In this document: positions 1 through 64,000 of the stretch, piece after piece
How the letters are laid out: the number at the start of each line of letters is the position of its first letter
How positions within the stretch are numbered: the stretch's first letter is position 1
Assembly (NCBI GenBank): GCA_046483985.1
Contig: JAWOCD010000017.1
Coordinates: forward strand, 1 to 64,000
DNA from: Promethearchaeia archaeon
GTDB lineage: Archaea > Asgardarchaeota > Lokiarchaeia > Sigyniarchaeales > SOKP01
Length of the DNA: 64,000 nucleotides
Reading direction: 5' to 3'
Position numbers and translations under genes: made by a program
Notes under the pieces: generated by a model
The model's database searches: none
What the model was told of the DNA's origin: nothing
Seen by the model: the letters and a program-made list of their open reading frames with translations, nothing else

Positions 1-190
1 CGCTGCCGCATAAAACATCCCGATTAATAAGGGGGGTTGGCCCATTATATTAACAAAATATAATAAATTCAAATTGACTAAAATACTTACCACCGCCTAT
101 TTCCCGCATTAGATAATGCATAGAAAGTCGCCTTTCGCGTTGATAAGGTGCGCAGTTCCTTTTAGTTTTTCTTTGGACTCTCGTTATTCA
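1..190 (-). pseudogene. Frameshifted 5' part of an MFS/GPH (MelB-like) transporter, running off the window edge
   Basis: Minus-strand frames give LSTRKATFYALSNAGN, then after a frameshift AVVSILVNLNLLYFVNIMGQPPLLIGMFYAAA, like the first helices of GPH transporters. No intact ORF. Confidence 0.4.
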
Positions 191-593
191 ATCCACACCG
201 GAATATGGTCATATCCCTCAATATATTTATAACCAAGTTCATCCCTAACCGTAGAGACTACGGGATTGGCGTTTGGAGAGGAGGTAAAACCGAGGTTATC
301 TATGTCGGCGATTTTCGATGAATTACGAATCCAGTCTCTGCCTCCTCATTGATTAATTAAGACGATAGCGATTGTACTACCCGTAGCAATCAAACCTAAT
401 GTCTGGATATTGCTCATAACTGTAATTATATTAATTGAAAGCTATTGATAGCTGTTGATACAAGCCGTGGACTCATTTTCTGTTTAAGATATATAGGGCT
501 TTCCGTATGTTAGAGAAGAAAAATCCGTGAAACTTAATAAATAAATATTAATACTCTCTAAAATACTTAATAAATAAATATAAACAGAAAACG

Positions 594-2543
594 ATGAATA
601 TTCTAATAGATTTCGAGCCCATTTCGAGGAGAGTCGAGCTTATCTCATTTGATAAAACGCTATATGAGATTTTAACGGAAATCGATGTAAAAATAAGATC
701 TGAGTGTGGCGGGGCTGGTAAATGCGGACAATGTAAGTTAAAAATACAAGAGGGTTCCCAATTTCTTAATAGTCCCACCTCCTCAGAGAAAAAGTTACTT
801 GATCGGAACCAGCTAGAGAAAGACATTCGATTAGCATGTCAAACTAAAATAAAAGCAAAGTATGAACAGGAATTGGGCGAAAAAAAACCCCCTCAAATTA
901 AGATTTATCTTCCAGAAGAATTACTAATTGAAGACTTCACGATTTTATCGTCCGGAAGCGGAAAAGGTATTGAATTAAACACCGCCGTTGAGAAAATCTT
1001 ACTTAATCTTGAAGAATCTAGCTTGGAAAAGCCCCTGGCTGATTTAGAAAGAACTTTAACATTTATCTCTCGGGAAAGACCCGAGCTGCAGATGCCCCTT
1101 AATATTGAATTTAGGTTATTAAAAGATTTGCCCCAACTATTAAGAAATAAAACGAATAAGGCAACTACCACGATTTGGAACGGTAAGGATATTATTAATA
1201 TCGAAGCGGGAAATCATATAAATGATAATTATGGAATTGCCTTTGACATCGGTACTACCACGTTAGTCGGATATTTAATTAATCTTAACAACCAAAAGGT
1301 TTATGCAATAGATTCCAAATTAAATCCTCAAACTGCTCATGGGGAGGATGTAATTACGAGAATAACCTTTATTAAGGACAATGAAAATGGACTTCCACTC
1401 CTTCAAGATTCCGTGTTAGGAGCTTTGAACGAGATTATTGATAGGGTGTGTGAAAAGGCCGAAATATCTCCCTCTCAAATTTATGAGGCAACTATTGTGG
1501 GTAATTCAGTGATGCATCATATCTTCTTAGGTTTGACTCCGATTCATATTGGCTTAAGTCCATATGTACCAGTAGTTCAGCAGGGAATGCATATAAAGGC
1601 TAAAAAAGTTGGTTTACAGATTTCGAAATATGGGAAAATATACACGCTCCCCTTAATTGCAGGATTTGTTGGAGCCGATACCATGGGAGTAATTCTTTCT
1701 TCTGAAATTTACAAGGAGGAGCCCTTAACTTTAGCAATTGATATCGGGACAAACGGGGAAATTATCTTAGGTAATGAAAATGTATTAGTCACGGGAAGTT
1801 GTGCCGCGGGTTCTGCTTTAGAAGGGGCCCATATAGCTTATGGTATGAGGGCTGCGGCTGGGGCAATCGAAGCACTCAAAATTGATCCCGAGACCTTGGA
1901 AGTTTCCTATGAAACGATCAAAGATAAGAACCCCATCGGGTTATGCGGTTCGGGCTTAATCGACGCTGTTGCCGAGATGTTAAAAGCAAAAATTTTGACA
2001 AGGAGTGGGGCGTTTAATAAAGAACTATTAGATCATAATCGATTTATAATACAAGATGATAAGAAAAAATTTATTATTGCGTATGAGCACGAGACCCCCA
2101 TGGATTCCCCTATAACACTTTCTCTCCAAGATATTCGGGAGATCCAAATGGCCAAAGGGGCCTTTTATTCGGGTGCCCGATTATTGCTAAATCATCTTAG
2201 GGAAAAATATAATAAGGAATTTAAAATCGAGCAGGTGTTTTTAGCTGGAGCTTTTGGAAATTATATTGATAAGGAAAATGCTCGATTTATTGGAATGATC
2301 CCCGATATTGAATCAGACGAGATTTATCAGATTGGAAATGCAGCTGGTATCGGTGCTCAATATTGTCTCATAAATAAGGATTACCGAAAGAAGGCAACAC
2401 AACTCTTGGAAAAAATCGATTATATTGAAATTGCCGTTGAGAAAAAGTTCCAAAGAGAGTATGCGGAAGCTATGTACTTTCCCCACCTAAATTTAGATTT
2501 GTTTCCAAACCTTAAACTATACGAAACTATACCAAAACGATAA
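594..2543 (+). CDS. RACo-type reductive activator of corrinoid proteins (2Fe-2S + ASKHA ATPase, DUF4445)
   Basis: N-terminal CGGAGKCGQC...RLACQ 2Fe-2S domain; ASKHA motifs DIGTTT, DIGTNGE, CAAGSALEG, LAGAFG, GNAAG. Confidence 0.93.
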   Translation: MNILIDFEPISRRVELISFDKTLYEILTEIDVKIRSECGGAGKCGQCKLKIQEGSQFLNSPTSSEKKLLDRNQLEKDIRLACQTKIKAKYEQELGEKKPPQIKIYLPEELLIEDFTILSSGSGKGIELNTAVEKILLNLEESSLEKPLADLERTLTFISRERPELQMPLNIEFRLLKDLPQLLRNKTNKATTTIWNGKDIINIEAGNHINDNYGIAFDIGTTTLVGYLINLNNQKVYAIDSKLNPQTAHGEDVITRITFIKDNENGLPLLQDSVLGALNEIIDRVCEKAEISPSQIYEATIVGNSVMHHIFLGLTPIHIGLSPYVPVVQQGMHIKAKKVGLQISKYGKIYTLPLIAGFVGADTMGVILSSEIYKEEPLTLAIDIGTNGEIILGNENVLVTGSCAAGSALEGAHIAYGMRAAAGAIEALKIDPETLEVSYETIKDKNPIGLCGSGLIDAVAEMLKAKILTRSGAFNKELLDHNRFIIQDDKKKFIIAYEHETPMDSPITLSLQDIREIQMAKGAFYSGARLLLNHLREKYNKEFKIEQVFLAGAFGNYIDKENARFIGMIPDIESDEIYQIGNAAGIGAQYCLINKDYRKKATQLLEKIDYIEIAVEKKFQREYAEAMYFPHLNLDLFPNLKLYETIPKR

Positions 2544-2566
2544 CTCAAGATTTTAAATAAATTTGT

Positions 2567-3178
2567 CTAGTTTCTTCCGATAATATAGAAGAAATTTTTA
2601 TCATCCCGTTGTTTTATTATTTCTAAATTCGCTTCTCTCAGCATTTGAGTTAAATGTTTCATCGGCGGTAATCTGTGATCCGAAACGATTCTCTCCCCAT
2701 CTTTATGAATATCATTAATTTTTTTTCTGGATTGGGAGTGTGCGATCATTAATTTCCCTCCTCTGTTTAACAAATGAGTTAATTTTTTAATTGTGAACTC
2801 TTGATCTAAGAAGTGGGGAAAGCAAGAATAACAAAGGATCACATCAACTTTATCTTCAATTTCAAGCTTATTGATGTCTCCCACAACGAACTCGATGGTA
2901 GGAGGGAGCTTTTCATATTTCTCCCTCGCAATAGCCACCATTTTTTCAGAAATATCAATTGCAACAACTTTTCCCTCTTTTTTTACTCTATCCGATAAAT
3001 AGGGAATCATAACTCCCGTTCCGGTACCTACATCAAGCACATTTGAACCTTTTTTTATATTTAAGGCGTCAATAATGAGTCTTAATTTATCGGGATCATG
3101 GGTAACCTCCTCATCCCACTTTTCTGCATGGTTGTTAAAGTATTCTTTTATGTGTTTTAATCTGCCCATTTTTCTCAT
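2567..3178 (-). CDS. Class I SAM-dependent methyltransferase
   Basis: VLDVGTGTG motif I, AIDIS, FPHF; last gene of the ABC operon. Confidence 0.9.
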   Translation of the reverse strand: MRKMGRLKHIKEYFNNHAEKWDEEVTHDPDKLRLIIDALNIKKGSNVLDVGTGTGVMIPYLSDRVKKEGKVVAIDISEKMVAIAREKYEKLPPTIEFVVGDINKLEIEDKVDVILCYSCFPHFLDQEFTIKKLTHLLNRGGKLMIAHSQSRKKINDIHKDGERIVSDHRLPPMKHLTQMLREANLEIIKQRDDKNFFYIIGRN

Positions 3179-3188
3179 TTTTTCTATA

Positions 3189-4175
3189 TTATTTAATTTT
3201 TATATTTCTTATTTTTTCAAATGGGTTTTTTGCTCCGTTTTTTCTCTCCTTCCTTTTAGTCTTTTGATGTTTAGGACTGAGGAGAACCGAAAGAGCAAAA
3301 ATTATCGATGAGAATACAATGATCGAAGATGCAAACGGAAAATCCATCCATAATGATAAATAAATACCCCCAAAAATAGTTAATAATCCAACAATGGGAG
3401 AAAAGATAAATAATTTCTTTGTATCATACACGAATTGATACACGGTGGAGGTGGGATTAACAATCATTGCATACACCAAAAACGCTCCGACTATATTTAT
3501 TGAAAATGAAACGGCAATTGCGGTGGCGAGTAAAATCAAAAACTTAAAAAAGGCGACATTTATTCCGGCGGCTAATGCCATTTTACGATTTAACAGAATA
3601 CTCATTAGTTCTTTATAAAAAACGATTATTAGCAGAATAATTGAAACATTTAAAATAATTAATACTGTTAGCTCTTCAGTGCTTAGACCAAATAAACTAC
3701 CCCATATAATGCCCATAGCACCTGCTGATGTTACGCCTTCTGGCATCAAACTAAGAAAAATAAAACCCAAGGCAATCATAAGTGAGAATAAGATTCCGAG
3801 TATTATGTTTGAATCCAATTTTGTTTTATCGGATAATGGACCCAGTAAAAAGGCAATTAAAATCGTAAAAAGCGTTGCCACATAAACGGGTTCAACTTGG
3901 CTTCCATAGGATTGTAGTAATAATCCAAGAGCAGCGCCAGCAAAAGCCGCATGACTCATGGAAAAACCTACGGTGGTTATCTTCATATGAACTACGAAAG
4001 TGCCCACAATACTCAGCGCAAACGCCGCCAAGCTGGCACTTACAATTATCTTAATCATCATATTTCTTGGTAAGGTGACAATGGTGAAATCTCTAAAGAG
4101 AATAGAGTACATTGATACCAGTAAGACTCCCAGTAGACAGAGCATAATGGCTGCAATTATCTTTTTCCCTCTCAT
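3189..4175 (-). CDS. Zn/Mn-type ABC transporter permease (ZnuB/ABC-3 family)
   Basis: MSHAAFAGAALG and IVGAFLVYAMIVNP motifs; about 9 hydrophobic helices. Confidence 0.9.
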   Translation of the reverse strand: MRGKKIIAAIMLCLLGVLLVSMYSILFRDFTIVTLPRNMMIKIIVSASLAAFALSIVGTFVVHMKITTVGFSMSHAAFAGAALGLLLQSYGSQVEPVYVATLFTILIAFLLGPLSDKTKLDSNIILGILFSLMIALGFIFLSLMPEGVTSAGAMGIIWGSLFGLSTEELTVLIILNVSIILLIIVFYKELMSILLNRKMALAAGINVAFFKFLILLATAIAVSFSINIVGAFLVYAMIVNPTSTVYQFVYDTKKLFIFSPIVGLLTIFGGIYLSLWMDFPFASSIIVFSSIIFALSVLLSPKHQKTKRKERKNGAKNPFEKIRNIKIK

Positions 4176-4233
4176 TTATTATTTTCCTCTCTCAGTTATA
4201 ATTGAATCCTCTCTATCTTTAATAAAAAAGTGT

Positions 4234-5070
4234 TCACATAAAGTGGCAATATGCCTTGAATTTTTCAGATTTCAATGCTGTTTCTGGTTTAGCGTCCAAA
4301 ACGATTCTTCCTTTTTGAACCATAATCACTCTATCGATACCTCTCGGTATTTTACTCCTATGAGCCACACATAAAATTGTAGTATTGGCAAGACGGTTAA
4401 GCCGCAGAAATAATTTAAAAACTTTTTTTCGAGCATTTACATCTAAACTTGCGAATGGCTCATCTAATAATAATATCTCCGGTTCTGCAGCGAGAATATT
4501 TGCAATCCTAACCTTTTGTTGCATACCACCCGAAAGTTTCCCAATAGGGCGATCCCAGTAGTCCTCTACTTCCTTTTTATTTCTTATCGCGTCATAACAA
4601 TATCTGGCAATTTTTCGATCATCGTTTGTAAGAAAATTAAATAGACCTAATCTCCCAGAGCGCCCGGTCAGTAGAGCTGTTTTAACCAGAAAGGGAGTAT
4701 GAGGGCCAAACTCAACCCCTTGAATTAAATATCCGGTTTTCCTTCTAACTTGACGTGTATTCTTGAAAACTGACTTTCCATTAACCTTGACTGACCCCTT
4801 TTCGATAGGTAACATACCGAGTATGGTCTCAAGTAACGTAGTTTTTCCGGACCCGTTCGGTCCGATAATGAGAACAAACTCCCCTTTATGAATTTTTAGA
4901 TTAATATTATGAAGGGTTGGATATCTTTCTCCTTCATAAACAGTATTTACATCTTCTAAAACTATGCATGAGGTGTCATCTTTTACTTGTTTTTTAGGGG
5001 GGATTTTCTCTGGAACCTGGTTGTTTATAGCCTCAAGAAATCGCTCATTATAGCTTTTTTTAAAAATCAT
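4234..5070 (-). CDS. Metal ABC transporter ATP-binding subunit (ZnuC-like)
   Basis: Walker A GPNGSGKT, signature LSGGMQQ, Walker B LLLDEP. Confidence 0.92.
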   Translation of the reverse strand: MIFKKSYNERFLEAINNQVPEKIPPKKQVKDDTSCIVLEDVNTVYEGERYPTLHNINLKIHKGEFVLIIGPNGSGKTTLLETILGMLPIEKGSVKVNGKSVFKNTRQVRRKTGYLIQGVEFGPHTPFLVKTALLTGRSGRLGLFNFLTNDDRKIARYCYDAIRNKKEVEDYWDRPIGKLSGGMQQKVRIANILAAEPEILLLDEPFASLDVNARKKVFKLFLRLNRLANTTILCVAHRSKIPRGIDRVIMVQKGRIVLDAKPETALKSEKFKAYCHFM

Positions 5071-6145
5071 GAGAATATGAATTTGAATTATTTTTATTTT
5101 TATTATATTCTTCTTTATGGTTTTTTTTTCTTTTTATCACTATCACTACAGCTACGGAACCTATTATTACGGCACCGCATATACCAATTATAAGAAGAAG
5201 TAAATTATCTTCCTTAGGTCTTGGGTCGGGATGCCCTTCAAGTTTCCATAGCAATAGGTCAACGTTCATTTCCAACTGCTCTAAATATGTTTCAGTTTCA
5301 TAAACTCCCGGAAAGTTTAATAACGCAACACTTAGAATACCTAGATCGTCTGCAACCTCTTTTCCCACCTCCGTGCCAGAAGGATAGTTCATGACAATGA
5401 GTTCCGCATCATTTTCCTCAGCTTTATCGGAAAGAGCCGAAATATCAGAAGGATCCATTGCATTATCATTTTCCTCCCAAGAACCAACTATATCAAATCC
5501 TAACCATCCCATAAATCCGTCTTGATTACTATTAATGTATGCTTTTCTTTTATGAAAATCGTATTGGTCTGCCTTTTCCTTTAAATCCATTTTCGTGTCT
5601 TCAATTTGCTGCAAATAATCATCACGATTTTCTTTGAAGGTTTCATTAAATTGCGAATAAGTGTCATTAAGTTTATTAGATATGACATTAACATATTCAG
5701 GAGCATTGTTCGGGTTCCCCCATGAACTGAAATTTACTAAAGGCCCTACTGCACATTTTGCATCCTCATTGTCGGCAGCCTCAAGTAAATTATCTAAATA
5801 TTCTCCTTCAAAGCCGTGACAGAATACAATGTCCACCTTTTCTGCTATATCAACATCGCTTGGAGAGTAATCATAATGTCCTGGACATGTACCCGATTCT
5901 ATGAGGACCGATACCTTTCCCTCACCGCCTATCACTTGTTGTGCGTAATCTCTTAATAATTGTGTTGTAGTCAATACATTTATAGCCGAATCGCCAGAAT
6001 CTTTTATGCTAGAATTCGAGTAGGAATCGATACCCCGATCATTCTGACCGCTAGGACAAGCTCGTCCAATCTGACCTGCCAATCCGATTAATAGGATTGT
6101 GATAGTTATTAAAAAATATACCGTGTTTCGCTTTTTTATGGGCAT
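5060..6145 (-). CDS. ZnuA/TroA-like substrate-binding protein with N-terminal signal and C-terminal membrane anchor
   Basis: VLTTTQLL..YAQQVIG, CPGHYDYSPSD, YLEQLEMN; C-terminal hydrophobic helix plus basic tail; first gene of the ABC operon. Confidence 0.85.
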   Translation of the reverse strand: MPIKKRNTVYFLITITILLIGLAGQIGRACPSGQNDRGIDSYSNSSIKDSGDSAINVLTTTQLLRDYAQQVIGGEGKVSVLIESGTCPGHYDYSPSDVDIAEKVDIVFCHGFEGEYLDNLLEAADNEDAKCAVGPLVNFSSWGNPNNAPEYVNVISNKLNDTYSQFNETFKENRDDYLQQIEDTKMDLKEKADQYDFHKRKAYINSNQDGFMGWLGFDIVGSWEENDNAMDPSDISALSDKAEENDAELIVMNYPSGTEVGKEVADDLGILSVALLNFPGVYETETYLEQLEMNVDLLLWKLEGHPDPRPKEDNLLLLIIGICGAVIIGSVAVVIVIKRKKNHKEEYNKNKNNSNSYSHDF

Positions 6146-6371
6146 TTTAATTTAACTTTCCATGAAAATATTACTAAATTATAGAATAATATTATTAATA
6201 AGTATTACTCTTTTATATTTTAATATGATAAATAAATTTAAGTCTATTACAAGGTTTCGGAAATCATAAAATATTATAAATTATTAAAGTCTAAGTCCGA
6301 ATTGCTTATATAATAACAATAAAAACTAATTATTAGACTACTTATAAGACTCTTTAAATTTTTAAATATGA

Positions 6372-7715
6372 ATGAAGAAGTTGTTTTATATGTTAGAATT
6401 ACGCTATCAGAAGGGATTGATTATTTTTGAAGGCGAATTTACCATCCCTCTGGCGAGAAAAGATGAAAGGATAAATAAATATGTTGCAGAAGGGATAAAA
6501 TATAAAGAGATCATTAATTATCTTGAAAGTTCAGAAAAACCTTATCGGGATAATGTATTGGATCTTCTTACAGGACTTGCAGATCTTAATTCGAATATTT
6601 CATTACGCCCTTATCAGAAAGAAGCGTTAAAAGCATGGAATGGAGAAAAACGTGGTATTGTTATTATGCCAACAGGGTCGGGAAAAACAATACTTGGTTT
6701 AAAAATTATCGAGCAGATTAATTCGGCAACATTAATTGTAGTTCCCACTTTAGATCTGGTTGCCCAATGGAAGAATGAAATAAAGGAAGCCTTTGATATT
6801 AAAGCAGGGGAATTTACCGGAGATTCCAAGGAGTTAAAAGAAATTACCGTAACCACGTACGATTCTGCATATCTCAATGCCGAATATCTGGGGAATAAAG
6901 TTAGATTAGTCATTTTTGATGAAGTGCATCATTTAGCATCGGAAGGCTATCGACAAATCGCCGAAACTTTTGCAACACCGTTCCGTTTAGGCTTAACTGC
7001 CACCTATGAGAGAGAAGATGGATTACATTCGGTTTTACCTCAAATTGTGGGAGAAGTGGTTTATAGGACTGATATCGACGACTTGGCGGGTGAATACTTG
7101 GCAGATTATAACGTGGAACGCATTTCAATCGAATTTACCCCCGATGAGAAGAAAAAGTATGAAAAAAATCGGAAAATCTTCAGAAATTACCTCATTTCCC
7201 GAAATATACAATTGAATAGTGCTAGTGATTTTCAGAAAATTGTTATGCGTTCTGGAAGAGATCCAGCTGCGAGATCTGCTATATTAGCACATAAAAAAGC
7301 CGAAAAAATTGCATTCAATTCCGAAAACAAAATAAAATTTTTAAGAACTGTTCTAAACAAAGAAGATCGGATAATTATCTTTACAAAATATAATTCGATG
7401 GTGTATAAGATCTCTCAAACTTTTTTTATCCCTTGTATCACCCATAAAACCAGTGCAAGGGAAAGAAAAAGGCTATTAAGGCAATTTCGGGGAGGGAAAT
7501 ACACGGCTATTGTTTCATCTCGGGTGCTCGATGAGGGAATTGATGTTCCAGAAGCCAATATTGGAGTTATAGTGAGCGGGACGGGGAGTGCTCGAGAGTA
7601 TATTCAACGACTGGGGAGATTATTACGGCCAAAGGAGAATAAACAAGCTATACTTTACGAGCTCGTAACGAAAGAGAGCACCGAAATAAACACAGCATAC
7701 AGGAGGAAAACATAA
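6372..7715 (+). CDS. xpb: XPB-family SF2 DNA helicase
   Basis: LRPYQKEAL, PTGSGKT, DEVHH, LGLTAT, RED motif, QRLGRLLR; stop overlaps the start of a Bax1-like gene. Confidence 0.9.
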   Translation: MKKLFYMLELRYQKGLIIFEGEFTIPLARKDERINKYVAEGIKYKEIINYLESSEKPYRDNVLDLLTGLADLNSNISLRPYQKEALKAWNGEKRGIVIMPTGSGKTILGLKIIEQINSATLIVVPTLDLVAQWKNEIKEAFDIKAGEFTGDSKELKEITVTTYDSAYLNAEYLGNKVRLVIFDEVHHLASEGYRQIAETFATPFRLGLTATYEREDGLHSVLPQIVGEVVYRTDIDDLAGEYLADYNVERISIEFTPDEKKKYEKNRKIFRNYLISRNIQLNSASDFQKIVMRSGRDPAARSAILAHKKAEKIAFNSENKIKFLRTVLNKEDRIIIFTKYNSMVYKISQTFFIPCITHKTSARERKRLLRQFRGGKYTAIVSSRVLDEGIDVPEANIGVIVSGTGSAREYIQRLGRLLRPKENKQAILYELVTKESTEINTAYRRKT

Positions 7716-9184
7716 TGTTTCCAAAAAGTTTGCTAAATGTTAGCCGGAGGAAAGGCAATCTCTATCCTAAATATCTAAAATTTTCGGAATATGAGGGGAT
7801 GGTAAAAAATGTTTTAACCCTCTTCCAATCATGTAAAGGGAAAAAATATGGGGTGCTAAAACGAGAAATTAAAAAACTCGAAAATCAAGTTAGTGATTAT
7901 AAAATTGTCAGAGGGTTGAGTACCTTATTAGAGCGAAAATGTACTTTTAGTTCGCCTTATGACATAGAGAGTGAGAAAGTCCGTAACTTTTTATTCAACC
8001 ACGGAATTGTCAAAACGGAGGAGCAGCGGAAAAAGGTCTTATCAAAAGCAAGCAAGTTTTTTGGGATGCCCCCTTCAAATATAGAGAAGGCAATGTTTGC
8101 CGATCTACCAAAAGAGCAAATTCTAACTGATTATAATCTACCAGCACCAATTTCATTATTAAAGTCTTATAATTTATCTCTTACCCAGACTGTGCTTATG
8201 AATTCTTTGGATTTGACTATTTTAATAGACTCTAATTTTCAACAGATATTTCGTCAAATTAATTATTTAGGATTAATGTATGAGACAGATGAAAAGAGCA
8301 TCCAAATTACTGGGCCGCTTTCAATTTTCCGAAAAACACGAAAATACGGAAAAGAAATTGCAAAATTAGTTCCGATAATTTTACACGGTGATTCATGGCA
8401 ATTAAAAGCAACTATAGAGTTAAAATATGGGTCCGAGGCAAAAATTTACGATTTTACTTTAAATTATAAGGATAAAGTTCCCCTTCCTAAGCGAAAGCTT
8501 AATGTCGAACCGTTTGATAGTAACGTGGAGGAACGCTTTTATAAAAAGTTCAAAAGCTTCAAAACCGGCTGGACCATAAAACGAGAGCCTACTTTCGTCA
8601 AAACGGGGGCGTATGTAACAGTACCCGACTTTGGATTCTATAACTACAGTAGGGAGATATTATTAGAAGTGGTAGGATTTTGGACTCCCGAATATCTAAA
8701 GAAAAAGATTGAAAAGCTTAAAAATGCAGATCAGCGCATTATTGCCGCAGTAAACAAGAAATTAAATTGCACGCGGGATGATTTCCCCGGAGAGGTAATT
8801 TTTTATACTAAGGAGATTCCGATAAAACCAATATTACAAATTCTTCAAAAAGCCGAAAAAGAATATATTCAAAATGAAGTTAAGAAACTTGACGATCTAA
8901 ATTTAACTGAAGATGTAGTCTCTGTTAAAGAAAAGGCTCAAGAACTAAATGTAGCGAAAAAAACAATAAAATCACTGAAAATTTCGGGGTATCACTTGGT
9001 GGGAGAAAAATTTATTTCTAATAAATTTTTAAAGGAACTGAAACGGGAAATCGGTCTAAAACGGCAATATTCCAAGATTAAGGAAATACTAGATAAATAT
9101 AATATCTCAAACAGCGTTTTGGATTTATTGGGGTATAAACTCATTTGGAAAGGATTAAAGCCCACCAAAATTGAAGAAATATAA
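7715..9184 (+). CDS. bax1: Bax1 endonuclease (DUF790), partner of XPB
   Basis: GPLSIF..TRKYG, FDSNVEERF, W.IKREP, PDF, LEVVGFWTPEYL PD-(D/E)xK motifs; translationally coupled to xpb. Confidence 0.9.
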   Translation: MFPKSLLNVSRRKGNLYPKYLKFSEYEGMVKNVLTLFQSCKGKKYGVLKREIKKLENQVSDYKIVRGLSTLLERKCTFSSPYDIESEKVRNFLFNHGIVKTEEQRKKVLSKASKFFGMPPSNIEKAMFADLPKEQILTDYNLPAPISLLKSYNLSLTQTVLMNSLDLTILIDSNFQQIFRQINYLGLMYETDEKSIQITGPLSIFRKTRKYGKEIAKLVPIILHGDSWQLKATIELKYGSEAKIYDFTLNYKDKVPLPKRKLNVEPFDSNVEERFYKKFKSFKTGWTIKREPTFVKTGAYVTVPDFGFYNYSREILLEVVGFWTPEYLKKKIEKLKNADQRIIAAVNKKLNCTRDDFPGEVIFYTKEIPIKPILQILQKAEKEYIQNEVKKLDDLNLTEDVVSVKEKAQELNVAKKTIKSLKISGYHLVGEKFISNKFLKELKREIGLKRQYSKIKEILDKYNISNSVLDLLGYKLIWKGLKPTKIEEI

Positions 9185-9212
9185 AATTTTAATTATAATT
9201 AAGCTTAAACGG

Positions 9213-10325
9213 TTATTCCTTCTCTTGAAGCTCTGCTCGCATAAGAAACACATTGTATGGACCCCATTGGGTCATTGTGAAATAAAAAATTCTGCCATTT
9301 TCTTCTGTATATACAGGATGCATATACGCTCCGTATAGTCCCGGATAGTCTATGGCGGAAACTAACTTGAACGGCTTACTCCACGGACCCCACGGATTTA
9401 TGGCTTTTCGCAATTCAATTGAATAAGTTCTTTCATTGAGATAAGTCATGATCCACCGTCCGATATATTCATTCCAGATGACCGATAATTCCCCCACCGG
9501 CGATTTTACGATCGTAAGACCGTTGCTATAATTGGGGCTCCAGATTTCTTGTTGACCTTGGAATCCCGATAAATATTCGTATGCATCTTGAGATTCAATC
9601 TTTTCGCTCGGAACACGCATAAGCTGAACTCCTCCAAATCTACCGCTTGGAATGCTCCAAAAATAGAGATAATCTCCTACAGGGGCGATTGCCGTTTGGA
9701 TGAAATTGCTATCCCCGGGCCACGTAAGATCTTCAAGAATTGTGAAACTATTTCCATTGTCGGTCGATTTTGCTACACCGCAATAGTTTGCATCCCAATG
9801 ACCGTGATCTCCCCACTGGTGAACAGACATAAAGTACAGATAGATATTTCCATTTACAGAAATGCCAGCCGTGGGTATTTTTGTAATTTCATCGCAATGA
9901 GAGGACGAGATAATTTGCTTCGCAACACCAGTTGAGTTCAAGATCATCCCATCAAATATGATACCGTCAGATGCGTTTTTATCACAAGTATATGCCATCG
10001 TATTTGAACGCCACATTTCTCCGCCTGCTCCGAATTGGTCTTCATGACGTGTCCCGAAGGTATCACCAAACACAAAATACATCTTCTGTTCATGTTTGAA
10101 CATGCTTCCAAGATCGGTTCCGTAGACCATGTATTGATCTGTGTGACTAGGGGAATTCTCTCCTGTTAATTGTATAACTTTAGAAACCGAGGCTATTCTT
10201 TGCCCTTCCTCCTCATTAAACAAACGATGAGGGCTTACTATTAATAGTAAACCTCCCAGATCAGCTAAGATGAGGACAGAAATTACTAATACCGAGATAT
10301 TTATTTCTAGAAATTCTTTTCCCAT
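9213..10325 (-). CDS. DUF4185 beta-propeller protein (GH183-like glycoside hydrolase) with N-terminal membrane anchor
   Basis: GTDLG, FGDTF, WRSN, IPT, STDNG, GELSV, GPWS, YGAYMHP motifs. Confidence 0.82.
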   Translation of the reverse strand: MGKEFLEINISVLVISVLILADLGGLLLIVSPHRLFNEEEGQRIASVSKVIQLTGENSPSHTDQYMVYGTDLGSMFKHEQKMYFVFGDTFGTRHEDQFGAGGEMWRSNTMAYTCDKNASDGIIFDGMILNSTGVAKQIISSSHCDEITKIPTAGISVNGNIYLYFMSVHQWGDHGHWDANYCGVAKSTDNGNSFTILEDLTWPGDSNFIQTAIAPVGDYLYFWSIPSGRFGGVQLMRVPSEKIESQDAYEYLSGFQGQQEIWSPNYSNGLTIVKSPVGELSVIWNEYIGRWIMTYLNERTYSIELRKAINPWGPWSKPFKLVSAIDYPGLYGAYMHPVYTEENGRIFYFTMTQWGPYNVFLMRAELQEKE

Positions 10326-10599
10326 TTTCTAATCAAATTAGTATATAGGTTGGTTATCAACCTTAAATTAAAGTTCAGTTTCTTTCTATAATTACGAAAG
10401 ATATTGATGCTAAGGTTTTTCTCAGAACCATTGTATAAGTATAAGATAGATATTAAGCTATTTAAGAATATGGTCTTAAAATATTTAGTGATTTAAACTT
10501 TTCCAAAAAAATGTAAATTAAAATACAAAGAACACAAATATAATTAATAGAAGTACCATAGAAGATTTAAATCAACCATCAATTTCTTCCTCATCCACC

Positions 10600-11496
10600 A
10601 TGATGAAATTTCATCTTGAGCTGATTCCTGCCAACGGGCATATCCAACCCTACGAGATTCCCTACGGATATACCTTTCAGACCGTGATTTTCGGATGGCT
10701 CCACGAACACAATCCTAAATTGTATCACAAGCTTCATACCTACGAGGAGGTCCGCCCTTACTCAATTAACTGCTATATCCATAAAGATGAACCGAAAGTA
10801 GACTTCACAATTGTTGCCTCTAATCAAGCCCTTGCCTCAACGCTGTTGGAAGTGGTAATCCCAAAGAAGGGAACAGCGATTACTGTTGCAAGAAAGAAAT
10901 ATATTGTGGAAGGAGTTGATGTTGAATCCATCATCCTTGAAACCATGCTCAAGCAATCAAAGCCGGTAAAGAGGTTCCATCTCCAATTTGCTACTCCATG
11001 CTATTTTAATACGTTGAAGGGGAACTACCCAATTCGATTTCCGCTTCCAGACGCTCTATTTGGGAATCTTCTAAACATTTGGAAGGCGATGTCCGCGAGC
11101 ACATTTACCTCACGGAAAAAGCAATTCTTATCATGGATTAAAGCACACATCTATCCCAGCAGTTATAAAATGAGATCCGCGTCCTATTTTATTGCACGTG
11201 AGAACCAAGTAGCTGGGGGTCAAGGGTTTGTCTCGTTTTGGATAAATTCACCCGATGACTATTATTATCAGCATAAATTAAAGAAAGATACCCTGACCGC
11301 CCGGGAAAAAACGGAATGCCGTCAAAATCATTTTCAAAATTCTCAACTTATCGATTTTTTATGTAAAGTAGGAGAATATACAAACGTAGGAGGGCATCGG
11401 ACTGCAGGGATGGGTGTGGTTCGCTATTTTCCGAAAGAATATTGTCAGCCCGAAGATTCAGAGACCTTAGCCGAGCCCCTTTTACCAATTACTTGA
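10600..11496 (+). CDS. cas6: CRISPR-associated endoribonuclease Cas6 family (copy A)
   Basis: LH..EEVRPYSI, F.TP, P.PD.LFGNL...W, C-terminal G-rich loop YTNVGGHRTAGMG. Confidence 0.85.
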   Translation: MMKFHLELIPANGHIQPYEIPYGYTFQTVIFGWLHEHNPKLYHKLHTYEEVRPYSINCYIHKDEPKVDFTIVASNQALASTLLEVVIPKKGTAITVARKKYIVEGVDVESIILETMLKQSKPVKRFHLQFATPCYFNTLKGNYPIRFPLPDALFGNLLNIWKAMSASTFTSRKKQFLSWIKAHIYPSSYKMRSASYFIARENQVAGGQGFVSFWINSPDDYYYQHKLKKDTLTAREKTECRQNHFQNSQLIDFLCKVGEYTNVGGHRTAGMGVVRYFPKEYCQPEDSETLAEPLLPIT

Positions 11497-11571
11497 AATA
11501 TTCAATAAATCAAAAACCCAATAAACAAAAAAGAATTATTTTATTCACAAAACAAGAAAGGTAGATAAGAA

Positions 11572-12420
11572 ATGATACAATTCAAGTTTGATCTTTATCC
11601 CAAGGATGGAAATCTCGGAAAGAGAATCCCCTTCGGCTATAAATTCCGCGGAGTCATAATGAAATGGCTTAAGGAGAGTAATCCAGAGTTAGCCAGCGCG
11701 TTTCATTGCCCCGAAAAAGTCCGTCCCTACGCAATCAATACAATCCCCCGTCGAGAACATTCCAAAATCGAGTTTATTCTCACCTCCTATAACGAAAATC
11801 TATCCGATACGGTCATCCAAGACTTATTAAAAAGTGAGAAGACAAAAATCACAGTTGACCATCAGGTGTTTTTTATTGCGAAGATTAGATTCGAACGCCC
11901 GGATTTACTGCAGATGAAAGCTAACGCCTCCCCCATCACGAAATTTCAGATTCATTTCGTCACCCCCATTTATTTAAGCACAATCATGGGGGATTATCCC
12001 TTGCGGTTTCCTATTCCGCAAGCTTTTTTTGGAAATTTAGTCCATCTCTGGAATGAGATGGCCAAAAAGGAGATTAGGATAGCCCGAGATGAACTTATAC
12101 AGTGGATAGATGCCCATATGTATATTAGCGGTTATAAAATGAAAACAGTCAAAAGGCACATTGGAAAGTCCAGACCGCTCGCTGGGGGCATAGGAAATGC
12201 AACCTATCGAATTAAAAAAATAAACACCAACTTTTACAAACATCTCCTTGAAGAACTGGATAAAGAGGACCGGTATGAGGAAGCACAAAATCATTATAGG
12301 GAGAAGTGTTCCCTTATTGATTTACTCTGCAAGGTTGGTACATATACGAATGTGGGAGGAAATCGTACCGCGGGAATGGGTGTTATACGTTACTTTCCAA
12401 AAAACTTCTTAAAAGAATAG
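11572..12420 (+). CDS. cas6: CRISPR-associated endoribonuclease Cas6 family (copy B)
   Basis: FH.PEKVRPYAI, FVTP, PIPQAFFGNLVHLW, G-loop YTNVGGNRTAGMG; colinear paralogue of copy A. Confidence 0.85.
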   Translation: MIQFKFDLYPKDGNLGKRIPFGYKFRGVIMKWLKESNPELASAFHCPEKVRPYAINTIPRREHSKIEFILTSYNENLSDTVIQDLLKSEKTKITVDHQVFFIAKIRFERPDLLQMKANASPITKFQIHFVTPIYLSTIMGDYPLRFPIPQAFFGNLVHLWNEMAKKEIRIARDELIQWIDAHMYISGYKMKTVKRHIGKSRPLAGGIGNATYRIKKINTNFYKHLLEELDKEDRYEEAQNHYREKCSLIDLLCKVGTYTNVGGNRTAGMGVIRYFPKNFLKE

Positions 12421-12421
12421 A

Positions 12422-12745
12422 TTAGGAAGATTTAGATATATTATTTTTTTGTCCTTCGATATAATTGTCACTATACTTTTTTTCATCTTCGCTCCGTCCT
12501 TTTTTTAATTCTTCAAGGAGTTCTTCCCGACTTAATCCCTCTAATGGTTTATAAAATTCATCAAATTTTTCCCAATTTTTCTCTTGCTCAAGATAGCGGG
12601 TGATGAGAAAAGAGACGGCAGCATCAAAATCAACCCGTTCACCTGTTTTCTTCTGTAAATCGGCTGCTACTTTGGGTAATTTTCTTCCGATAATAAAGAT
12701 GATTATAATGATATTCGGTCTCATCATCGTCAAGATCGTTATCAT
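12422..12745 (-). pseudogene. Chimeric or truncated VapB-like antitoxin remnant
   Basis: C-terminal part KVAADLQKKTGERVDFDAAVSFLI...LLEELKKGRSED resembles archaeal VapB. The N-terminus appears to be out-of-frame sequence from another fragment. An overlapping MKKSIV start resembles a deleted vapC. Confidence 0.45.
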
Positions 12746-12838
12746 CTAAATCCTCTTCAATAATTTCATCCACGATATTAAAGGAAGTTTAATATAGATA
12801 ATGGTCGGGTTTAGATTCTGAAGAATTCAGCTCAAAGC

Positions 12839-13633
12839 TTAGTACAATCCGAAGGCAAACCCATGTATCAGCCATGCTTTGGAAATATGCGGATAAATTC
12901 CACGGGAAATGATCATCTTTCTGTCTTCACTTAAGGGTAACTCTCCGTGAAACGCTTGTTTTATGATATTAGGGGTACGGGACCTGCCTAACTTCGAAGC
13001 TCTTTTTTCAAAGTGGGGGATGAGTGGTTCAAGAGAGCAGAACCCTAAATATTTTCCGTTCTTTTCTTGAACAGTAAAGGAATGAAGGATCTGGCTTTCG
13101 TTTGATTCTCCATCGCAACCGGGTCCCAAGATAAGTATCATAAACGGCATTTCAGTTTGTGTAAGGATTTTTACCATTTCTTTATCTCTACCTCTGGATC
13201 CACTTATCGCCCCCTCAATGATTGCATCCCCTCCGGCATCAACGCCGATGACCAAATCAAAACCGAGCGATTCAATATCCCTGGTTAATTGCTCCGAATT
13301 TCTTTTTTTACATCGAAAAATGTAGGGGCACCCACCATATCCCCGAGGGATGCTTCTATCAATCCACGTGTTGCGCATACTAGAAATCGGTCGTTTCCCT
13401 AAATCAATCTGCTTGGGGGGTAATTTGCAAATGTGAGGGGTTATGGGCTCCAAATCATTGTCAAATCCTCTTTTCGTATTGCCGTAGATTATTTCAGTAT
13501 CTTCCAGAAAATCAAATAGAAATTGAGCGCTATATGCAGAAATAATGTCACACCCCCCGCCCAGTCCTAAAATGAGAATTTTATTATAATTTTGAAAATC
13601 AAATGTGAGTGGTTTGTCTAGGAATTGATTCAT
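12839..13633 (-). CDS. DUF1152 family protein
   Basis: GLGGGCD, GVDAGGD, GPGCDGE motifs. Confidence 0.8.
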   Translation of the reverse strand: MNQFLDKPLTFDFQNYNKILILGLGGGCDIISAYSAQFLFDFLEDTEIIYGNTKRGFDNDLEPITPHICKLPPKQIDLGKRPISSMRNTWIDRSIPRGYGGCPYIFRCKKRNSEQLTRDIESLGFDLVIGVDAGGDAIIEGAISGSRGRDKEMVKILTQTEMPFMILILGPGCDGESNESQILHSFTVQEKNGKYLGFCSLEPLIPHFEKRASKLGRSRTPNIIKQAFHGELPLSEDRKMIISRGIYPHISKAWLIHGFAFGLY

Positions 13634-13916
13634 AAGCTACAAAGAAATTTTTAAAATATAAGATTTCTTAATAGAAGAAGGATATTTGGCTTAGAAAGAT
13701 AACGGGCGAAAATATTTCATAGAAGAATAAGACTGGTTGGAATACAAGAATTAGTTTTAGATTTATTACCTTTCGAATTATACACAACGAAACGTATAAG
13801 AAATAAGATCTAATAATGGGGGACCAGAAATAATTTGATTAGCTATGTCAAGCGATTCCACTTACTAAAAAACAGAAAAATAAATAATAATTGGTTATAT
13901 GTTATCGAAATTTATG

Positions 13917-14297
13917 TTAGGGTGGCGATAAAACCAGTTCCATACTTGAAACATTATGTATTTCACCGTTATTAGATTCTAACTTTTCCGTGGTGATAAT
14001 GATATCTTTATACTCCACACCTTCCATAAATCGATGTCGTAAAATTTCGCAAACATCCACCGCTTGTGAGATTGCACGGCCGCGAGCCTTTACTACGCAA
14101 TCCTCTTCCCTCTTTAAGACCGTCAGCGCAGCCATCACATATTTCATCGTAGGTTTCTTACCGATGTAGACGGCGTTCTCATCCTTACTCGTGGTTTTTT
14201 CACTCTGCTTAGTTGTTTCTTCTTCTGTTTCTTCTTCTGTTTTTTCTTCTGTTTTTTCTTCTGTTTTTTCTTCTTCTTTATTATTAAATAAGCCCAT
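13917..14297 (-). CDS. albA: DNA/RNA-binding protein Alba with acidic N-terminal extension
   Basis: VYIGKKP.MKYV, KARGRAIS.AVDV.E, VSSMELVL. Confidence 0.93.
   Translation of the reverse strand: MGLFNNKEEEKTEEKTEEKTEEETEEETTKQSEKTTSKDENAVYIGKKPTMKYVMAALTVLKREEDCVVKARGRAISQAVDVCEILRHRFMEGVEYKDIIITTEKLESNNGEIHNVSSMELVLSPP
14214..14273 (-). repeat. 5 x 12-bp tandem repeat encoding (EEKT)3(EEET)2 in the Alba N-terminal tail
   Basis: Plus strand: TGTTTCTTCTTC x2 then TGTTTTTTCTTC x3. Confidence 0.9.
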
Positions 14298-14646
14298 TTT
14301 ACCTCACTTGTTTCTATTGTAGAATATTAGAAATTTTTATTTTGTATTTTTGTTAATTAATGATCTATTTAATAATTTTTTTGGAGAAAACTATAAATCT
14401 TTACTTTAGACCAACTTAAGATCACCCTAATACGGTCATTCAGAAAAATTAATAAGGCAAGCAGGGGATAAGATATTACAACCGTATTAGGATCAGCCAT
14501 AGCTGATAATTGATTAACTCTGTCTTTTTTTATGTTACCGTCTTCTTTCAACCTCTCAAATCCAAAAAGATGTTTAGTATTTCTTTAATATTTATGGATT
14601 GAAAGACCAATTCAATGGTCAGAGTTTGGAGTATATGATGAAATCA

Positions 14647-15444
14647 TCATGAAGTGGAGTTTTGCCGTCGCAGCTCACTTCTGCGGAAATGAATCTCATC
14701 ATGGTCAATAAAAGATAGTGCACTTCTACGACGTCTAGCCGAAGGATCTATGTCCAGAAATTTAACGATGTCATTAATAACTCGGGCCGGCTTCTCAATT
14801 AAATCGGAAAACTCGACACATATATGTTTTTTACCCTCCACAAACTCGTCAATTCTCTTATATCCTTCCCGAATAACCTGGTTGTAGATCTGTTCATCGT
14901 TAAACATATTGGGTTTCGAAATAAATCTCTTGAGCAGCCTCCACGCAATATGGAGAGTCACTCGTAAGCTTAAATATTGTAAAGCATAGGATAAATGGAT
15001 ATACCAATTAGAGATATATGCCTGGTGGAGATGCGACTCTGCTACACTTTCCACATTACGTTTGAGGACTATATAATACGGATCGGTTAAAAGGTCTTCA
15101 AAATACGGCAAGCTATAAATAAGGGTTGGGTCTTTCCATCCCCATACTTTAGCCTCATGCCTCTTAATTAACCTTTTGATGTCTGGTCTATAAGCTCTCA
15201 CCGACTTTTTGACTTTCTCGTCATCGGGAGTGTCTGCCCAGCTAAGTGAGTAGCTATCCGCATAGGTAAGTATATGGAAACTTAGTCGTAAAAAATCTTG
15301 ATTCTCATAATTACCGTACTTATTCGCATGCCTTCCCCTTACTAACCCTTTATTTGTGCCCATTCTCACTCCCAACCGATGTAACATACCCGATAAGAGA
15401 CTCGAGCCGCTCCGAGGTAAGCATAAAATGATGACAGTTTTCAT
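14647..15444 (-). CDS. Sulfotransferase family protein
   Basis: PAPS-binding LPRSGSS, WGWKDP, R...VAES. Confidence 0.85.
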   Translation of the reverse strand: MKTVIILCLPRSGSSLLSGMLHRLGVRMGTNKGLVRGRHANKYGNYENQDFLRLSFHILTYADSYSLSWADTPDDEKVKKSVRAYRPDIKRLIKRHEAKVWGWKDPTLIYSLPYFEDLLTDPYYIVLKRNVESVAESHLHQAYISNWYIHLSYALQYLSLRVTLHIAWRLLKRFISKPNMFNDEQIYNQVIREGYKRIDEFVEGKKHICVEFSDLIEKPARVINDIVKFLDIDPSARRRRSALSFIDHDEIHFRRSELRRQNSTS

Positions 15445-15747
15445 GGTAATCCTAATGAGATCTAGGTTCTATGTCTAAGATATTTGATAGATAAAAATAA
15501 AGGTTTTCCCTATTCGAATTTCTCTTCTTTTTTTTTCTGAACACGTCTAAGGTGATTTTTAAGCGAGAGATATCAAAAAAAGATGTATATTAAGAATCGA
15601 TTAAGGGATGATATACTTTATCAGAAGTTAAACTGTAAAAGACGGCTCGGTCCCTCGTTCTGCTTTTTTCTTTTTTGGATAGGAGTTAGCAAAATTAAGC
15701 GCCATTGAGCCTCATAAGGCCGATGTACTATTTCAATTTTTTTAGAA

Positions 15748-16206
15748 TTACTCTTTCACCACAAAATCGCCATCAATAATTAAATTTAGCCCTTTTTCTT
15801 CTAATGCATCGCCTCTCAGAGTAATGAGATCGATCAATGTTTGCGGATGGACGCTGATTAATTCGGCCAATTTCTCGGTATTATACCGCTTAATCCGCTT
15901 AAATCGATTTAATAGTGCTTTAAATACGCGTTCTTCCACTTCTTTTTCAATTGGAACTCCTTTCATGGCAGATTGAATCTCCCTGCGGATTCCAGCGATA
16001 TCAATCCCATAGGTCTGTCGTAGCATTTCTGAATTCGATTTAATCCATTCCTTAACGATATAACTGATGACTGATGATTGGGAATTCCCAAAGGCACCCT
16101 GCAAATTTTCGACAATTTTTGCGTCAATATAATCTAAAGTAGTGGTAATTCGGACTGATTTAGGCAAGTCCTCCTCTGCTGACGCAGTTTCTGCATTCGG
16201 TGCCAT
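15748..16206 (-). CDS. Ribbon-helix-helix (CopG-like) protein with C-terminal wHTH-like domain
   Basis: VRITTTL beta strand, helix, GNSQSSVISYIVKEWI helix; C-terminal TEKLAELISVHPQTLIDLI...LIIDGDFV. Confidence 0.65.
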   Translation of the reverse strand: MAPNAETASAEEDLPKSVRITTTLDYIDAKIVENLQGAFGNSQSSVISYIVKEWIKSNSEMLRQTYGIDIAGIRREIQSAMKGVPIEKEVEERVFKALLNRFKRIKRYNTEKLAELISVHPQTLIDLITLRGDALEEKGLNLIIDGDFVVKE

Positions 16207-16284
16207 TTTTCACAAATCGCCAAAATAAAATTATTAAAACTATACTAACTATATCTGAATTCCTTTATAAATTTATCGGTGGTT

Positions 16285-16383
16285 TGCATCACATCTGATC
16301 AAGAAAATTTGATAATTATCTTGAAAATATCAAATTCTAAGAGTTTAAAAATCTTCTGATACAAAGTGCATCACAAATGATCA
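16285..16383. promoter_or_regulatory. Operator-like repeats in a divergent promoter region
   Basis: TGCATCACAnnTGATCA at 16285-16301 and 16367-16383; inverted repeat AATTTGATA/TATCAAATT (16306-16336) between them. Confidence 0.55.
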
Positions 16384-16475
16384 TATTTATATATGAAGAT
16401 ATTCTATTAATATATATCAAAATAATATGTGATTTTCCCCGCCCAATAGAATTTTGCATAAAATGTGTGTGTAAA

Positions 16476-17123
16476 ATGTTAGACCTCAAAACTTATAATC
16501 AAGAATATAGTCGACTGAATACCCGAGATAAAATCAATATTAATTTGCTTTTAGACGGCAAAAATTTTTTACTGCAATTTGGGATAAACAAAGAATTAGT
16601 GCAAGATACCATCTCTGTGGTATACCGATATCTCAAACGGACCGAGCGCGTGCCGCATAACCTCTATAAATTCTTCATTGGTGCATACTATATCATGGAG
16701 CGCCATCCCCAAGCCTTCCCCAAGCATGAACCGAAATCCGAGTTCTGCGAGATGTTCGGTATCAAGTCAAGTTCCTTGGATTACACCGTAGACAAGATAG
16801 TGGAAATCGTGGGTTTCAAAAAAATTCTGGACGATAAGAATTTTCCTTATTTTTTGGATATGGAATATGACTTAAATTTCAAGCTCATTAAAAATGTCAT
16901 CGAGCAGCAAATTGACGCGGAAATGATGGACTTTCTTATGAATTCCCAGCCGAAAAACCCACAAATCATCACCGAAGATTTAGTCACAAAAATAGTCTTT
17001 GAAATGGAACTCTTTCCAGAGGAACTCTTCAGGCAATTCTATTATATTGTCTATGAACTGGTCGAAGAGCAATTTCAAACATATGATGAATATGTCCTTT
17101 TACAAAAGCAAGTATTTCTTTAA
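16476..17123 (+). CDS. Hypothetical protein with one cyclin/TFIIB-like helical repeat
   Basis: Five-helix pattern LLQFGI-NKELVQDT..YRYL-NLYKFFIGAYYIMER-PKSEFCEMFGI-KSSSLDY..KIV matches the spacing of a TFB core repeat. ATG 16476 preferred over 16377. Confidence 0.55.
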   Translation: MLDLKTYNQEYSRLNTRDKININLLLDGKNFLLQFGINKELVQDTISVVYRYLKRTERVPHNLYKFFIGAYYIMERHPQAFPKHEPKSEFCEMFGIKSSSLDYTVDKIVEIVGFKKILDDKNFPYFLDMEYDLNFKLIKNVIEQQIDAEMMDFLMNSQPKNPQIITEDLVTKIVFEMELFPEELFRQFYYIVYELVEEQFQTYDEYVLLQKQVFL

Positions 17124-17190
17124 AGCATAAAATTTTAACCAATACTACAGGGAGCAAGATGTATTTGTGAGGTTATAAAGATGGATTGCA

Positions 17191-18033
17191 TTACTTCTCA
17201 TACGGATTCATCTCTTCGAGCAAGTTCTTAATCTTAGAAAACACCCCGGTAATATAACTCAACTCCTTTTTTGAGATGAGCGCCCGCTCCATTACGTTTT
17301 TAAACGCGTAAAATACCCGTTCTCTCTTATAATTGCGTACCTTAAGCGAATTAATAATATCATCAATGAATTCATAGAGCAACTCTCTATCCTCCTTATC
17401 GGCAAGTAATACGGGGCTTTTACCGCGCCCAAGGGTAATCTCATGGGTTCGCTTAAAGATTTCGTAGAGGATGATGCCGCACGCGTGGGATAAATTAAGG
17501 GTGGGATATTCGTTACTGGTCGGAATGCGCAAATTGATATCCGCCAGCGCAACTTCCTCATTGGTCAATCCCCGCGATTCTTTTCCGAAAAGAAGGGCAA
17601 CGTTTAAAGGCTCTTCGGCACGGGGTAAGGTAAAATCTTCGGGAAAAATGCTTAGGCGCTTGATGTTATTATAGCGTTTTCCTTTTGCGGTAGTGGCGAG
17701 AATTAAATCAAATTGCTGCATAAACTTTTTAAAACGAGGTAAATGATCTCTCTCCCGTTCAATTAGAATTATTTTGGCATTTTGCAAAATATCTTTACCG
17801 TGCATGGCGAATCCTTGGGCTTCATAACTCAAAATGTTTTTTTTCTCTTCAATCGGGTTAAAAATGACGAGATCATTAAATTCAAAATTTTTCATCAATC
17901 GTGCGACTGCCCCGACATTCCCATAGTGCTCGGGTCGAACAAGGACAATGGTAAAGCAAAGTTTTTCGAATTCCGGCATTCCATGTGTTTCTTCAAAATT
18001 TTTTAATTTCCGATATATCTTCTTTTTATCCAT
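17191..18033 (-). CDS. trmJ: tRNA C32/U32 2'-O-methyltransferase, TrmJ/SPOUT family
   Basis: IVLVRPEHYGNVGAVARLMKNF, LLFGKESRGLTNEE, YPTLNLSHA. Confidence 0.88.
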   Translation of the reverse strand: MDKKKIYRKLKNFEETHGMPEFEKLCFTIVLVRPEHYGNVGAVARLMKNFEFNDLVIFNPIEEKKNILSYEAQGFAMHGKDILQNAKIILIERERDHLPRFKKFMQQFDLILATTAKGKRYNNIKRLSIFPEDFTLPRAEEPLNVALLFGKESRGLTNEEVALADINLRIPTSNEYPTLNLSHACGIILYEIFKRTHEITLGRGKSPVLLADKEDRELLYEFIDDIINSLKVRNYKRERVFYAFKNVMERALISKKELSYITGVFSKIKNLLEEMNPYEK

Positions 18034-18173
18034 AACGTTCTAAACCCCTTTCTCTTATCATTAATTGTAATCTATAAGAGGGAATTTAATTGTATTTAAG
18101 GAAAAATATAATAAAATAAGAAATTATTTCTTTTTTGCACCGGTCATTTTCGTTTTTAAAATCGCCCGTTTAT

Positions 18174-18205
18174 AAAATTCATGCCTTGAGGTGTAAGTAG
18201 TTCAA
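18174..18205 (+). mobile_element. Degenerate IS200/IS605-type right end
   Basis: AAAATTCATGCCTTGAGGTGTAAGTAGTTCAA: imperfect hairpin plus GTAGTTCAA end, similar to 20879-20910. Confidence 0.5.
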
Positions 18206-18311
18206 TCACTCTCTTTAAATGAAAAATGTGACCTTTCAATTAATAAAAGACTATATAAATAATTTAAAAAAGAAGTTTTATAATATAACGCATTATTTTT
18301 TTAAATTGAGA

Positions 18312-19166
18312 ATGCCACAAACTTCCCGTAAGCAAAAGCGGAAAATTAATTATACCAATGCAGCAAAGCATCTATTTTTAATGGGTCTTCTAGGTACGCT
18401 TGCCTTGTATCAAGTTCTTTGGATTCAATCGGCCCAAAATATCTCTGTTTCTTATGATATTAGTGAATATAATATTGATGCCCCTGAAATAAAAAGTTTT
18501 GATGATTACATAGAATCTCTATTTGAATATATGCAGTCTTATCCAATTAATCTTACAAGTGCGGCGAATTATGTATATGATGAAAATAAAACATTGATTG
18601 AGAATATAGAGGAGGAATTAGGCTATAATATAACTGAAGTTCAGGAAATTTATGATGCGTACAGCAGTGGGACTCTTACGGAAGTATATGTCATACCATT
18701 TCTTGAGCAAATGTGGAGGTATGGGAGGGATCGCTTTATACCCGAATCGCTTCTTGAACCCTCTTATATAAACATAACAATAAGTGGGTGGGCATCCATC
18801 TATGATATCTCATTTTTTGGTAAAATCCATCTCCAAGGGAGGTCCGTTCTATTTCTGGAAAATCTTAATAATGTGCTTACTCCCGTTGATGATTTGATAT
18901 TACAAATTACTATAAGAGATCTTGTTATTGCAATTATGGATATTGCTTTTGAGTTTTTCATAGATTTAACGGTACAGATTTTAGAAGACACTGGAGATGT
19001 TTTAGATTCGTTCCTTAATTATTTGAATGAATTCTTAAACGATTTTGATATCTCAGTTACCTTTAATGGGGAGGCATTAATCGGACTTCTTCGCACAGAT
19101 TTTGGTTTTCTCGTTGATTTAAAATCCATTATTGATAACCTACAACTTGAGAGCGTGCTAAGTTAA
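18312..19166 (+). CDS. Membrane-anchored hypothetical protein
   Basis: Basic N-terminus, one hydrophobic helix, acidic extracellular region; probably co-transcribed with the next gene. Confidence 0.7.
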   Translation: MPQTSRKQKRKINYTNAAKHLFLMGLLGTLALYQVLWIQSAQNISVSYDISEYNIDAPEIKSFDDYIESLFEYMQSYPINLTSAANYVYDENKTLIENIEEELGYNITEVQEIYDAYSSGTLTEVYVIPFLEQMWRYGRDRFIPESLLEPSYINITISGWASIYDISFFGKIHLQGRSVLFLENLNNVLTPVDDLILQITIRDLVIAIMDIAFEFFIDLTVQILEDTGDVLDSFLNYLNEFLNDFDISVTFNGEALIGLLRTDFGFLVDLKSIIDNLQLESVLS

Positions 19167-19167
19167 G

Positions 19168-20835
19168 ATGAAATTACTCTATTTTGATGCAGATAAAGGA
19201 AAATTCTTTGCGGTAATAGGGGCATTAGTATTAGCCATCCTCATCGGTGCACGAATTATATTTACCATCTTAGGGAATTTTTTCCCTATAATCGAAATAA
19301 TTCTGAATTCGCTAACTATTACACTTTTTAATCGGGTGTTTGATCTGGATGGTGTAATTTTTTTAGCAATTATCTTTTATATATATCTCATTATAGACGG
19401 CTTTATCGATGGTATCCCGATGAGTATTGCACAAATTATCATTCTCTTGTTAATATTTTTTATAGGAACCGAGACCGGAAAAGTGCAACTGCTTTTTTCC
19501 TTCGATCTTCTGGATACGTTCATTATTCTTGATCTTTCTATTGTACTTTTTATCTTATTTTTTGTAAGTATCGGTTTGATTCTTTTTGAAATAATCCTTT
19601 TCCGAATGAAGGTGAGTTCGGACAAAATAAAAGATAAAGAGGGGAAAGAAAAAGAGAAGGGAGATGATTCACTCGCTTACGAAAAATTGACATCTGCTGG
19701 AAACAGTAAGGGATTACAAAAGATATTATCGTATTTACCATTTTCTACTGGTGGTAAAAAAAAGGAAAAATGGATAGATCGTAAGAAGGGCAAACTCAAT
19801 CTACGCCAAGACGAGAGCCCGGTCTTAAAGGATTGGAAAATGCTAGAGGGTAATTCTAAAGAATCCGCTTTCCGGTTCTATATTATTAGTACATCTATAT
19901 TACTCTTTACAGGCTTAATATATGGAATAATACGATATTTCATCTTTGATCTCCCCGCCCCAGGAGATTATTATAATAACTTTATGACTGGGTTGTTCTT
20001 TCCGATGTATGTTATTTTATTAACCTCGTTCCTCTCCATAAGACATTTTCTAAGGGCTTCCATTTTAACTATTCTGGTTATATCAATTAATTTTATACTA
20101 AGGGATATGGGAATTATAACTGTAGAAGGAATCTTCCTATTAGCGGTATTAGTAGATGTTCTTAACTGGTTTTTTATTGATTTGGCGCCCTTTTTGAACC
20201 AAATGACCAGCGAACAACTCTTAACTTTGTTGGTTTTTATTATTAACATTGTGATTCAAGTTCAATTTTTTCTTTTGATGTTAAACCTTTCCTTTCGTTA
20301 TCTAAAAGGAAAAGGTTCTAAAATGGAAATATTTTCTTCGAATCAGTTCTTATATCTAAGAAAGAAAGAGAAATTTAACACTTGGATGATCTCTTTTGAT
20401 TTCTTAACTTTGGCAGTTTGGCCATATAACCCCAATAATTGGAGGAATATATGGAATAAATTAAAGTTTAAAATTCACTCAATGCGGGAGGGAATCGAAC
20501 TCAATTATGGCCGTCTCTCCTATGCAAACTCTATCAAAAAGATTAAAAAGATTAGACGAACAAAATGGAAATTTATTTTGAAAATTATACTGATCATACT
20601 TTTTGCTCCTATTATTTGGGCAATGTTCTCAATACCTTACTCTTTTGGATACGTGTTACTTATACTGGTTCTAGTTGAGACATGGAGATTTATGCACGGT
20701 ACAGATAAAATTAAAATAAAAATCAAATTTAAATCCAAAAAGACCCAAGGATCTTTTTTTATGTTATCAAACGAGAATGTATTAACTTTATATAATGTTC
20801 CAATGGATGTCGCTGCGTTGATACCTTCCGTTTAA
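19168..20835 (+). CDS. Polytopic membrane protein of unknown function
   Basis: 555 aa, about 10 hydrophobic helices with Lys-rich loops. Confidence 0.75.
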   Translation: MKLLYFDADKGKFFAVIGALVLAILIGARIIFTILGNFFPIIEIILNSLTITLFNRVFDLDGVIFLAIIFYIYLIIDGFIDGIPMSIAQIIILLLIFFIGTETGKVQLLFSFDLLDTFIILDLSIVLFILFFVSIGLILFEIILFRMKVSSDKIKDKEGKEKEKGDDSLAYEKLTSAGNSKGLQKILSYLPFSTGGKKKEKWIDRKKGKLNLRQDESPVLKDWKMLEGNSKESAFRFYIISTSILLFTGLIYGIIRYFIFDLPAPGDYYNNFMTGLFFPMYVILLTSFLSIRHFLRASILTILVISINFILRDMGIITVEGIFLLAVLVDVLNWFFIDLAPFLNQMTSEQLLTLLVFIINIVIQVQFFLLMLNLSFRYLKGKGSKMEIFSSNQFLYLRKKEKFNTWMISFDFLTLAVWPYNPNNWRNIWNKLKFKIHSMREGIELNYGRLSYANSIKKIKKIRRTKWKFILKIILIILFAPIIWAMFSIPYSFGYVLLILVLVETWRFMHGTDKIKIKIKFKSKKTQGSFFMLSNENVLTLYNVPMDVAALIPSV

Positions 20836-20878
20836 GGAAATGATTAATCAGAGATTTGTGCGGTATGTTATTTTATTC

Positions 20879-20910
20879 TTGAACTACTCATCCCTAAAGG
20901 CGGGAGATTC
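20879..20910 (-). mobile_element. IS200/IS605-type right end (solo)
   Basis: Minus strand GAATCTCCCGCCTTTAGGGATGAGTAGTTCAA matches the GAATC..CCTTTAGG..GAG..TCAA right-end pattern. Confidence 0.65.
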
Positions 20911-20951
20911 ATATTCTCTAGTGCATGTTCATTTTTTCGTTTTTTCTCGCA

Positions 20952-21779
20952 TCAGTTTGGCACGTAATACTTAAAATGCTCATCCTCGACCTTATATGCT
21001 TGAAAAAACCAATGAAATTTTTTCTTTTCCCATATTGTATCTATGTTTTTTATCCCCCTTTGTAGCTTGGTAATTAAGGTAAGATCACAAGGATATCGAC
21101 CATGTGAAGGATATAATCTTACATCTTTATTGTTTTCGTAGAGTTGTGATATAGTTTTCAGTGAATTTAAGAGAACGGAGAACTCGCCTTTTGGTGGCAG
21201 AAATTGTTCGCCATAATATGCTGTATCTCCGGTAAAAAGCTCTCCTGTGGTGGTTAAAAGGCAGATTGACCCCGGAGAATGACCGGGAGTATGATGGATG
21301 TTAACAGAGATTCCCCCCAAATCAATTGAATCTCCGTGTTTTACAGATTCAATATTTTCAGCGGGAGGTATCATGAAATTAAATGGTTCATACGCCTCAA
21401 CTATGTCAGCGGGAGAATCTTTTAGGAATGAAATATTGTAAGGACGCGATATTATTGAGATCTCCTTTACGTGAATAAGAACGGTATGAAAATCGAAATT
21501 GCCGAGGATATGATCCCAATGAGCATGCGTATTCACAATTATCAAGGATTTTTCCTGTATAATCTCTTCTACAATGGGTTTTATTGGTTCAATACGGCAT
21601 CCTGTATCGATTAATAAAGCCCTACGAGACCCCATGAGAAGATAGAGGTTCAACGGATCGTTTTTATAGACGGGATGAATTGAAGAAAGTTGTTCCTTAA
21701 AGGTATAGAGATGCTCTTTAGGATGATCCAATTCGTATCTCTCGCTATTTATTTTCATATTACAAGATAGCATATTCAA
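20952..21779 (-). CDS. MBL-fold metallo-hydrolase
   Basis: LIDTG, THAHWDH, TPGHSPG, FTGD, PSHG. Confidence 0.9.
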   Translation of the reverse strand: MNMLSCNMKINSERYELDHPKEHLYTFKEQLSSIHPVYKNDPLNLYLLMGSRRALLIDTGCRIEPIKPIVEEIIQEKSLIIVNTHAHWDHILGNFDFHTVLIHVKEISIISRPYNISFLKDSPADIVEAYEPFNFMIPPAENIESVKHGDSIDLGGISVNIHHTPGHSPGSICLLTTTGELFTGDTAYYGEQFLPPKGEFSVLLNSLKTISQLYENNKDVRLYPSHGRYPCDLTLITKLQRGIKNIDTIWEKKKFHWFFQAYKVEDEHFKYYVPN

Positions 21780-21989
21780 ATTATTAAATTTTAGAAAGAG
21801 TTCTAAAGAAGTTTAATTATTTGAAAATAGGCACTTCTCGCAGTGTTTAGGAACTATCTTATAAGAGGTGGATGCATAAATCTTTAACTTAAACACGAAG
21901 ATACAACTGCCCAATCATTACCTATAAGAAGGAAAAAATTCTTATTCAATAAGAACGAGCCGCCCTACAAAATATACCATAAATATCCA

Positions 21990-22305
21990 TTGGACAACTC
22001 ATTTATGAAAGCGTAAGATTCGTACCCCTTAATGCATAATACACACACCATACAATATGGGATGGTTCTCCACTCCGAAATGATCGTCCCCGAAGGGGCG
22101 ATGAACATGATTATACTTTTTAAGGATATTTATGCTTCCCATCCATCTCGGTCATTTCATTATCCGCATTGCCTATACTTGAATTCTCTATCACTCGGAT
22201 TTCATTGAAGGTGGTCGTTATTTAAATCTTTTGGCTAATGCGGTTCTTGGGCTAAAATTGGGGTAAAACCATCCTCGCCCTCAGGGACGGGGTATTTTTT
22301 TGCCT
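21990..22305 (-). mobile_element. Non-autonomous IS200/IS605-derived mini-element (about 310 bp)
   Basis: Left-end-type hairpin CATCCTCGCCCTCAGGGACGGGGT (22270-22293), tnpB 3' remnant, hairpin at 22083-22102, degenerate right end GAATCTTACGCTTTCATAAATGAGTTGTCCAA (22021-21990). Confidence 0.7.
22110..22205 (-). pseudogene. tnpB: tnpB C-terminal remnant (zinc finger and RuvC-III)
   Basis: Reads PSDREFKYRQCG**NDRD, frameshift, GSINILKKY, like the TnpB F.C..CG...DRD.N.AINI tail. Confidence 0.65.
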
Positions 22306-22394
22306 TTAATAATAAATCTAATTAAAAAACTAATATAATAATTATATATTGATAGTAGTTAATTATACTAAAGAAGAACTACCTTCGATACAAT

Positions 22395-23579
22395 TTGCCA
22401 GTTAAAAACCAGAGATTAAAGGAAAATCTTGAATTATTCTCGTTTCCCAGGTTATCTGGGACAGACAATGAGAAAAGAGCGTTTGCCCTCTTAAAAGACA
22501 AACTAAATAAGAAAGAGGTTGAATATTATACTCAACCTTTTTCTTTCTCCACATTTTATTCTCGAATATATCCAAAAATCTCGTTATCGTTCTGTTTTTG
22601 GCTCTTTGCTCTTTTTTTCTTTGCCATGTCACCGTTTATTTTTTGCCTTCAGATTATTATTATCTCGGCGGTTTTATTCTCTCTTATCTTGCTTACCCGG
22701 AGACCAGAAAACATTAATTTTGGAAAGGTTCTAGATTCCCAAAATGTGATTGTAAGAATACCTTCTAAAGGGGAGGAATTGAAAAATGGAGAAACCTATA
22801 CGGATAAGACAGAGGAAATCTTTATTTTTGCCCATTTAGATTCAAAGAGTCAGCGTTTATCGATCCGAACGAGAATATATGCCTTCATGCTGTGGAGTGT
22901 ATCTTCTATTACTATAACTGCCAGTATAATTCTGCGAATTTTTCTGCCTCAACTTCAATTTCTTTTTTATACTGTGGGGTTAATTTTTTTAGGTATAAAT
23001 CTAATCAGTGTAATTCTTATTGTAGTAAACCGTACAACTAATAAATCTCCCGGTGCCCTTGACAATGGTTCTGGAACCGTATGCATTTTAGAAATCCTAA
23101 ATCATTTTGAGGAAACTAATATGCAATTGAATAATTACAATATCTCGATTATATTTATCGGAGCAGAAGAATGTGGAACTATGGGGATTCGTCATTATTT
23201 TAAAAAAATTAATTCAGCAGATAAAAACACCTCTTATATCATTAACATCGATGCTGTCGGAGATAATCCCGCGTATTTTAGTAATTATATAAATCATAAA
23301 AAAAATGTGGACCTTTTTCATCAATTTAAGCGAATTGCTGATAAACTGAATTTGGATTGGAAATTGGAAAACGCGAGCTTTGGTGTTCGGAGCGACGGTT
23401 TATTCTTGAGAAAAGAAGGATTCCATGGTTTCGGTTTTGGGGACTTGAAAGTATACAAGTATGTTCACTCAAAAAAGGATACAGTAGATAAGGTTAGCAT
23501 ATCTGTGTTAGAAAAAATATGTAAATTTATTATTTCTGCAGTCAGAATTTTGGACCAAAGACAAGATAAGGATATCTGA
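22395..23579 (+). CDS. M28-family peptidase with inserted transmembrane segments
   Basis: PRLSGT, AHLDSK, PGALDNGSG, GAEECG, NIDAVG, SDG, HSKKDT. Confidence 0.85.
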   Translation: MPVKNQRLKENLELFSFPRLSGTDNEKRAFALLKDKLNKKEVEYYTQPFSFSTFYSRIYPKISLSFCFWLFALFFFAMSPFIFCLQIIIISAVLFSLILLTRRPENINFGKVLDSQNVIVRIPSKGEELKNGETYTDKTEEIFIFAHLDSKSQRLSIRTRIYAFMLWSVSSITITASIILRIFLPQLQFLFYTVGLIFLGINLISVILIVVNRTTNKSPGALDNGSGTVCILEILNHFEETNMQLNNYNISIIFIGAEECGTMGIRHYFKKINSADKNTSYIINIDAVGDNPAYFSNYINHKKNVDLFHQFKRIADKLNLDWKLENASFGVRSDGLFLRKEGFHGFGFGDLKVYKYVHSKKDTVDKVSISVLEKICKFIISAVRILDQRQDKDI

Positions 23580-23705
23580 TTCAAACATCTTTCTCTTCGA
23601 GAGAGATTCGAGAACGAGTGAATCATAGAAGTGTTACTTTTTTTTAAATTATAAGATAATAATTATTAAATTATTCTTCATCTCTTTATTATATTATAAC
23701 CTAAA

Positions 23706-24374
23706 TTGGTGAGAACCAATATGCATCCATTGTATGAACAATTTGAAAATTATTTAGAGGCAGAAAATAAACAAAAGTCTGTTGATTTTATTCTTTCAAG
23801 ATTGGAATCGGGAGAGCTCGATATTTTAACAGTCTATAATGAATTTCTTACACCAGCTTTGAATGAACCCTTTTGTCATGAGGGGGAAGAAATATGTATC
23901 TGGAAAGAACATATCCGAACTTCAATTATTCGGACCATAATGGAATGTTGTTATCCCTTCTTGATGAAGGAAATAGAAAAGAAAGGGACAAAGCAGCGGA
24001 ATCAAAAGGTTCTTATCGCTTGTCCCTCGGATGAATATCATGAACTCGGCGCTCGGATGGTATCGGATTTTTTTACGTATGTAGGATTAAGTCCTATCTT
24101 CATTGGGGCGAATACGCCGAGAGAGCAAATCTCTTCTGCCATAGATTACTTTAAGCCAGATATTGTTGCCGTTAGTGTGACGAATTATTATCATTTGGTG
24201 GAGGTCCGTAAACTAATTGATTTAATAAAACATCAGAAGCAATTCACGGGAAAGATTATCGTAGGCGGTAATGCATTCAAGAAAGAACCTGACGTGTATA
24301 AAGATTTAGGGGCCGATGCGCTCTTGGAGAATTTTCAAGATATAAAAAAATTAGCGGAGGAGGGAATACAATGA
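23706..24374 (+). CDS. Stand-alone cobalamin-binding protein (cap domain + B12-binding Rossmann domain)
   Basis: WKEH in the cap, DEYHELG (D/ExHxxG), GANTP, IVGGNAF, GADA; start may be ATG 23721. Confidence 0.85.
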   Translation: MVRTNMHPLYEQFENYLEAENKQKSVDFILSRLESGELDILTVYNEFLTPALNEPFCHEGEEICIWKEHIRTSIIRTIMECCYPFLMKEIEKKGTKQRNQKVLIACPSDEYHELGARMVSDFFTYVGLSPIFIGANTPREQISSAIDYFKPDIVAVSVTNYYHLVEVRKLIDLIKHQKQFTGKIIVGGNAFKKEPDVYKDLGADALLENFQDIKKLAEEGIQ

Positions 24375-25531
24375 ATTTATCTTTAAGAGTGGCTTGGAGG
24401 TTTCTCAAGTCGAATAAGTCCCAAACTCTCCTAATTATCTTGGGGATTTCGATTGGAATTAGTGTACAAGTATTTGTGGGGATATTAATTCAATCGCTCC
24501 AAGAAAGTCTCGTTAACTCCACTATTGGCAACTCAAGTCACATTACAGTTTTGCCTGATCAAGGCGTTTCGTCCCGAATTGACGGATATGAGGGGATCAT
24601 AGAAAAATTGGAGGAATTCGATTCGATGCGAGCGGTTTCAATCGCCTCAGATTCTAATGCTTTAACAAATGTATCTGGGGTGGATTACTCTATTTTAGTG
24701 AGGGGATTTGAACTCGATAAAGCCGATAAAATCTATGAAATTAAAGACAATATAATTAAAGGGAAAATACCCGAGAACCCTAATGAAGTTATAGTAGGAA
24801 AAGAGTTTAGCCAAGATTTGGAAGTGGAAGTTGGTGAGGAATTTTACATTCAAGGACAAGGACAAGAAATTAATGACCCAGTACAAATTGTCGGAGTGTA
24901 TGATTTAAACGTAAAAAGTATTAATGAAAAATGGGTAATTACAACATTAGCGACATCGCAAGAGATATTTGCCGAGGGAAATAATACAGTCACCTCAATC
25001 GAAACGCAATTGGACGAAGACTATATCTTTGAAGCAGATACTATTGCTGAGGAGGTTGAAAGTGATTTAGATAATGACGAATTAAAAATACAAAATTGGA
25101 AAGATCAGAATCAAGAACTGTTAAGCGGGTTACAAGGTCAATCGATCTCAAGTTATTTTATCCAAATTTTTGTCATCATGAGTGTAGTCATCGGAATTTC
25201 GAGTGTCCTAGCAATTACGGTGCTTCAAAAGAGCCGACAATTGGGAATTTTAAAAGCTATGGGCATCACGAATAAAAAAGCAAGTATGATCTTTCTTTTT
25301 GAAGGATTAATTTTTGGAATTTGTGGAGCCCTCGGAGGAGTTTCCTTAGGGCTATTCCTATTGGCGGGCTTCAATTTCGGTACTGGTGGTTCTGTGATCA
25401 CTCTCTCCATTGATCCGATCTTTATAATCATTTCTGGATTGATCTCAATTATCGCGTGTGTTATTGCGGCACTCTTACCTGCTGTGAAGTCATCAAAATT
25501 AGATCCCATAGATATTATTCGAGGTGAATAA
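24371..25531 (+). CDS. MacB/FtsX/LolE-type ABC permease
   Basis: Four TM helices with a large extracellular domain; KSRQLGILKAMG, LDPIDIIR. Confidence 0.9.
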   Translation: MNLSLRVAWRFLKSNKSQTLLIILGISIGISVQVFVGILIQSLQESLVNSTIGNSSHITVLPDQGVSSRIDGYEGIIEKLEEFDSMRAVSIASDSNALTNVSGVDYSILVRGFELDKADKIYEIKDNIIKGKIPENPNEVIVGKEFSQDLEVEVGEEFYIQGQGQEINDPVQIVGVYDLNVKSINEKWVITTLATSQEIFAEGNNTVTSIETQLDEDYIFEADTIAEEVESDLDNDELKIQNWKDQNQELLSGLQGQSISSYFIQIFVIMSVVIGISSVLAITVLQKSRQLGILKAMGITNKKASMIFLFEGLIFGICGALGGVSLGLFLLAGFNFGTGGSVITLSIDPIFIIISGLISIIACVIAALLPAVKSSKLDPIDIIRGE

Positions 25532-25534
25532 AGG

Positions 25535-26224
25535 ATGAAAAATGAAGTTATTAGATTAGAAAATATAGATAAATTCTATTATTCTGGTGTGGCCACGCAA
25601 GTTTTATTCGGAATCAATTTAAAAATCAACGAAGGAGAATTCTGCTCCATAATTGGTCCTTCGGGAAGCGGAAAGTCCACCCTAATGAATATCATTGGAA
25701 CCTTGGACAAACCAACAGAGGGAAAACTCTATATCGATCAAAAGCGGACGGACAAAATGAATGAAAAAGAATTATCTTCCTTGCGAAATCAGACCATTGG
25801 GTTTGTGTTTCAATTCCATTATTTACTTCCTGAATTCACTGCAATTGAGAACGTGTTGATGCCCTTCCGTATTAGTGATCAAAAAGTTACCAAGGAGGTC
25901 AAAGAGCGAGGTGAAGAACTGTTAAAGTTGATGGGGATCCATCAAGTAAAAGATAATTTAACGCCCAATATGTCGGGTGGACAACAGCAGAGAACCGCAG
26001 TTGCCCGTGCGTTAATGAATAATCCCAAAATATTGCTTGCTGATGAGCCCACGGGAAATTTAGATAGTGAAGCAACGGATAATGTCTATGAATTATTCAG
26101 AGAAATTAATAAAAAGTATAAGACTTCCATTATAACTATAACCCACGACAGGAAAATTGCAGAGCGAACAGATAGGATAATCGAATTGAGAGATGGCAAG
26201 ATAGTCTTAGATGTTGAAAAATAA
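25535..26224 (+). CDS. LolD/MacB-type ABC ATPase
   Basis: GPSGSGKS, GFVFQ, MSGGQQQR, LADEPTGNLD. Confidence 0.93.
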   Translation: MKNEVIRLENIDKFYYSGVATQVLFGINLKINEGEFCSIIGPSGSGKSTLMNIIGTLDKPTEGKLYIDQKRTDKMNEKELSSLRNQTIGFVFQFHYLLPEFTAIENVLMPFRISDQKVTKEVKERGEELLKLMGIHQVKDNLTPNMSGGQQQRTAVARALMNNPKILLADEPTGNLDSEATDNVYELFREINKKYKTSIITITHDRKIAERTDRIIELRDGKIVLDVEK

Positions 26225-26313
26225 TAAATTTTTATCCACTTTTTTTTTAATTTGTATAATTTGAGCCAGCTGTTATATAAAATTTCTCTTTTTGAGCAAA
26301 AAACGGATTTACT

Positions 26314-26874
26314 TTATTTAAAGCATATTAATCCGAATCGATAAAGATAGGTTTTTGGAGGCCATTCTACATGTATTCCAACATTTTTAGCCGTTTCGCT
26401 GACGTTTATCCCCACGGCTTCCATCGAATAGCGAATATCCTCTGGAAAGCGGCAAGCTTCTCCGTCATCATAGGTACACGGTTTATTTAATCTTTCCTCA
26501 CATAATTTACAATATCCATCCCATAACACTAATATATCTCCAAATTCAGAGGATAGATGAGAAATGCACTCTCTCATTTCCTCTGCAAATTGAGACCTCA
26601 CAAGCTCTTTTCGATATATTGAAGTGATAATGTGTGATTTTTTCCGGTTGGAATGCTTGGCGCGTATTTTCTCGATATATTCTTCCAAATTGAATTTCAC
26701 ATACACCAAGAGGTATTTTGAATACTTAGAGACATCCTCCTCCAAATAAGGAGCTTCTGGAGGACACGCCCATGAATGTCCGTAATGAGGGCAAGTAAAT
26801 TCCGAATTTTTGCAATAGGTCTGTATTGCTTTATTAAAAACAATATCTTGGAAATTGATCTCAATTGAGGGCAT
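26314..26874 (-). CDS. DUF2284 cysteine-rich metal-binding protein
   Basis: CPHYGHSWACPP, C..C, CRFP, SMEAVGI. Confidence 0.82.
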   Translation of the reverse strand: MPSIEINFQDIVFNKAIQTYCKNSEFTCPHYGHSWACPPEAPYLEEDVSKYSKYLLVYVKFNLEEYIEKIRAKHSNRKKSHIITSIYRKELVRSQFAEEMRECISHLSSEFGDILVLWDGYCKLCEERLNKPCTYDDGEACRFPEDIRYSMEAVGINVSETAKNVGIHVEWPPKTYLYRFGLICFK

Positions 26875-26969
26875 TTTTCTTAAAAAGGAAAAGCATTCAT
26901 TATATTGAAATTTTATTATATTCTAGGGATATTGAAAGTTTATAAATAAGTCTCTATATTAATTAAGTT

Positions 26970-27635
26970 ATGAAATTATTCGAAAAACTGAAAGAAAAAT
27001 TTAAGAAAGATAAACCCGAATTAGGGGAAACCTATCAAAAATATTTGGAAGAATTGAAATGCGGCACAGCTGCACTCTATGACGGGTTCAATATCCTATT
27101 AAAAGGAAAAAAGAATGAGGAAAAGTTGAATGAGGTAATCTCCTCAGAGCATAAAGCCGACCGACTCAAAGAAAAATATATTGAAACTCTGTTTAAAACC
27201 AAGAGAGCATTGCCGTTTTTAATTGAAGATCGATATAAAATAATTAATAATCTGGATAGTATTTCCGATAAATCTGAGGAAATATCTCATTTTATCCTGT
27301 TGTATCCATATAATGTTTATGCCAGTATAAAGGAAGAGATGAAAAACCTCAATAAATTATGTTTCGATAGTGTCTGTGAATTAATTGATATGGTTGATTT
27401 GATGGAGAATAATTTCAACAAAGCTTATCAAAAAACGTTTTATATTGAAAATATTAAAAGAGAGGGACGAGCAGTCTATTATAAGCTGTTAGCGGAGTTA
27501 TTTACTTATCGGGAAAATGCTTTAAGAGTATATCTCACTTCAAAACTGATTGTATGGTTATTTGAGATTATCTCAAAGGTGGAAGAGATCTCCGATTATC
27601 TACGAGGGCTTATTATAAAATATCCCAATAAATAA
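26970..27635 (+). CDS. DUF47/PhoU-like phosphate transport regulator
   Basis: EHKAD, P...EDR, LDSISD; upstream of a PiT gene. Confidence 0.85.
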   Translation: MKLFEKLKEKFKKDKPELGETYQKYLEELKCGTAALYDGFNILLKGKKNEEKLNEVISSEHKADRLKEKYIETLFKTKRALPFLIEDRYKIINNLDSISDKSEEISHFILLYPYNVYASIKEEMKNLNKLCFDSVCELIDMVDLMENNFNKAYQKTFYIENIKREGRAVYYKLLAELFTYRENALRVYLTSKLIVWLFEIISKVEEISDYLRGLIIKYPNK

Positions 27636-27653
27636 TTAAGGTGTTGACTTAAA

Positions 27654-28622
27654 ATGGATTTCTCGCTTATTATCATCATTTTTTTCATACTTTCCCTCAT
27701 TATTGCCTTCGCTATTGGTGCCAATGACGAATCATTTGCCACAGTCTACGGGTCTCGTACATTAACGATGAAACAACTTTTAGTATTAACCACTATTCTT
27801 GCCATCGCAGGAGCGTTTATTTTAGGCGAAGCTGTGAGTGAAACGGTGGGAAAAGAAATTTTGAAGACAGAAGTAACGAATGCTGTAGTAATTACCATAC
27901 TCATCTCTACAGCGACTTGGTTAATTATTTCAGCAGCTTTTGGACTTCCTATCTCGACCACTCATGCTACTATTGGAGCAGTTATCGGTTTAGGCCTATT
28001 TTTTGGCGGATTTGAGGGTTTAAAATGGGGCACTGTAATCGAAATGAGTGCTTGGTGGCTCCTTTCTCCTTTGATAGGATATGTGGCGACTTATATATCC
28101 TATAAATTAGTTCATAAGAAGGTGATCAATAAATTAAATGGACTCGATGATTTTGAAAAAACGGAAAAACAATTCTCTTATTTGCTTCTTTTAACTATAT
28201 GTATCACAGCATTCTCTCGTGCTGGAAATGATACTTCTAATGCGGTTGGAATTCTAACGGGTATTGAAGAAATCAACATCAATTTTGCTTTGCTTATTGT
28301 TGGAATCAGTTTTGCTCTTGGAATTATTGTCCTAGGACGAAATGTGATTCGAAATGTGGGTTCAATAACTGAATTAAGACCGAGTACCGCATTTGCTGCA
28401 GAATTTCCAACCACGATCATCTTATTTGTTGGGACAATGTTGGGAATCCCCTTATCGGGGTCCCATATGCTTGTCGCATCGCTTGTTGGACTTTCAAGAG
28501 CAAGCAAAAGTCATACCCAAAAAGGTTTAAGGAAAATTGTTGCAGCTTGGTTGTTAACCTTTCCCGCTGCTGGACTGTTTAGCGTGATAATCTTTGTCCC
28601 AATAAACAATTTGATTATATAA
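27654..28622 (+). CDS. Inorganic phosphate transporter, PiT family
   Basis: GAND, GLPISTTHA, AGNDTSNAVG, GIPLSGSH. Confidence 0.92.
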   Translation: MDFSLIIIIFFILSLIIAFAIGANDESFATVYGSRTLTMKQLLVLTTILAIAGAFILGEAVSETVGKEILKTEVTNAVVITILISTATWLIISAAFGLPISTTHATIGAVIGLGLFFGGFEGLKWGTVIEMSAWWLLSPLIGYVATYISYKLVHKKVINKLNGLDDFEKTEKQFSYLLLLTICITAFSRAGNDTSNAVGILTGIEEININFALLIVGISFALGIIVLGRNVIRNVGSITELRPSTAFAAEFPTTIILFVGTMLGIPLSGSHMLVASLVGLSRASKSHTQKGLRKIVAAWLLTFPAAGLFSVIIFVPINNLII

Positions 28623-28753
28623 GTAATAGATTTCCCTTGTTTCTTGAGCAACACCTTGCCGCGGAACTGTTTGAATTGAGGCCCGACAGTCTAACAATTA
28701 TTTATTTTTTCTTTTGCTTCTTTTCTATTTTTATATTTTGGCCGTTAATCGGA

Positions 28754-29239
28754 TTAACCGGATTTTAATGCAACACGTTCCCCTGTTTCCTTTAATTTAA
28801 AAATACGCAAGTTCCCATCTGGTTTGAAAGCTTCCCATCCTTCCTCCTTCTCGAATCCATGGGCAGAGAGAAAATTCTCTGAAAAACTATTCCGTGCATC
28901 CTCTACCAAGGCTCGAATGACCGCCTTTTTTGTTTCATCATCTTTAACTTCGACTAAGGTTCCTTGGATGGAGATAAAATAAAATTCCGATAATTCTTCT
29001 TTTAACTGCTCAATAGAGATACAGACATTGTTATTTTTCTCTAATATACGTTTCTTCTTCCCGTAATCTGTGAAGTGGAAATAAAAAGCGTCATTATAGA
29101 TATATTGAAAGGGAGCAATATAAGGGTAAACTTCAGATTGGTTCGATTGCGTATCGATAAAAGCCATTCTGCAAATTGATTGCGTTTCGATTAAATTTTT
29201 AATTTCTTGATCAGACATTTGGGGTAATTTAATTGGCAT
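28754..29239 (-). CDS. Pyridoxamine 5'-phosphate oxidase/NimA-like flavin-binding protein
   Basis: CRMAF, PYIAP, YFH...GKK, NNNVCI, SIQG. Confidence 0.82.
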   Translation of the reverse strand: MPIKLPQMSDQEIKNLIETQSICRMAFIDTQSNQSEVYPYIAPFQYIYNDAFYFHFTDYGKKKRILEKNNNVCISIEQLKEELSEFYFISIQGTLVEVKDDETKKAVIRALVEDARNSFSENFLSAHGFEKEEGWEAFKPDGNLRIFKLKETGERVALKSG

Positions 29240-29353
29240 ATAATCTAATAATACCCTTCTTCATTTAAATTTTGAATGTTGATAAACATTGTAATACAAT
29301 TTCTCTCTAATATAGGTTTGTCTTCTTGTCGTGATTTTAGCTGCAATAAATAA

Positions 29354-29497
29354 CTAAAATACAGGTGGTCGCTGGTGGAGAAAGTCTTCTCCTGCTTCTT
29401 TAATTCGTCCCTCAAGCATTTTAACTGGCTCAAACTCCTTCTCGGGATTGTTTACGGGAATTTTTTTCTTCGAGCGATCAAAAAAAGTATCTGCCAT
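29354..29497 (-). other. Possible small ORF (47 aa) or gene fragment
   Basis: MADTFFDRSKKKIPVNNPEKEFEPVKMLEGRIKEAGEDFLHQRPPVF, preceded by GGGAG. Confidence 0.3.
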
Positions 29498-29679
29498 TAG
29501 TATAAACTCCCTAAGAGAATAATTACAAGGATCTGAGAACGCTAATTATTTTATCTGGACAGTATCTTTTAATCAAATCTTTACTTTCTTTAAGAAATCC
29601 GTCAAATTTTACTAATATTTCAACTTTCTCTTCGTGAGAAGGCGTTGATAAATTAAAATATTATCTTTAAGGTTAAAAA

Positions 29680-30627
29680 TTAACTTTTCTGATTGGAATA
29701 GAGAAGTGTTAGGATATTGGCTAAAAGAATAAACCCTCCTCCAATTATCATATAAATGGAAAACATGTCCAAGAAAATAATGGTGTTGATAGTCGCCATT
29801 ACGGGTTCAAAATAAGAAAGTATAACAATGTTGCCCCCTTTATCATTGAGAATGCCAATGTTGAAAAAGATAAAAGCCAGCGCAGTGGGGAAGAGTCCCA
29901 AAAAAAGACAATACAATAAATCGAGACCCGTGAACTGAAAGAGATCGAAGAACCCAAAGGGAAAGAACATAATAACAATGGACAAGGTAGCAAACCATGC
30001 CAAAAAGATGTTAAAAGCTCCCTTCTCTTTGTTCTCTGGGGCTACTTCCTCACGCTTATTATAAATTTTTTTCTTGAAAAAATTCAGTAATCCTAAACTT
30101 ACGCCGGAAAGCATACCGTAGAAAAACCCCCAAAAATTCGTAATGCCATTCCAAATCTCCATAATAACTCCTACACCAATTATAGCCAAGATAAAACTGA
30201 TTATATTAATCTTTGTAATCTTTTCTTCCTTTGTAATTATTAAAAATAAGAGAAAAAACAATCCTCCCGTATACAAGAGGAAGGCTGCAATCGAATAGCC
30301 AGAAATGATTATATTGATAAAATAAAAAAGTATAACCAGTGGATTTATGATTGCGGTGAGAATAAGAAATTTCCAATGGGTCTTGAAAACGCTTTTCAAA
30401 AATTTGAGAGTGAATGACCGCTTCCACAGCATAAAAAGAGAAAGAAAAAGTGTTCCAAAGAATCCCCGGAAGAAGACAATTGAAAATGTACTATACCCCC
30501 CCAAAAACGTTACTAAGAGTCCTACGTTTCCCATTAGGATGCCTGAGAGGATCATACAAACTCGTGAGATCGTGGGAGAGATCTCCGGATCCTTTTTGTG
30601 GTTTTCCGTATTCATTTTCGGCTTCAA
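29680..30627 (-). CDS. DMT/EamA family transporter
   Basis: About 10 TM helices, VFFRG, LSYFEPV. Confidence 0.88.
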   Translation of the reverse strand: MKPKMNTENHKKDPEISPTISRVCMILSGILMGNVGLLVTFLGGYSTFSIVFFRGFFGTLFLSLFMLWKRSFTLKFLKSVFKTHWKFLILTAIINPLVILFYFINIIISGYSIAAFLLYTGGLFFLLFLIITKEEKITKINIISFILAIIGVGVIMEIWNGITNFWGFFYGMLSGVSLGLLNFFKKKIYNKREEVAPENKEKGAFNIFLAWFATLSIVIMFFPFGFFDLFQFTGLDLLYCLFLGLFPTALAFIFFNIGILNDKGGNIVILSYFEPVMATINTIIFLDMFSIYMIIGGGFILLANILTLLYSNQKS

Positions 30628-30645
30628 GAGGGAAATTAAAAGAAA

Positions 30646-32016
30646 TCACGCAACATAGTCATTAAACGAAGGGATCAATCCCTCTTTCATCAATAATTTT
30701 GCTTGTTGTTGCGAATTATTAATAATATTACTTGCTTGCTTATATAATTCATCTTCGCTTAATTTAATTCTGGCAATATTTTGCTCAATCGCCTTGAGCC
30801 CTACTGCGACCGCTTCGTTGATGAAAACTTCCTTATATTCCATTGTCGGAAGGATATGATCTTCATCCATAGAACCATCTACCTTTCCCACCAAATTGGA
30901 GAGTGCATTAGCTGCTGCAATACACATCTCATCTGTAATAGTTTCTGCTCGGACATCTAACGTACCCCGAAAAATACCGGGAAATCCGAGTGAATTATTC
31001 ACTTGATTCGAAAAATCTGATCTACCTGTCGCAACAATCCGCGCTCCGGCATCTTTTGCATCCCAAGGAAAAATTTCAGGAATCGGATTAGCACATGCAA
31101 ATACAATTGCATCGTCACTCATTTCTTTTATCCATTCCTTCTTTATAACTCCTGGACCAGGAATGCTCAATGAAATTAACACATCAGCTCCCTTCAAAGC
31201 AGTATCGACCTTTCCTCTTATTTGTTGGGGATTACTTTTGTGAGCGACTTCATACTTATAGTAATCCGGATCTTGTAAATCAGCACGTCCTTCATACAAG
31301 ATACCTTTCGAATCTACAAAGATCGCCTTATTGAGATCGAATCCCGCCTCGCCCAAGAGTCGCGAGATGGCAAAATTAGAAGCACCTATTCCATTAAACA
31401 CGATTTTTACCTCATCGCGTTTTTTACCCACTATCTTTAACGCGTTTATTAAGCCAGCCAGCGTCACGCACGCGGTTCCTTGCTGATCATCATGCCAAAC
31501 GGGGATTTTCACCTCAGGATCCGAACGGAGAGTATCAAGAATCTCAAAACATTTCGGCTTGCTGATATCTTCTAAATTTATCCCTCCAAAGGTGGGCTGG
31601 ACATTTTTCACAAATTTAATTATCTCTTTTGCAGATAAATCTTGCCCGATACATAAGGGAAATGCATCAACTCCTCCTAAATATTTGAACAAGAGTGCCT
31701 TTCCCTCCATCACGGGTAACCCCGCTTCTGGACCAATATCGCCTAAACCCAAGACCCGTGTTCCATCGGAAACAACTGCAACGTAATTCCATTTACTGGT
31801 ATAGTCGTAGACTTTTTCTGGATTCTTTTTAATTTCCTCACAAGGGGCCGCAACGCCCGGGGAGTAATATATACCAAAATCATCATAGCTTTTAATTTGA
31901 CATCTGGGCATCACTTGTACTTTCCCTCGATAAAACGGATGCATCTTTAGCGCATTTTTCGCGGGTTCTTTAGATTTTTCTAAAAGTTCTTCTTTAGTAA
32001 CCTTTTCCTCAACCAT
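30646..32016 (-). CDS. NAD(P)-dependent malic enzyme
   Basis: YSPGVA, SDGTRVLGLGDIG, PVMEGK, INLEDI, HDDQQGTA, ANPIPEI, ATGRSD, NQVNN. Confidence 0.95.
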   Translation of the reverse strand: MVEEKVTKEELLEKSKEPAKNALKMHPFYRGKVQVMPRCQIKSYDDFGIYYSPGVAAPCEEIKKNPEKVYDYTSKWNYVAVVSDGTRVLGLGDIGPEAGLPVMEGKALLFKYLGGVDAFPLCIGQDLSAKEIIKFVKNVQPTFGGINLEDISKPKCFEILDTLRSDPEVKIPVWHDDQQGTACVTLAGLINALKIVGKKRDEVKIVFNGIGASNFAISRLLGEAGFDLNKAIFVDSKGILYEGRADLQDPDYYKYEVAHKSNPQQIRGKVDTALKGADVLISLSIPGPGVIKKEWIKEMSDDAIVFACANPIPEIFPWDAKDAGARIVATGRSDFSNQVNNSLGFPGIFRGTLDVRAETITDEMCIAAANALSNLVGKVDGSMDEDHILPTMEYKEVFINEAVAVGLKAIEQNIARIKLSEDELYKQASNIINNSQQQAKLLMKEGLIPSFNDYVA

Positions 32017-32070
32017 ATTTAAAGAAATAAAAAATTAAATATGTATTTAAGGGTTACGGAAAATACAAAA

Positions 32071-32343
32071 TTAGCTATTCTTATTTTTTTCTTTGGAGTT
32101 GATTTCCTCAGTGGTTTCTTCGGAGAAATAGACAAAAACAAGGGAAATCCCAAATGCAACGATTAGGGTAAACGGATCAGCACCGATCATTGAGATTACA
32201 AAAATGGCAATACTTATTGTAATAAGAAGCGAGTAACCAATGATTTTCCATTTAGTTAGCTCCTCTTCTTCCGAGGGTTTCTCAATTTCGGCTTTCTTTT
32301 TGACTGGTTTTGAATTAATAGGTTCTGATCCATTCATTTTCAA
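32071..32343 (-). CDS. Small 2-TM membrane protein
   Basis: Two hydrophobic helices between charged termini. Confidence 0.65.
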   Translation of the reverse strand: MKMNGSEPINSKPVKKKAEIEKPSEEEELTKWKIIGYSLLITISIAIFVISMIGADPFTLIVAFGISLVFVYFSEETTEEINSKEKNKNS

Positions 32344-32473
32344 CTATAATAAAAAAGTATCTGGAACATTTATATTTTCATCGTTTTCAAGAAAGAAATT
32401 TTTAATATAAATAAAGGTTAATTAAAATTATATCATAATAAACATAAACTTAACAATAATCTTCCGAATTAAT

Positions 32474-32860
32474 ATGAATATTCATATTCTAAATATTGGC
32501 GAATGCGGCAAATGCAGCTCAATGTTGACTTCTTATTTAACTTCAAACCCTTATCCTTTTGATTTTACGGATGATCCAGAGAAATGTGATATCTTGCTCA
32601 TAGTGGGATGTATGTTAAAGGTTCAGCGTGATCCTTTAATGGAGTTTTGGAAACAGATGCCGAAAGAACACAAAATCGTAAAAATCGGAAATTGCTCCAC
32701 GGAAGAAAAAAGCATATTTAATCTTAATTGGGACTCCGGGCTTAAAAATAAGGCTATTGATAAAGATAATATCGCGGAACGTATTCCCATTGATAAATAT
32801 GTAAAAGGATGTCCTCCAGAAATAGAAGAATTCCAAAAATGCTTTAACGAACTTGTCTAA
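32474..32860 (+). CDS. NuoB/hydrogenase small-subunit-like Fe-S protein (orphan)
   Basis: CGKC, P..CDILLIVG, IGNC, GCPP. Confidence 0.75.
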   Translation: MNIHILNIGECGKCSSMLTSYLTSNPYPFDFTDDPEKCDILLIVGCMLKVQRDPLMEFWKQMPKEHKIVKIGNCSTEEKSIFNLNWDSGLKNKAIDKDNIAERIPIDKYVKGCPPEIEEFQKCFNELV

Positions 32861-32863
32861 TCA

Positions 32864-32903
32864 TAATCTGATCTAATCTAATTTGATCTAATTTAATCTA
32901 ATT
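32864..32903. repeat. Degenerate pentamer tandem repeat (TAATC/TGATC/TAATT x8)
   Basis: Eight consecutive units at the junction of two convergent genes. Confidence 0.6.
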
Positions 32904-34401
32904 TTGCGCCGCATTCTGGACAAACATAGACGGTTTTTATTGTGGCCCCGCAAATCTGACAGACCTTGATTTTATCCCTTTTTTTTGATTTTGGAGGGCT
33001 AAGTGATGTAATAGATCTCTTCGTGTCTTGTTTTTTCATTTTGATATTTTCTTGAGAAGATGTTCCTGGACTCCTTTTTTGTTGGGAATTGAAGATAACT
33101 TCTTGCCCGAGAAAGCCTCCTAGTTTTACCTTTCCTTGCACTCGAGATGATGGAGGAATGTCAGGGGGAGTCAAAGGATTTTTTAACGTACGTTCTTCTG
33201 ACCTTACCAAACACTCAGAATTGCTCTCTCTTTTCATTGCAGTTTCATCCTTATGACTTTCGGGTATATGCTCGTATTTATTTTGTTCTATTTCCGGTTT
33301 TACTTCTGTTTCTTTAACGGGATCATCAATTCCGTCTCCAAGATTTCTAAGCTCACTTGAATTATTCTTTTCGAGGTGGTCTGTGGGTGTTACTGACCCT
33401 TCCATGGATAAATCGGACGATTCCTCCCTCTTTTGATATAGTTCTTGATACTCTTCTTCTGAGTAAGATTCTTCCATTTCTTCTTTAAAAGCTTTTACAA
33501 ATTCTTTATCCAACTTGAGCAATGTGCCACATTGTGGACATCGGAAGATATGGTTAAAGCCGATATTATGAGTGAGAGAATGTTGGGCTGCGCAGCAACC
33601 GTGAAACTTCGCACCACAATTATAACATTTGTGAGTCTCATCTGAATTAGCAGTACAAATTGGGCAGAGTTCTGATTGGCATAAGCTACAACTTTTTTCT
33701 TCGTTGGGTTCTAAAGATAGTAATTCGGCAGCCATTTTCTCATAAAATATTTTATCCTTTTCCAAGATATTTTCCTCTTCGGGTTGGATTTTATTAAACT
33801 CTTGTTTGTTTTTGATTAGGGATAAAAAAATATTTTCAAACTGTTTTTCTGTCTGACAGTAAAAAATGCCCCCTTGAGTTTCAGAGCTGATGATTTTTAA
33901 TTTAATGTCATCTTCGTAAAATCTTTGATTTCCAATCCTTAGTATGTCAACGTAGGTGTGAAATTGTTTGGATTTTGAAATTAACTCATAGACTGCTCTA
34001 TGATAATCCTCCGAACGTTTACTAGGAGAATCTGTAAGAATAATTATCCGAAAAACTTTTGATTCCCTTTTGCTTTTCCGAAATATATATGAGAGTATTT
34101 CAAAAAGACCGTTTTCAAATCTACTCTGCTCTTGTTCTCTTTCTTTCCAAGCCTTTTTTATTGTATCTAACAACTCTTTAATCTCGGTTGTATCGTAAAT
34201 GGTGATCGGATTATCGTTTTCTAAAAATAAGACGCACCCATAAGATGCGTTCGATGAATAATATTTATGCTTCTCATGCATAAAATTACGGAGCATCGAA
34301 AGTAGGTTTTTTCTTTTGATATGATCTTCTAATAGGTCAAGATAAAAAATTACTTCCTCAACGGCTGGCTTTTCTATGGGGTTCATTACCTTTTCAAACA
34401 T
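32893..34401 (-). CDS. vWA domain + C4HC3 (PHD/RING-like) zinc finger + C-terminal zinc ribbon protein (paralogue A)
   Basis: vWA elements VIFYLD, FENGL, RIIILTD, VDILRI, ETQGGIF; CSLC-CPIC-CYNC-FHGCC-FRCPQC; terminal CQIC..CPEC. Confidence 0.75.
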   Translation of the reverse strand: MFEKVMNPIEKPAVEEVIFYLDLLEDHIKRKNLLSMLRNFMHEKHKYYSSNASYGCVLFLENDNPITIYDTTEIKELLDTIKKAWKEREQEQSRFENGLFEILSYIFRKSKRESKVFRIIILTDSPSKRSEDYHRAVYELISKSKQFHTYVDILRIGNQRFYEDDIKLKIISSETQGGIFYCQTEKQFENIFLSLIKNKQEFNKIQPEEENILEKDKIFYEKMAAELLSLEPNEEKSCSLCQSELCPICTANSDETHKCYNCGAKFHGCCAAQHSLTHNIGFNHIFRCPQCGTLLKLDKEFVKAFKEEMEESYSEEEYQELYQKREESSDLSMEGSVTPTDHLEKNNSSELRNLGDGIDDPVKETEVKPEIEQNKYEHIPESHKDETAMKRESNSECLVRSEERTLKNPLTPPDIPPSSRVQGKVKLGGFLGQEVIFNSQQKRSPGTSSQENIKMKKQDTKRSITSLSPPKSKKRDKIKVCQICGATIKTVYVCPECGAKLD

Positions 34402-34516
34402 CCTTGCGGCAGAATCTTCAAAAAATTAAATCTTATAAAAATTATTTAAACTTCTCTATTAACAATACAAAAAGTCTTATTTAATTTTATTGATCTCAAG
34501 GGACTCTTGGGATCAG

Positions 34517-35911
34517 TTAAAAATTAGATAGGTCGCTATCACAGTTAGGGCAAGACCTCTCATCTCCTCTCAAGTGCGACCCGCATATTGGACAAATCTT
34601 TAACTTCGATTTAGAGTGATTAAATTCTTCATTATAACCGTCTTGTGTTGGGGTCCAAACTGACGATTTTCTATCACCTTGGGGGGACTCTCTCTCTTGT
34701 CTTTTTGTCCCTCCACTTTTGGTATCCCTCGTTCTTTTCTCTTGATATATAATTTTACCATTCTTTTTCCTAACTGTATATACACTTCCAAAAAACCCAC
34801 CCACTCTTATCTTCTTGACATTTTCCCCTCTCTCTTGAGGCTCGTTTCGTTTGATATTGGGAACAGTCCTCTTGCTTGGTTCTACTTTATTGGAGGTTCT
34901 TGGTTTTTCGAATTTATGGTTTTTCAAATCTGTGTCGACTTTGACCTCTTCTTTTGCTTGAGATTTAGGCTGGTTTAGTCCCATGACATCCTTAACAGTT
35001 TCGAGTTCAGTATCCATATCCTTTATCCTTTTAACTTCTCTTTCTTCTATTTGAAGTAAAATATGGCATTCCGGACAGCGGAAGATGTTTGGGATTCCAA
35101 TATTATTATCCATAACGTAGTTAGTTAGGCAACAATGATGAAATGCAGAACCACATTCTTCACATACTGAATGCACATCATTTATATCGACACATATCGG
35201 ACAAATAAGTTCTTCACAAAAGTAACAGGAGAGATTTTCCGTATTTTCAGGTTCCTCCAGAGTTTTTGCTAATTTTCGATAAAAATTATAATCGTCTTCA
35301 TCGATATGAATTTCGTTTCCTTTATCTTGAAATCGACGCACTAATTGCTTATTTTTTACTAATTTCTTAATAACATCTCGAAACTCATCTTTATCATGTA
35401 CATAGAAGATTTCGCCGTTTGTTTCGTCTACCAATACATTAAGTTTAACGTCATCCTTGAAAAACCGCTTTCCTTCTTCCTCTACTCTGATAATATCAAT
35501 AAACGTGGGAAAGATTTTAATTTTTGAAATCAAATTGAATAATGCGTCTTGATATTCTTCAGATAAATCACTGGGAGTGTCTGTAATTACAATAATTCTA
35601 TAAAATTTTGGTTTTTTCCGTACAGTCTCTGAAATGTAACTGAAGATATAAAACAAGCCGTTTTCGAAATGACTTTTTTTCTTAGGACGATTTTTCCAGT
35701 TTTCTTTAATAGCGTCTATAATAACCTCTGAATCCTTTTTATCCGTAATAAAAACCGGGTTTCCCTCCTCTTGAAAGAGTAAAGCTCCGTATCTTCCTTT
35801 CTGATTAACCTTTCGTTTATTTTCGATGTAAAACTTAATAGCTTTGGTAATATATCTTCTTTTCAAGAGCTTTTTTGATATATCAATATAAAAAAAAATA
35901 TCTTCTCCCAT
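34517..35911 (-). CDS. vWA domain + C4HC3 (PHD/RING-like) zinc finger + C-terminal zinc ribbon protein (paralogue B)
   Basis: IFFYID, FENGL, RIIVITD, IDIIRV, ETNGEIF; CYFC-CPIC-CEEC-FHHCC-FRCPEC; terminal CPIC..CPNC. Confidence 0.75.
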   Translation of the reverse strand: MGEDIFFYIDISKKLLKRRYITKAIKFYIENKRKVNQKGRYGALLFQEEGNPVFITDKKDSEVIIDAIKENWKNRPKKKSHFENGLFYIFSYISETVRKKPKFYRIIVITDTPSDLSEEYQDALFNLISKIKIFPTFIDIIRVEEEGKRFFKDDVKLNVLVDETNGEIFYVHDKDEFRDVIKKLVKNKQLVRRFQDKGNEIHIDEDDYNFYRKLAKTLEEPENTENLSCYFCEELICPICVDINDVHSVCEECGSAFHHCCLTNYVMDNNIGIPNIFRCPECHILLQIEEREVKRIKDMDTELETVKDVMGLNQPKSQAKEEVKVDTDLKNHKFEKPRTSNKVEPSKRTVPNIKRNEPQERGENVKKIRVGGFFGSVYTVRKKNGKIIYQEKRTRDTKSGGTKRQERESPQGDRKSSVWTPTQDGYNEEFNHSKSKLKICPICGSHLRGDERSCPNCDSDLSNF

Positions 35912-36075
35912 GATTCATAAGTTCCAAAATTTAATATTATTAAATTGGTAAAATTGTTCCAATTTATAAAAATTTATCAAGATCCTAGAAGACATAAGCA
36001 ATTATTTTATTAAAAAATTGACTAAATTATTTTAGAGATCATGGCAAAATTCTTATTAAGAAAATAAAATTTATT

Positions 36076-38202
36076 GTGAATAATTTATACAAGAACGAGA
36101 AGAAGATGAAAAAGTTTTTAAACCAATTAGGACTCTCTGATGGGGCAATCAACTTGTATTTAAAAAGCTTAATCAATTCCCCATTAACATTTTATGAGAT
36201 AAAATCCATTATGCCAGATTCCTTGTCCCAAAAGGAGCTTAAGGAGACTTTAGCTGAACTTGAAGATCATAATCTCATAATAATTGTCAGACCTGATTCT
36301 TCTGAGACCTTATCGTTTTATTATTCAATTCCCCCAATTTCTCCTATCCTTAATTATTATTCAAATATAAATGAGAATTTACCAAATATTAATGAAAAAA
36401 TTAGAGAACTATTAAGCCAATCTTTGGAGAACATTTTTGAAAATGAAAATCCGGTGAAATTGGATTCCCTTTTGGAGGATTTTAATTACGTGTATAAAGA
36501 TCTTGATGAACAATATCTTATTCAAAAGCATGATGTAGATGATTTAATCAAAGACATCAAAGAAATAAAAAATCTAATGGAGACTATTCCGGAAATTTCA
36601 GAAATTTTTAGAAATGTTCATGAACGAATCCGAAGTATCTCCCAAATTCAATTTGCAAAGTTAATTAAGATATTGAAGAATATCAGGAAAAAAATCACAA
36701 AGCAAGTGAAAGAACTTGAAATGAGAAAGCACGAGGAGGAAATCATCGAGATTGTCGAGAATGTGTTTAAGGAAAATCTCCAAGAAATGGTTGACGATTT
36801 TACGAATGAACTCTTTGATTTGATCGATGAAGAATTTGATAAGGTCCAAGGACCCATCGATGAAAAGGTAAAAGGACCCTTAGAAGGATTTTTAAACAAA
36901 TCATTTAGCCAGTTAGACGAACTAAAGACATTATATTATAATACAATTGATCAATTTAAAGAAGAACTTGAAAAAATTAAAGAAATCATAGTTACCAATA
37001 AAGAAAATCTCGATGAGAATCTTGACCAATTAAAGCAAAACATTTCTGAAGGATTTAATGATGTGGTGTTGGAATCCTTAACTAACGTGTCACAGTTAAG
37101 TAAGCCGATTCAAACCGTGTTGGAGACCTATTATGAATCAATGCTCACTCCTGAGGCATTTTCCATCGAGAATTTCTGGGAGGTAAAGTCTATCACCCGT
37201 ATTAATGAAGAGATTTTTCAAATAGTCAACAATTCCAAGGATCAAGTAATGCTCATCCTTCCAAAATTAGAGCATCATATAAATTTAGATATGTTTGAAA
37301 AGGTTGATACAAGCATTAACTTTAAAATTGCGGCGGCGAACCCCCACACCAACAGCAAAGTAAAGAAATATAAGGAAAAATCAAATATCACTTATCGGCA
37401 ATTATCAAACAAGAGAATAATAGCTGTTCAGGGGGACGATAATCACATTCTTATTGCCGTGAAAAAGCCAGATACTGAAGATATCTTAGATAATTGTTTA
37501 GGGTTTAGTACAAATTATAAACCTTTGATAAAAGTCCTTACGTCTTCGATTAAGCCGATTTGGAAGGCTGCAAAATCCGAAAAGGTTTCAAGAACGAAAG
37601 TAGAAGCTGGGTCTTCTTCTAAATTTCAAAGAGAACGCCCCCAACTCACACCAGTTGGTAGAGAAACTAAAACACAGAATCAAACCAAACAGCCAGTTAA
37701 ACAGACTTCTACGGCCCAAGGACAAACGACTCAAAAGACTCAAACTAGCTCGCAACCATCAGAAGCCCCCAAGAATCAAAAAGGGGAGAAATCCGCTTTC
37801 AACCACGACCCAACAGCTACAACTTCCCAAAAACCCGAAACCACTTCACAGCAATCTACACAAAAGCCAGCCGAAGAGGCTCAGCCAACCCAAAATGCCC
37901 AATCAACTGGTCAGTTCAAGTCGCAGGTTCACCCCGATCCCTCCGATCCAGTCGCTGTTGCCATTGATAATGCATTTAATAAATTATTACAGAATCTTAA
38001 TTCTATGAATGGCATTCAATTCAGCCAACTTTTAGAGCAAGCCGCTGATGTAATTCTGGAACAAAAGGGATTTTCCGTAACTTTACATAACATTAGGAAG
38101 TGGATAAATTCCTATAAAAATAAAAAAGAACCCTTGAGCGGGGATGATAAATCACAAATCTTTTCTGCCATTGAAACATGGAAGAAGCGGATATTTGAAT
38201 AA
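36076..38202 (+). CDS. TrmB-like wHTH + long helical/coiled-coil region + PLD-like domain + Q/T/P linker + helical tail
   Basis: LGLS....LYL.SL....LT..EI....L.EL....LI...YYSIPP N-terminus; SKDQVMLILP and IIAVQGD PLD-like region; start may be ATG 36106. Confidence 0.65.
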   Translation: MNNLYKNEKKMKKFLNQLGLSDGAINLYLKSLINSPLTFYEIKSIMPDSLSQKELKETLAELEDHNLIIIVRPDSSETLSFYYSIPPISPILNYYSNINENLPNINEKIRELLSQSLENIFENENPVKLDSLLEDFNYVYKDLDEQYLIQKHDVDDLIKDIKEIKNLMETIPEISEIFRNVHERIRSISQIQFAKLIKILKNIRKKITKQVKELEMRKHEEEIIEIVENVFKENLQEMVDDFTNELFDLIDEEFDKVQGPIDEKVKGPLEGFLNKSFSQLDELKTLYYNTIDQFKEELEKIKEIIVTNKENLDENLDQLKQNISEGFNDVVLESLTNVSQLSKPIQTVLETYYESMLTPEAFSIENFWEVKSITRINEEIFQIVNNSKDQVMLILPKLEHHINLDMFEKVDTSINFKIAAANPHTNSKVKKYKEKSNITYRQLSNKRIIAVQGDDNHILIAVKKPDTEDILDNCLGFSTNYKPLIKVLTSSIKPIWKAAKSEKVSRTKVEAGSSSKFQRERPQLTPVGRETKTQNQTKQPVKQTSTAQGQTTQKTQTSSQPSEAPKNQKGEKSAFNHDPTATTSQKPETTSQQSTQKPAEEAQPTQNAQSTGQFKSQVHPDPSDPVAVAIDNAFNKLLQNLNSMNGIQFSQLLEQAADVILEQKGFSVTLHNIRKWINSYKNKKEPLSGDDKSQIFSAIETWKKRIFE

Positions 38203-38259
38203 CTGCTTCAAAAAACGTGAGAAAAGAGAATAAAAATACTTTTTTATTATTATTTTAAA

Positions 38260-39063
38260 TTAATGAGCGGAGGTTGCACTTGTGTTTTTTTCTGTTTCTT
38301 CGGGTACATCTATAAAAAACCCCCTGATGAGATATAACAGCTCGATTGTCAACATTACAAAGAAAAAAATACTGGCGAACATGGAAAGACCAAATCCCGG
38401 TTCCGTTATTCCGATAATTCCGAATATGGGAACCGCGGGGGCAAAGCAGATAAAAAGCATATACACGAATTTATCTTTTTCTTTGAAATGAATATGAGTC
38501 GTTATATTGAACCATCCAACCACAATCATTAAAAAGGATATTATGAGACTTGAAAAAAAGGGAAATGGTTCGGTCATTCCCGCTTGCCCTGGTCCACCTA
38601 ACGCATACGCCCAAAAGAAATTACCGAAGAAAAAGCAAATAAGCATTAATCCGGTAAGAGGTGTAGGGACTCCTTCATATCCCGGTTCCTCCGAGATATT
38701 AAATCGAGCTAATCTGAGTACTGCTCCTAATGAGAAGCAGACACAACCGATAATTAATATAATGTTCAGTTCAAAAATATTAGTTTTAAACGCTTGATAT
38801 GTTAATACCGCGGGGGCAATTCCAAATGTTAATGAGTCATTAAGACTATCCAGCTGAATACCGAGTTCATTTACCGTGTTTGTCTTCCGTGCAATATATC
38901 CATCCATTAAATCCGTTGCCACCGTCAGTGTGAGGAAAAAAAAACCGATACACAGAGATGCTCGATCTCCGATGGTAGCACAGATTAATGCAAGTATGCC
39001 TAGCGTTGTACCTGTTATGGTGACATAATCCTTCAATTTCATGAGTTTGGGCATGGAAGTCAT
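38260..39063 (-). CDS. pssA: CDP-alcohol phosphatidyltransferase, PssA/archaetidylserine synthase type
   Basis: DLMDGYIAR......LGIQLDSLND..TFGIAPA, LRLARFN, GVPTP. Confidence 0.85.
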   Translation of the reverse strand: MTSMPKLMKLKDYVTITGTTLGILALICATIGDRASLCIGFFFLTLTVATDLMDGYIARKTNTVNELGIQLDSLNDSLTFGIAPAVLTYQAFKTNIFELNIILIIGCVCFSLGAVLRLARFNISEEPGYEGVPTPLTGLMLICFFFGNFFWAYALGGPGQAGMTEPFPFFSSLIISFLMIVVGWFNITTHIHFKEKDKFVYMLFICFAPAVPIFGIIGITEPGFGLSMFASIFFFVMLTIELLYLIRGFFIDVPEETEKNTSATSAH

Positions 39064-39425
39064 ATAATCAAAATCATCAACTTTTTATTTCTATAATAAA
39101 TATTACCTTTTCTAATTAAAAATCTTTTTCTTAAGGGGTTTTGTTTCGCATTATTTAGAATTGATTAATTTTCGTGAAATGCCCTTTTTTATATATTATC
39201 AAGAAGTTATATTCGTATTTATCTCATTTTGTCTCGGAATTATCACACCCGCAAAAAAAAACCAAAACGCTCTAAAGATAATTCAAGGGCTCCTAAAAAA
39301 CCATAGTCCCTCCTCGAACGGGAACTTCGAAACGATTTAGCGGCAGTTGGGTAACAGAGAATGAGAACGTAAAAATTTAAAAATAAAATACGCAAAAGTT
39401 AAGTTAATATAAAAAAAATAATTAT

Positions 39426-40175
39426 GTGTATAAAATGTCAAATAAATTTTGTCCAAAATGCGGAGCAGAACTAGCGGATCCTACCCAGAAATTATGTGAG
39501 AATTGCGGCGCGGAAATTCCAGAGGATCAATTAAGCGAATCAGAGGAAAAGGATTCCTCTCAAACAATCCAAAACAATCCCTCTCCTCCCCCTAGTGAGG
39601 CGGGCTTGTTTGATATTAATAGAAACTATTATATATTAAAGGAAAAGTATTGGGATTGGGGTTCTGGAGATATTTTAGACCAAGAAAATCAAGTAATCGG
39701 AAAAATGAAACGGAAGCTCTTGAGCCTTCGAAGAAAGATTGAATTGAGGGAGAAAGATGGTTCGGTTTCTGCCACCATTCATAAAAAAATTCTGTCATTG
39801 CGCGGAGCCCATGATCTTAAAACACCTGATGGAGAATTAATTGCCCGGATTAAGAAAAAGTTTCTCAGTTTCTTCCGCCCAAAATTTTTCCTGGAAGACC
39901 CAAAAGGAAATCGATGGTTTGAAGCACAAGGGGAATTTATGGGCTTCTCTTTTAAGATCACGGATGCCCAAACAGGCGAATTGATCGCTGAAGTTGAGAA
40001 AGCAGATCGATGGCGGGATGTTTTCATGGGCGGCGTATTAGATTTTAAGGATACATATGCGTTACGTATCTTAGATAATGAAACTGATCGCAGAATTCTA
40101 CTTGGCTTTGTGATTACAATTGATAACGTAATCCACGATGATTCAAGCGGCGGAATTCTTAGCTCCTTAACATAA
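39426..40175 (+). CDS. Zinc ribbon + LURP-one/Tubby-C (scramblase-like) domain protein
   Basis: CPKC..CENC; repeated I.KK.LS.R beta-hairpins, G.F....F.I, DTYAL.I, C-terminal hydrophobic helix LGFVITID. Confidence 0.82.
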   Translation: MYKMSNKFCPKCGAELADPTQKLCENCGAEIPEDQLSESEEKDSSQTIQNNPSPPPSEAGLFDINRNYYILKEKYWDWGSGDILDQENQVIGKMKRKLLSLRRKIELREKDGSVSATIHKKILSLRGAHDLKTPDGELIARIKKKFLSFFRPKFFLEDPKGNRWFEAQGEFMGFSFKITDAQTGELIAEVEKADRWRDVFMGGVLDFKDTYALRILDNETDRRILLGFVITIDNVIHDDSSGGILSSLT

Positions 40176-40368
40176 TTAAATGATTTAATTCATCTTTTCT
40201 TTTTGTTTTTATTTTCTTCCGAAGTATTGGAACTTCAATTGGTTTGCAAAAAATAAAATATAAATTGGTTAAATCTAATATCTTGTTAAGAGTATTTTAA
40301 TTAATAATTTGTATGATATTAATTCTATTTAAAGAATAGATCAGAATTAGAGAAAGTGATAAGATAGT

Positions 40369-41481
40369 ATGACTGAAGAAGAATTCGAAGGTCAGGACCA
40401 TTATGACCCGTTTATGATTTACGAGCTGGACGATTCGGGAGAAAGAATTCTGACTGATATAACTGAAGATGAATTCCGTGAAGATAACGGAAAAATTGTT
40501 TTACATCCCGAGCAAGTCGTGGTTATCGTGAAAGAAGATATCAGGCGTATTTACATTTGGAAAGGCTCAAAATCCCCGGTTCGAAAACGATTTATTAGTT
40601 CTCGGGTGGCCCAAGGACTTCAAGAGGAATTGGTAAAGGTTGCGGCATTTCATCGATGTAAAATCGTCTCTGTCGATCAGGGTGATGAACCCGTTGATTT
40701 TCTAAACGCGTTTGACTTCGAATCGATGGAAGTCACAGAAGTCTTGGAAGATATGAGATATGTCCGGAATGTCGATAGGGAAAAAGCTGTAAATGCTCCA
40801 GAACCAAAAAAGTCCAAGAAGAAGGTAAAATCAGAGTCCGATTCGGGGTATTATTCTCCTGCACTTGAAGAGCTTGAAGAGGAAACAGGCAAAAAAATTG
40901 ACACTGGCGTGAAGATGGCATCCAAGAAAAAGGTAAAAACCGTTTCATCACCGCCGAGCACACCAAAACCTACTTCCTCAAGGCGCTCAAGACGTCCCCG
41001 GCGGTCTTATTCTAGAAAGTCCCGTAAATCCGCTAAAAAATCAACATTATCTCAGGAAAGACGAAAAGAAATTATGGATAAAATTGTTGAAATGGATCTT
41101 CCCAAAAATCATAAGCGCCAAAACTTAGTGATTGGTCATACCCTTTATGGAGCAGTCTCAAAAAAAGTTGATGTATTAGGAAAAGAAATCCTTGAAACAG
41201 AATGGGAACCTGTGAAAAAGCTTCCGAAAGGAATGATTGAGTTGGATGATGTGAAATTACGGGTCTACTTTGACGAGGAAGAAGGAAAAATCGTGGAGGC
41301 GTTGGAAATTCTTAAAAAACAAGATTCTTCTGTTAAAGAAATAAAAGAAGAACCACAAGTTGTTCAACCTTCAAAAAAAGAAGAAAAAGAAGAAAAACCA
41401 GAAGAAGAGACGGAAGAAGAACAGCAAGAAGTTAAGGAAGAAAAGCGTGAATTACCAAAGATTCCAAGTGCTGAGGATTAG
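40369..41481 (+). CDS. Gelsolin-domain protein (1DGelX-like architecture)
   Basis: LHPEQVVVIV....IYIWKGSKS....F.....A.......SVDQGDEP.DF gelsolin repeat; basic linker, second domain, acidic tail ending RELPKIP. Confidence 0.85.
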   Translation: MTEEEFEGQDHYDPFMIYELDDSGERILTDITEDEFREDNGKIVLHPEQVVVIVKEDIRRIYIWKGSKSPVRKRFISSRVAQGLQEELVKVAAFHRCKIVSVDQGDEPVDFLNAFDFESMEVTEVLEDMRYVRNVDREKAVNAPEPKKSKKKVKSESDSGYYSPALEELEEETGKKIDTGVKMASKKKVKTVSSPPSTPKPTSSRRSRRPRRSYSRKSRKSAKKSTLSQERRKEIMDKIVEMDLPKNHKRQNLVIGHTLYGAVSKKVDVLGKEILETEWEPVKKLPKGMIELDDVKLRVYFDEEEGKIVEALEILKKQDSSVKEIKEEPQVVQPSKKEEKEEKPEEETEEEQQEVKEEKRELPKIPSAED

Positions 41482-41521
41482 TATTTAATAGGATCTGAAA
41501 TTTCTATAGGGAATTTAAAGT

Positions 41522-41923
41522 TTATTTCAGAAATATGGTCTTTTCTAAATTCTCGAAATGAGGATCCCCAGAAACTACAGAAAGATCATTATGGAAAGCA
41601 GTTTCAATAATACTTGCATCTGCCAAACCTATCTCCTCCATTGATTCTCTTAATTTCCACTTTCTTGGACCTGAATTTTTTGCAACTTCGATTGAAAGGG
41701 GAACAATTTTAGAATTGGAGATAATAAATTTATAACGTTCTTTCCATTCAACATGCAGTCCTTCTCGATAATACTTATCGGATAATTCAGCAATTGAAAT
41801 GATTGAGGTATAGATTTTTCCGTTCTCAATTAAATTCTTAACCGTTTTTCCTTTCTTACTTCCAATAAAATATTCAATCCAAGCAAACGTATCCAAAAGA
41901 TATTTATTCTTCTCTGAAGACAA
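41522..41923 (-). CDS. vapC: VapC PIN-domain toxin
   Basis: LLDTFAWIE, SIAEL, GLADA, VSGDPHF. Confidence 0.92.
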   Translation of the reverse strand: MSSEKNKYLLDTFAWIEYFIGSKKGKTVKNLIENGKIYTSIISIAELSDKYYREGLHVEWKERYKFIISNSKIVPLSIEVAKNSGPRKWKLRESMEEIGLADASIIETAFHNDLSVVSGDPHFENLEKTIFLK

Positions 41924-42107
41924 TTCTATCCTCTCTTTTAAAATGTTGAAGTTTTCCTTTATCTATCCCAAACATGCTTTCAGGAATATTTTGAGACTTA
42001 TCGATAAGTTTATTGATAAGTTCATCATATGTAGATGTTTTAAAAACTTTCTTCAGTTGTTTTAATTTTTCCAAGGTATCTTTTGTAATTTGAATGGAAG
42101 TTTTCAT
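41904..42107 (-). CDS. vapB: VapB-type RHH antitoxin
   Basis: TSIQI...T.EKL..LK....TYDELI, SMFG; overlaps vapC. Confidence 0.85.
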   Translation of the reverse strand: MKTSIQITKDTLEKLKQLKKVFKTSTYDELINKLIDKSQNIPESMFGIDKGKLQHFKREDRIVFREE

Positions 42108-42232
42108 ATATAATCTATAGCACTATAGTTATATAATTTTATCTAAAATATCTAGTATTTTTTAAATTTAGATGATTTAAAATTTTGAATTAGCCTTTAA
42201 TGATAAAAAAAAGAGATTAAGGTATGAATAAC

Positions 42233-44203
42233 TTAAATTGTGGTAAAAACCAACGTACCGGAATTATAAATACTCGGAAGCAAGACAGAAGCAAGCAACG
42301 CTAACAAAAATGAGGTAAAAACTACACCTGATATAATACATCGGGTCTTAAGATAAATCCACGAACTTATCATCGACATACCCAAGAAGAGCAAATAAAA
42401 GATTGGAATCACAAAAAATACAATTGTTGGGAAAAATTGGAGTGAAATTAATAGCAATAAATAGGAGATTGTGAGTCCTGTTCCACCGATAACTGTATTG
42501 AGTAAATTGGTGTAGAAAAGTTCTCGCCAGGAAGGTATCCATAAGAGTTTTTCCTTTTCATAGCGGGAATATTTAGATTGTATGAGACCATTGAAGAAAA
42601 GTCCATAGATAAAAGTAAAAGTAAAGATAATGCCCCAGATCTCTAAAAATCCAACAATTTTATAGATAATTAATGATTTTATTCCATATAGGGTTAAACT
42701 TACAAGCAATGGAATATATATGGCTAAAAATAAGCCCACTCCATAAAGAAGATTCCTTTGAAGTTGGTGGGGTTTTATTTCCAAACCGAAATCTGCCCAA
42801 GTTTCGTAATATGTTTTTCGCTCAGTATAAATAAGACCCAAAAGTACGGGAAGGAAAATTAAGGCATGAGTAAAGAGGAGTATCGTAAAGATATTGGTTA
42901 CCATAAAATCGGTAACAATTAATGTATTTAAAGAAAAGACAGAAATTAATGGAATCACTAAGGCGTTGGTTCCAAGGTATAAGGCAATATAAAGTAAGAT
43001 CTGTTTTTTAAAATCTTTTTTCTCAATCTCCTTAGCAGCCTTAATATTTGACTCCTCAGTGGAAACTTTATTGGCTAAATAGATAGATAACGGGATTGCT
43101 AGGAGAATAACACCAATTAGAGTGATCCTATTTCCTGTTTTTCGTTCCGTTTCATTTATGTCGTTAGAATCTAATTCGTTGGCATTTGGATCCATAAACA
43201 TGGAATTTTTCATCCATCGAATTGATTCTTCAATTGCTCCTTCATTTTGTCCTTCAGTTATATGGTCTTGTCCTTCTAGGATAACTAACCTTCGTGCGCT
43301 GCCATCTAAAAAGCTCCCGTAGGTTTTTTCGCTCTCGATTTGCTTGTAATCCGATGTTCCGAAAATAGAGTCTCTGCCGAGATTCCATACAAGTTCTTTT
43401 GCACTTTCAACTGTAAATATCTCATCACTATCGCCGACAATATTAAGGAAATTTCGGGGGATGTTGGTTTTACTTTCGTTCAATTTATCCTTAATGATAA
43501 TGTTTTCAAAGGCAGCATCGATATCATAAGTTAACGTCGGATAAAGCCAATTTTTTACCTCATCGAATCGTTCTAAATGACTGAGAACTCCGTCATTTAT
43601 ATCTTCATCTTGTACATCATATTGGGGACCTCCGACGGTGAGCGTGGTATTAATCCAATGATTTCCCAATTCATGATCTATAAGTGAGGCTAAGGTAACC
43701 GAGAAAGCTCCCATTGAGTGTCCCACCACTCCAATTCTGGAGAGATCGATATTATATTTGTCCGCATTCTCACGCAACCACTGAACCGCGCTCAGAGTTT
43801 CATTTTCCCAAGTAAATCCAAACTGTCCGCTACTTCCCCCGTGTCCTCTTCCTGAAATACAAAACCCGATAAATCCTCGTTTCCCGAATTCATTAGCAAA
43901 ACTTTTAAAATAGGTTTTACTGCTTGAAAATCCATGAACATAAACGATTGCGGGACGCTTCTCATATATGTCATTCCTTTCCTTTGGAAGATAAAGTGTA
44001 CTATCGATCTCAATATTTTCTCCAAATACTCTAAATTCTGGTGCCGTTTGTATTTGAAAGTGTTTTTCATTACATGAGAAAAAGGAACAATTGAAAAGAG
44101 TAGTCCAGCTAAGTCCAATTATTGTTAACAATAAACCCACAATAAAAAGAATTTTTTTTGCTTTTTCTATTGTGTTTTGTTTAATAGGAAGAATATCTCT
44201 CAT
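42233..44203 (-). CDS. Membrane-bound alpha/beta hydrolase with C-terminal multi-TM domain
   Basis: HGF, GHGGS, GHSMG nucleophile, GDSDE, DH; about 8 C-terminal TM helices. Confidence 0.87.
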   Translation of the reverse strand: MRDILPIKQNTIEKAKKILFIVGLLLTIIGLSWTTLFNCSFFSCNEKHFQIQTAPEFRVFGENIEIDSTLYLPKERNDIYEKRPAIVYVHGFSSSKTYFKSFANEFGKRGFIGFCISGRGHGGSSGQFGFTWENETLSAVQWLRENADKYNIDLSRIGVVGHSMGAFSVTLASLIDHELGNHWINTTLTVGGPQYDVQDEDINDGVLSHLERFDEVKNWLYPTLTYDIDAAFENIIIKDKLNESKTNIPRNFLNIVGDSDEIFTVESAKELVWNLGRDSIFGTSDYKQIESEKTYGSFLDGSARRLVILEGQDHITEGQNEGAIEESIRWMKNSMFMDPNANELDSNDINETERKTGNRITLIGVILLAIPLSIYLANKVSTEESNIKAAKEIEKKDFKKQILLYIALYLGTNALVIPLISVFSLNTLIVTDFMVTNIFTILLFTHALIFLPVLLGLIYTERKTYYETWADFGLEIKPHQLQRNLLYGVGLFLAIYIPLLVSLTLYGIKSLIIYKIVGFLEIWGIIFTFTFIYGLFFNGLIQSKYSRYEKEKLLWIPSWRELFYTNLLNTVIGGTGLTISYLLLLISLQFFPTIVFFVIPIFYLLFLGMSMISSWIYLKTRCIISGVVFTSFLLALLASVLLPSIYNSGTLVFTTI

Positions 44204-44500
44204 ATATAGGGTTAAGAACGATTTTAATAAAAACTAACGAATTAAATTTTGCTGCAGCTATGATTAGAAGATATTTATCCAAATACCTTATCCCATCCTA
44301 CAGTTCTTTGAGCTTAATTTCATCCCATAAAAGGGGAGATCTTTTTATTGCCCATCTTTTTATTTGGATTGGTACTGAGGGCGTTTGCTTTAGAATAATA
44401 TCTCTTGATGAAAAAAAACTAAATATTTTTTTACATTTGTCGAAATCTTTCTATAATATAATCATAATTTTAATATGCAATAAGCATTAAAAGGTAACAT

Positions 44501-46183
44501 ATGCGTCATTATTTTGATTTCGATAGATCATTACAAGAGATTTTCAATTCCAAACTCACTGGAATGAAATTCACGTGGAGAGAATGGCTTAATATAACTT
44601 CTAAAGAGGAGTTTCTTGAGACTGCTTTAAAAAATTCTGGTTTGGATACAGTTGAAAATATATTTGATTTGATAAAATACGGCACTACTTCTAGCCGTGA
44701 ATTTACGTTAGATCCCCCGCAGCATCTATCTCAATGCGGGAAAATGGAAATCCCGATTTTTACTCATACCTCTGGTACCACGAACCCTACCATAGAAAAC
44801 CTAAAATGGTTTCATATGTCAAAAGAACTTATAGGCAGATTGTGGGCTCCTGGCATGCAAGCAATCTTTGAATCTGCCGATTTATCAAACAATTCATCCG
44901 CAGTAATATTTGTTCCGTCACGACTGAAAAAAGATGGGATTCAGAAACTAAATCAGAAAAAGTATATTTCCTTATACTCCTTGGAATTTTCACAGCGAAT
45001 TGCATTGGCAACAATTAATCCGCATTCTTATCTGCTAGCTCCCTATAAAGAATCGTATAACCTCCGAACAATCGCAAAAATCTTAGAGCTTAAGAAAATT
45101 AGCACCATCTCCACCTCCTTTTTGACTATCTTAGGATGGGCAAATCATGAAAAGATGAAACAAAAAATAAAAAATTCTCAAAAAGAAATTGATCCCTCCT
45201 CAGTACAGAATGACATGCTGGTAAAGTTACTGAAATTAATTAAGTATGAAGGAATTGATAAGGCGACTACAAAAATCCAAGAACGACTCTCAGAAAAAAT
45301 CAAGGATGCATATTTAATTTCCGGTATTAGTTCGTTAAACGTTCAGAAAAAGATAATTCATAATTTTATGCATTGGCAAGAGAACCGCGATAAATATATC
45401 AATTTATACGTTGCTTCAGAAATTGGTCCCTTTGCAGCCTCAATACGGGCGGCAGAAAAGTTAAAAGAAGGAGCTGACGGCCAAGTCTCTCAAACTATTA
45501 TGGATGTATTTCCACTAACACTCCCCGTCATTGAAAGACATGGCAAAATGGAATTATTAACAGGTACAAAACACAGAGTCGGAAAATTATTGACCTCACG
45601 GATGCATAACTCAAAACCACTTATTAATATTGATACGGGCGATGTCATCTTCATTGAAAATACCGCGGCGCAACCACAAATAGGCGGAACTATTCTGCGA
45701 GCGGGATTTAAGTTAGAATATCCTCTTAAATTAACTGACGAAGTTGAAATCCCCGAGAATTCCAATATATATGCTGGAGATTGTTTTACCATTGTTGATT
45801 TAGAAATCCTCAACCCAAAACATTTGTTAGATTGTATCATTAATAATTGTCGGATACAAACAGATTCCCTATTATTGGTAAGGACCGAAAAGGAAAAAGA
45901 TTCTTGGGATCTTGTACTTCCATTTGAGGGGAGACATGACCCTTCCTTTAAAAATACGCTCTTAGAGGTGATTGAATCATGTCCAGGAGGAAAAGGATTT
46001 ATTGATGCGATTGATCGTAATCGTATTACCCTTAAATTTACAGAGGAAGGACCAGTAGATTATCTACAAACTCGAGGAGAGATTCTAAAAAAAGTACGGA
46101 ATGGGCATATACCAAAGGGAATCCTGAAGAAATGGCCTCTTTATCTCGCTGTCTCGCCGAATTATGGGAAAAAGATTTGTTAA
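44501..46183 (+). CDS. ANL-superfamily adenylate-forming enzyme (GH3/LuxE/PaaK-like, divergent)
   Basis: THTSGTT P-loop, YVASEIG, IDTGD, ILR. Confidence 0.65.
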   Translation: MRHYFDFDRSLQEIFNSKLTGMKFTWREWLNITSKEEFLETALKNSGLDTVENIFDLIKYGTTSSREFTLDPPQHLSQCGKMEIPIFTHTSGTTNPTIENLKWFHMSKELIGRLWAPGMQAIFESADLSNNSSAVIFVPSRLKKDGIQKLNQKKYISLYSLEFSQRIALATINPHSYLLAPYKESYNLRTIAKILELKKISTISTSFLTILGWANHEKMKQKIKNSQKEIDPSSVQNDMLVKLLKLIKYEGIDKATTKIQERLSEKIKDAYLISGISSLNVQKKIIHNFMHWQENRDKYINLYVASEIGPFAASIRAAEKLKEGADGQVSQTIMDVFPLTLPVIERHGKMELLTGTKHRVGKLLTSRMHNSKPLINIDTGDVIFIENTAAQPQIGGTILRAGFKLEYPLKLTDEVEIPENSNIYAGDCFTIVDLEILNPKHLLDCIINNCRIQTDSLLLVRTEKEKDSWDLVLPFEGRHDPSFKNTLLEVIESCPGGKGFIDAIDRNRITLKFTEEGPVDYLQTRGEILKKVRNGHIPKGILKKWPLYLAVSPNYGKKIC

Positions 46184-46366
46184 AAATTCTCATGTCTGTT
46201 GTAATATTAACTGTTTTTAAATAATAACCTCGATGGTAATAAGGGTGAAATGCTCGCAAATCTATTAAGGTTTCTCGTGGATCTGAGTGATTCCTATGGA
46301 GATTTAATTTCCTCTTGTTGGGAAAAATTAGTTAAATTATAATATTATTAAAATTGATAATAAAAT

Positions 46367-48184
46367 ATGAAAAAATCTTTCTCTTCTTCCCATGCCCTAT
46401 TGATGATTATTTTGGGAGCTTTATTGATGATATTTTTAAGTGCAAATCACATCACTCAAATTTCATATGCCCGTACCGATCCTTCGCTCTATAGAAATCA
46501 ACCCAGCGTGAACCATATTGATCAAGGCTATATTAACGATTCAGACAATGAATTGATTTGGTTTCTCCACGTAACTGACACCCAAGACATTTGGTATGAC
46601 GATGGGAAGATTGGACAGTGGCGCCAAATGCTAAATCAATCCTATCGCGAGATTAATCCTTTTTTAATTTATAACACCGGAGATTTAGTCAATAGCGATT
46701 ATGAAAATTTTATCACCGGAAATGAACGTGATCAGCGAATTGAGGAATGGGAGCGCTATAACCAGTCACTCTATGATAGTGGAATGAATTCTTCTATATA
46801 TATGGACGTGATAGGTAACCATGACGTGTACGGTGATCTTGGCAATTCATATTTTTTAAACTATTCGATGATGGGAAAAGAGTTAAATACTCTGCAATAT
46901 GGGTTCAACCGGAGTTTTTCTTTCGGTGACTACGCGTTTATTGGGCTTCACACAGCCGAGGATTACGGTATTCGTTATCCATTTGCACTATTCGGCTATT
47001 TAAATACGCAAGAATTGGATTGGTATGAACAAGAATTAACTCGTTTCCAAGATTGTGACCGAATTTTTCTTATGGGGCACCATCCTCCGTTTGAAATTTA
47101 TTCAACGAGAAGTTCTTCAGGAAAATCTTTTTTCCAATTGAATGAGGAGTTCGATGTTGATTATTATTTCATGGGACACGGTCATATAAATAGTTTTCAA
47201 AATGTAAATGGAATGCTTGCCATTGAAACAGAGAAATTTAGCAATGAAGGAGGCTCATATCGTATTGTTACTTTGGATAAGAACCAACTATCCACATCAA
47301 TTGAGCGGGTGGGACAATGGCCTCAAGGAATCATTACCAATCCCCCCCGAAGGGACTATTTAGAGGAGGAAACTTGGACCGATGGGGAACACATTCGGGT
47401 CCTTGCATGGGATCCAGAGGGCGTCAATTTTGTTGAATGGTCAGCATTTACTCCGGATGGAAGCAAACAGATTATTGATTGGGAAAACTTAGATAACATA
47501 TCAAGTACTGGACCTTTATGGGAGGGAGATTTCTCAAAATTAGAAGAAAAAATGGCAAAAAACTCAGATTTGGAATCATCCTTGATTAAAGTGAGGATAT
47601 CTGGTAAGTCTGGGGAAAACATTAAGGAAATCCTTTATTCCCCAACTCAACGAACCCCTTTTGGGTGGTATGAAGCAATCCCGCTCATTTATATCTCGTG
47701 CTTTTCCCTTATTGGGATTGCTATTATAGTCACGTATTATCTTCGCACTCGGGTACCGCGGTTTAAAAAAGATCCGGAACAGAACGTGGATAAACAACTG
47801 AGAAACCTTTTCTTGTTAAAATGTTTCATCTTTACCATAATTCCGTGGACACTTGGCGGGATGTTTGTTGATCAAGTCACGGTAGTTTTTGCATTATTTT
47901 ATGTCAACGGATTAGGTATCCATTTTAACGGCACTTTGTTAATTTACACCGGTGTTATTTTTTTCTTAGCGATTATATGGCAAGGTTTTACTCTCTCTTA
48001 CAAGAAGAGATATTTAATGGTCGGTTTGACGGTCTGGAATCTCTTATTTACTGGGTTCTATGTTGTTTTTTATATTTTGCATTTTCCTATGCTCTCTTGG
48101 CTCTCTCCAGGGTTGTACGGGATGCTAATAATAGATAGCTTAATTCTAAGACGTAGTTTAAATATGATTAAAAAAAAGCCATGA
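46367..48184 (+). CDS. Calcineurin-like metallophosphoesterase with TMEM62-like architecture
   Basis: WFLHVTD, TGDLV, GNHD, GHHP, GHGH, YRIV..D, IITNP, HIRVLAW; C-terminal TM bundle. Confidence 0.8.
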   Translation: MKKSFSSSHALLMIILGALLMIFLSANHITQISYARTDPSLYRNQPSVNHIDQGYINDSDNELIWFLHVTDTQDIWYDDGKIGQWRQMLNQSYREINPFLIYNTGDLVNSDYENFITGNERDQRIEEWERYNQSLYDSGMNSSIYMDVIGNHDVYGDLGNSYFLNYSMMGKELNTLQYGFNRSFSFGDYAFIGLHTAEDYGIRYPFALFGYLNTQELDWYEQELTRFQDCDRIFLMGHHPPFEIYSTRSSSGKSFFQLNEEFDVDYYFMGHGHINSFQNVNGMLAIETEKFSNEGGSYRIVTLDKNQLSTSIERVGQWPQGIITNPPRRDYLEEETWTDGEHIRVLAWDPEGVNFVEWSAFTPDGSKQIIDWENLDNISSTGPLWEGDFSKLEEKMAKNSDLESSLIKVRISGKSGENIKEILYSPTQRTPFGWYEAIPLIYISCFSLIGIAIIVTYYLRTRVPRFKKDPEQNVDKQLRNLFLLKCFIFTIIPWTLGGMFVDQVTVVFALFYVNGLGIHFNGTLLIYTGVIFFLAIIWQGFTLSYKKRYLMVGLTVWNLLFTGFYVVFYILHFPMLSWLSPGLYGMLIIDSLILRRSLNMIKKKP

Positions 48185-48261
48185 TTTTCCTTATCTAAGA
48201 GAGATTTGAGAATTGAAATTAGTTTGAAAACATTTTTACTTTTTTCTTCTTTTCTTATCAT

Positions 48262-48600
48262 ATGCCCAAAGAGTCTCAAGAAGAGAAAAAGAAGACAATC
48301 GATGATTACTTGGAATCTGTTGAATCATCGCGATACTATCATGATCTTTATTTAAAAGCTGTCAATCATCCCATTCGGCGCGCGATATTGAAATATATTC
48401 ATGAAAAAGGAAAAGTTTCTAAAAATAAACTTGGAGAGTTTCTAAAAGATCAGAATCTTCTCGATAAGGAATCCGATCTTACTTATCATCTTGATTTCTT
48501 GCAGAAGTCATTATGCATTAAAAAGGTAACACAGAAAGAAAGTTCGGCTGAAAAATATCAGTTAAGACAAGCTGGAAAGGTAATTGAATTTCTAAAATAA
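48262..48600 (+). CDS. ArsR-like winged-helix protein
   Basis: KAVNHPIRRAIL, LTYHLDFL, YQLRQAG. Confidence 0.82.
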   Translation: MPKESQEEKKKTIDDYLESVESSRYYHDLYLKAVNHPIRRAILKYIHEKGKVSKNKLGEFLKDQNLLDKESDLTYHLDFLQKSLCIKKVTQKESSAEKYQLRQAGKVIEFLK

Positions 48601-48619
48601 GTAAGATATATTTCAATTC

Positions 48620-51019
48620 TCATATTTCATCTACTCGAGCTTTTGGCGGATTTTCTTCTCCTTCTGGCTCTGGGAGTTCTTCTTTCTTAAATTCATCTGG
48701 CTTAATCGTTCCTATTTGTTCTAATTCTTCTGTGAATTCATCAATCACCTTAGCAAATTTCTCTCCTTCGCCAGCTGATACACTCACAATTCTTACCCGT
48801 TTTGGATTAATATTGCTCTCCCCTAACATATCTCGGATGCTCGCATATCGGGTACTTGCTTTATTAAACCCCTCATCATAATGACAATCTTGCGGATGAC
48901 ATCCTGCGATTAATACCCCATCAGCCCCATGAAAAAATGCTTGAAATACTTCAGCAGGGTCTATCATTGCTGTACACATTACCCGAATCGGTCTGACATT
49001 GGTTGGATAATTTAATTTACTGGTACCCGCCAAATCAGCCCCTAAATAGGAACACCAGTTACAGAGAAATGCAACTATTAAAGGGGCTTCCTTCTTTTCT
49101 TTCAAGACTGTCTGTATTTGTGCTTCCAATTGCTCTTTTGTAAATCCTGGAATAAATAATGCATCATTGGGGCACATCGCAGCACATGCACCGCATCCCG
49201 AACAATTTGCTGGGGTTAATTCCAGTTCTTTATCTTCAAATGTAATGGCATTATAAATACAGATATTTTCACATAATCGGCACATATCACACTTGTCAGG
49301 GTTATGATAAACGATATGAGGATCTAACTCCACCTCTTTTTTGGATAAGATTGCCATTGTTTTGGCTGCAGCGCTCTCTGCTTGAGCAATACTCGATGGG
49401 ATATCTTTAGGTCCTTGAATTACTCCCGCAAGGTAAATTCCATTTACAGAGGTTTCAGAGGGTTTTACTTTCAAATGGCGCTCCATAAGGAATCCGAAAG
49501 GATCTTGGGAAATATTTAAGATTTTTGCTAATTTCCTCGTTCCTTCGGCGGGTTCAATTCCAACTGCTAACACTACCATATCGGTATCATGTTCAAAAAT
49601 AGTACCTTCAATTACATCCTCGCCTCGGATAATTAGTTTATCCGATGTATCTCTTTTTAAAACTGCAGAGATATTGCTTTTAATAAAGCGTGCATTAAAA
49701 TCTTCACGGGCTCGATTATAAAATTGTTCACATTTTTTCCCAACAGCCCGAATGTCAATATAATAGAGATTAATATTAGTATCAGGGTGATCCTTTTTGA
49801 TTAGGGCGGCTTGTTTAATGGAAGCATTACAGCATACTTGGCTGCAATATTCATGGTCAATTTTCTTATTTCGGGATCCTACACAGAAGATAAACGAAAC
49901 ATCTTTCGGGATCTTGCCGTCCGATGGTCTCACTACTTCCCCGCCAGTTGGGCCATCATTATTTAAAAGGCGCTCCATCTGCATTGTGGTAATGACATTT
50001 TCATATTTATTGTAATTCAATTCTCCCAGAATTGACGGATCGAATGTTTTAAATCCCGTTGCAACAATAATCGTTCCAACTTTGAATTTGATAATTTCGG
50101 GCTTTTGGTCAAAGATGATTGCATCCCTGTCACACGCATCTTCACACGCTCTACATCCCACACACTCCTCTTGAATGATGTTAGGATATAAGGGAATTGC
50201 TTGAGGATAAGGAACGTCGATTGCTTTACGGGGATTAAACGTATCTGCAATATCAATCGGACATACTTCCCGACAGATATCTACGCATCCTACACATTCG
50301 TCCTCATCGATATATCTCGGCTTCTTCTTGATGGTAATCTTAAAATCTCCGATATATCCATCCACATCTAATACTTCCGAATAGGTATATAACTCAATAT
50401 TGGGGTGCTCATTTACTTCGGACATTAGCGGCCCGAGAATACAAATAGAACAGTCCAAGGTTGGAAAGGTTTTGTCAAATAATGCCATATGTCCGCCGAT
50501 CGTGAGATCTCGCTCGACCAAATAAACTTTAAAACCAGCATCGGCTATGACGAGAGCGGCCTTAATTCCGGCAATTCCGCCGCCAATAATGAGGGTTGAG
50601 GGTGTTACAGAAGATTTCTGAAGCTCCAACGGCTCTAAAAGTTTTACCTGCTCGATTGCCATCTCGATCTGATCGATTGCTTTTTGCGTTGCTTTTTTCG
50701 GTCGTTTTGCATGAACCCATGAGTTTTGTTCCCGTATATTTGCAAAAGAAATGAGAAATCGGTTGATACCCGCCTTTTCAACAGTTTTTCGGAATAATTC
50801 CCCATGAAGCTTAAAGGAACACGATGCAATTACCACGCGGTCAATATCATGTTCTTCAATATCTTCGGAAATTGTGGCTAAACCCAACTCAGAACACAAG
50901 TATATCTCTCTAGCTACATAAATGTCTGATCGTTTTTTAAAATATGAAACTAATTTCTCATTATCGATAACACCGCTAATGTTTTTCCCACAATCACAGA
51001 TAAATAATCCTATTTTCAT
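48620..51019 (-). CDS. hdrA: Heterodisulfide reductase subunit A fused to an MvhD (2Fe-2S) domain
   Basis: CDCG, ANIREQ, GGGIAG, KTFPTLDCSIC, YCSQVCC, GPKDIP, ferredoxin motifs; C-terminal FLCNWCSY.GAD, RVMC, GCHPQDCHY. Confidence 0.93.
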   Translation of the reverse strand: MKIGLFICDCGKNISGVIDNEKLVSYFKKRSDIYVAREIYLCSELGLATISEDIEEHDIDRVVIASCSFKLHGELFRKTVEKAGINRFLISFANIREQNSWVHAKRPKKATQKAIDQIEMAIEQVKLLEPLELQKSSVTPSTLIIGGGIAGIKAALVIADAGFKVYLVERDLTIGGHMALFDKTFPTLDCSICILGPLMSEVNEHPNIELYTYSEVLDVDGYIGDFKITIKKKPRYIDEDECVGCVDICREVCPIDIADTFNPRKAIDVPYPQAIPLYPNIIQEECVGCRACEDACDRDAIIFDQKPEIIKFKVGTIIVATGFKTFDPSILGELNYNKYENVITTMQMERLLNNDGPTGGEVVRPSDGKIPKDVSFIFCVGSRNKKIDHEYCSQVCCNASIKQAALIKKDHPDTNINLYYIDIRAVGKKCEQFYNRAREDFNARFIKSNISAVLKRDTSDKLIIRGEDVIEGTIFEHDTDMVVLAVGIEPAEGTRKLAKILNISQDPFGFLMERHLKVKPSETSVNGIYLAGVIQGPKDIPSSIAQAESAAAKTMAILSKKEVELDPHIVYHNPDKCDMCRLCENICIYNAITFEDKELELTPANCSGCGACAAMCPNDALFIPGFTKEQLEAQIQTVLKEKKEAPLIVAFLCNWCSYLGADLAGTSKLNYPTNVRPIRVMCTAMIDPAEVFQAFFHGADGVLIAGCHPQDCHYDEGFNKASTRYASIRDMLGESNINPKRVRIVSVSAGEGEKFAKVIDEFTEELEQIGTIKPDEFKKEELPEPEGEENPPKARVDEI

Positions 51020-51211
51020 ACTAAACAGAGTTGATGTGAATTAGTTTTAAGTCCATTATTTTAACAAAATGAATATTAGTTCTAAAAAATGATTCTTGCT
51101 AAATATAATTAAACCATTAAAAAATGATTTTAGATTATAACAAAGAATTTAATCTACAAACTTCAAATTTTGAACATCTCCCCGGCGAATTTTCTTTGAT
51201 CGGAATTAGTA

Positions 51212-51817
51212 TTACACGTGGTGAATTTCCTTGGAAAGAAACGGATATACCTTAAAAATATCAAATTCTGCCTCTTTTAGTTCTAAAAAATATCTCTCTT
51301 CTATTTGCTCCTCTCGTTGAATCCAATTCAATATTTCTTGATATGAGCGAAACTTTCCCTTATTTTTGCGCGATAATTTTAAGCCGGGACATTTGCGGGC
51401 GTATGTGAGAAAATTCTTCCGCTTAGTCATTAACATTTTCCACCCAATAGGAAAGGAACGGCATTGAAAGGGGCGAGCATCATAGACGCTGCATTCATCT
51501 CCCTTGAGAAATTGACATACCTCGTCCTCTCCCGTGAGTTTAAATGCTAACACCGTTATGTAATGGGTTTTTCCTCGTGATTTATTGGGCGGTCTCCAAT
51601 AATACGATTTGGTGACTGTTGCGACATACTTTCGAGCAAATTCCTTTAAACCTTTTGAACCTGTAAAGCCCAAATGCGCAGCTAGTTTCTGCACATCTTC
51701 ACGATATAAATAGATTTCTCCTTCGTTTAAGCCCCGACAACATTTACCGCACATCTGGCAGGTGAATCTTATACCCTTCTGATATTTCTTTGAAATTCTT
51801 CGGTTTTTGGTTGGCAT
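51212..51817 (-). CDS. YkgJ family CxxCxxCC cysteine-cluster protein
   Basis: CQMCGKCC, CQFL, CSVY..RP.QCRSFP, CPG. Confidence 0.88.
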   Translation of the reverse strand: MPTKNRRISKKYQKGIRFTCQMCGKCCRGLNEGEIYLYREDVQKLAAHLGFTGSKGLKEFARKYVATVTKSYYWRPPNKSRGKTHYITVLAFKLTGEDEVCQFLKGDECSVYDARPFQCRSFPIGWKMLMTKRKNFLTYARKCPGLKLSRKNKGKFRSYQEILNWIQREEQIEERYFLELKEAEFDIFKVYPFLSKEIHHV

Positions 51818-51917
51818 GATAAATTACAATGAGTTAGATTAATCTGAACATGTTTTAAAATAAAATGACGAGGCTTCTGAATTTCTGGGGGGATAATTCC
51901 CTATGCTCATTCCCATT

Positions 51918-52187
51918 TTATTGCTCCTCAAACTTTTCTCTGAGAGGTTTGATGACGAGTAAAAATCCGAGCCAGATAAAAAAGATGAGAATTAACATTA
52001 TAATAAGCCAGACGCTCATAAGCAGCCAAAATTGAGAATCAAGGATATTTACTCCAAAGACTTTAAAATGAACAATTTCTGGAGTAAAATAATTACCAAA
52101 TAACATAATAGTACAAAAAATTGCAAAAATTAAAGCACCTATAAAAAATCTTAAACCATAATATGGTTCTTTTGGCTTTTCCGTCAT
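51918..52187 (-). CDS. Small 2-TM membrane protein
   Basis: Two hydrophobic helices. Confidence 0.65.
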   Translation of the reverse strand: MTEKPKEPYYGLRFFIGALIFAIFCTIMLFGNYFTPEIVHFKVFGVNILDSQFWLLMSVWLIIMLILIFFIWLGFLLVIKPLREKFEEQ

Positions 52188-52487
52188 TTTTTTATCAGTA
52201 CTGATGGATAAGATAAATTATTTTAAATTATAATATAATTTATTTTAGATTTAAAAAAATCTTTGCTAACGGGAAACACGGGTTTAAATATTAACATCTA
52301 AACAATTAGCATTACTCTAACCCATTTTAATTAATTAATTAATTCAAGATAATATGAAAGATTATGGACTTATCATCCACTATTAGAAGATTTTAAGAGA
52401 ACTATTCGTGGCTTTTATTTAACAACATTTATCCGCTAGGATTTCTTTTTTGAATTATAGAAATTAAATATTGTTGCTGCGTGTTAC

Positions 52488-53291
52488 ATGAAGGATGAAA
52501 TAGTTATATTGGGATCGGGGGGCGGACGACACCACATCAGGACACAATATCGTGCCACAGGGGGATTTCTCTATAAATTTAATGGGATTCAAGCACATAT
52601 TGATCCTGGTCCTGGTGCAATTGTTCGTATCAATCAATTTAAGGAAGACCCCACAGAAACCAAATTGTTTATCGTTACCCATGTACATTTGGACCATTTT
52701 AACGATATTGGTGCCATTATTGAGTCCTCTCGGGAACAACTACATGACAAGAACCACCATTATTATAAGATCGGAACTCTCATCACGGCTCCTGATGTAC
52801 TGCCTTTAATCTCAGAGTATCATAAAAACATGATAGATAACATCGTACCTTTCAAACCAAGACAAAAATATCTTCATAATGGAATACAAATAGTGGGGAC
52901 TAAAATAAAACATGCCGATGTGCAAGGATTCGGCGTCATATTCAATTTAGCCGAGTATTCTCTTGGTTATACCAGTGATAGTACTGTATTTAGAGGATTT
53001 GCAGAGCAGTTTAACGGCGTTGATATTCTTATCTTGAATTTGTTACGGCCAGACTCCGTTACTTGCCCCCGACATCTCTGTACTGACCAAGTCATTCCGT
53101 ATTTAAATCGAATCCACCCCTCCCTCAAGGGATTAATCATAACTCATTTTGGCACCTATATGGATGGACCATTCAGTAAAAAAAATAATGTGCCCACTCA
53201 AGTTAGAAAATTAAAAGAAAAAACGGAGATACCTCATATTATTGCAGCTTATGACGGACTAAAAATTTCCCTTCAAGACCTCCTCGACTAG
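52488..53291 (+). CDS. MBL-fold hydrolase (archaeal RNase Z/PhnP-like)
   Basis: LGSGGGR, IDPGPG, THVHLDH, YTSD, HL, THFG. Confidence 0.88.
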   Translation: MKDEIVILGSGGGRHHIRTQYRATGGFLYKFNGIQAHIDPGPGAIVRINQFKEDPTETKLFIVTHVHLDHFNDIGAIIESSREQLHDKNHHYYKIGTLITAPDVLPLISEYHKNMIDNIVPFKPRQKYLHNGIQIVGTKIKHADVQGFGVIFNLAEYSLGYTSDSTVFRGFAEQFNGVDILILNLLRPDSVTCPRHLCTDQVIPYLNRIHPSLKGLIITHFGTYMDGPFSKKNNVPTQVRKLKEKTEIPHIIAAYDGLKISLQDLLD

Positions 53292-53454
53292 TTAATTTTC
53301 TCACAATTTGATAATCAAATCATAATTTACTGAGGAATTTATCAATCCATTTTAGAACAGAAAGAAATGGTGTGATCAGTAATTAAAAACTGTCACAGAA
53401 AAAGAATAGAGAATAAAAAAATAAAAAAATATTGGAATTAAAATATTCGCATAT

Positions 53455-54543
53455 TTAGGCGAGATCTATATCATCAGAGAGATAAACATCTTGGACGGCG
53501 TGAATTATTTTTATACCTTCTTCCATTGGTCGTTGGAATGCCTTTCGACCCATAATAAGGCCCCAACCACCAGCTCGCTTATTGATAATCGCAGATTTAA
53601 CGGCTGCTTGCATATCATTCTCTCCAGACGGCCCACCAGAATTAATCAAACCGACTCGTCCCATGTAGCAGTTGGCTACTTGGAAGCGGTTCCATTCCAG
53701 CAATTTCGCACCTTCAGATAACCCTTCCGTCGGTGCCAATTCGTTGTAAATCAGTGGGCTGGTTCTACCGAAATCTAATTTCTGAAATCCTCGAGATTTC
53801 TTAGAAATCTTTTGCTTGATGATATCTGCTTCAATGGTTGCTCCAATATGGTCTGCTTGGGCACACATATCATTTGAATCGTGATAATCCACTCCATCCT
53901 CCACGAATTCAGCGGGATTTCTTAGATAAGCCCATAATACCGTAACTAAACCCAATTCATGTGCATATTCAAACGCTTCACTTATTTCCAAAATCTGACG
54001 GCGGGATTCAGGCGAGCCAAAATAGATGGTAGCTCCAACTGCGGCGGCCCCCATTTCGTATGCTTGATCAACGCTGGCAAATAAGGTCTGGTCGTAAAAA
54101 TTAGGTTTCGAGAGCAGCTCATTATGATTGATTTTCAAAATAAATGGAATTTTCCGGGAATATCTACGAGAGAGAGTTCCTAATACCCCAAGCGTTGACG
54201 CGACTCCGCTACAGCCACCCTTGATAGCTAATTCAATAATCTTCTCAGGGTCAAAATAAATCGGATTGGGCGCAAAGTCTGCTCCGGCTGCATGCTCTAT
54301 TCCGTGATCTACTGGTAAAATTGAGAGATATCCTGTATTTGCCAATCGACCCGATTGGAATAAGCGTTCCATATTATTTAGAACTCTATTATTCCTGTCA
54401 GATTGCTCTACTACCCGTTCTATAAAATCTGGTCCTGGAGGATATAAGTTATCTTTTGAAATTCCTTGACAAGTGTGATTTAGAAAGTCATCTGCTTCGT
54501 CTCCGAGGATCTCACGAATTTCATTGATTGATAATTGACTCAT
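53455..54543 (-). CDS. fbaB: Class I fructose-bisphosphate aldolase (FbaB/DhnA, bacterial-like)
   Basis: [24 protein letters not shown] Schiff-base Lys, GLINSGG, GRKAFQ. Confidence 0.93.
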
Positions 54544-54695
54544 TTTATTTCTTCCTCTTTTGTTGGTTTTACAATTATATGTAATAATTATCTATTGCTA
54601 TAATAAAATTATTACATAAGAAAGAATGTTTGAAATCATTAAAAATTTAATGCTTAAAAATCTTAAATGTAATGTCGAATAAACTAAGAATATTT

Positions 54696-55109
54696 TCAAG
54701 GCGTTTTCCTTTTTATTTCGGTGATCGTATCAAAATCCGCATCAAGGGAATAAATTATATGAACTTGATTTTCCAAGGCACATGCAACATGGATTAAATC
54801 ACGCGGTCTCAAATTATATTTCGATAGAAGTTTTTGCGCGCGATTTATAGTCGAATGTGAAATTTTTTTAAAGGAGAGATTCGGAAAAACCAAAAATTCT
54901 TTTCCCTTTTGTTCCGCGGCGGCTTTTCCCAATGTCTTCTTAAGTATCCATATAACTTCGTCCCATGTGAGAGTCGATGTAATTGCTTTAATCTTCTTTT
55001 GTATAATATCTTCTAAAAATATTGCGCATTTTTTTGCCGCTTCGATCTCCTCAAGAGAGTATAAGAGGGGATTCAAGAAAATATTGGAATCAATGTAGAC
55101 GGTATCCAT
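54696..55109 (-). CDS. vapC: VapC PIN-domain toxin
   Basis: YIDSNIF, TWDE, PRDLIH, SLDADFD. Confidence 0.92.
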   Translation of the reverse strand: MDTVYIDSNIFLNPLLYSLEEIEAAKKCAIFLEDIIQKKIKAITSTLTWDEVIWILKKTLGKAAAEQKGKEFLVFPNLSFKKISHSTINRAQKLLSKYNLRPRDLIHVACALENQVHIIYSLDADFDTITEIKRKTP

Positions 55110-55112
55110 GAG

Positions 55113-55352
55113 TTATCCTCGTTTATATTGTTTATCAAGGATTTGTTTGAAACTAACGGGCTTCTTTAGTTTTTTTGGGGTCTTAAGAAATTCATCTAAA
55201 AATTCCTTATCTTTTTTCGCAGGTCGAAGGATAATCTCATCTTGACGGACCTCAAAAATAATTTCACTTCCCGCATTAATCTTAAAATAATCCCTAATGT
55301 CCTTCGGAATCACGATTTGACCCCTTGATCCGACTTTTCGTTTAATTATCAT
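55113..55352 (-). CDS. AbrB/MazE-type antitoxin
   Basis: KVGSRGQIVIPKDIR..F.I..G; directly upstream of vapC. Confidence 0.9.
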   Translation of the reverse strand: MIIKRKVGSRGQIVIPKDIRDYFKINAGSEIIFEVRQDEIILRPAKKDKEFLDEFLKTPKKLKKPVSFKQILDKQYKRG

Positions 55353-55642
55353 GTTTAAATAGAATAAGAATTCCTATTTATATTTATTCCAAATAAAAGA
55401 TCTGAATTTTTCATAATCAGTATTTCGCGTCACTGGGATCTTCTATCTTTAAGTCATATAAGACTCACATTTAACAAGAAATTTGCAATTTCAATAAGAT
55501 ATAAAGATAAATTTTTTATGTGATCATACAACGAACAGCCCACTTTATCTTATCGTTTTTTATAGTCTTAGGTTTTATTAATAATTAAGTAAACATGAAG
55601 GGATTTAGAAAAAGTACCGCAAAACATTGGATTTCGCCCTCT

Positions 55643-55665
55643 GCTTCACGCCTTTGGTGTGGAGC
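55643..55665. mobile_element. IS200/IS605-like subterminal hairpin
   Basis: GCTTCACGCC-TTT-GGTGTGGAGC, a 10-bp stem resembling IS605-family end hairpins. Confidence 0.4.
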
Positions 55666-55872
55666 TTACTCTCCCTTTTTATATATTTAAGCGGGTTTTT
55701 CTTTATCCCTTTGTACTCTTTCTCTTTCTAAATGACCCTTGAATTTATAATGACACAGTAAATCTTTGCTCTCAAGATAAAGGTTTCTATTTCCTAAATC
55801 CTAGGAATAAAGCTGGTTCTCCAAATATAAAATGAAATAAATACAGAAAAAAATAAAAAAAAATCTAAGGAT

Positions 55873-56715
55873 CTATTTTTTCCACCAGAATTTACATGTG
55901 GGGCAGTAGTGGTGTGTTCCGTCATAGAGAATGCCACCAGAAGCGCATTTAGGGCATTTTTTTTCCACTTTCTGTATCTTCGATTCTAACTTGCTTTTTA
56001 ATCCAACTAATTTTTCTTTCCTTGCCTCAAGCTCTTTTTTTTCGCTTCTGTCAAAGAATCCGAGCGAATCGATTTCTTCCTCGAGTGATTCAATTTCCTT
56101 TTCGATATTTTCAACTTTTTCAATGGCACTTTCTTTTTTAGGCTTGCTCGCTTTGATGGGCTTTTCCTCTTCTTTTGCTTTCGGAGGTTCCTCCTTTTGT
56201 TCAGGTTTTTTCTTTTGGGGTTCTGGTTCGGTAACCTCTTTTGTTTTACCTTCCTTTGTGACTTTCTTTTCTAATTTCTTCTCCTCCTTCTCTTCTTCGG
56301 GAGGAGCGGCTTCGGGTGCCTCTGCTTTCTTTTCTACCTTGAGTTTCTTTTCACGCTGGTGTGTTTCCTTTTCCCTCTCCTTTGAGACTTTATATGCATC
56401 TTTACCCATCTCAGTGAGCCCGAATGAAGTATATTGGGTAAGCGTTTCTAACCGTTCTTCCGATATATCGTTTTTGCTGAGATTTTCTTCAAATTCTTTA
56501 ATTTCCTTCTTTGATGACTTATAGGGACTGAATTTATCAACCAAACCCATATCTATGAGCATATTAATTAATTTCCGTGGGTATACGCCTCTATCGACCT
56601 CCTCCACATAGAACCGCTTACTTTCATGGAAGTCGTCGATTATCTTTCGTCCGCTTTCTAGAAAACCCAATACATCAAATTGGTTTTCATCATCATTTTC
56701 GTCTAAATAGGGCAT
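55873..56715 (-). CDS. Hypothetical protein: wHTH-like N-terminus, K/E/P-rich linker, coiled coil, C-terminal zinc ribbon
   Basis: LIDMGLV...FGLTEMG; CPKC..YCPTC. Confidence 0.7.
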   Translation of the reverse strand: MPYLDENDDENQFDVLGFLESGRKIIDDFHESKRFYVEEVDRGVYPRKLINMLIDMGLVDKFSPYKSSKKEIKEFEENLSKNDISEERLETLTQYTSFGLTEMGKDAYKVSKEREKETHQREKKLKVEKKAEAPEAAPPEEEKEEKKLEKKVTKEGKTKEVTEPEPQKKKPEQKEEPPKAKEEEKPIKASKPKKESAIEKVENIEKEIESLEEEIDSLGFFDRSEKKELEARKEKLVGLKSKLESKIQKVEKKCPKCASGGILYDGTHHYCPTCKFWWKK

Positions 56716-56891
56716 ACTATATTATTTAAATAGCTTTTTAAATTAAAAAGTTTTCTTTCGCAGATCGTTAAAAGACGAGAAAACAAGGAAAATAAAGAGA
56801 GAAAGCCAACATTCCCGACGAAAAGACTAAATCCTACTAATTTAGGGAAAAATATCATTAGATGGTCATTCCCTTATTAATTTCAGAAATT

Positions 56892-58295
56892 CTAGACTTT
56901 TTCCAGTATACCCTTTGCCGCAATGATACCCGTCACTGCAGCACCCACGATTCCCCGGGAAAGTCCCGCCCCATCCCCCGCAAAAAAGATATCTTCGATC
57001 TGCTTTGCCTCGAGAAATTCGTTAGTCTCTACACGTTTTGCACTACGTTTAAATTCTGGGGCATAAATAAGAGTACTATCATTATTTACCCCAGGGATGA
57101 CCTTATCAAGTACCGCTAATCCTTCTAAAATATCGCATACAAATCTGTATGGATATGCCATAGCAATATCTCCTGGAGTGTTTTCCTTCAAAGTGGGTTG
57201 AACGGGATTTCGGTCAATTAATGATGTCCGCGACCTATGACCGCTCCGTAAATCACCAAGAGTCTGCAGGAGGGGTTTATATCCTCCCAATATGGATGTT
57301 TGCTTAGAAATCGAACGCCCATACTCGGTGGTATCCTCTAAGGGACTTGTAAGTTTTTGGCGGATTAAGAATGCAAAATTAGAATTGTCCGAATTTCCTT
57401 CCACGGTTAGTTGATGCCCGTTTACCCCCACAATATTTTTATCATAATGTTCTCTGACCACAGAGCCTTTATGGTTCACGCAGAAAGTTCTAACAAAATC
57501 GTTGTAAGTGGGAGTGATTATATGGAATTTAGGGTCCCGCTGAATGTCTTCGCAGATATCTTCCATGATAATGGCGGGAACCTCTACTCGTACTCCGATA
57601 TCTAATGGCATATACTGAGTCTCAATTCCCACCCGTTCACATTCTTCTGCCAACCAGACCATCCCCCATCGACCGGGCGCAACTAAAAGGTAATCAAACG
57701 ATTTTTCCTTACCGCTTTCTAAAACTACTTTTTTCTGCTCATTAAAACTCATGACCATAGTATTGGGAATAATATTAATATTGTGGTGGGAAGTTAAATA
57801 ATCTCTGATATTAATTAACACTTTTGGGGTGTTCTTCGATCCTAATACGCGTTGCTTGATTGGGATAAATTTAATATCCGCGGCTGCGCATTTTTTCCTT
57901 AATGCTCTTAACTTTTCCTTATTCTGATATGGATCAAAGTATTGCTCAGGGGCGCCATTCTTGACAAAAAAATCATCAATACTTGCAATAAGCTCTTCGG
58001 CATTTAATCCAACCCGTTCACATAAGTCTTCAATATCTCCGCCGATTTTTTTGTTCAAATTCAAGATTCCCGAAGAATAACAACCTGCTCCACCGACTCC
58101 GCTCATAATGCGGCAAGGGTCACATTTTTTGCATTCGATCTCTAATTCTTGATGGGGGCACATACGATTTTCAATATCGGGGCCCGCATCAAACATAGTA
58201 ATTTCAAGATCGTCATGGTTCGATTTTCCCAATTCGTTAGCTGCAAAAATTCCCGCACTGCCCGCACCGATGATACCGATTTTTATTTTACTCAT
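56892..58295 (-). CDS. FAD-dependent oxidoreductase (COG2509-like)
   Basis: GAGSAG, Cys-rich insert, GVGGAG, GVRVE, VRTFC, VNGH, YAPE, AGDGAG. Confidence 0.88.
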   Translation of the reverse strand: MSKIKIGIIGAGSAGIFAANELGKSNHDDLEITMFDAGPDIENRMCPHQELEIECKKCDPCRIMSGVGGAGCYSSGILNLNKKIGGDIEDLCERVGLNAEELIASIDDFFVKNGAPEQYFDPYQNKEKLRALRKKCAAADIKFIPIKQRVLGSKNTPKVLINIRDYLTSHHNINIIPNTMVMSFNEQKKVVLESGKEKSFDYLLVAPGRWGMVWLAEECERVGIETQYMPLDIGVRVEVPAIIMEDICEDIQRDPKFHIITPTYNDFVRTFCVNHKGSVVREHYDKNIVGVNGHQLTVEGNSDNSNFAFLIRQKLTSPLEDTTEYGRSISKQTSILGGYKPLLQTLGDLRSGHRSRTSLIDRNPVQPTLKENTPGDIAMAYPYRFVCDILEGLAVLDKVIPGVNNDSTLIYAPEFKRSAKRVETNEFLEAKQIEDIFFAGDGAGLSRGIVGAAVTGIIAAKGILEKV

Positions 58296-58482
58296 TTCAA
58301 TTCTAATTAATTTGCATAGTAAAATATATTTTTGGCTTAAAAAAATAAGATTCCCTATCTTGGTTTAAAATGAATAAGAATTGGAAAACAACCAAAAAGC
58401 AGCCCTTAATCATTCTTCTAAACAGAAAAACTTTCTCTAAAAAGAGCAAAAACGTAAATTTAACGATTTCAATATTTCCCTT

Positions 58483-59445
58483 CTATTGAACTGAAATATA
58501 CGTTTCATCCATTATATTCTCGCTGGTATCGACTTTCTCCACCAAACCTTGTGCTATAAATTCTTGAAGATGATGATAGATCATCCCACCATCCCATAAT
58601 AAATAGAGATCTTTAATCAGTGGATTAACGCGGTTTTCAGAGCGAAGTACCCACCTATAGGTCAGATCTCTAATCGATTTGGGCTCGCTTGGAGAGAGGG
58701 CAGCAAGTATTTTTTCTCCATTTTTGTTGATTTTGGTCCGTATCCTATCAAAAAAATCTTGTTCTTTTTCCAGATAAACCTTCCCGTGGGCAGGATTGAG
58801 AATATACGTATCAGCATGATAAATTTGTTCCAATTTATCAATAGAGTTACGATATTCTGGCAGATTGCTATTAAAGTCTCCATAATAGGGATGACTTCCG
58901 ATATCGCTAACATAAAAGACATTCGCGTCCGAGGAATTCTTTGCTTTAATGGCAAATGCCGTGTGTCCCGGGGAATGACCTGGAATGTGAAGTGCCTCAA
59001 TAGTATAATTGGATAACTCGACTATGTGCTGTGAAGGATTAAATGTGCTCACCTTTTTACACGGTTTAAATTTCATATAATCCTCAGCTAGGGATTTATA
59101 AGACTCAGTCAGCCCTAATTCGCTAAAACCCACTCTGTCCATTATATTTTTTAGGGAGGTGAGGTAACCTTTTTCTTGCTCAGGACAGAGAATCGTCCCG
59201 TCATAGTTTTCTTGTATGTAATATGCATGGGCAGTATGGTCCAGATGACAATGAGAAAAATAGCATACAGGATTAGGCAGGGCAGAATATAACTCATCGA
59301 TATTTGATAACGGGTAATTTCCATCAATTAGAAGATCAAGGTTTTTAGCATCATCTTGAATTAGTAAGCTGTTTAACTTATTCGTACGGTCAGACTTTTC
59401 TCGCACTAATGTAATTTCCTTAGAATATGACTTCCGCTCGAACAT
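58483..59445 (-). CDS. MBL-fold metallo-hydrolase with C-terminal wHTH
   Basis: SHCHLDH, PGHSPGH, SD, PAHG. Confidence 0.88.
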   Translation of the reverse strand: MFERKSYSKEITLVREKSDRTNKLNSLLIQDDAKNLDLLIDGNYPLSNIDELYSALPNPVCYFSHCHLDHTAHAYYIQENYDGTILCPEQEKGYLTSLKNIMDRVGFSELGLTESYKSLAEDYMKFKPCKKVSTFNPSQHIVELSNYTIEALHIPGHSPGHTAFAIKAKNSSDANVFYVSDIGSHPYYGDFNSNLPEYRNSIDKLEQIYHADTYILNPAHGKVYLEKEQDFFDRIRTKINKNGEKILAALSPSEPKSIRDLTYRWVLRSENRVNPLIKDLYLLWDGGMIYHHLQEFIAQGLVEKVDTSENIMDETYISVQ

Positions 59446-59657
59446 CGATTCTCTCTTCGTTTTTTTCCTTTTCCTTAAGATAGGTAGGTTTTTATAAGAT
59501 AGTATAGCGCAGTTTAAATTTTTTCATGTACTGAATGCAAGTTTAAAGAAGATCGTACAATAGAAACGAGGATTATTTGTTATCGTTAAAATATGCATAA
59601 TTTTTGAACATAGAAAGAGGTTGTACCATCAAGTTTTGTCCAATGGTGATGAGGCTA

Positions 59658-59849
59658 CTAATCTTTTTTCTTCCAGTTTCTACAAATAATGCATTGCCAT
59701 ATCTGGATGTACTTTTGACCAGAATCCGAGGAGGCAGATTTATCAACTATGGTTCTTTTGGCCATAGTTCCACCACACTTGGGGCAAAAAACCATATCTT
59801 CAGTTGTCTGTGAATTTTGAGTAGCCATTTTTTTTTCTCCTGAAACCAT
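59658..59849 (-). CDS. Small zinc-ribbon protein
   Basis: FCPKCGG ... WQCIICR. Confidence 0.7.
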   Translation of the reverse strand: MVSGEKKMATQNSQTTEDMVFCPKCGGTMAKRTIVDKSASSDSGQKYIQIWQCIICRNWKKKD

Positions 59850-60243
59850 TTTCCTATAAAAGTAAGGGTTTATCGCACCTATAAAAGACGATAATATCTA
59901 TATTAATACCTTAACAAATTTATAAAACCCTTTTATAAATATATATTTAATATATCATTTCTTTTATTTAAATGTTTGTTTAAGCAAAGGAAAATATTCC
60001 GACAAATCCAAATATTAAAAAGATTATTCACTTTGAGATAAGTTTGAAAGATCTGCTAATTTTGTCTAATATGATTTGAACCAAATATTACACTAACTCT
60101 TAAGTTGGGGAAACTTGGACTACTTATCAAATTCTCTAAATATTAATTATTTAACCATTATCTTCCTCTAGGAGGGGAGGCTTCAATCAAAAATTATTAA
60201 AATACATTAGGAATAATGTCTTATATTTATATGTGGTATTAAA

Positions 60244-60474
60244 GTGAACAAAAAGAAACCAAAATGCGTGGTCTGCGGAATGGAATTAGAATATAAGAGT
60301 TCCAATAAGCAGCTAAAATGTTCAAAATGCAATGCCTCGTATGACCCCGAGATTTTCGAAGTAGAAGAAGAAGGGAATAAGAAGAAAATTCAATTTAAAA
60401 GAATAAAGATAGTGGGCGCGGTGTTAGCTGCATTTTATCTGTTGTTCATACTGAGCAGACTAATTTTGTATTAA
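60244..60474 (+). CDS. Small zinc-ribbon protein with C-terminal TM helix (tail-anchored)
   Basis: CVVC..CSKC, basic stretch, terminal hydrophobic helix. Confidence 0.7.
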   Translation: MNKKKPKCVVCGMELEYKSSNKQLKCSKCNASYDPEIFEVEEEGNKKKIQFKRIKIVGAVLAAFYLLFILSRLILY

Positions 60475-60586
60475 TGTTTATCCATATTTTTTCCTCTGAT
60501 TTTCTCTCCAGCAATACAATAATAAAACTAATAAACTTTAAAATCAAAATTAATACAAGTTTACAGAATAATACTTAATAAGAATA

Positions 60587-61462
60587 GTGAAGAAGATGCC
60601 GATTAGTGAAGATTTGATAATAATCGAGTCAAAAGCTTATGTGAATATGCTTTTACATGTGTTACGCTTCGGCTCCGATGAACTTGATAAGAAATTATGG
60701 AGAGAGGTAATGGGGGTTTGTGTGGGGGAAATTGATGAGAAAAACGACCAAGTGGTTATCCACGATGCTATTCCTATAACTCACGGAAAAAAGGTGGAAG
60801 TGGAATATTCTGAAAATGACTATGCACGCGTTGAAATGCTTCAAGAGGAGTTTCCCGAGGGACAGTTTATTGTTGGCTGGTATCATTCTCACCCCGGGAT
60901 GGGGCCGTTTCTTTCGGAAGTGGATAAGGTCAATCAAATCTATTGGCAAAATGTGAATGCAAAAGCAGTGGCATTAGTCTTTGATCACACATTGCTTTCA
61001 GATGAGGGGCACGATGGATTGGAGATTTTTCGTCTTACAGACGTGGAAAAAGGAAATAAGAGTGATTTCCATGGCGTTGATTACAAAGTCAAGCCCCCAG
61101 AAGATAAGTCAATTTATCGGAAATTCGTTGAGATAGCAAATAACGTCCATAGAGAAGATCCCATTATGATGGAGGAAGGCGAGGTGGTAGATATGTTTGA
61201 AAAGATGAGCATTGGCACGGCAAAAAAGCCTGAAGAAGATGATCTTAAATCATATGTAATCAATAACACCACGATGATGCTCCAAACTATCAGGGATTTA
61301 AAAAATTCCATGACCACCGGAGTTACCCGATTGCAGAATTGGTTTGAAAAGGGGCTGCGGGAAGGAATAAAGGATCCCCTCAACGACTTAGAATACGAGT
61401 TCTGGCAATTAAAGAAACAGATTAAGAAACAGACTGGAATCGAAGACGATGAAGATTCTTAA
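60587..61462 (+). CDS. MPN+/JAMM metalloprotease, Rpn11/CSN5-like, with C-terminal helical extension
   Basis: MLLH, EVMG, VGWYHSHPG...FLS.VD, Q..WQ, ALVFD. Confidence 0.9.
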   Translation: MKKMPISEDLIIIESKAYVNMLLHVLRFGSDELDKKLWREVMGVCVGEIDEKNDQVVIHDAIPITHGKKVEVEYSENDYARVEMLQEEFPEGQFIVGWYHSHPGMGPFLSEVDKVNQIYWQNVNAKAVALVFDHTLLSDEGHDGLEIFRLTDVEKGNKSDFHGVDYKVKPPEDKSIYRKFVEIANNVHREDPIMMEEGEVVDMFEKMSIGTAKKPEEDDLKSYVINNTTMMLQTIRDLKNSMTTGVTRLQNWFEKGLREGIKDPLNDLEYEFWQLKKQIKKQTGIEDDEDS

Positions 61463-61644
61463 TTTTCTTTTTCTCTTTTAATTTTACCATCCTTCTAATG
61501 CTCTTATTTAGATTTGAACTATCACGTCATAAATTTCAATGAGCATAACGAAATGTACAAACTCTTTCGTTTTTAATGAAATCATTAGTTGAAAGTTGGT
61601 AAAAAGACTCAAGTATCGCTACGGGGGAAGCCTAAATTATTACT

Positions 61645-61745
61645 TTTAAAGTTTACGCAAAACTTTAAATATATTGCTTGAACTTTAAATATCGAGGGGG
61701 AAAGAGCCCTATTTTGTCACTATTTCAAATACATATATTTATATA
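61645..61745 (+). promoter_or_regulatory. Three AACTTTAAA sites and a TATA box
   Basis: Inverted copy at 61645-61653; direct AACTTTAAATAT at 61661 and 61681; TTTATATA at 61738-61745. Confidence 0.45.
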
Positions 61746-61752
61746 TCACCAT

Positions 61753-61900
61753 AAGTTTTAAGATAATACAATTGGAATGAGAAAATTGTTTACGAAAAAG
61801 TGCACTAGAAAGGTTCTATACCTTTAGAGTGCCGTTATAGCTGAGCTATAACTAGTAAACGAAAAAACTCGATTCCAATTTATAAAACTTTTTTCTTTTC
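61753..61900 (+). ncRNA. Candidate structured ncRNA (multibranch)
   Basis: Nested stems 61770-81/61868-80 and 61786-93/61855-62 enclose hairpins 61802-32 and 61834-52; upstream TATA and downstream T-tract; strand uncertain. Confidence 0.45.
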
Positions 61901-61971
61901 ACATCATTAGTGGTTCAATCGATTTAATCAATTTAAATTTTGAAAAACTTGATGGGGTTAAATCTTTTCAT

Positions 61972-62616
61972 TTACTTTTTCTTTAATCCTTTGCAGATCT
62001 TCAATAACCCTTCAAAACCCTCTAATGTCCATTTTCCATCAATACGTCGATATGGAAACTTTTGGCATGCAATAGGCTTTATGGGATGAAGAACACAGAG
62101 GGAATCTTCCAGAAATATACAATCTCCCGTGGGATCTGTTTGAGCAATATACGATAAGCCCAAGTCCATCGCGTGTAGCGTGGTTTGAAAATCTTTCGGA
62201 ACGAATTTAGGCCATGACCACTTATACGGTCTCGGAAATAGATAGATATCTCCCAAAGCTTTGTGTTTGCGATGTTTACCTTCCCCCATATATTCATGAT
62301 GGTTGAAAAGAAAATCGTAAATTTTTTCTGTCTTCGGGATATCAATTAGTTTCGCACATTTTTCAGGATTGTTTCTCACGTATGCCATAAAATCTTCGTC
62401 CCATTCCGATTTCCATGAAGAATTATTCAAGCCAATAATGGAAATCTTTCTCGGATCGACTTGAAGGTTCTTATATACACCAGTTCTACTTTCTTGTTTC
62501 CAAACAAGTAAATCTTCTTTAAAAATAGGAACGTACCACCCTTGACGACAACAATTGCCGCATTGCACGCACTTGAACTTGTACTCCGAATGCTTTGATT
62601 TTTTCATAACTTCCAA
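61972..62616 (-). CDS. YkgJ family CxxCxxCC cysteine-cluster protein with large insertion
   Basis: CVQCGNCC ... CIFL...CVLH..KP.AC..FP. Confidence 0.85.
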   Translation of the reverse strand: MEVMKKSKHSEYKFKCVQCGNCCRQGWYVPIFKEDLLVWKQESRTGVYKNLQVDPRKISIIGLNNSSWKSEWDEDFMAYVRNNPEKCAKLIDIPKTEKIYDFLFNHHEYMGEGKHRKHKALGDIYLFPRPYKWSWPKFVPKDFQTTLHAMDLGLSYIAQTDPTGDCIFLEDSLCVLHPIKPIACQKFPYRRIDGKWTLEGFEGLLKICKGLKKK

Positions 62617-62778
62617 AGTCTAAATTTTCTTAGAATCTTTCCAGGTAAAATAGTATTAAAATTCATTTATTTTTTTCTGTGGCAAATTCTGCTTGAATTT
62701 CGCGAAGAATTATTAGGATTTAATTCGTGATAAAAGAATTATGCAAGTTCATGTGCATTATCTGAAATTTAAAGGGAT

Positions 62779-64000
62779 CTACTTAGTTATCCAAATCGGT
62801 GAGAGCCAAGCCATGTGATTATCGGGCAAATGAATTCGCACATAGTAGAACATAAATTCCTGGGATTTTTCAGGATGCATAAATGTGTCTTGAAAAAAAT
62901 CGGAATTATCTATGAATGTTTCCTTAAATGAGTGAGTATCGGGCTCTAAACTTGCAAAAATTTCATTATTCCGAATTAATTCAACTTTTTTAATAGTTAA
63001 TCCGCTAAACACTTTAATAAGAATCTCTCTTTTCGTTTTAAGGTGTGAATTTTCTTCTAAGTCTATGATATCTCCTAAAGAATGTCTGTTAATCCAAAAA
63101 TTACCAATAATCCGTGGACCTGTAGTTCCGTAACATTTTCTGCTTTTCAGTGCTTCCCAAATATTCTCTTTGGTTAGATCTTTTGCCCAGACACCAAGAA
63201 TTCCGGGGGGATAGATGCCGTTGCGGACATCAATGGGTCCAGAAGGATAAATTCCATAGTGATCGTCCCCTCCAGCAGTAAATCCCAACTTATTCCCCTG
63301 CTTTAGGGCGGTTTGGACAAAGCCTTCTTCTTTTTCTAAAACGGGCCCCCTTTCATCACCGTATTTTCCCCAACTGTATAATTTATAACGTGGTGGAAGT
63401 ATATTTCCATCCCGATATGAGTTTTCTTGATTCCCCCATGAAGAATATATCTCCACTAGATCTTCAAGAGAATCGTCAGAAAAAGTCCAATCTCGGTAGC
63501 CAGGTCTTACCGCGGTATGATGAGCTATCAAAAGGACTTGATCCCGATATCTTTTGAGATACTTAAAGAGTTTTGGAATCGAATTATATTTATTTAGTTC
63601 TGACCTGAGAATCGGTAAATTGTCGGACCGGTGATAGATACAGACATCTCCAAATCCTCCAGTATACCAGCTTCCCCATTCATATCCGAAAAAGCTAACA
63701 AAATCGTCTCGTTTATTATATTTGCGCACTATCTTTTTGATGTGGGAAAAATCAGCATCGGTAGTTTCCCAAGAGTGATCGTGCTCTGAGCACGTTCCAA
63801 AATCCAACTTAGCGTTAATAAGATTTTGAAAATATTGTTCTGCACTGATCATTCCATCACTCTTTCGGGTATGCCCATGAAGAAAACCCCAGTATAACTG
63901 ACGGTCTTCACCTTTTAACTTATTGACACATAAAATCGGATTTGAGTCAAAACTTTGATATTGCGTAGAAACACGAATCTTAAAGAGTCCCGGTTTATGA
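62779..64000 (-). CDS. DUF3604/PHP-like metallohydrolase (5' end outside the window)
   Basis: Frame stays open to the window edge (SNP...LYWGFLHGHTRKSDG); SEHD, GYEW, AHH, VEIYS, GGDDH, YGTTG. Confidence 0.82.
   Translation of the reverse strand, partial: HKPGLFKIRVSTQYQSFDSNPILCVNKLKGEDRQLYWGFLHGHTRKSDGMISAEQYFQNLINAKLDFGTCSEHDHSWETTDADFSHIKKIVRKYNKRDDFVSFFGYEWGSWYTGGFGDVCIYHRSDNLPILRSELNKYNSIPKLFKYLKRYRDQVLLIAHHTAVRPGYRDWTFSDDSLEDLVEIYSSWGNQENSYRDGNILPPRYKLYSWGKYGDERGPVLEKEEGFVQTALKQGNKLGFTAGGDDHYGIYPSGPIDVRNGIYPPGILGVWAKDLTKENIWEALKSRKCYGTTGPRIIGNFWINRHSLGDIIDLEENSHLKTKREILIKVFSGLTIKKVELIRNNEIFASLEPDTHSFKETFIDNSDFFQDTFMHPEKSQEFMFYYVRIHLPDNHMAWLSPIWITK

What the first reader, a model, noticed from the sequence alone, without database searches (positions are those of the whole stretch)
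10600..12420. Two tandem orphan cas6 paralogues with no CRISPR array or other cas genes
Seen: two colinear Cas6-family ORFs 75 bp apart. Both have an N-terminal His motif (LH/FH...VRPY.IN), an atypical G-loop (YTNVGG.RTAGMG rather than GxGxxxxxGxG), and a shared charged insert of about 25 aa before the last helix. I see no repeat-spacer array, cas1/2/3/5/7/8/10 or csm/cmr genes in about 10 kb upstream and 51 kb downstream. Known: Cas6 cleaves repeat hairpins, often as a dimer, and can act in trans. Inference: either a processing module for distant arrays (possibly two repeat types or a heterodimer), or Cas6 domesticated as a sequence-specific RNase for non-CRISPR RNAs.
Basis: partly seen in the sequence, partly recalled or inferred. 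Interest (0 to 1): 0.72.

Follow-up and report, generated by a model that had tools for sequence, protein, structure and literature searches.

The report
Stranded tandem Cas6 pair in Lokiarchaeon
Two intact CRISPR RNA-cutting enzymes (Cas6) sit side by side with no other CRISPR parts in this draft genome. Related archaea carry the same pair inside ordinary CRISPR loci, or keep cas6 at this same chromosomal spot while the rest of the system lies elsewhere, so this is most likely an ordinary remote-acting processing module, not a new kind of enzyme.

Summary
ORFs 10600-11496 and 11572-12420 are genuine Cas6 proteins by Pfam PF10040, a profile match to PDB 6fjw (E 2e-21) and a confident Cas6-fold model. 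They are 38% identical to each other.

No array and no other cas gene was found in the window or in the 4.06-Mb, 97%-complete assembly.

The pair is not an oddity of this genome. All seven loci examined that carry a Cas6b also carry a Cas6a just upstream. Five of them lie inside type I or type III-B operons; two of those five (L003, L006) also carry a 37-nt-repeat array.

The window and three sister MAGs share a stranded arrangement: XPB, Bax1, cas6a, cas6b, then Alba further on. Both genes are under strong purifying selection and keep 83-90% of the columns that are invariant in the other a and b orthologues.

In a neighbouring genus, the only cas6 found also lies beside XPB-Bax1, while cas6-less type I or III modules with the same repeat lie on other contigs.

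Best reading: a normal trans-acting crRNA-processing pair, probably a dimer, whose arrays and effectors are unbinned or recently lost. Domestication for non-CRISPR RNA is not excluded but has no positive support.

This scan had already noted an orphan cas6 next to XPB-Bax1, and a cas3 plus cas6 without Cascade, on other genomes.

The parts
10600..11496 (+). cas6a (298 aa), the faster-evolving paralogue of the pair
   Evidence: PF10040 at 35.2 bits against a cutoff of 25. PADLOC Cas6_IIIa at E 6e-17. Falls in clade a with 100/100 support. 60% identical to the sister MAG orthologue, with pN 0.22 and pS 0.72.
11497..11571 (+). 75-bp cas6a-cas6b spacer
   Evidence: Sequence. One 149-nt piece with no differences, from a metatranscriptome library, spans 11461-11609. 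This is only a weak hint of co-transcription, because DNA carry-over in the library is not excluded.
11572..12420 (+). cas6b (282 aa), the slower-evolving paralogue
   Evidence: PF10040 at 42.5 bits. A family profile matches PDB 6fjw at E 2.3e-21. The AF2 model has pLDDT 90.9. Foldseek gives TM 0.74/0.86 to 6fjw. 77% identical to the sister MAG orthologue, with pN 0.14 and synonymous sites saturated.
6372..9184 (+). XPB helicase (6372-7715) and Bax1/DUF790 nuclease (7715-9184); conserved chromosomal neighbours of cas6 in this family
   Evidence: Pfam matches XPB_DRD/ResIII/ERCC3 and DUF790 (E 1e-117). The same pair lies beside cas6 in L008-L009, L032 (= G015) and L034 (= G030).
9213..10325 (-). 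DUF4185 gene lying between Bax1 and cas6a; absent at this position in the sister MAGs
   Evidence: Pfam DUF4185 at E 1e-90. L008 and L009 have Bax1 directly followed by cas6a.
10343..10498 (.). Fragment of a dispersed repeat in the cas6a upstream region
   Evidence: 28 further blastn matches at 71-91% identity on 18 contigs of the same genome. The other copies share longer flanks that this copy lacks.
12422..14297 (-). Downstream genes: a 107-aa ORF, DUF1152 (12839-13633) and Alba (13917-14297)
   Evidence: ORFs and Pfam. L008-L010 have a similar gene series (111 aa, 248 aa, then Alba) downstream of cas6b. Only Alba was confirmed as homologous, at 93% identity.

Best explanation
These are two functional Cas6 pre-crRNA endoribonucleases. 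They descend from an old duplication (a and b) that is characteristic of one clade of Lokiarchaeal CRISPR-Cas systems. They probably act as a dimer on the family's 37-nt repeat, which ends in ATTGAAAT. In this lineage the pair is encoded at a conserved housekeeping site next to XPB-Bax1, away from any effector or adaptation genes, so it would work in trans on arrays elsewhere. In this particular assembly the arrays and effector modules are missing. My rough split is about 35% that they were not binned or assembled and about 20% that they were lost recently. Shown: Cas6 family membership and fold, conservation of the pair, the stranded synteny, purifying selection, absence of partners from the assembly, and the in-trans layout in a sister genus. 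Inferred: catalytic activity, dimerisation, the substrate, and the reason the partners are missing.
For: Both proteins are Cas6 by Pfam, PADLOC, PDB profile and predicted fold. The putative catalytic His and the G-rich loop are conserved.

All 7 loci examined that carry a Cas6b have a Cas6a upstream on the same strand. Five of these sit in type I operons (cas8b-cas7-cas5-cas3) or type III-B (cmr) operons. Two of the five, L003 and L006, also carry arrays of one repeat family.

The tree has two mirrored 100/100 clades. In each, the window and L008 are sister to the operon-linked pairs.

The stranded layout XPB, Bax1, cas6a, cas6b, then Alba is shared with three MAGs at 77% and 60% identity. Synonymous sites are saturated while pN is 0.14-0.22. 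The pair retains 105 of 117 and 78 of 94 columns invariant in the other orthologues.

In G030 (99% complete) the only cas6 found lies beside XPB-Bax1 on contig C49. Contig C225 carries cas1, cas2, cas4, cas7 (two copies), cas5 and cas3 with no cas6, and ends in a Loki-type repeat. G015 is analogous, with a type III module and array on C81.

The dimer model scored 0.71 against a best control of 0.47. That mark was reached by 58 of 80 solved complexes and 2 of 110 mismatched pairs. The runs agree in at least 96% of contacts and the partner's pLDDT is at least 83. The interface falls on the conserved GDYPxRFPxP and AHxYxSGYKM motifs.
Against: No array, no solitary repeat (best nhmmer E 1.1 with a profile of 21 Lokiarchaeal repeat variants) and no other cas gene is present in a MAG rated 97% complete. 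In-trans processing therefore has no visible substrate in this genome.

I could not check whether the three sister MAGs have CRISPR loci, because they are not held. If they lack them too, long-term retention without CRISPR would favour a different role.

The dimer pass may reflect the model's memory of solved Cas6 homodimers. It cannot separate a heterodimer from two homodimers, and the same interface motifs occur in the single-copy Cas6 relatives.
Confidence: 0.55

Rival explanations
1. Domesticated Cas6: the genome truly lacks CRISPR-Cas, and the pair is kept for a CRISPR-independent job, such as sequence-specific processing or binding of a cellular or mobile-element RNA.
For: No cas partners or arrays are in the 97%-complete assembly. 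The same stranded site persists across lineages whose synonymous sites are saturated, under purifying selection. Another family member, G010 (99% complete), has cas6 plus csm6 but no Cas1, Cas7 or RAMP match.
Against: There is no shift in constrained residues relative to the other orthologues; the changes are mostly conservative, such as R to K, Q to K and Y to F. No candidate substrate resembling the repeat exists in the genome. Sister-genus genomes show that the same site hosts a cas6 serving remote CRISPR modules, which explains the selection without any new function. MAG binning commonly drops arrays and islands (general knowledge).
Confidence: 0.22
2. Standby or mobile-element-facing module: the pair is retained to process arrays brought in by plasmids, viruses or newly acquired cas cassettes. 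This would let CRISPR modules come and go while cas6 stays chromosomal.
For: One repeat family is shared by the type I locus L003, the type III-B locus L006 and the L005 array. Effector types vary between relatives while cas6 is the recurrent element. A cas6 next to XPB-Bax1 is seen in two genera.
Against: This is purely inferential. No mobile-element-borne array was seen in this genome, and the idea is hard to distinguish from the best explanation.
Confidence: 0.13
3. Decaying remnant of a deleted CRISPR-Cas locus with no remaining function.
For: All other cas genes are missing from the assembly. A DUF4185 gene and a fragment of a dispersed repeat have been inserted just upstream.
Against: Both ORFs are intact and full length. 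pN is far below pS against orthologues in the same stranded context. The invariant His, the G-loop and 83-90% of family-invariant columns are kept. Two 100%-identical pieces from an RNA library lie on the locus (weak).
Confidence: 0.07

Closest known systems
Stand-alone Cas6 of type III and type I-A/I-B systems (S. thermophilus Cas6, PDB 6fjw; T. thermophilus Cas6A/Cas6B, PDB 4c8z/4c9d)
   Same: Same Pfam family and the same double ferredoxin-like fold, with TM 0.74/0.86 to 6fjw. The conserved His lies in the LH..PY motif and there is a C-terminal G-rich loop. These enzymes act as free proteins and can serve several effector complexes (review PMC5965381).
   Different: A helical, charged insert of about 23-25 aa before the last helix. 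The first Gly of the G-loop is Asn. The gene is always duplicated in tandem in this clade. In this genome it is encoded with no CRISPR partner in the assembly.
Genomes with several Cas6 paralogues (Sulfolobus solfataricus, PMC4041471; T. thermophilus Cas6-1/Cas6-2, PMC12102369; Anabaena, bioRxiv 10.1101/2020.04.14.041012)
   Same: More than one Cas6 per genome. Cas6 enzymes are encoded apart from the arrays they process. Homodimeric Cas6 forms are known (PMC3652601; PMC5965381).
   Different: Judging from the titles and abstracts returned, the paralogues in those organisms belong to different loci or repeat classes. Here a and b are adjacent, co-inherited and have mirrored phylogenies. No paper in the searched library uses 'cas6 heterodimer' or 'tandem cas6'.
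Single-copy Lokiarchaeal cas6 beside XPB-Bax1 (G030 contig C49, G015 contig C36)
   Same: Same protein family at 48-52% identity, the same chromosomal neighbours and no adjacent cas operon.
   Different: They are single-copy, not duplicated. Their genomes do contain cas6-less type I or III modules and Loki-type repeats on other contigs, whereas none is found in the window's genome.

Membership tests
Cas6 (PF10040, CRISPR-associated endoribonuclease) | Significant match to curated family models | tested here: met
   PF10040 at 35.2 and 42.5 bits against a cutoff of 25. Multiple PADLOC Cas6 models down to E 1e-16. The TIGR01877 match is below its cutoff.
Cas6 (PF10040, CRISPR-associated endoribonuclease) | Two tandem ferredoxin-like (RRM/RAMP) domains | tested here: met
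   The AF2 model of Cas6b has pLDDT 90.9 and pTM 0.89. The top 30+ Foldseek PDB hits are all Cas6, with 6fjw at E 6e-18 and TM 0.74/0.86. Cas6a was not folded on its own but is 38% identical to Cas6b.
Cas6 (PF10040, CRISPR-associated endoribonuclease) | C-terminal glycine-rich loop (GxGxxxxxGxG) | tested here: met
   The loop is N-V-G-G-(H/N)-R-T-A-G-M-G. G262, T266 and G270 are invariant in 43 sequences, and the first Gly is replaced by Asn.
Cas6 (PF10040, CRISPR-associated endoribonuclease) | Catalytic histidine in the N-terminal domain | tested here: met
   H45 (Cas6b) and H46 (Cas6a) are invariant in the family alignment and align with the LH of 6fjw and 4c98. That this His is the catalytic residue of T. 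thermophilus Cas6 is from my memory, not tested.
Cas6 (PF10040, CRISPR-associated endoribonuclease) | Metal-independent cleavage within the CRISPR repeat, 8 nt upstream of the spacer | not testable with these tools
   Needs a biochemical assay. The relatives' repeats end in ATTGAAAT, consistent with an 8-nt tag.
Cas6 (PF10040, CRISPR-associated endoribonuclease) | Co-occurrence with a CRISPR array and type I/III/IV effector genes in the same genome | tested here: not met
   None was found in the 128 contigs. The feature is met for orthologues in L003, L006, L011, L013 and L030. The assembly is a MAG, so absence is not proven.
Dimeric Cas6 (as in T. thermophilus, S. solfataricus and M. maripaludis Cas6b) | Stable protein-protein interface between two Cas6 protomers | tested here: inconclusive
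   The a+b model scored 0.71 against a best control of 0.47. That mark was reached by 58 of 80 solved complexes and 2 of 110 mismatched pairs. Contact agreement is at least 96% and the partner's pLDDT is at least 83. The pass may stem from solved Cas6 homodimers. Homo- versus heterodimer was not resolved.

The most novel reading that the evidence does not exclude
Cas6a and Cas6b form an obligate heterodimeric Cas6, a form not described in the literature I searched. In CRISPR-less Lokiarchaeia such as this one, the heterodimer has been kept at the XPB-Bax1 site for a host function, such as processing or sequestering a non-CRISPR RNA.
Probability: 0.12. Interest if true: 0.7.

Novelty: new member of a known kind. 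Interest (0 to 1): 0.36.

Why it matters
If the pair simply serves unassembled arrays, the finding is routine. It does still document a clade-wide tandem Cas6a/Cas6b architecture in Lokiarchaeal type I and III-B systems, and a recurrent chromosomal home for cas6 beside XPB-Bax1. Both are useful for annotating Asgard CRISPR systems and for assigning arrays to hosts in virus-host studies.

If closed genomes show the lineage is truly CRISPR-less, this would be a clean natural case of a Cas6 retained under selection without CRISPR. It would also be a tractable system for asking what else a Cas6 can do. The predicted a/b dimer would be worth a direct test either way.

Tried and rejected
1. A 14/15 match to the 3' end of the Lokiarchaeal repeat lies at 10558-10572, 28 nt upstream of cas6a. 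I rejected it. It is not among the 40 best-scoring hits of the repeat-profile scan of the genome, whose best E-value is 1.1, and the rest of the 37-mer does not match.

2. All k-mer array candidates on nine contigs (C10, C25, C26, C32, C37, C51, C54, C116, C127) are coding or spacer-less tandem repeats. In the relaxed two-copy scan, the only CRISPR-like item is C52:3134-3233, two 32-nt repeats around a spacer of about 36 nt. It is unlike the family repeat and has no third copy.

3. The proteins of about 720 aa that lie convergent to cas6 in L011, L027 and L032 looked like a possible conserved partner, but they are unrelated to each other.

4. The sister MAGs (L008-L010) could not be searched for cas genes because they are not held.

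5. 61760-61890 is strongly structured (z -8.8). Both are single-copy, have no Rfam family and show no similarity to the repeat. Nothing links them to Cas6.

6. Sequencing runs: only small shares of the locus were held (0.06-0.09 of the sampled words). Short pieces with no differences were found in one sediment, one freshwater-sediment and one salt-lake metatranscriptome run. This is too little to name a habitat or to show expression.

7. Earlier notes of this scan for this genome returned no CRISPR array.

Full report
**Observation.** The window holds two co-directional ORFs, 10600-11496 (298 aa, here Cas6a) and 11572-12420 (282 aa, Cas6b), separated by 75 bp.
- Both pass Pfam's gathering cutoff for PF10040 CRISPR_Cas6, with 35.2 and 42.5 bits against 25, and hit several PADLOC Cas6 models.
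- They are 38% identical over their full length.
- A 43-sequence family alignment shows an invariant His (H45 in Cas6b, H46 in Cas6a) in the LH/FH..VRPY motif.
- The same alignment shows a conserved C-terminal loop, N-V-G-G-x-R-T-A-G-M-G. This is the canonical Cas6 G-rich loop with its first Gly replaced by Asn.
- A profile of that alignment finds S. thermophilus Cas6 (6fjw) at E 2.3e-21 and T. thermophilus Cas6B (4c98) at E 1.9e-9. The printed 6fjw alignment exposes an insert of about 23 residues before the last helix.
- An AlphaFold2 model of Cas6b is confident (pLDDT 90.9, pTM 0.89). Its best PDB matches are all Cas6, with 6fjw at TM 0.74/0.86.

**Absence of partners.** The window is G000:C126:1-64000 of a 4.06-Mb, 128-contig MAG rated 97.1% complete and 4.8% contaminated.
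- TRF and Rfam find no array in the window.
- My k-mer scan of all contigs found only spacer-less tandem repeats. A relaxed two-copy scan added nothing convincing.
- Genome-wide family searches found only the two PF10040 hits. There was no Cas1, Cas2, Cas5d, Cas7, RAMP, Cas10 or Csm6 match.
- tblastn with Cas proteins taken from the closest Lokiarchaeal CRISPR loci gave no credible cas match beyond the Cas6 pair. The only other hits were short cold-shock-domain matches to Cmr6 and two marginal ones.
- An nhmmer profile of 21 variants of the family's repeat found nothing better than E 1.1.

At the level of this assembly the pair is orphan. Marker-gene completeness says little about arrays and variable islands, so absence from the organism is not proven.

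**What relatives show.** A protein search returned 42 relatives, with source names pointing to Promethearchaeia/Lokiarchaeia. Genomic contexts were decisive.
- In L003 and L011 the order is cas1, cas2, cas4, a beta-CASP-like gene, cas8b, cas7, cas5, cas3, cas6a, cas6b. L003 has a 15-repeat array immediately downstream.
- L013 and L030 are further type I variants that end in the same cas6a-cas6b pair.
- L006 has a complete cmr1-6/cas10 type III-B operon, a mini-array, the pair, and a 74-repeat array.
- The repeat is one family throughout: 37 nt ending in GAAGATTGAAAT, consistent with an 8-nt ATTGAAAT tag.
- In all seven loci that carry a Cas6b orthologue, a Cas6a lies just upstream on the same strand.
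- A maximum-likelihood tree gives two 100/100 clades, a and b, with mirrored internal topology. Single-copy Lokiarchaeal Cas6 fall outside both clades.

The tandem pair is therefore an old, co-inherited feature of a clade of ordinary CRISPR-Cas systems. It is not a peculiarity of this window.

**The stranded context is inherited.** The closest relatives are three NCBI MAGs (Cas6b 77% identical, Cas6a 60%). They have XPB, Bax1(DUF790), cas6a, cas6b, two small minus-strand genes, then Alba, with no cas genes or arrays on contigs of up to 15.6 kb. The window has the same order, with two additions between Bax1 and cas6a:
- a DUF4185 gene (9213-10325);
- a 156-bp fragment of a dispersed repeat.

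Between the two lineages synonymous sites are saturated (pS 0.72 and 0.89) while pN is 0.22 and 0.14, so both genes have been under purifying selection in this context. In the tree, the window and L008 form the sister group of the operon-linked pairs in both clades. Of the columns invariant in the other orthologues, the stranded pair keeps 105 of 117 (b) and 78 of 94 (a). The differences are mostly conservative. Nothing suggests decay or a change of specificity.

**Why in-trans processing is the favoured reading.** I surveyed 60 related genomes and then fetched selected contigs.
- In G030 (99% complete) the only cas6 match lies on contig C49, 1.3 kb from a divergent XPB-Bax1. Contig C225 carries cas1, cas2, cas4, cas7 (two copies), cas5 and cas3 with no cas6, and ends in a Loki-type repeat.
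- In G015 (100% complete) the only cas6 lies two genes from Bax1-XPB. A RAMP-rich type III module with a Loki-type array is on C81, and a cas2/cas4 adaptation block (with the genome's only Cas1 match) is on C197.
- So in a sister genus, a cas6 next to XPB-Bax1 is evidently the processing enzyme for remote, cas6-less modules. It is seen in relatives, though not in the window's own assembly.
- G010 (99% complete) has cas6 next to csm6 but no Cas1, Cas7 or RAMP match. Cas6 without detectable effectors therefore recurs, whether for biological or for binning reasons.

**Dimer.** A complex prediction of Cas6a with Cas6b, each supplied with its own alignment, scored 0.71 against a best control of 0.47.
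- That mark was reached by 58 of 80 solved complexes and 2 of 110 mismatched pairs. The runs agree in at least 96% of contacts and the partner's pLDDT is at least 83.
- The interface is pseudo-symmetric, covering residues about 140-149 and 181-193 of each chain. It coincides with the most conserved motifs, GDYPxRFPxP and AHxYxSGYKM.
- Cas6 homodimers have been solved (PMC3652601; PMC5965381), and the same motifs occur in single-copy relatives. The result therefore supports dimerisation in general and does not discriminate a heterodimer from homodimers.
- No paper in the searched library mentions a Cas6 heterodimer or tandem cas6.

**Expression.** Only small shares of the locus are held in public runs. 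Two 151-nt contigs from a salt-lake metatranscriptome library, both without differences, cover 11461-11741 and include the a-b spacer. This is a weak hint of transcription, because DNA carry-over is not excluded.

**Verdict.** The best explanation (about 0.55) is a normal trans-acting Cas6a/Cas6b processing module at a conserved XPB-Bax1-adjacent site, whose arrays and effectors are missing from this MAG or were lost recently.

The rivals are a CRISPR-independent role (about 0.22), a standby module for incoming arrays (about 0.13) and a dead remnant (about 0.07).

The proteins are new members of a known family. The clade-wide tandem architecture and the possible heterodimer are modestly new details. 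Earlier notes of this scan on other genomes had already flagged an orphan cas6 next to XPB-Bax1 and a cas3 plus cas6 without Cascade. I re-derived both arrangements from the relatives' own sequence. The cas6-less effector operons elsewhere belong to G030 and G015, which I cannot match to the genomes behind those notes.

Noticed in passing
window 6372-9184 with L008, L032/L033 (G015) and L034 (G030): cas6 lies within 0-2 genes of the XPB-Bax1 helicase-nuclease pair in three different arrangements: co-directional downstream, convergent, and divergent. This holds across at least two genera. It could be shared ancestral synteny or a functional link; I did not resolve which.
   Followed up: partly
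window 10343-10498: A 156-bp stretch upstream of cas6a is a fragment of a dispersed repeat, with 28 further matches on 18 contigs. The full copies share longer flanks whose right side (..CATCTCC.TCCTAAAGG) resembles the C127/C76 tandem units and the IS200/IS605-type ends noted elsewhere in this genome.
   Followed up: partly
window 61760-61890: A strongly structured, nested multi-hairpin element (MFE -39.6 kcal/mol, z -8.8 on the + strand). It sits in the gap between ORFs 60587-61462 and 61972-62616, is single-copy in the genome and has no Rfam match.
   Followed up: partly
L008 about 8870-8950 (upstream of cas6a in the sister MAG): Two direct repeats of about 29 nt (GTAAGGAAACAGCTC.AATAAG.TAAAAG) with starts 43 nt apart, plus a weaker third copy. 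They have a faint resemblance to the middle of the CRISPR repeat (..AGCT.CAA.TA.G..). They may be degenerate repeat relics or a regulatory site. They are not present in the window.
   Followed up: no
own genome G000:C52:3134-3233: Two identical 32-nt repeats separated by about 36 nt of unique sequence, lying roughly 115 nt from the contig end. The repeat is unlike the Lokiarchaeal CRISPR repeat and there is no third copy.
   Followed up: partly
L027 (G010:C59) 9442-11701: A single-copy cas6 lies directly next to a Csm6 (CARF-6H-HEPN) gene, in a 99%-complete genome with no Cas1, Cas7 or RAMP match. This is another stranded CRISPR accessory pair.
   Followed up: partly
L003 118-1976, L011 492-2349, L031, L036, L037, L041, L044: A metallo-beta-lactamase-type gene of about 390 aa, with only a weak Pfam hit to Anti-Pycsar_Apyc1, is conserved next to cas4 in many Lokiarchaeal adaptation blocks.
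   Followed up: no
L003 12730-20867: Downstream of the type I array lies a defence island. It holds a TIR-like protein, a SMODS plus SAVED (CBASS-like) pair, a HEPN_Swt1-like protein and a large RNase_T-domain protein.
   Followed up: no
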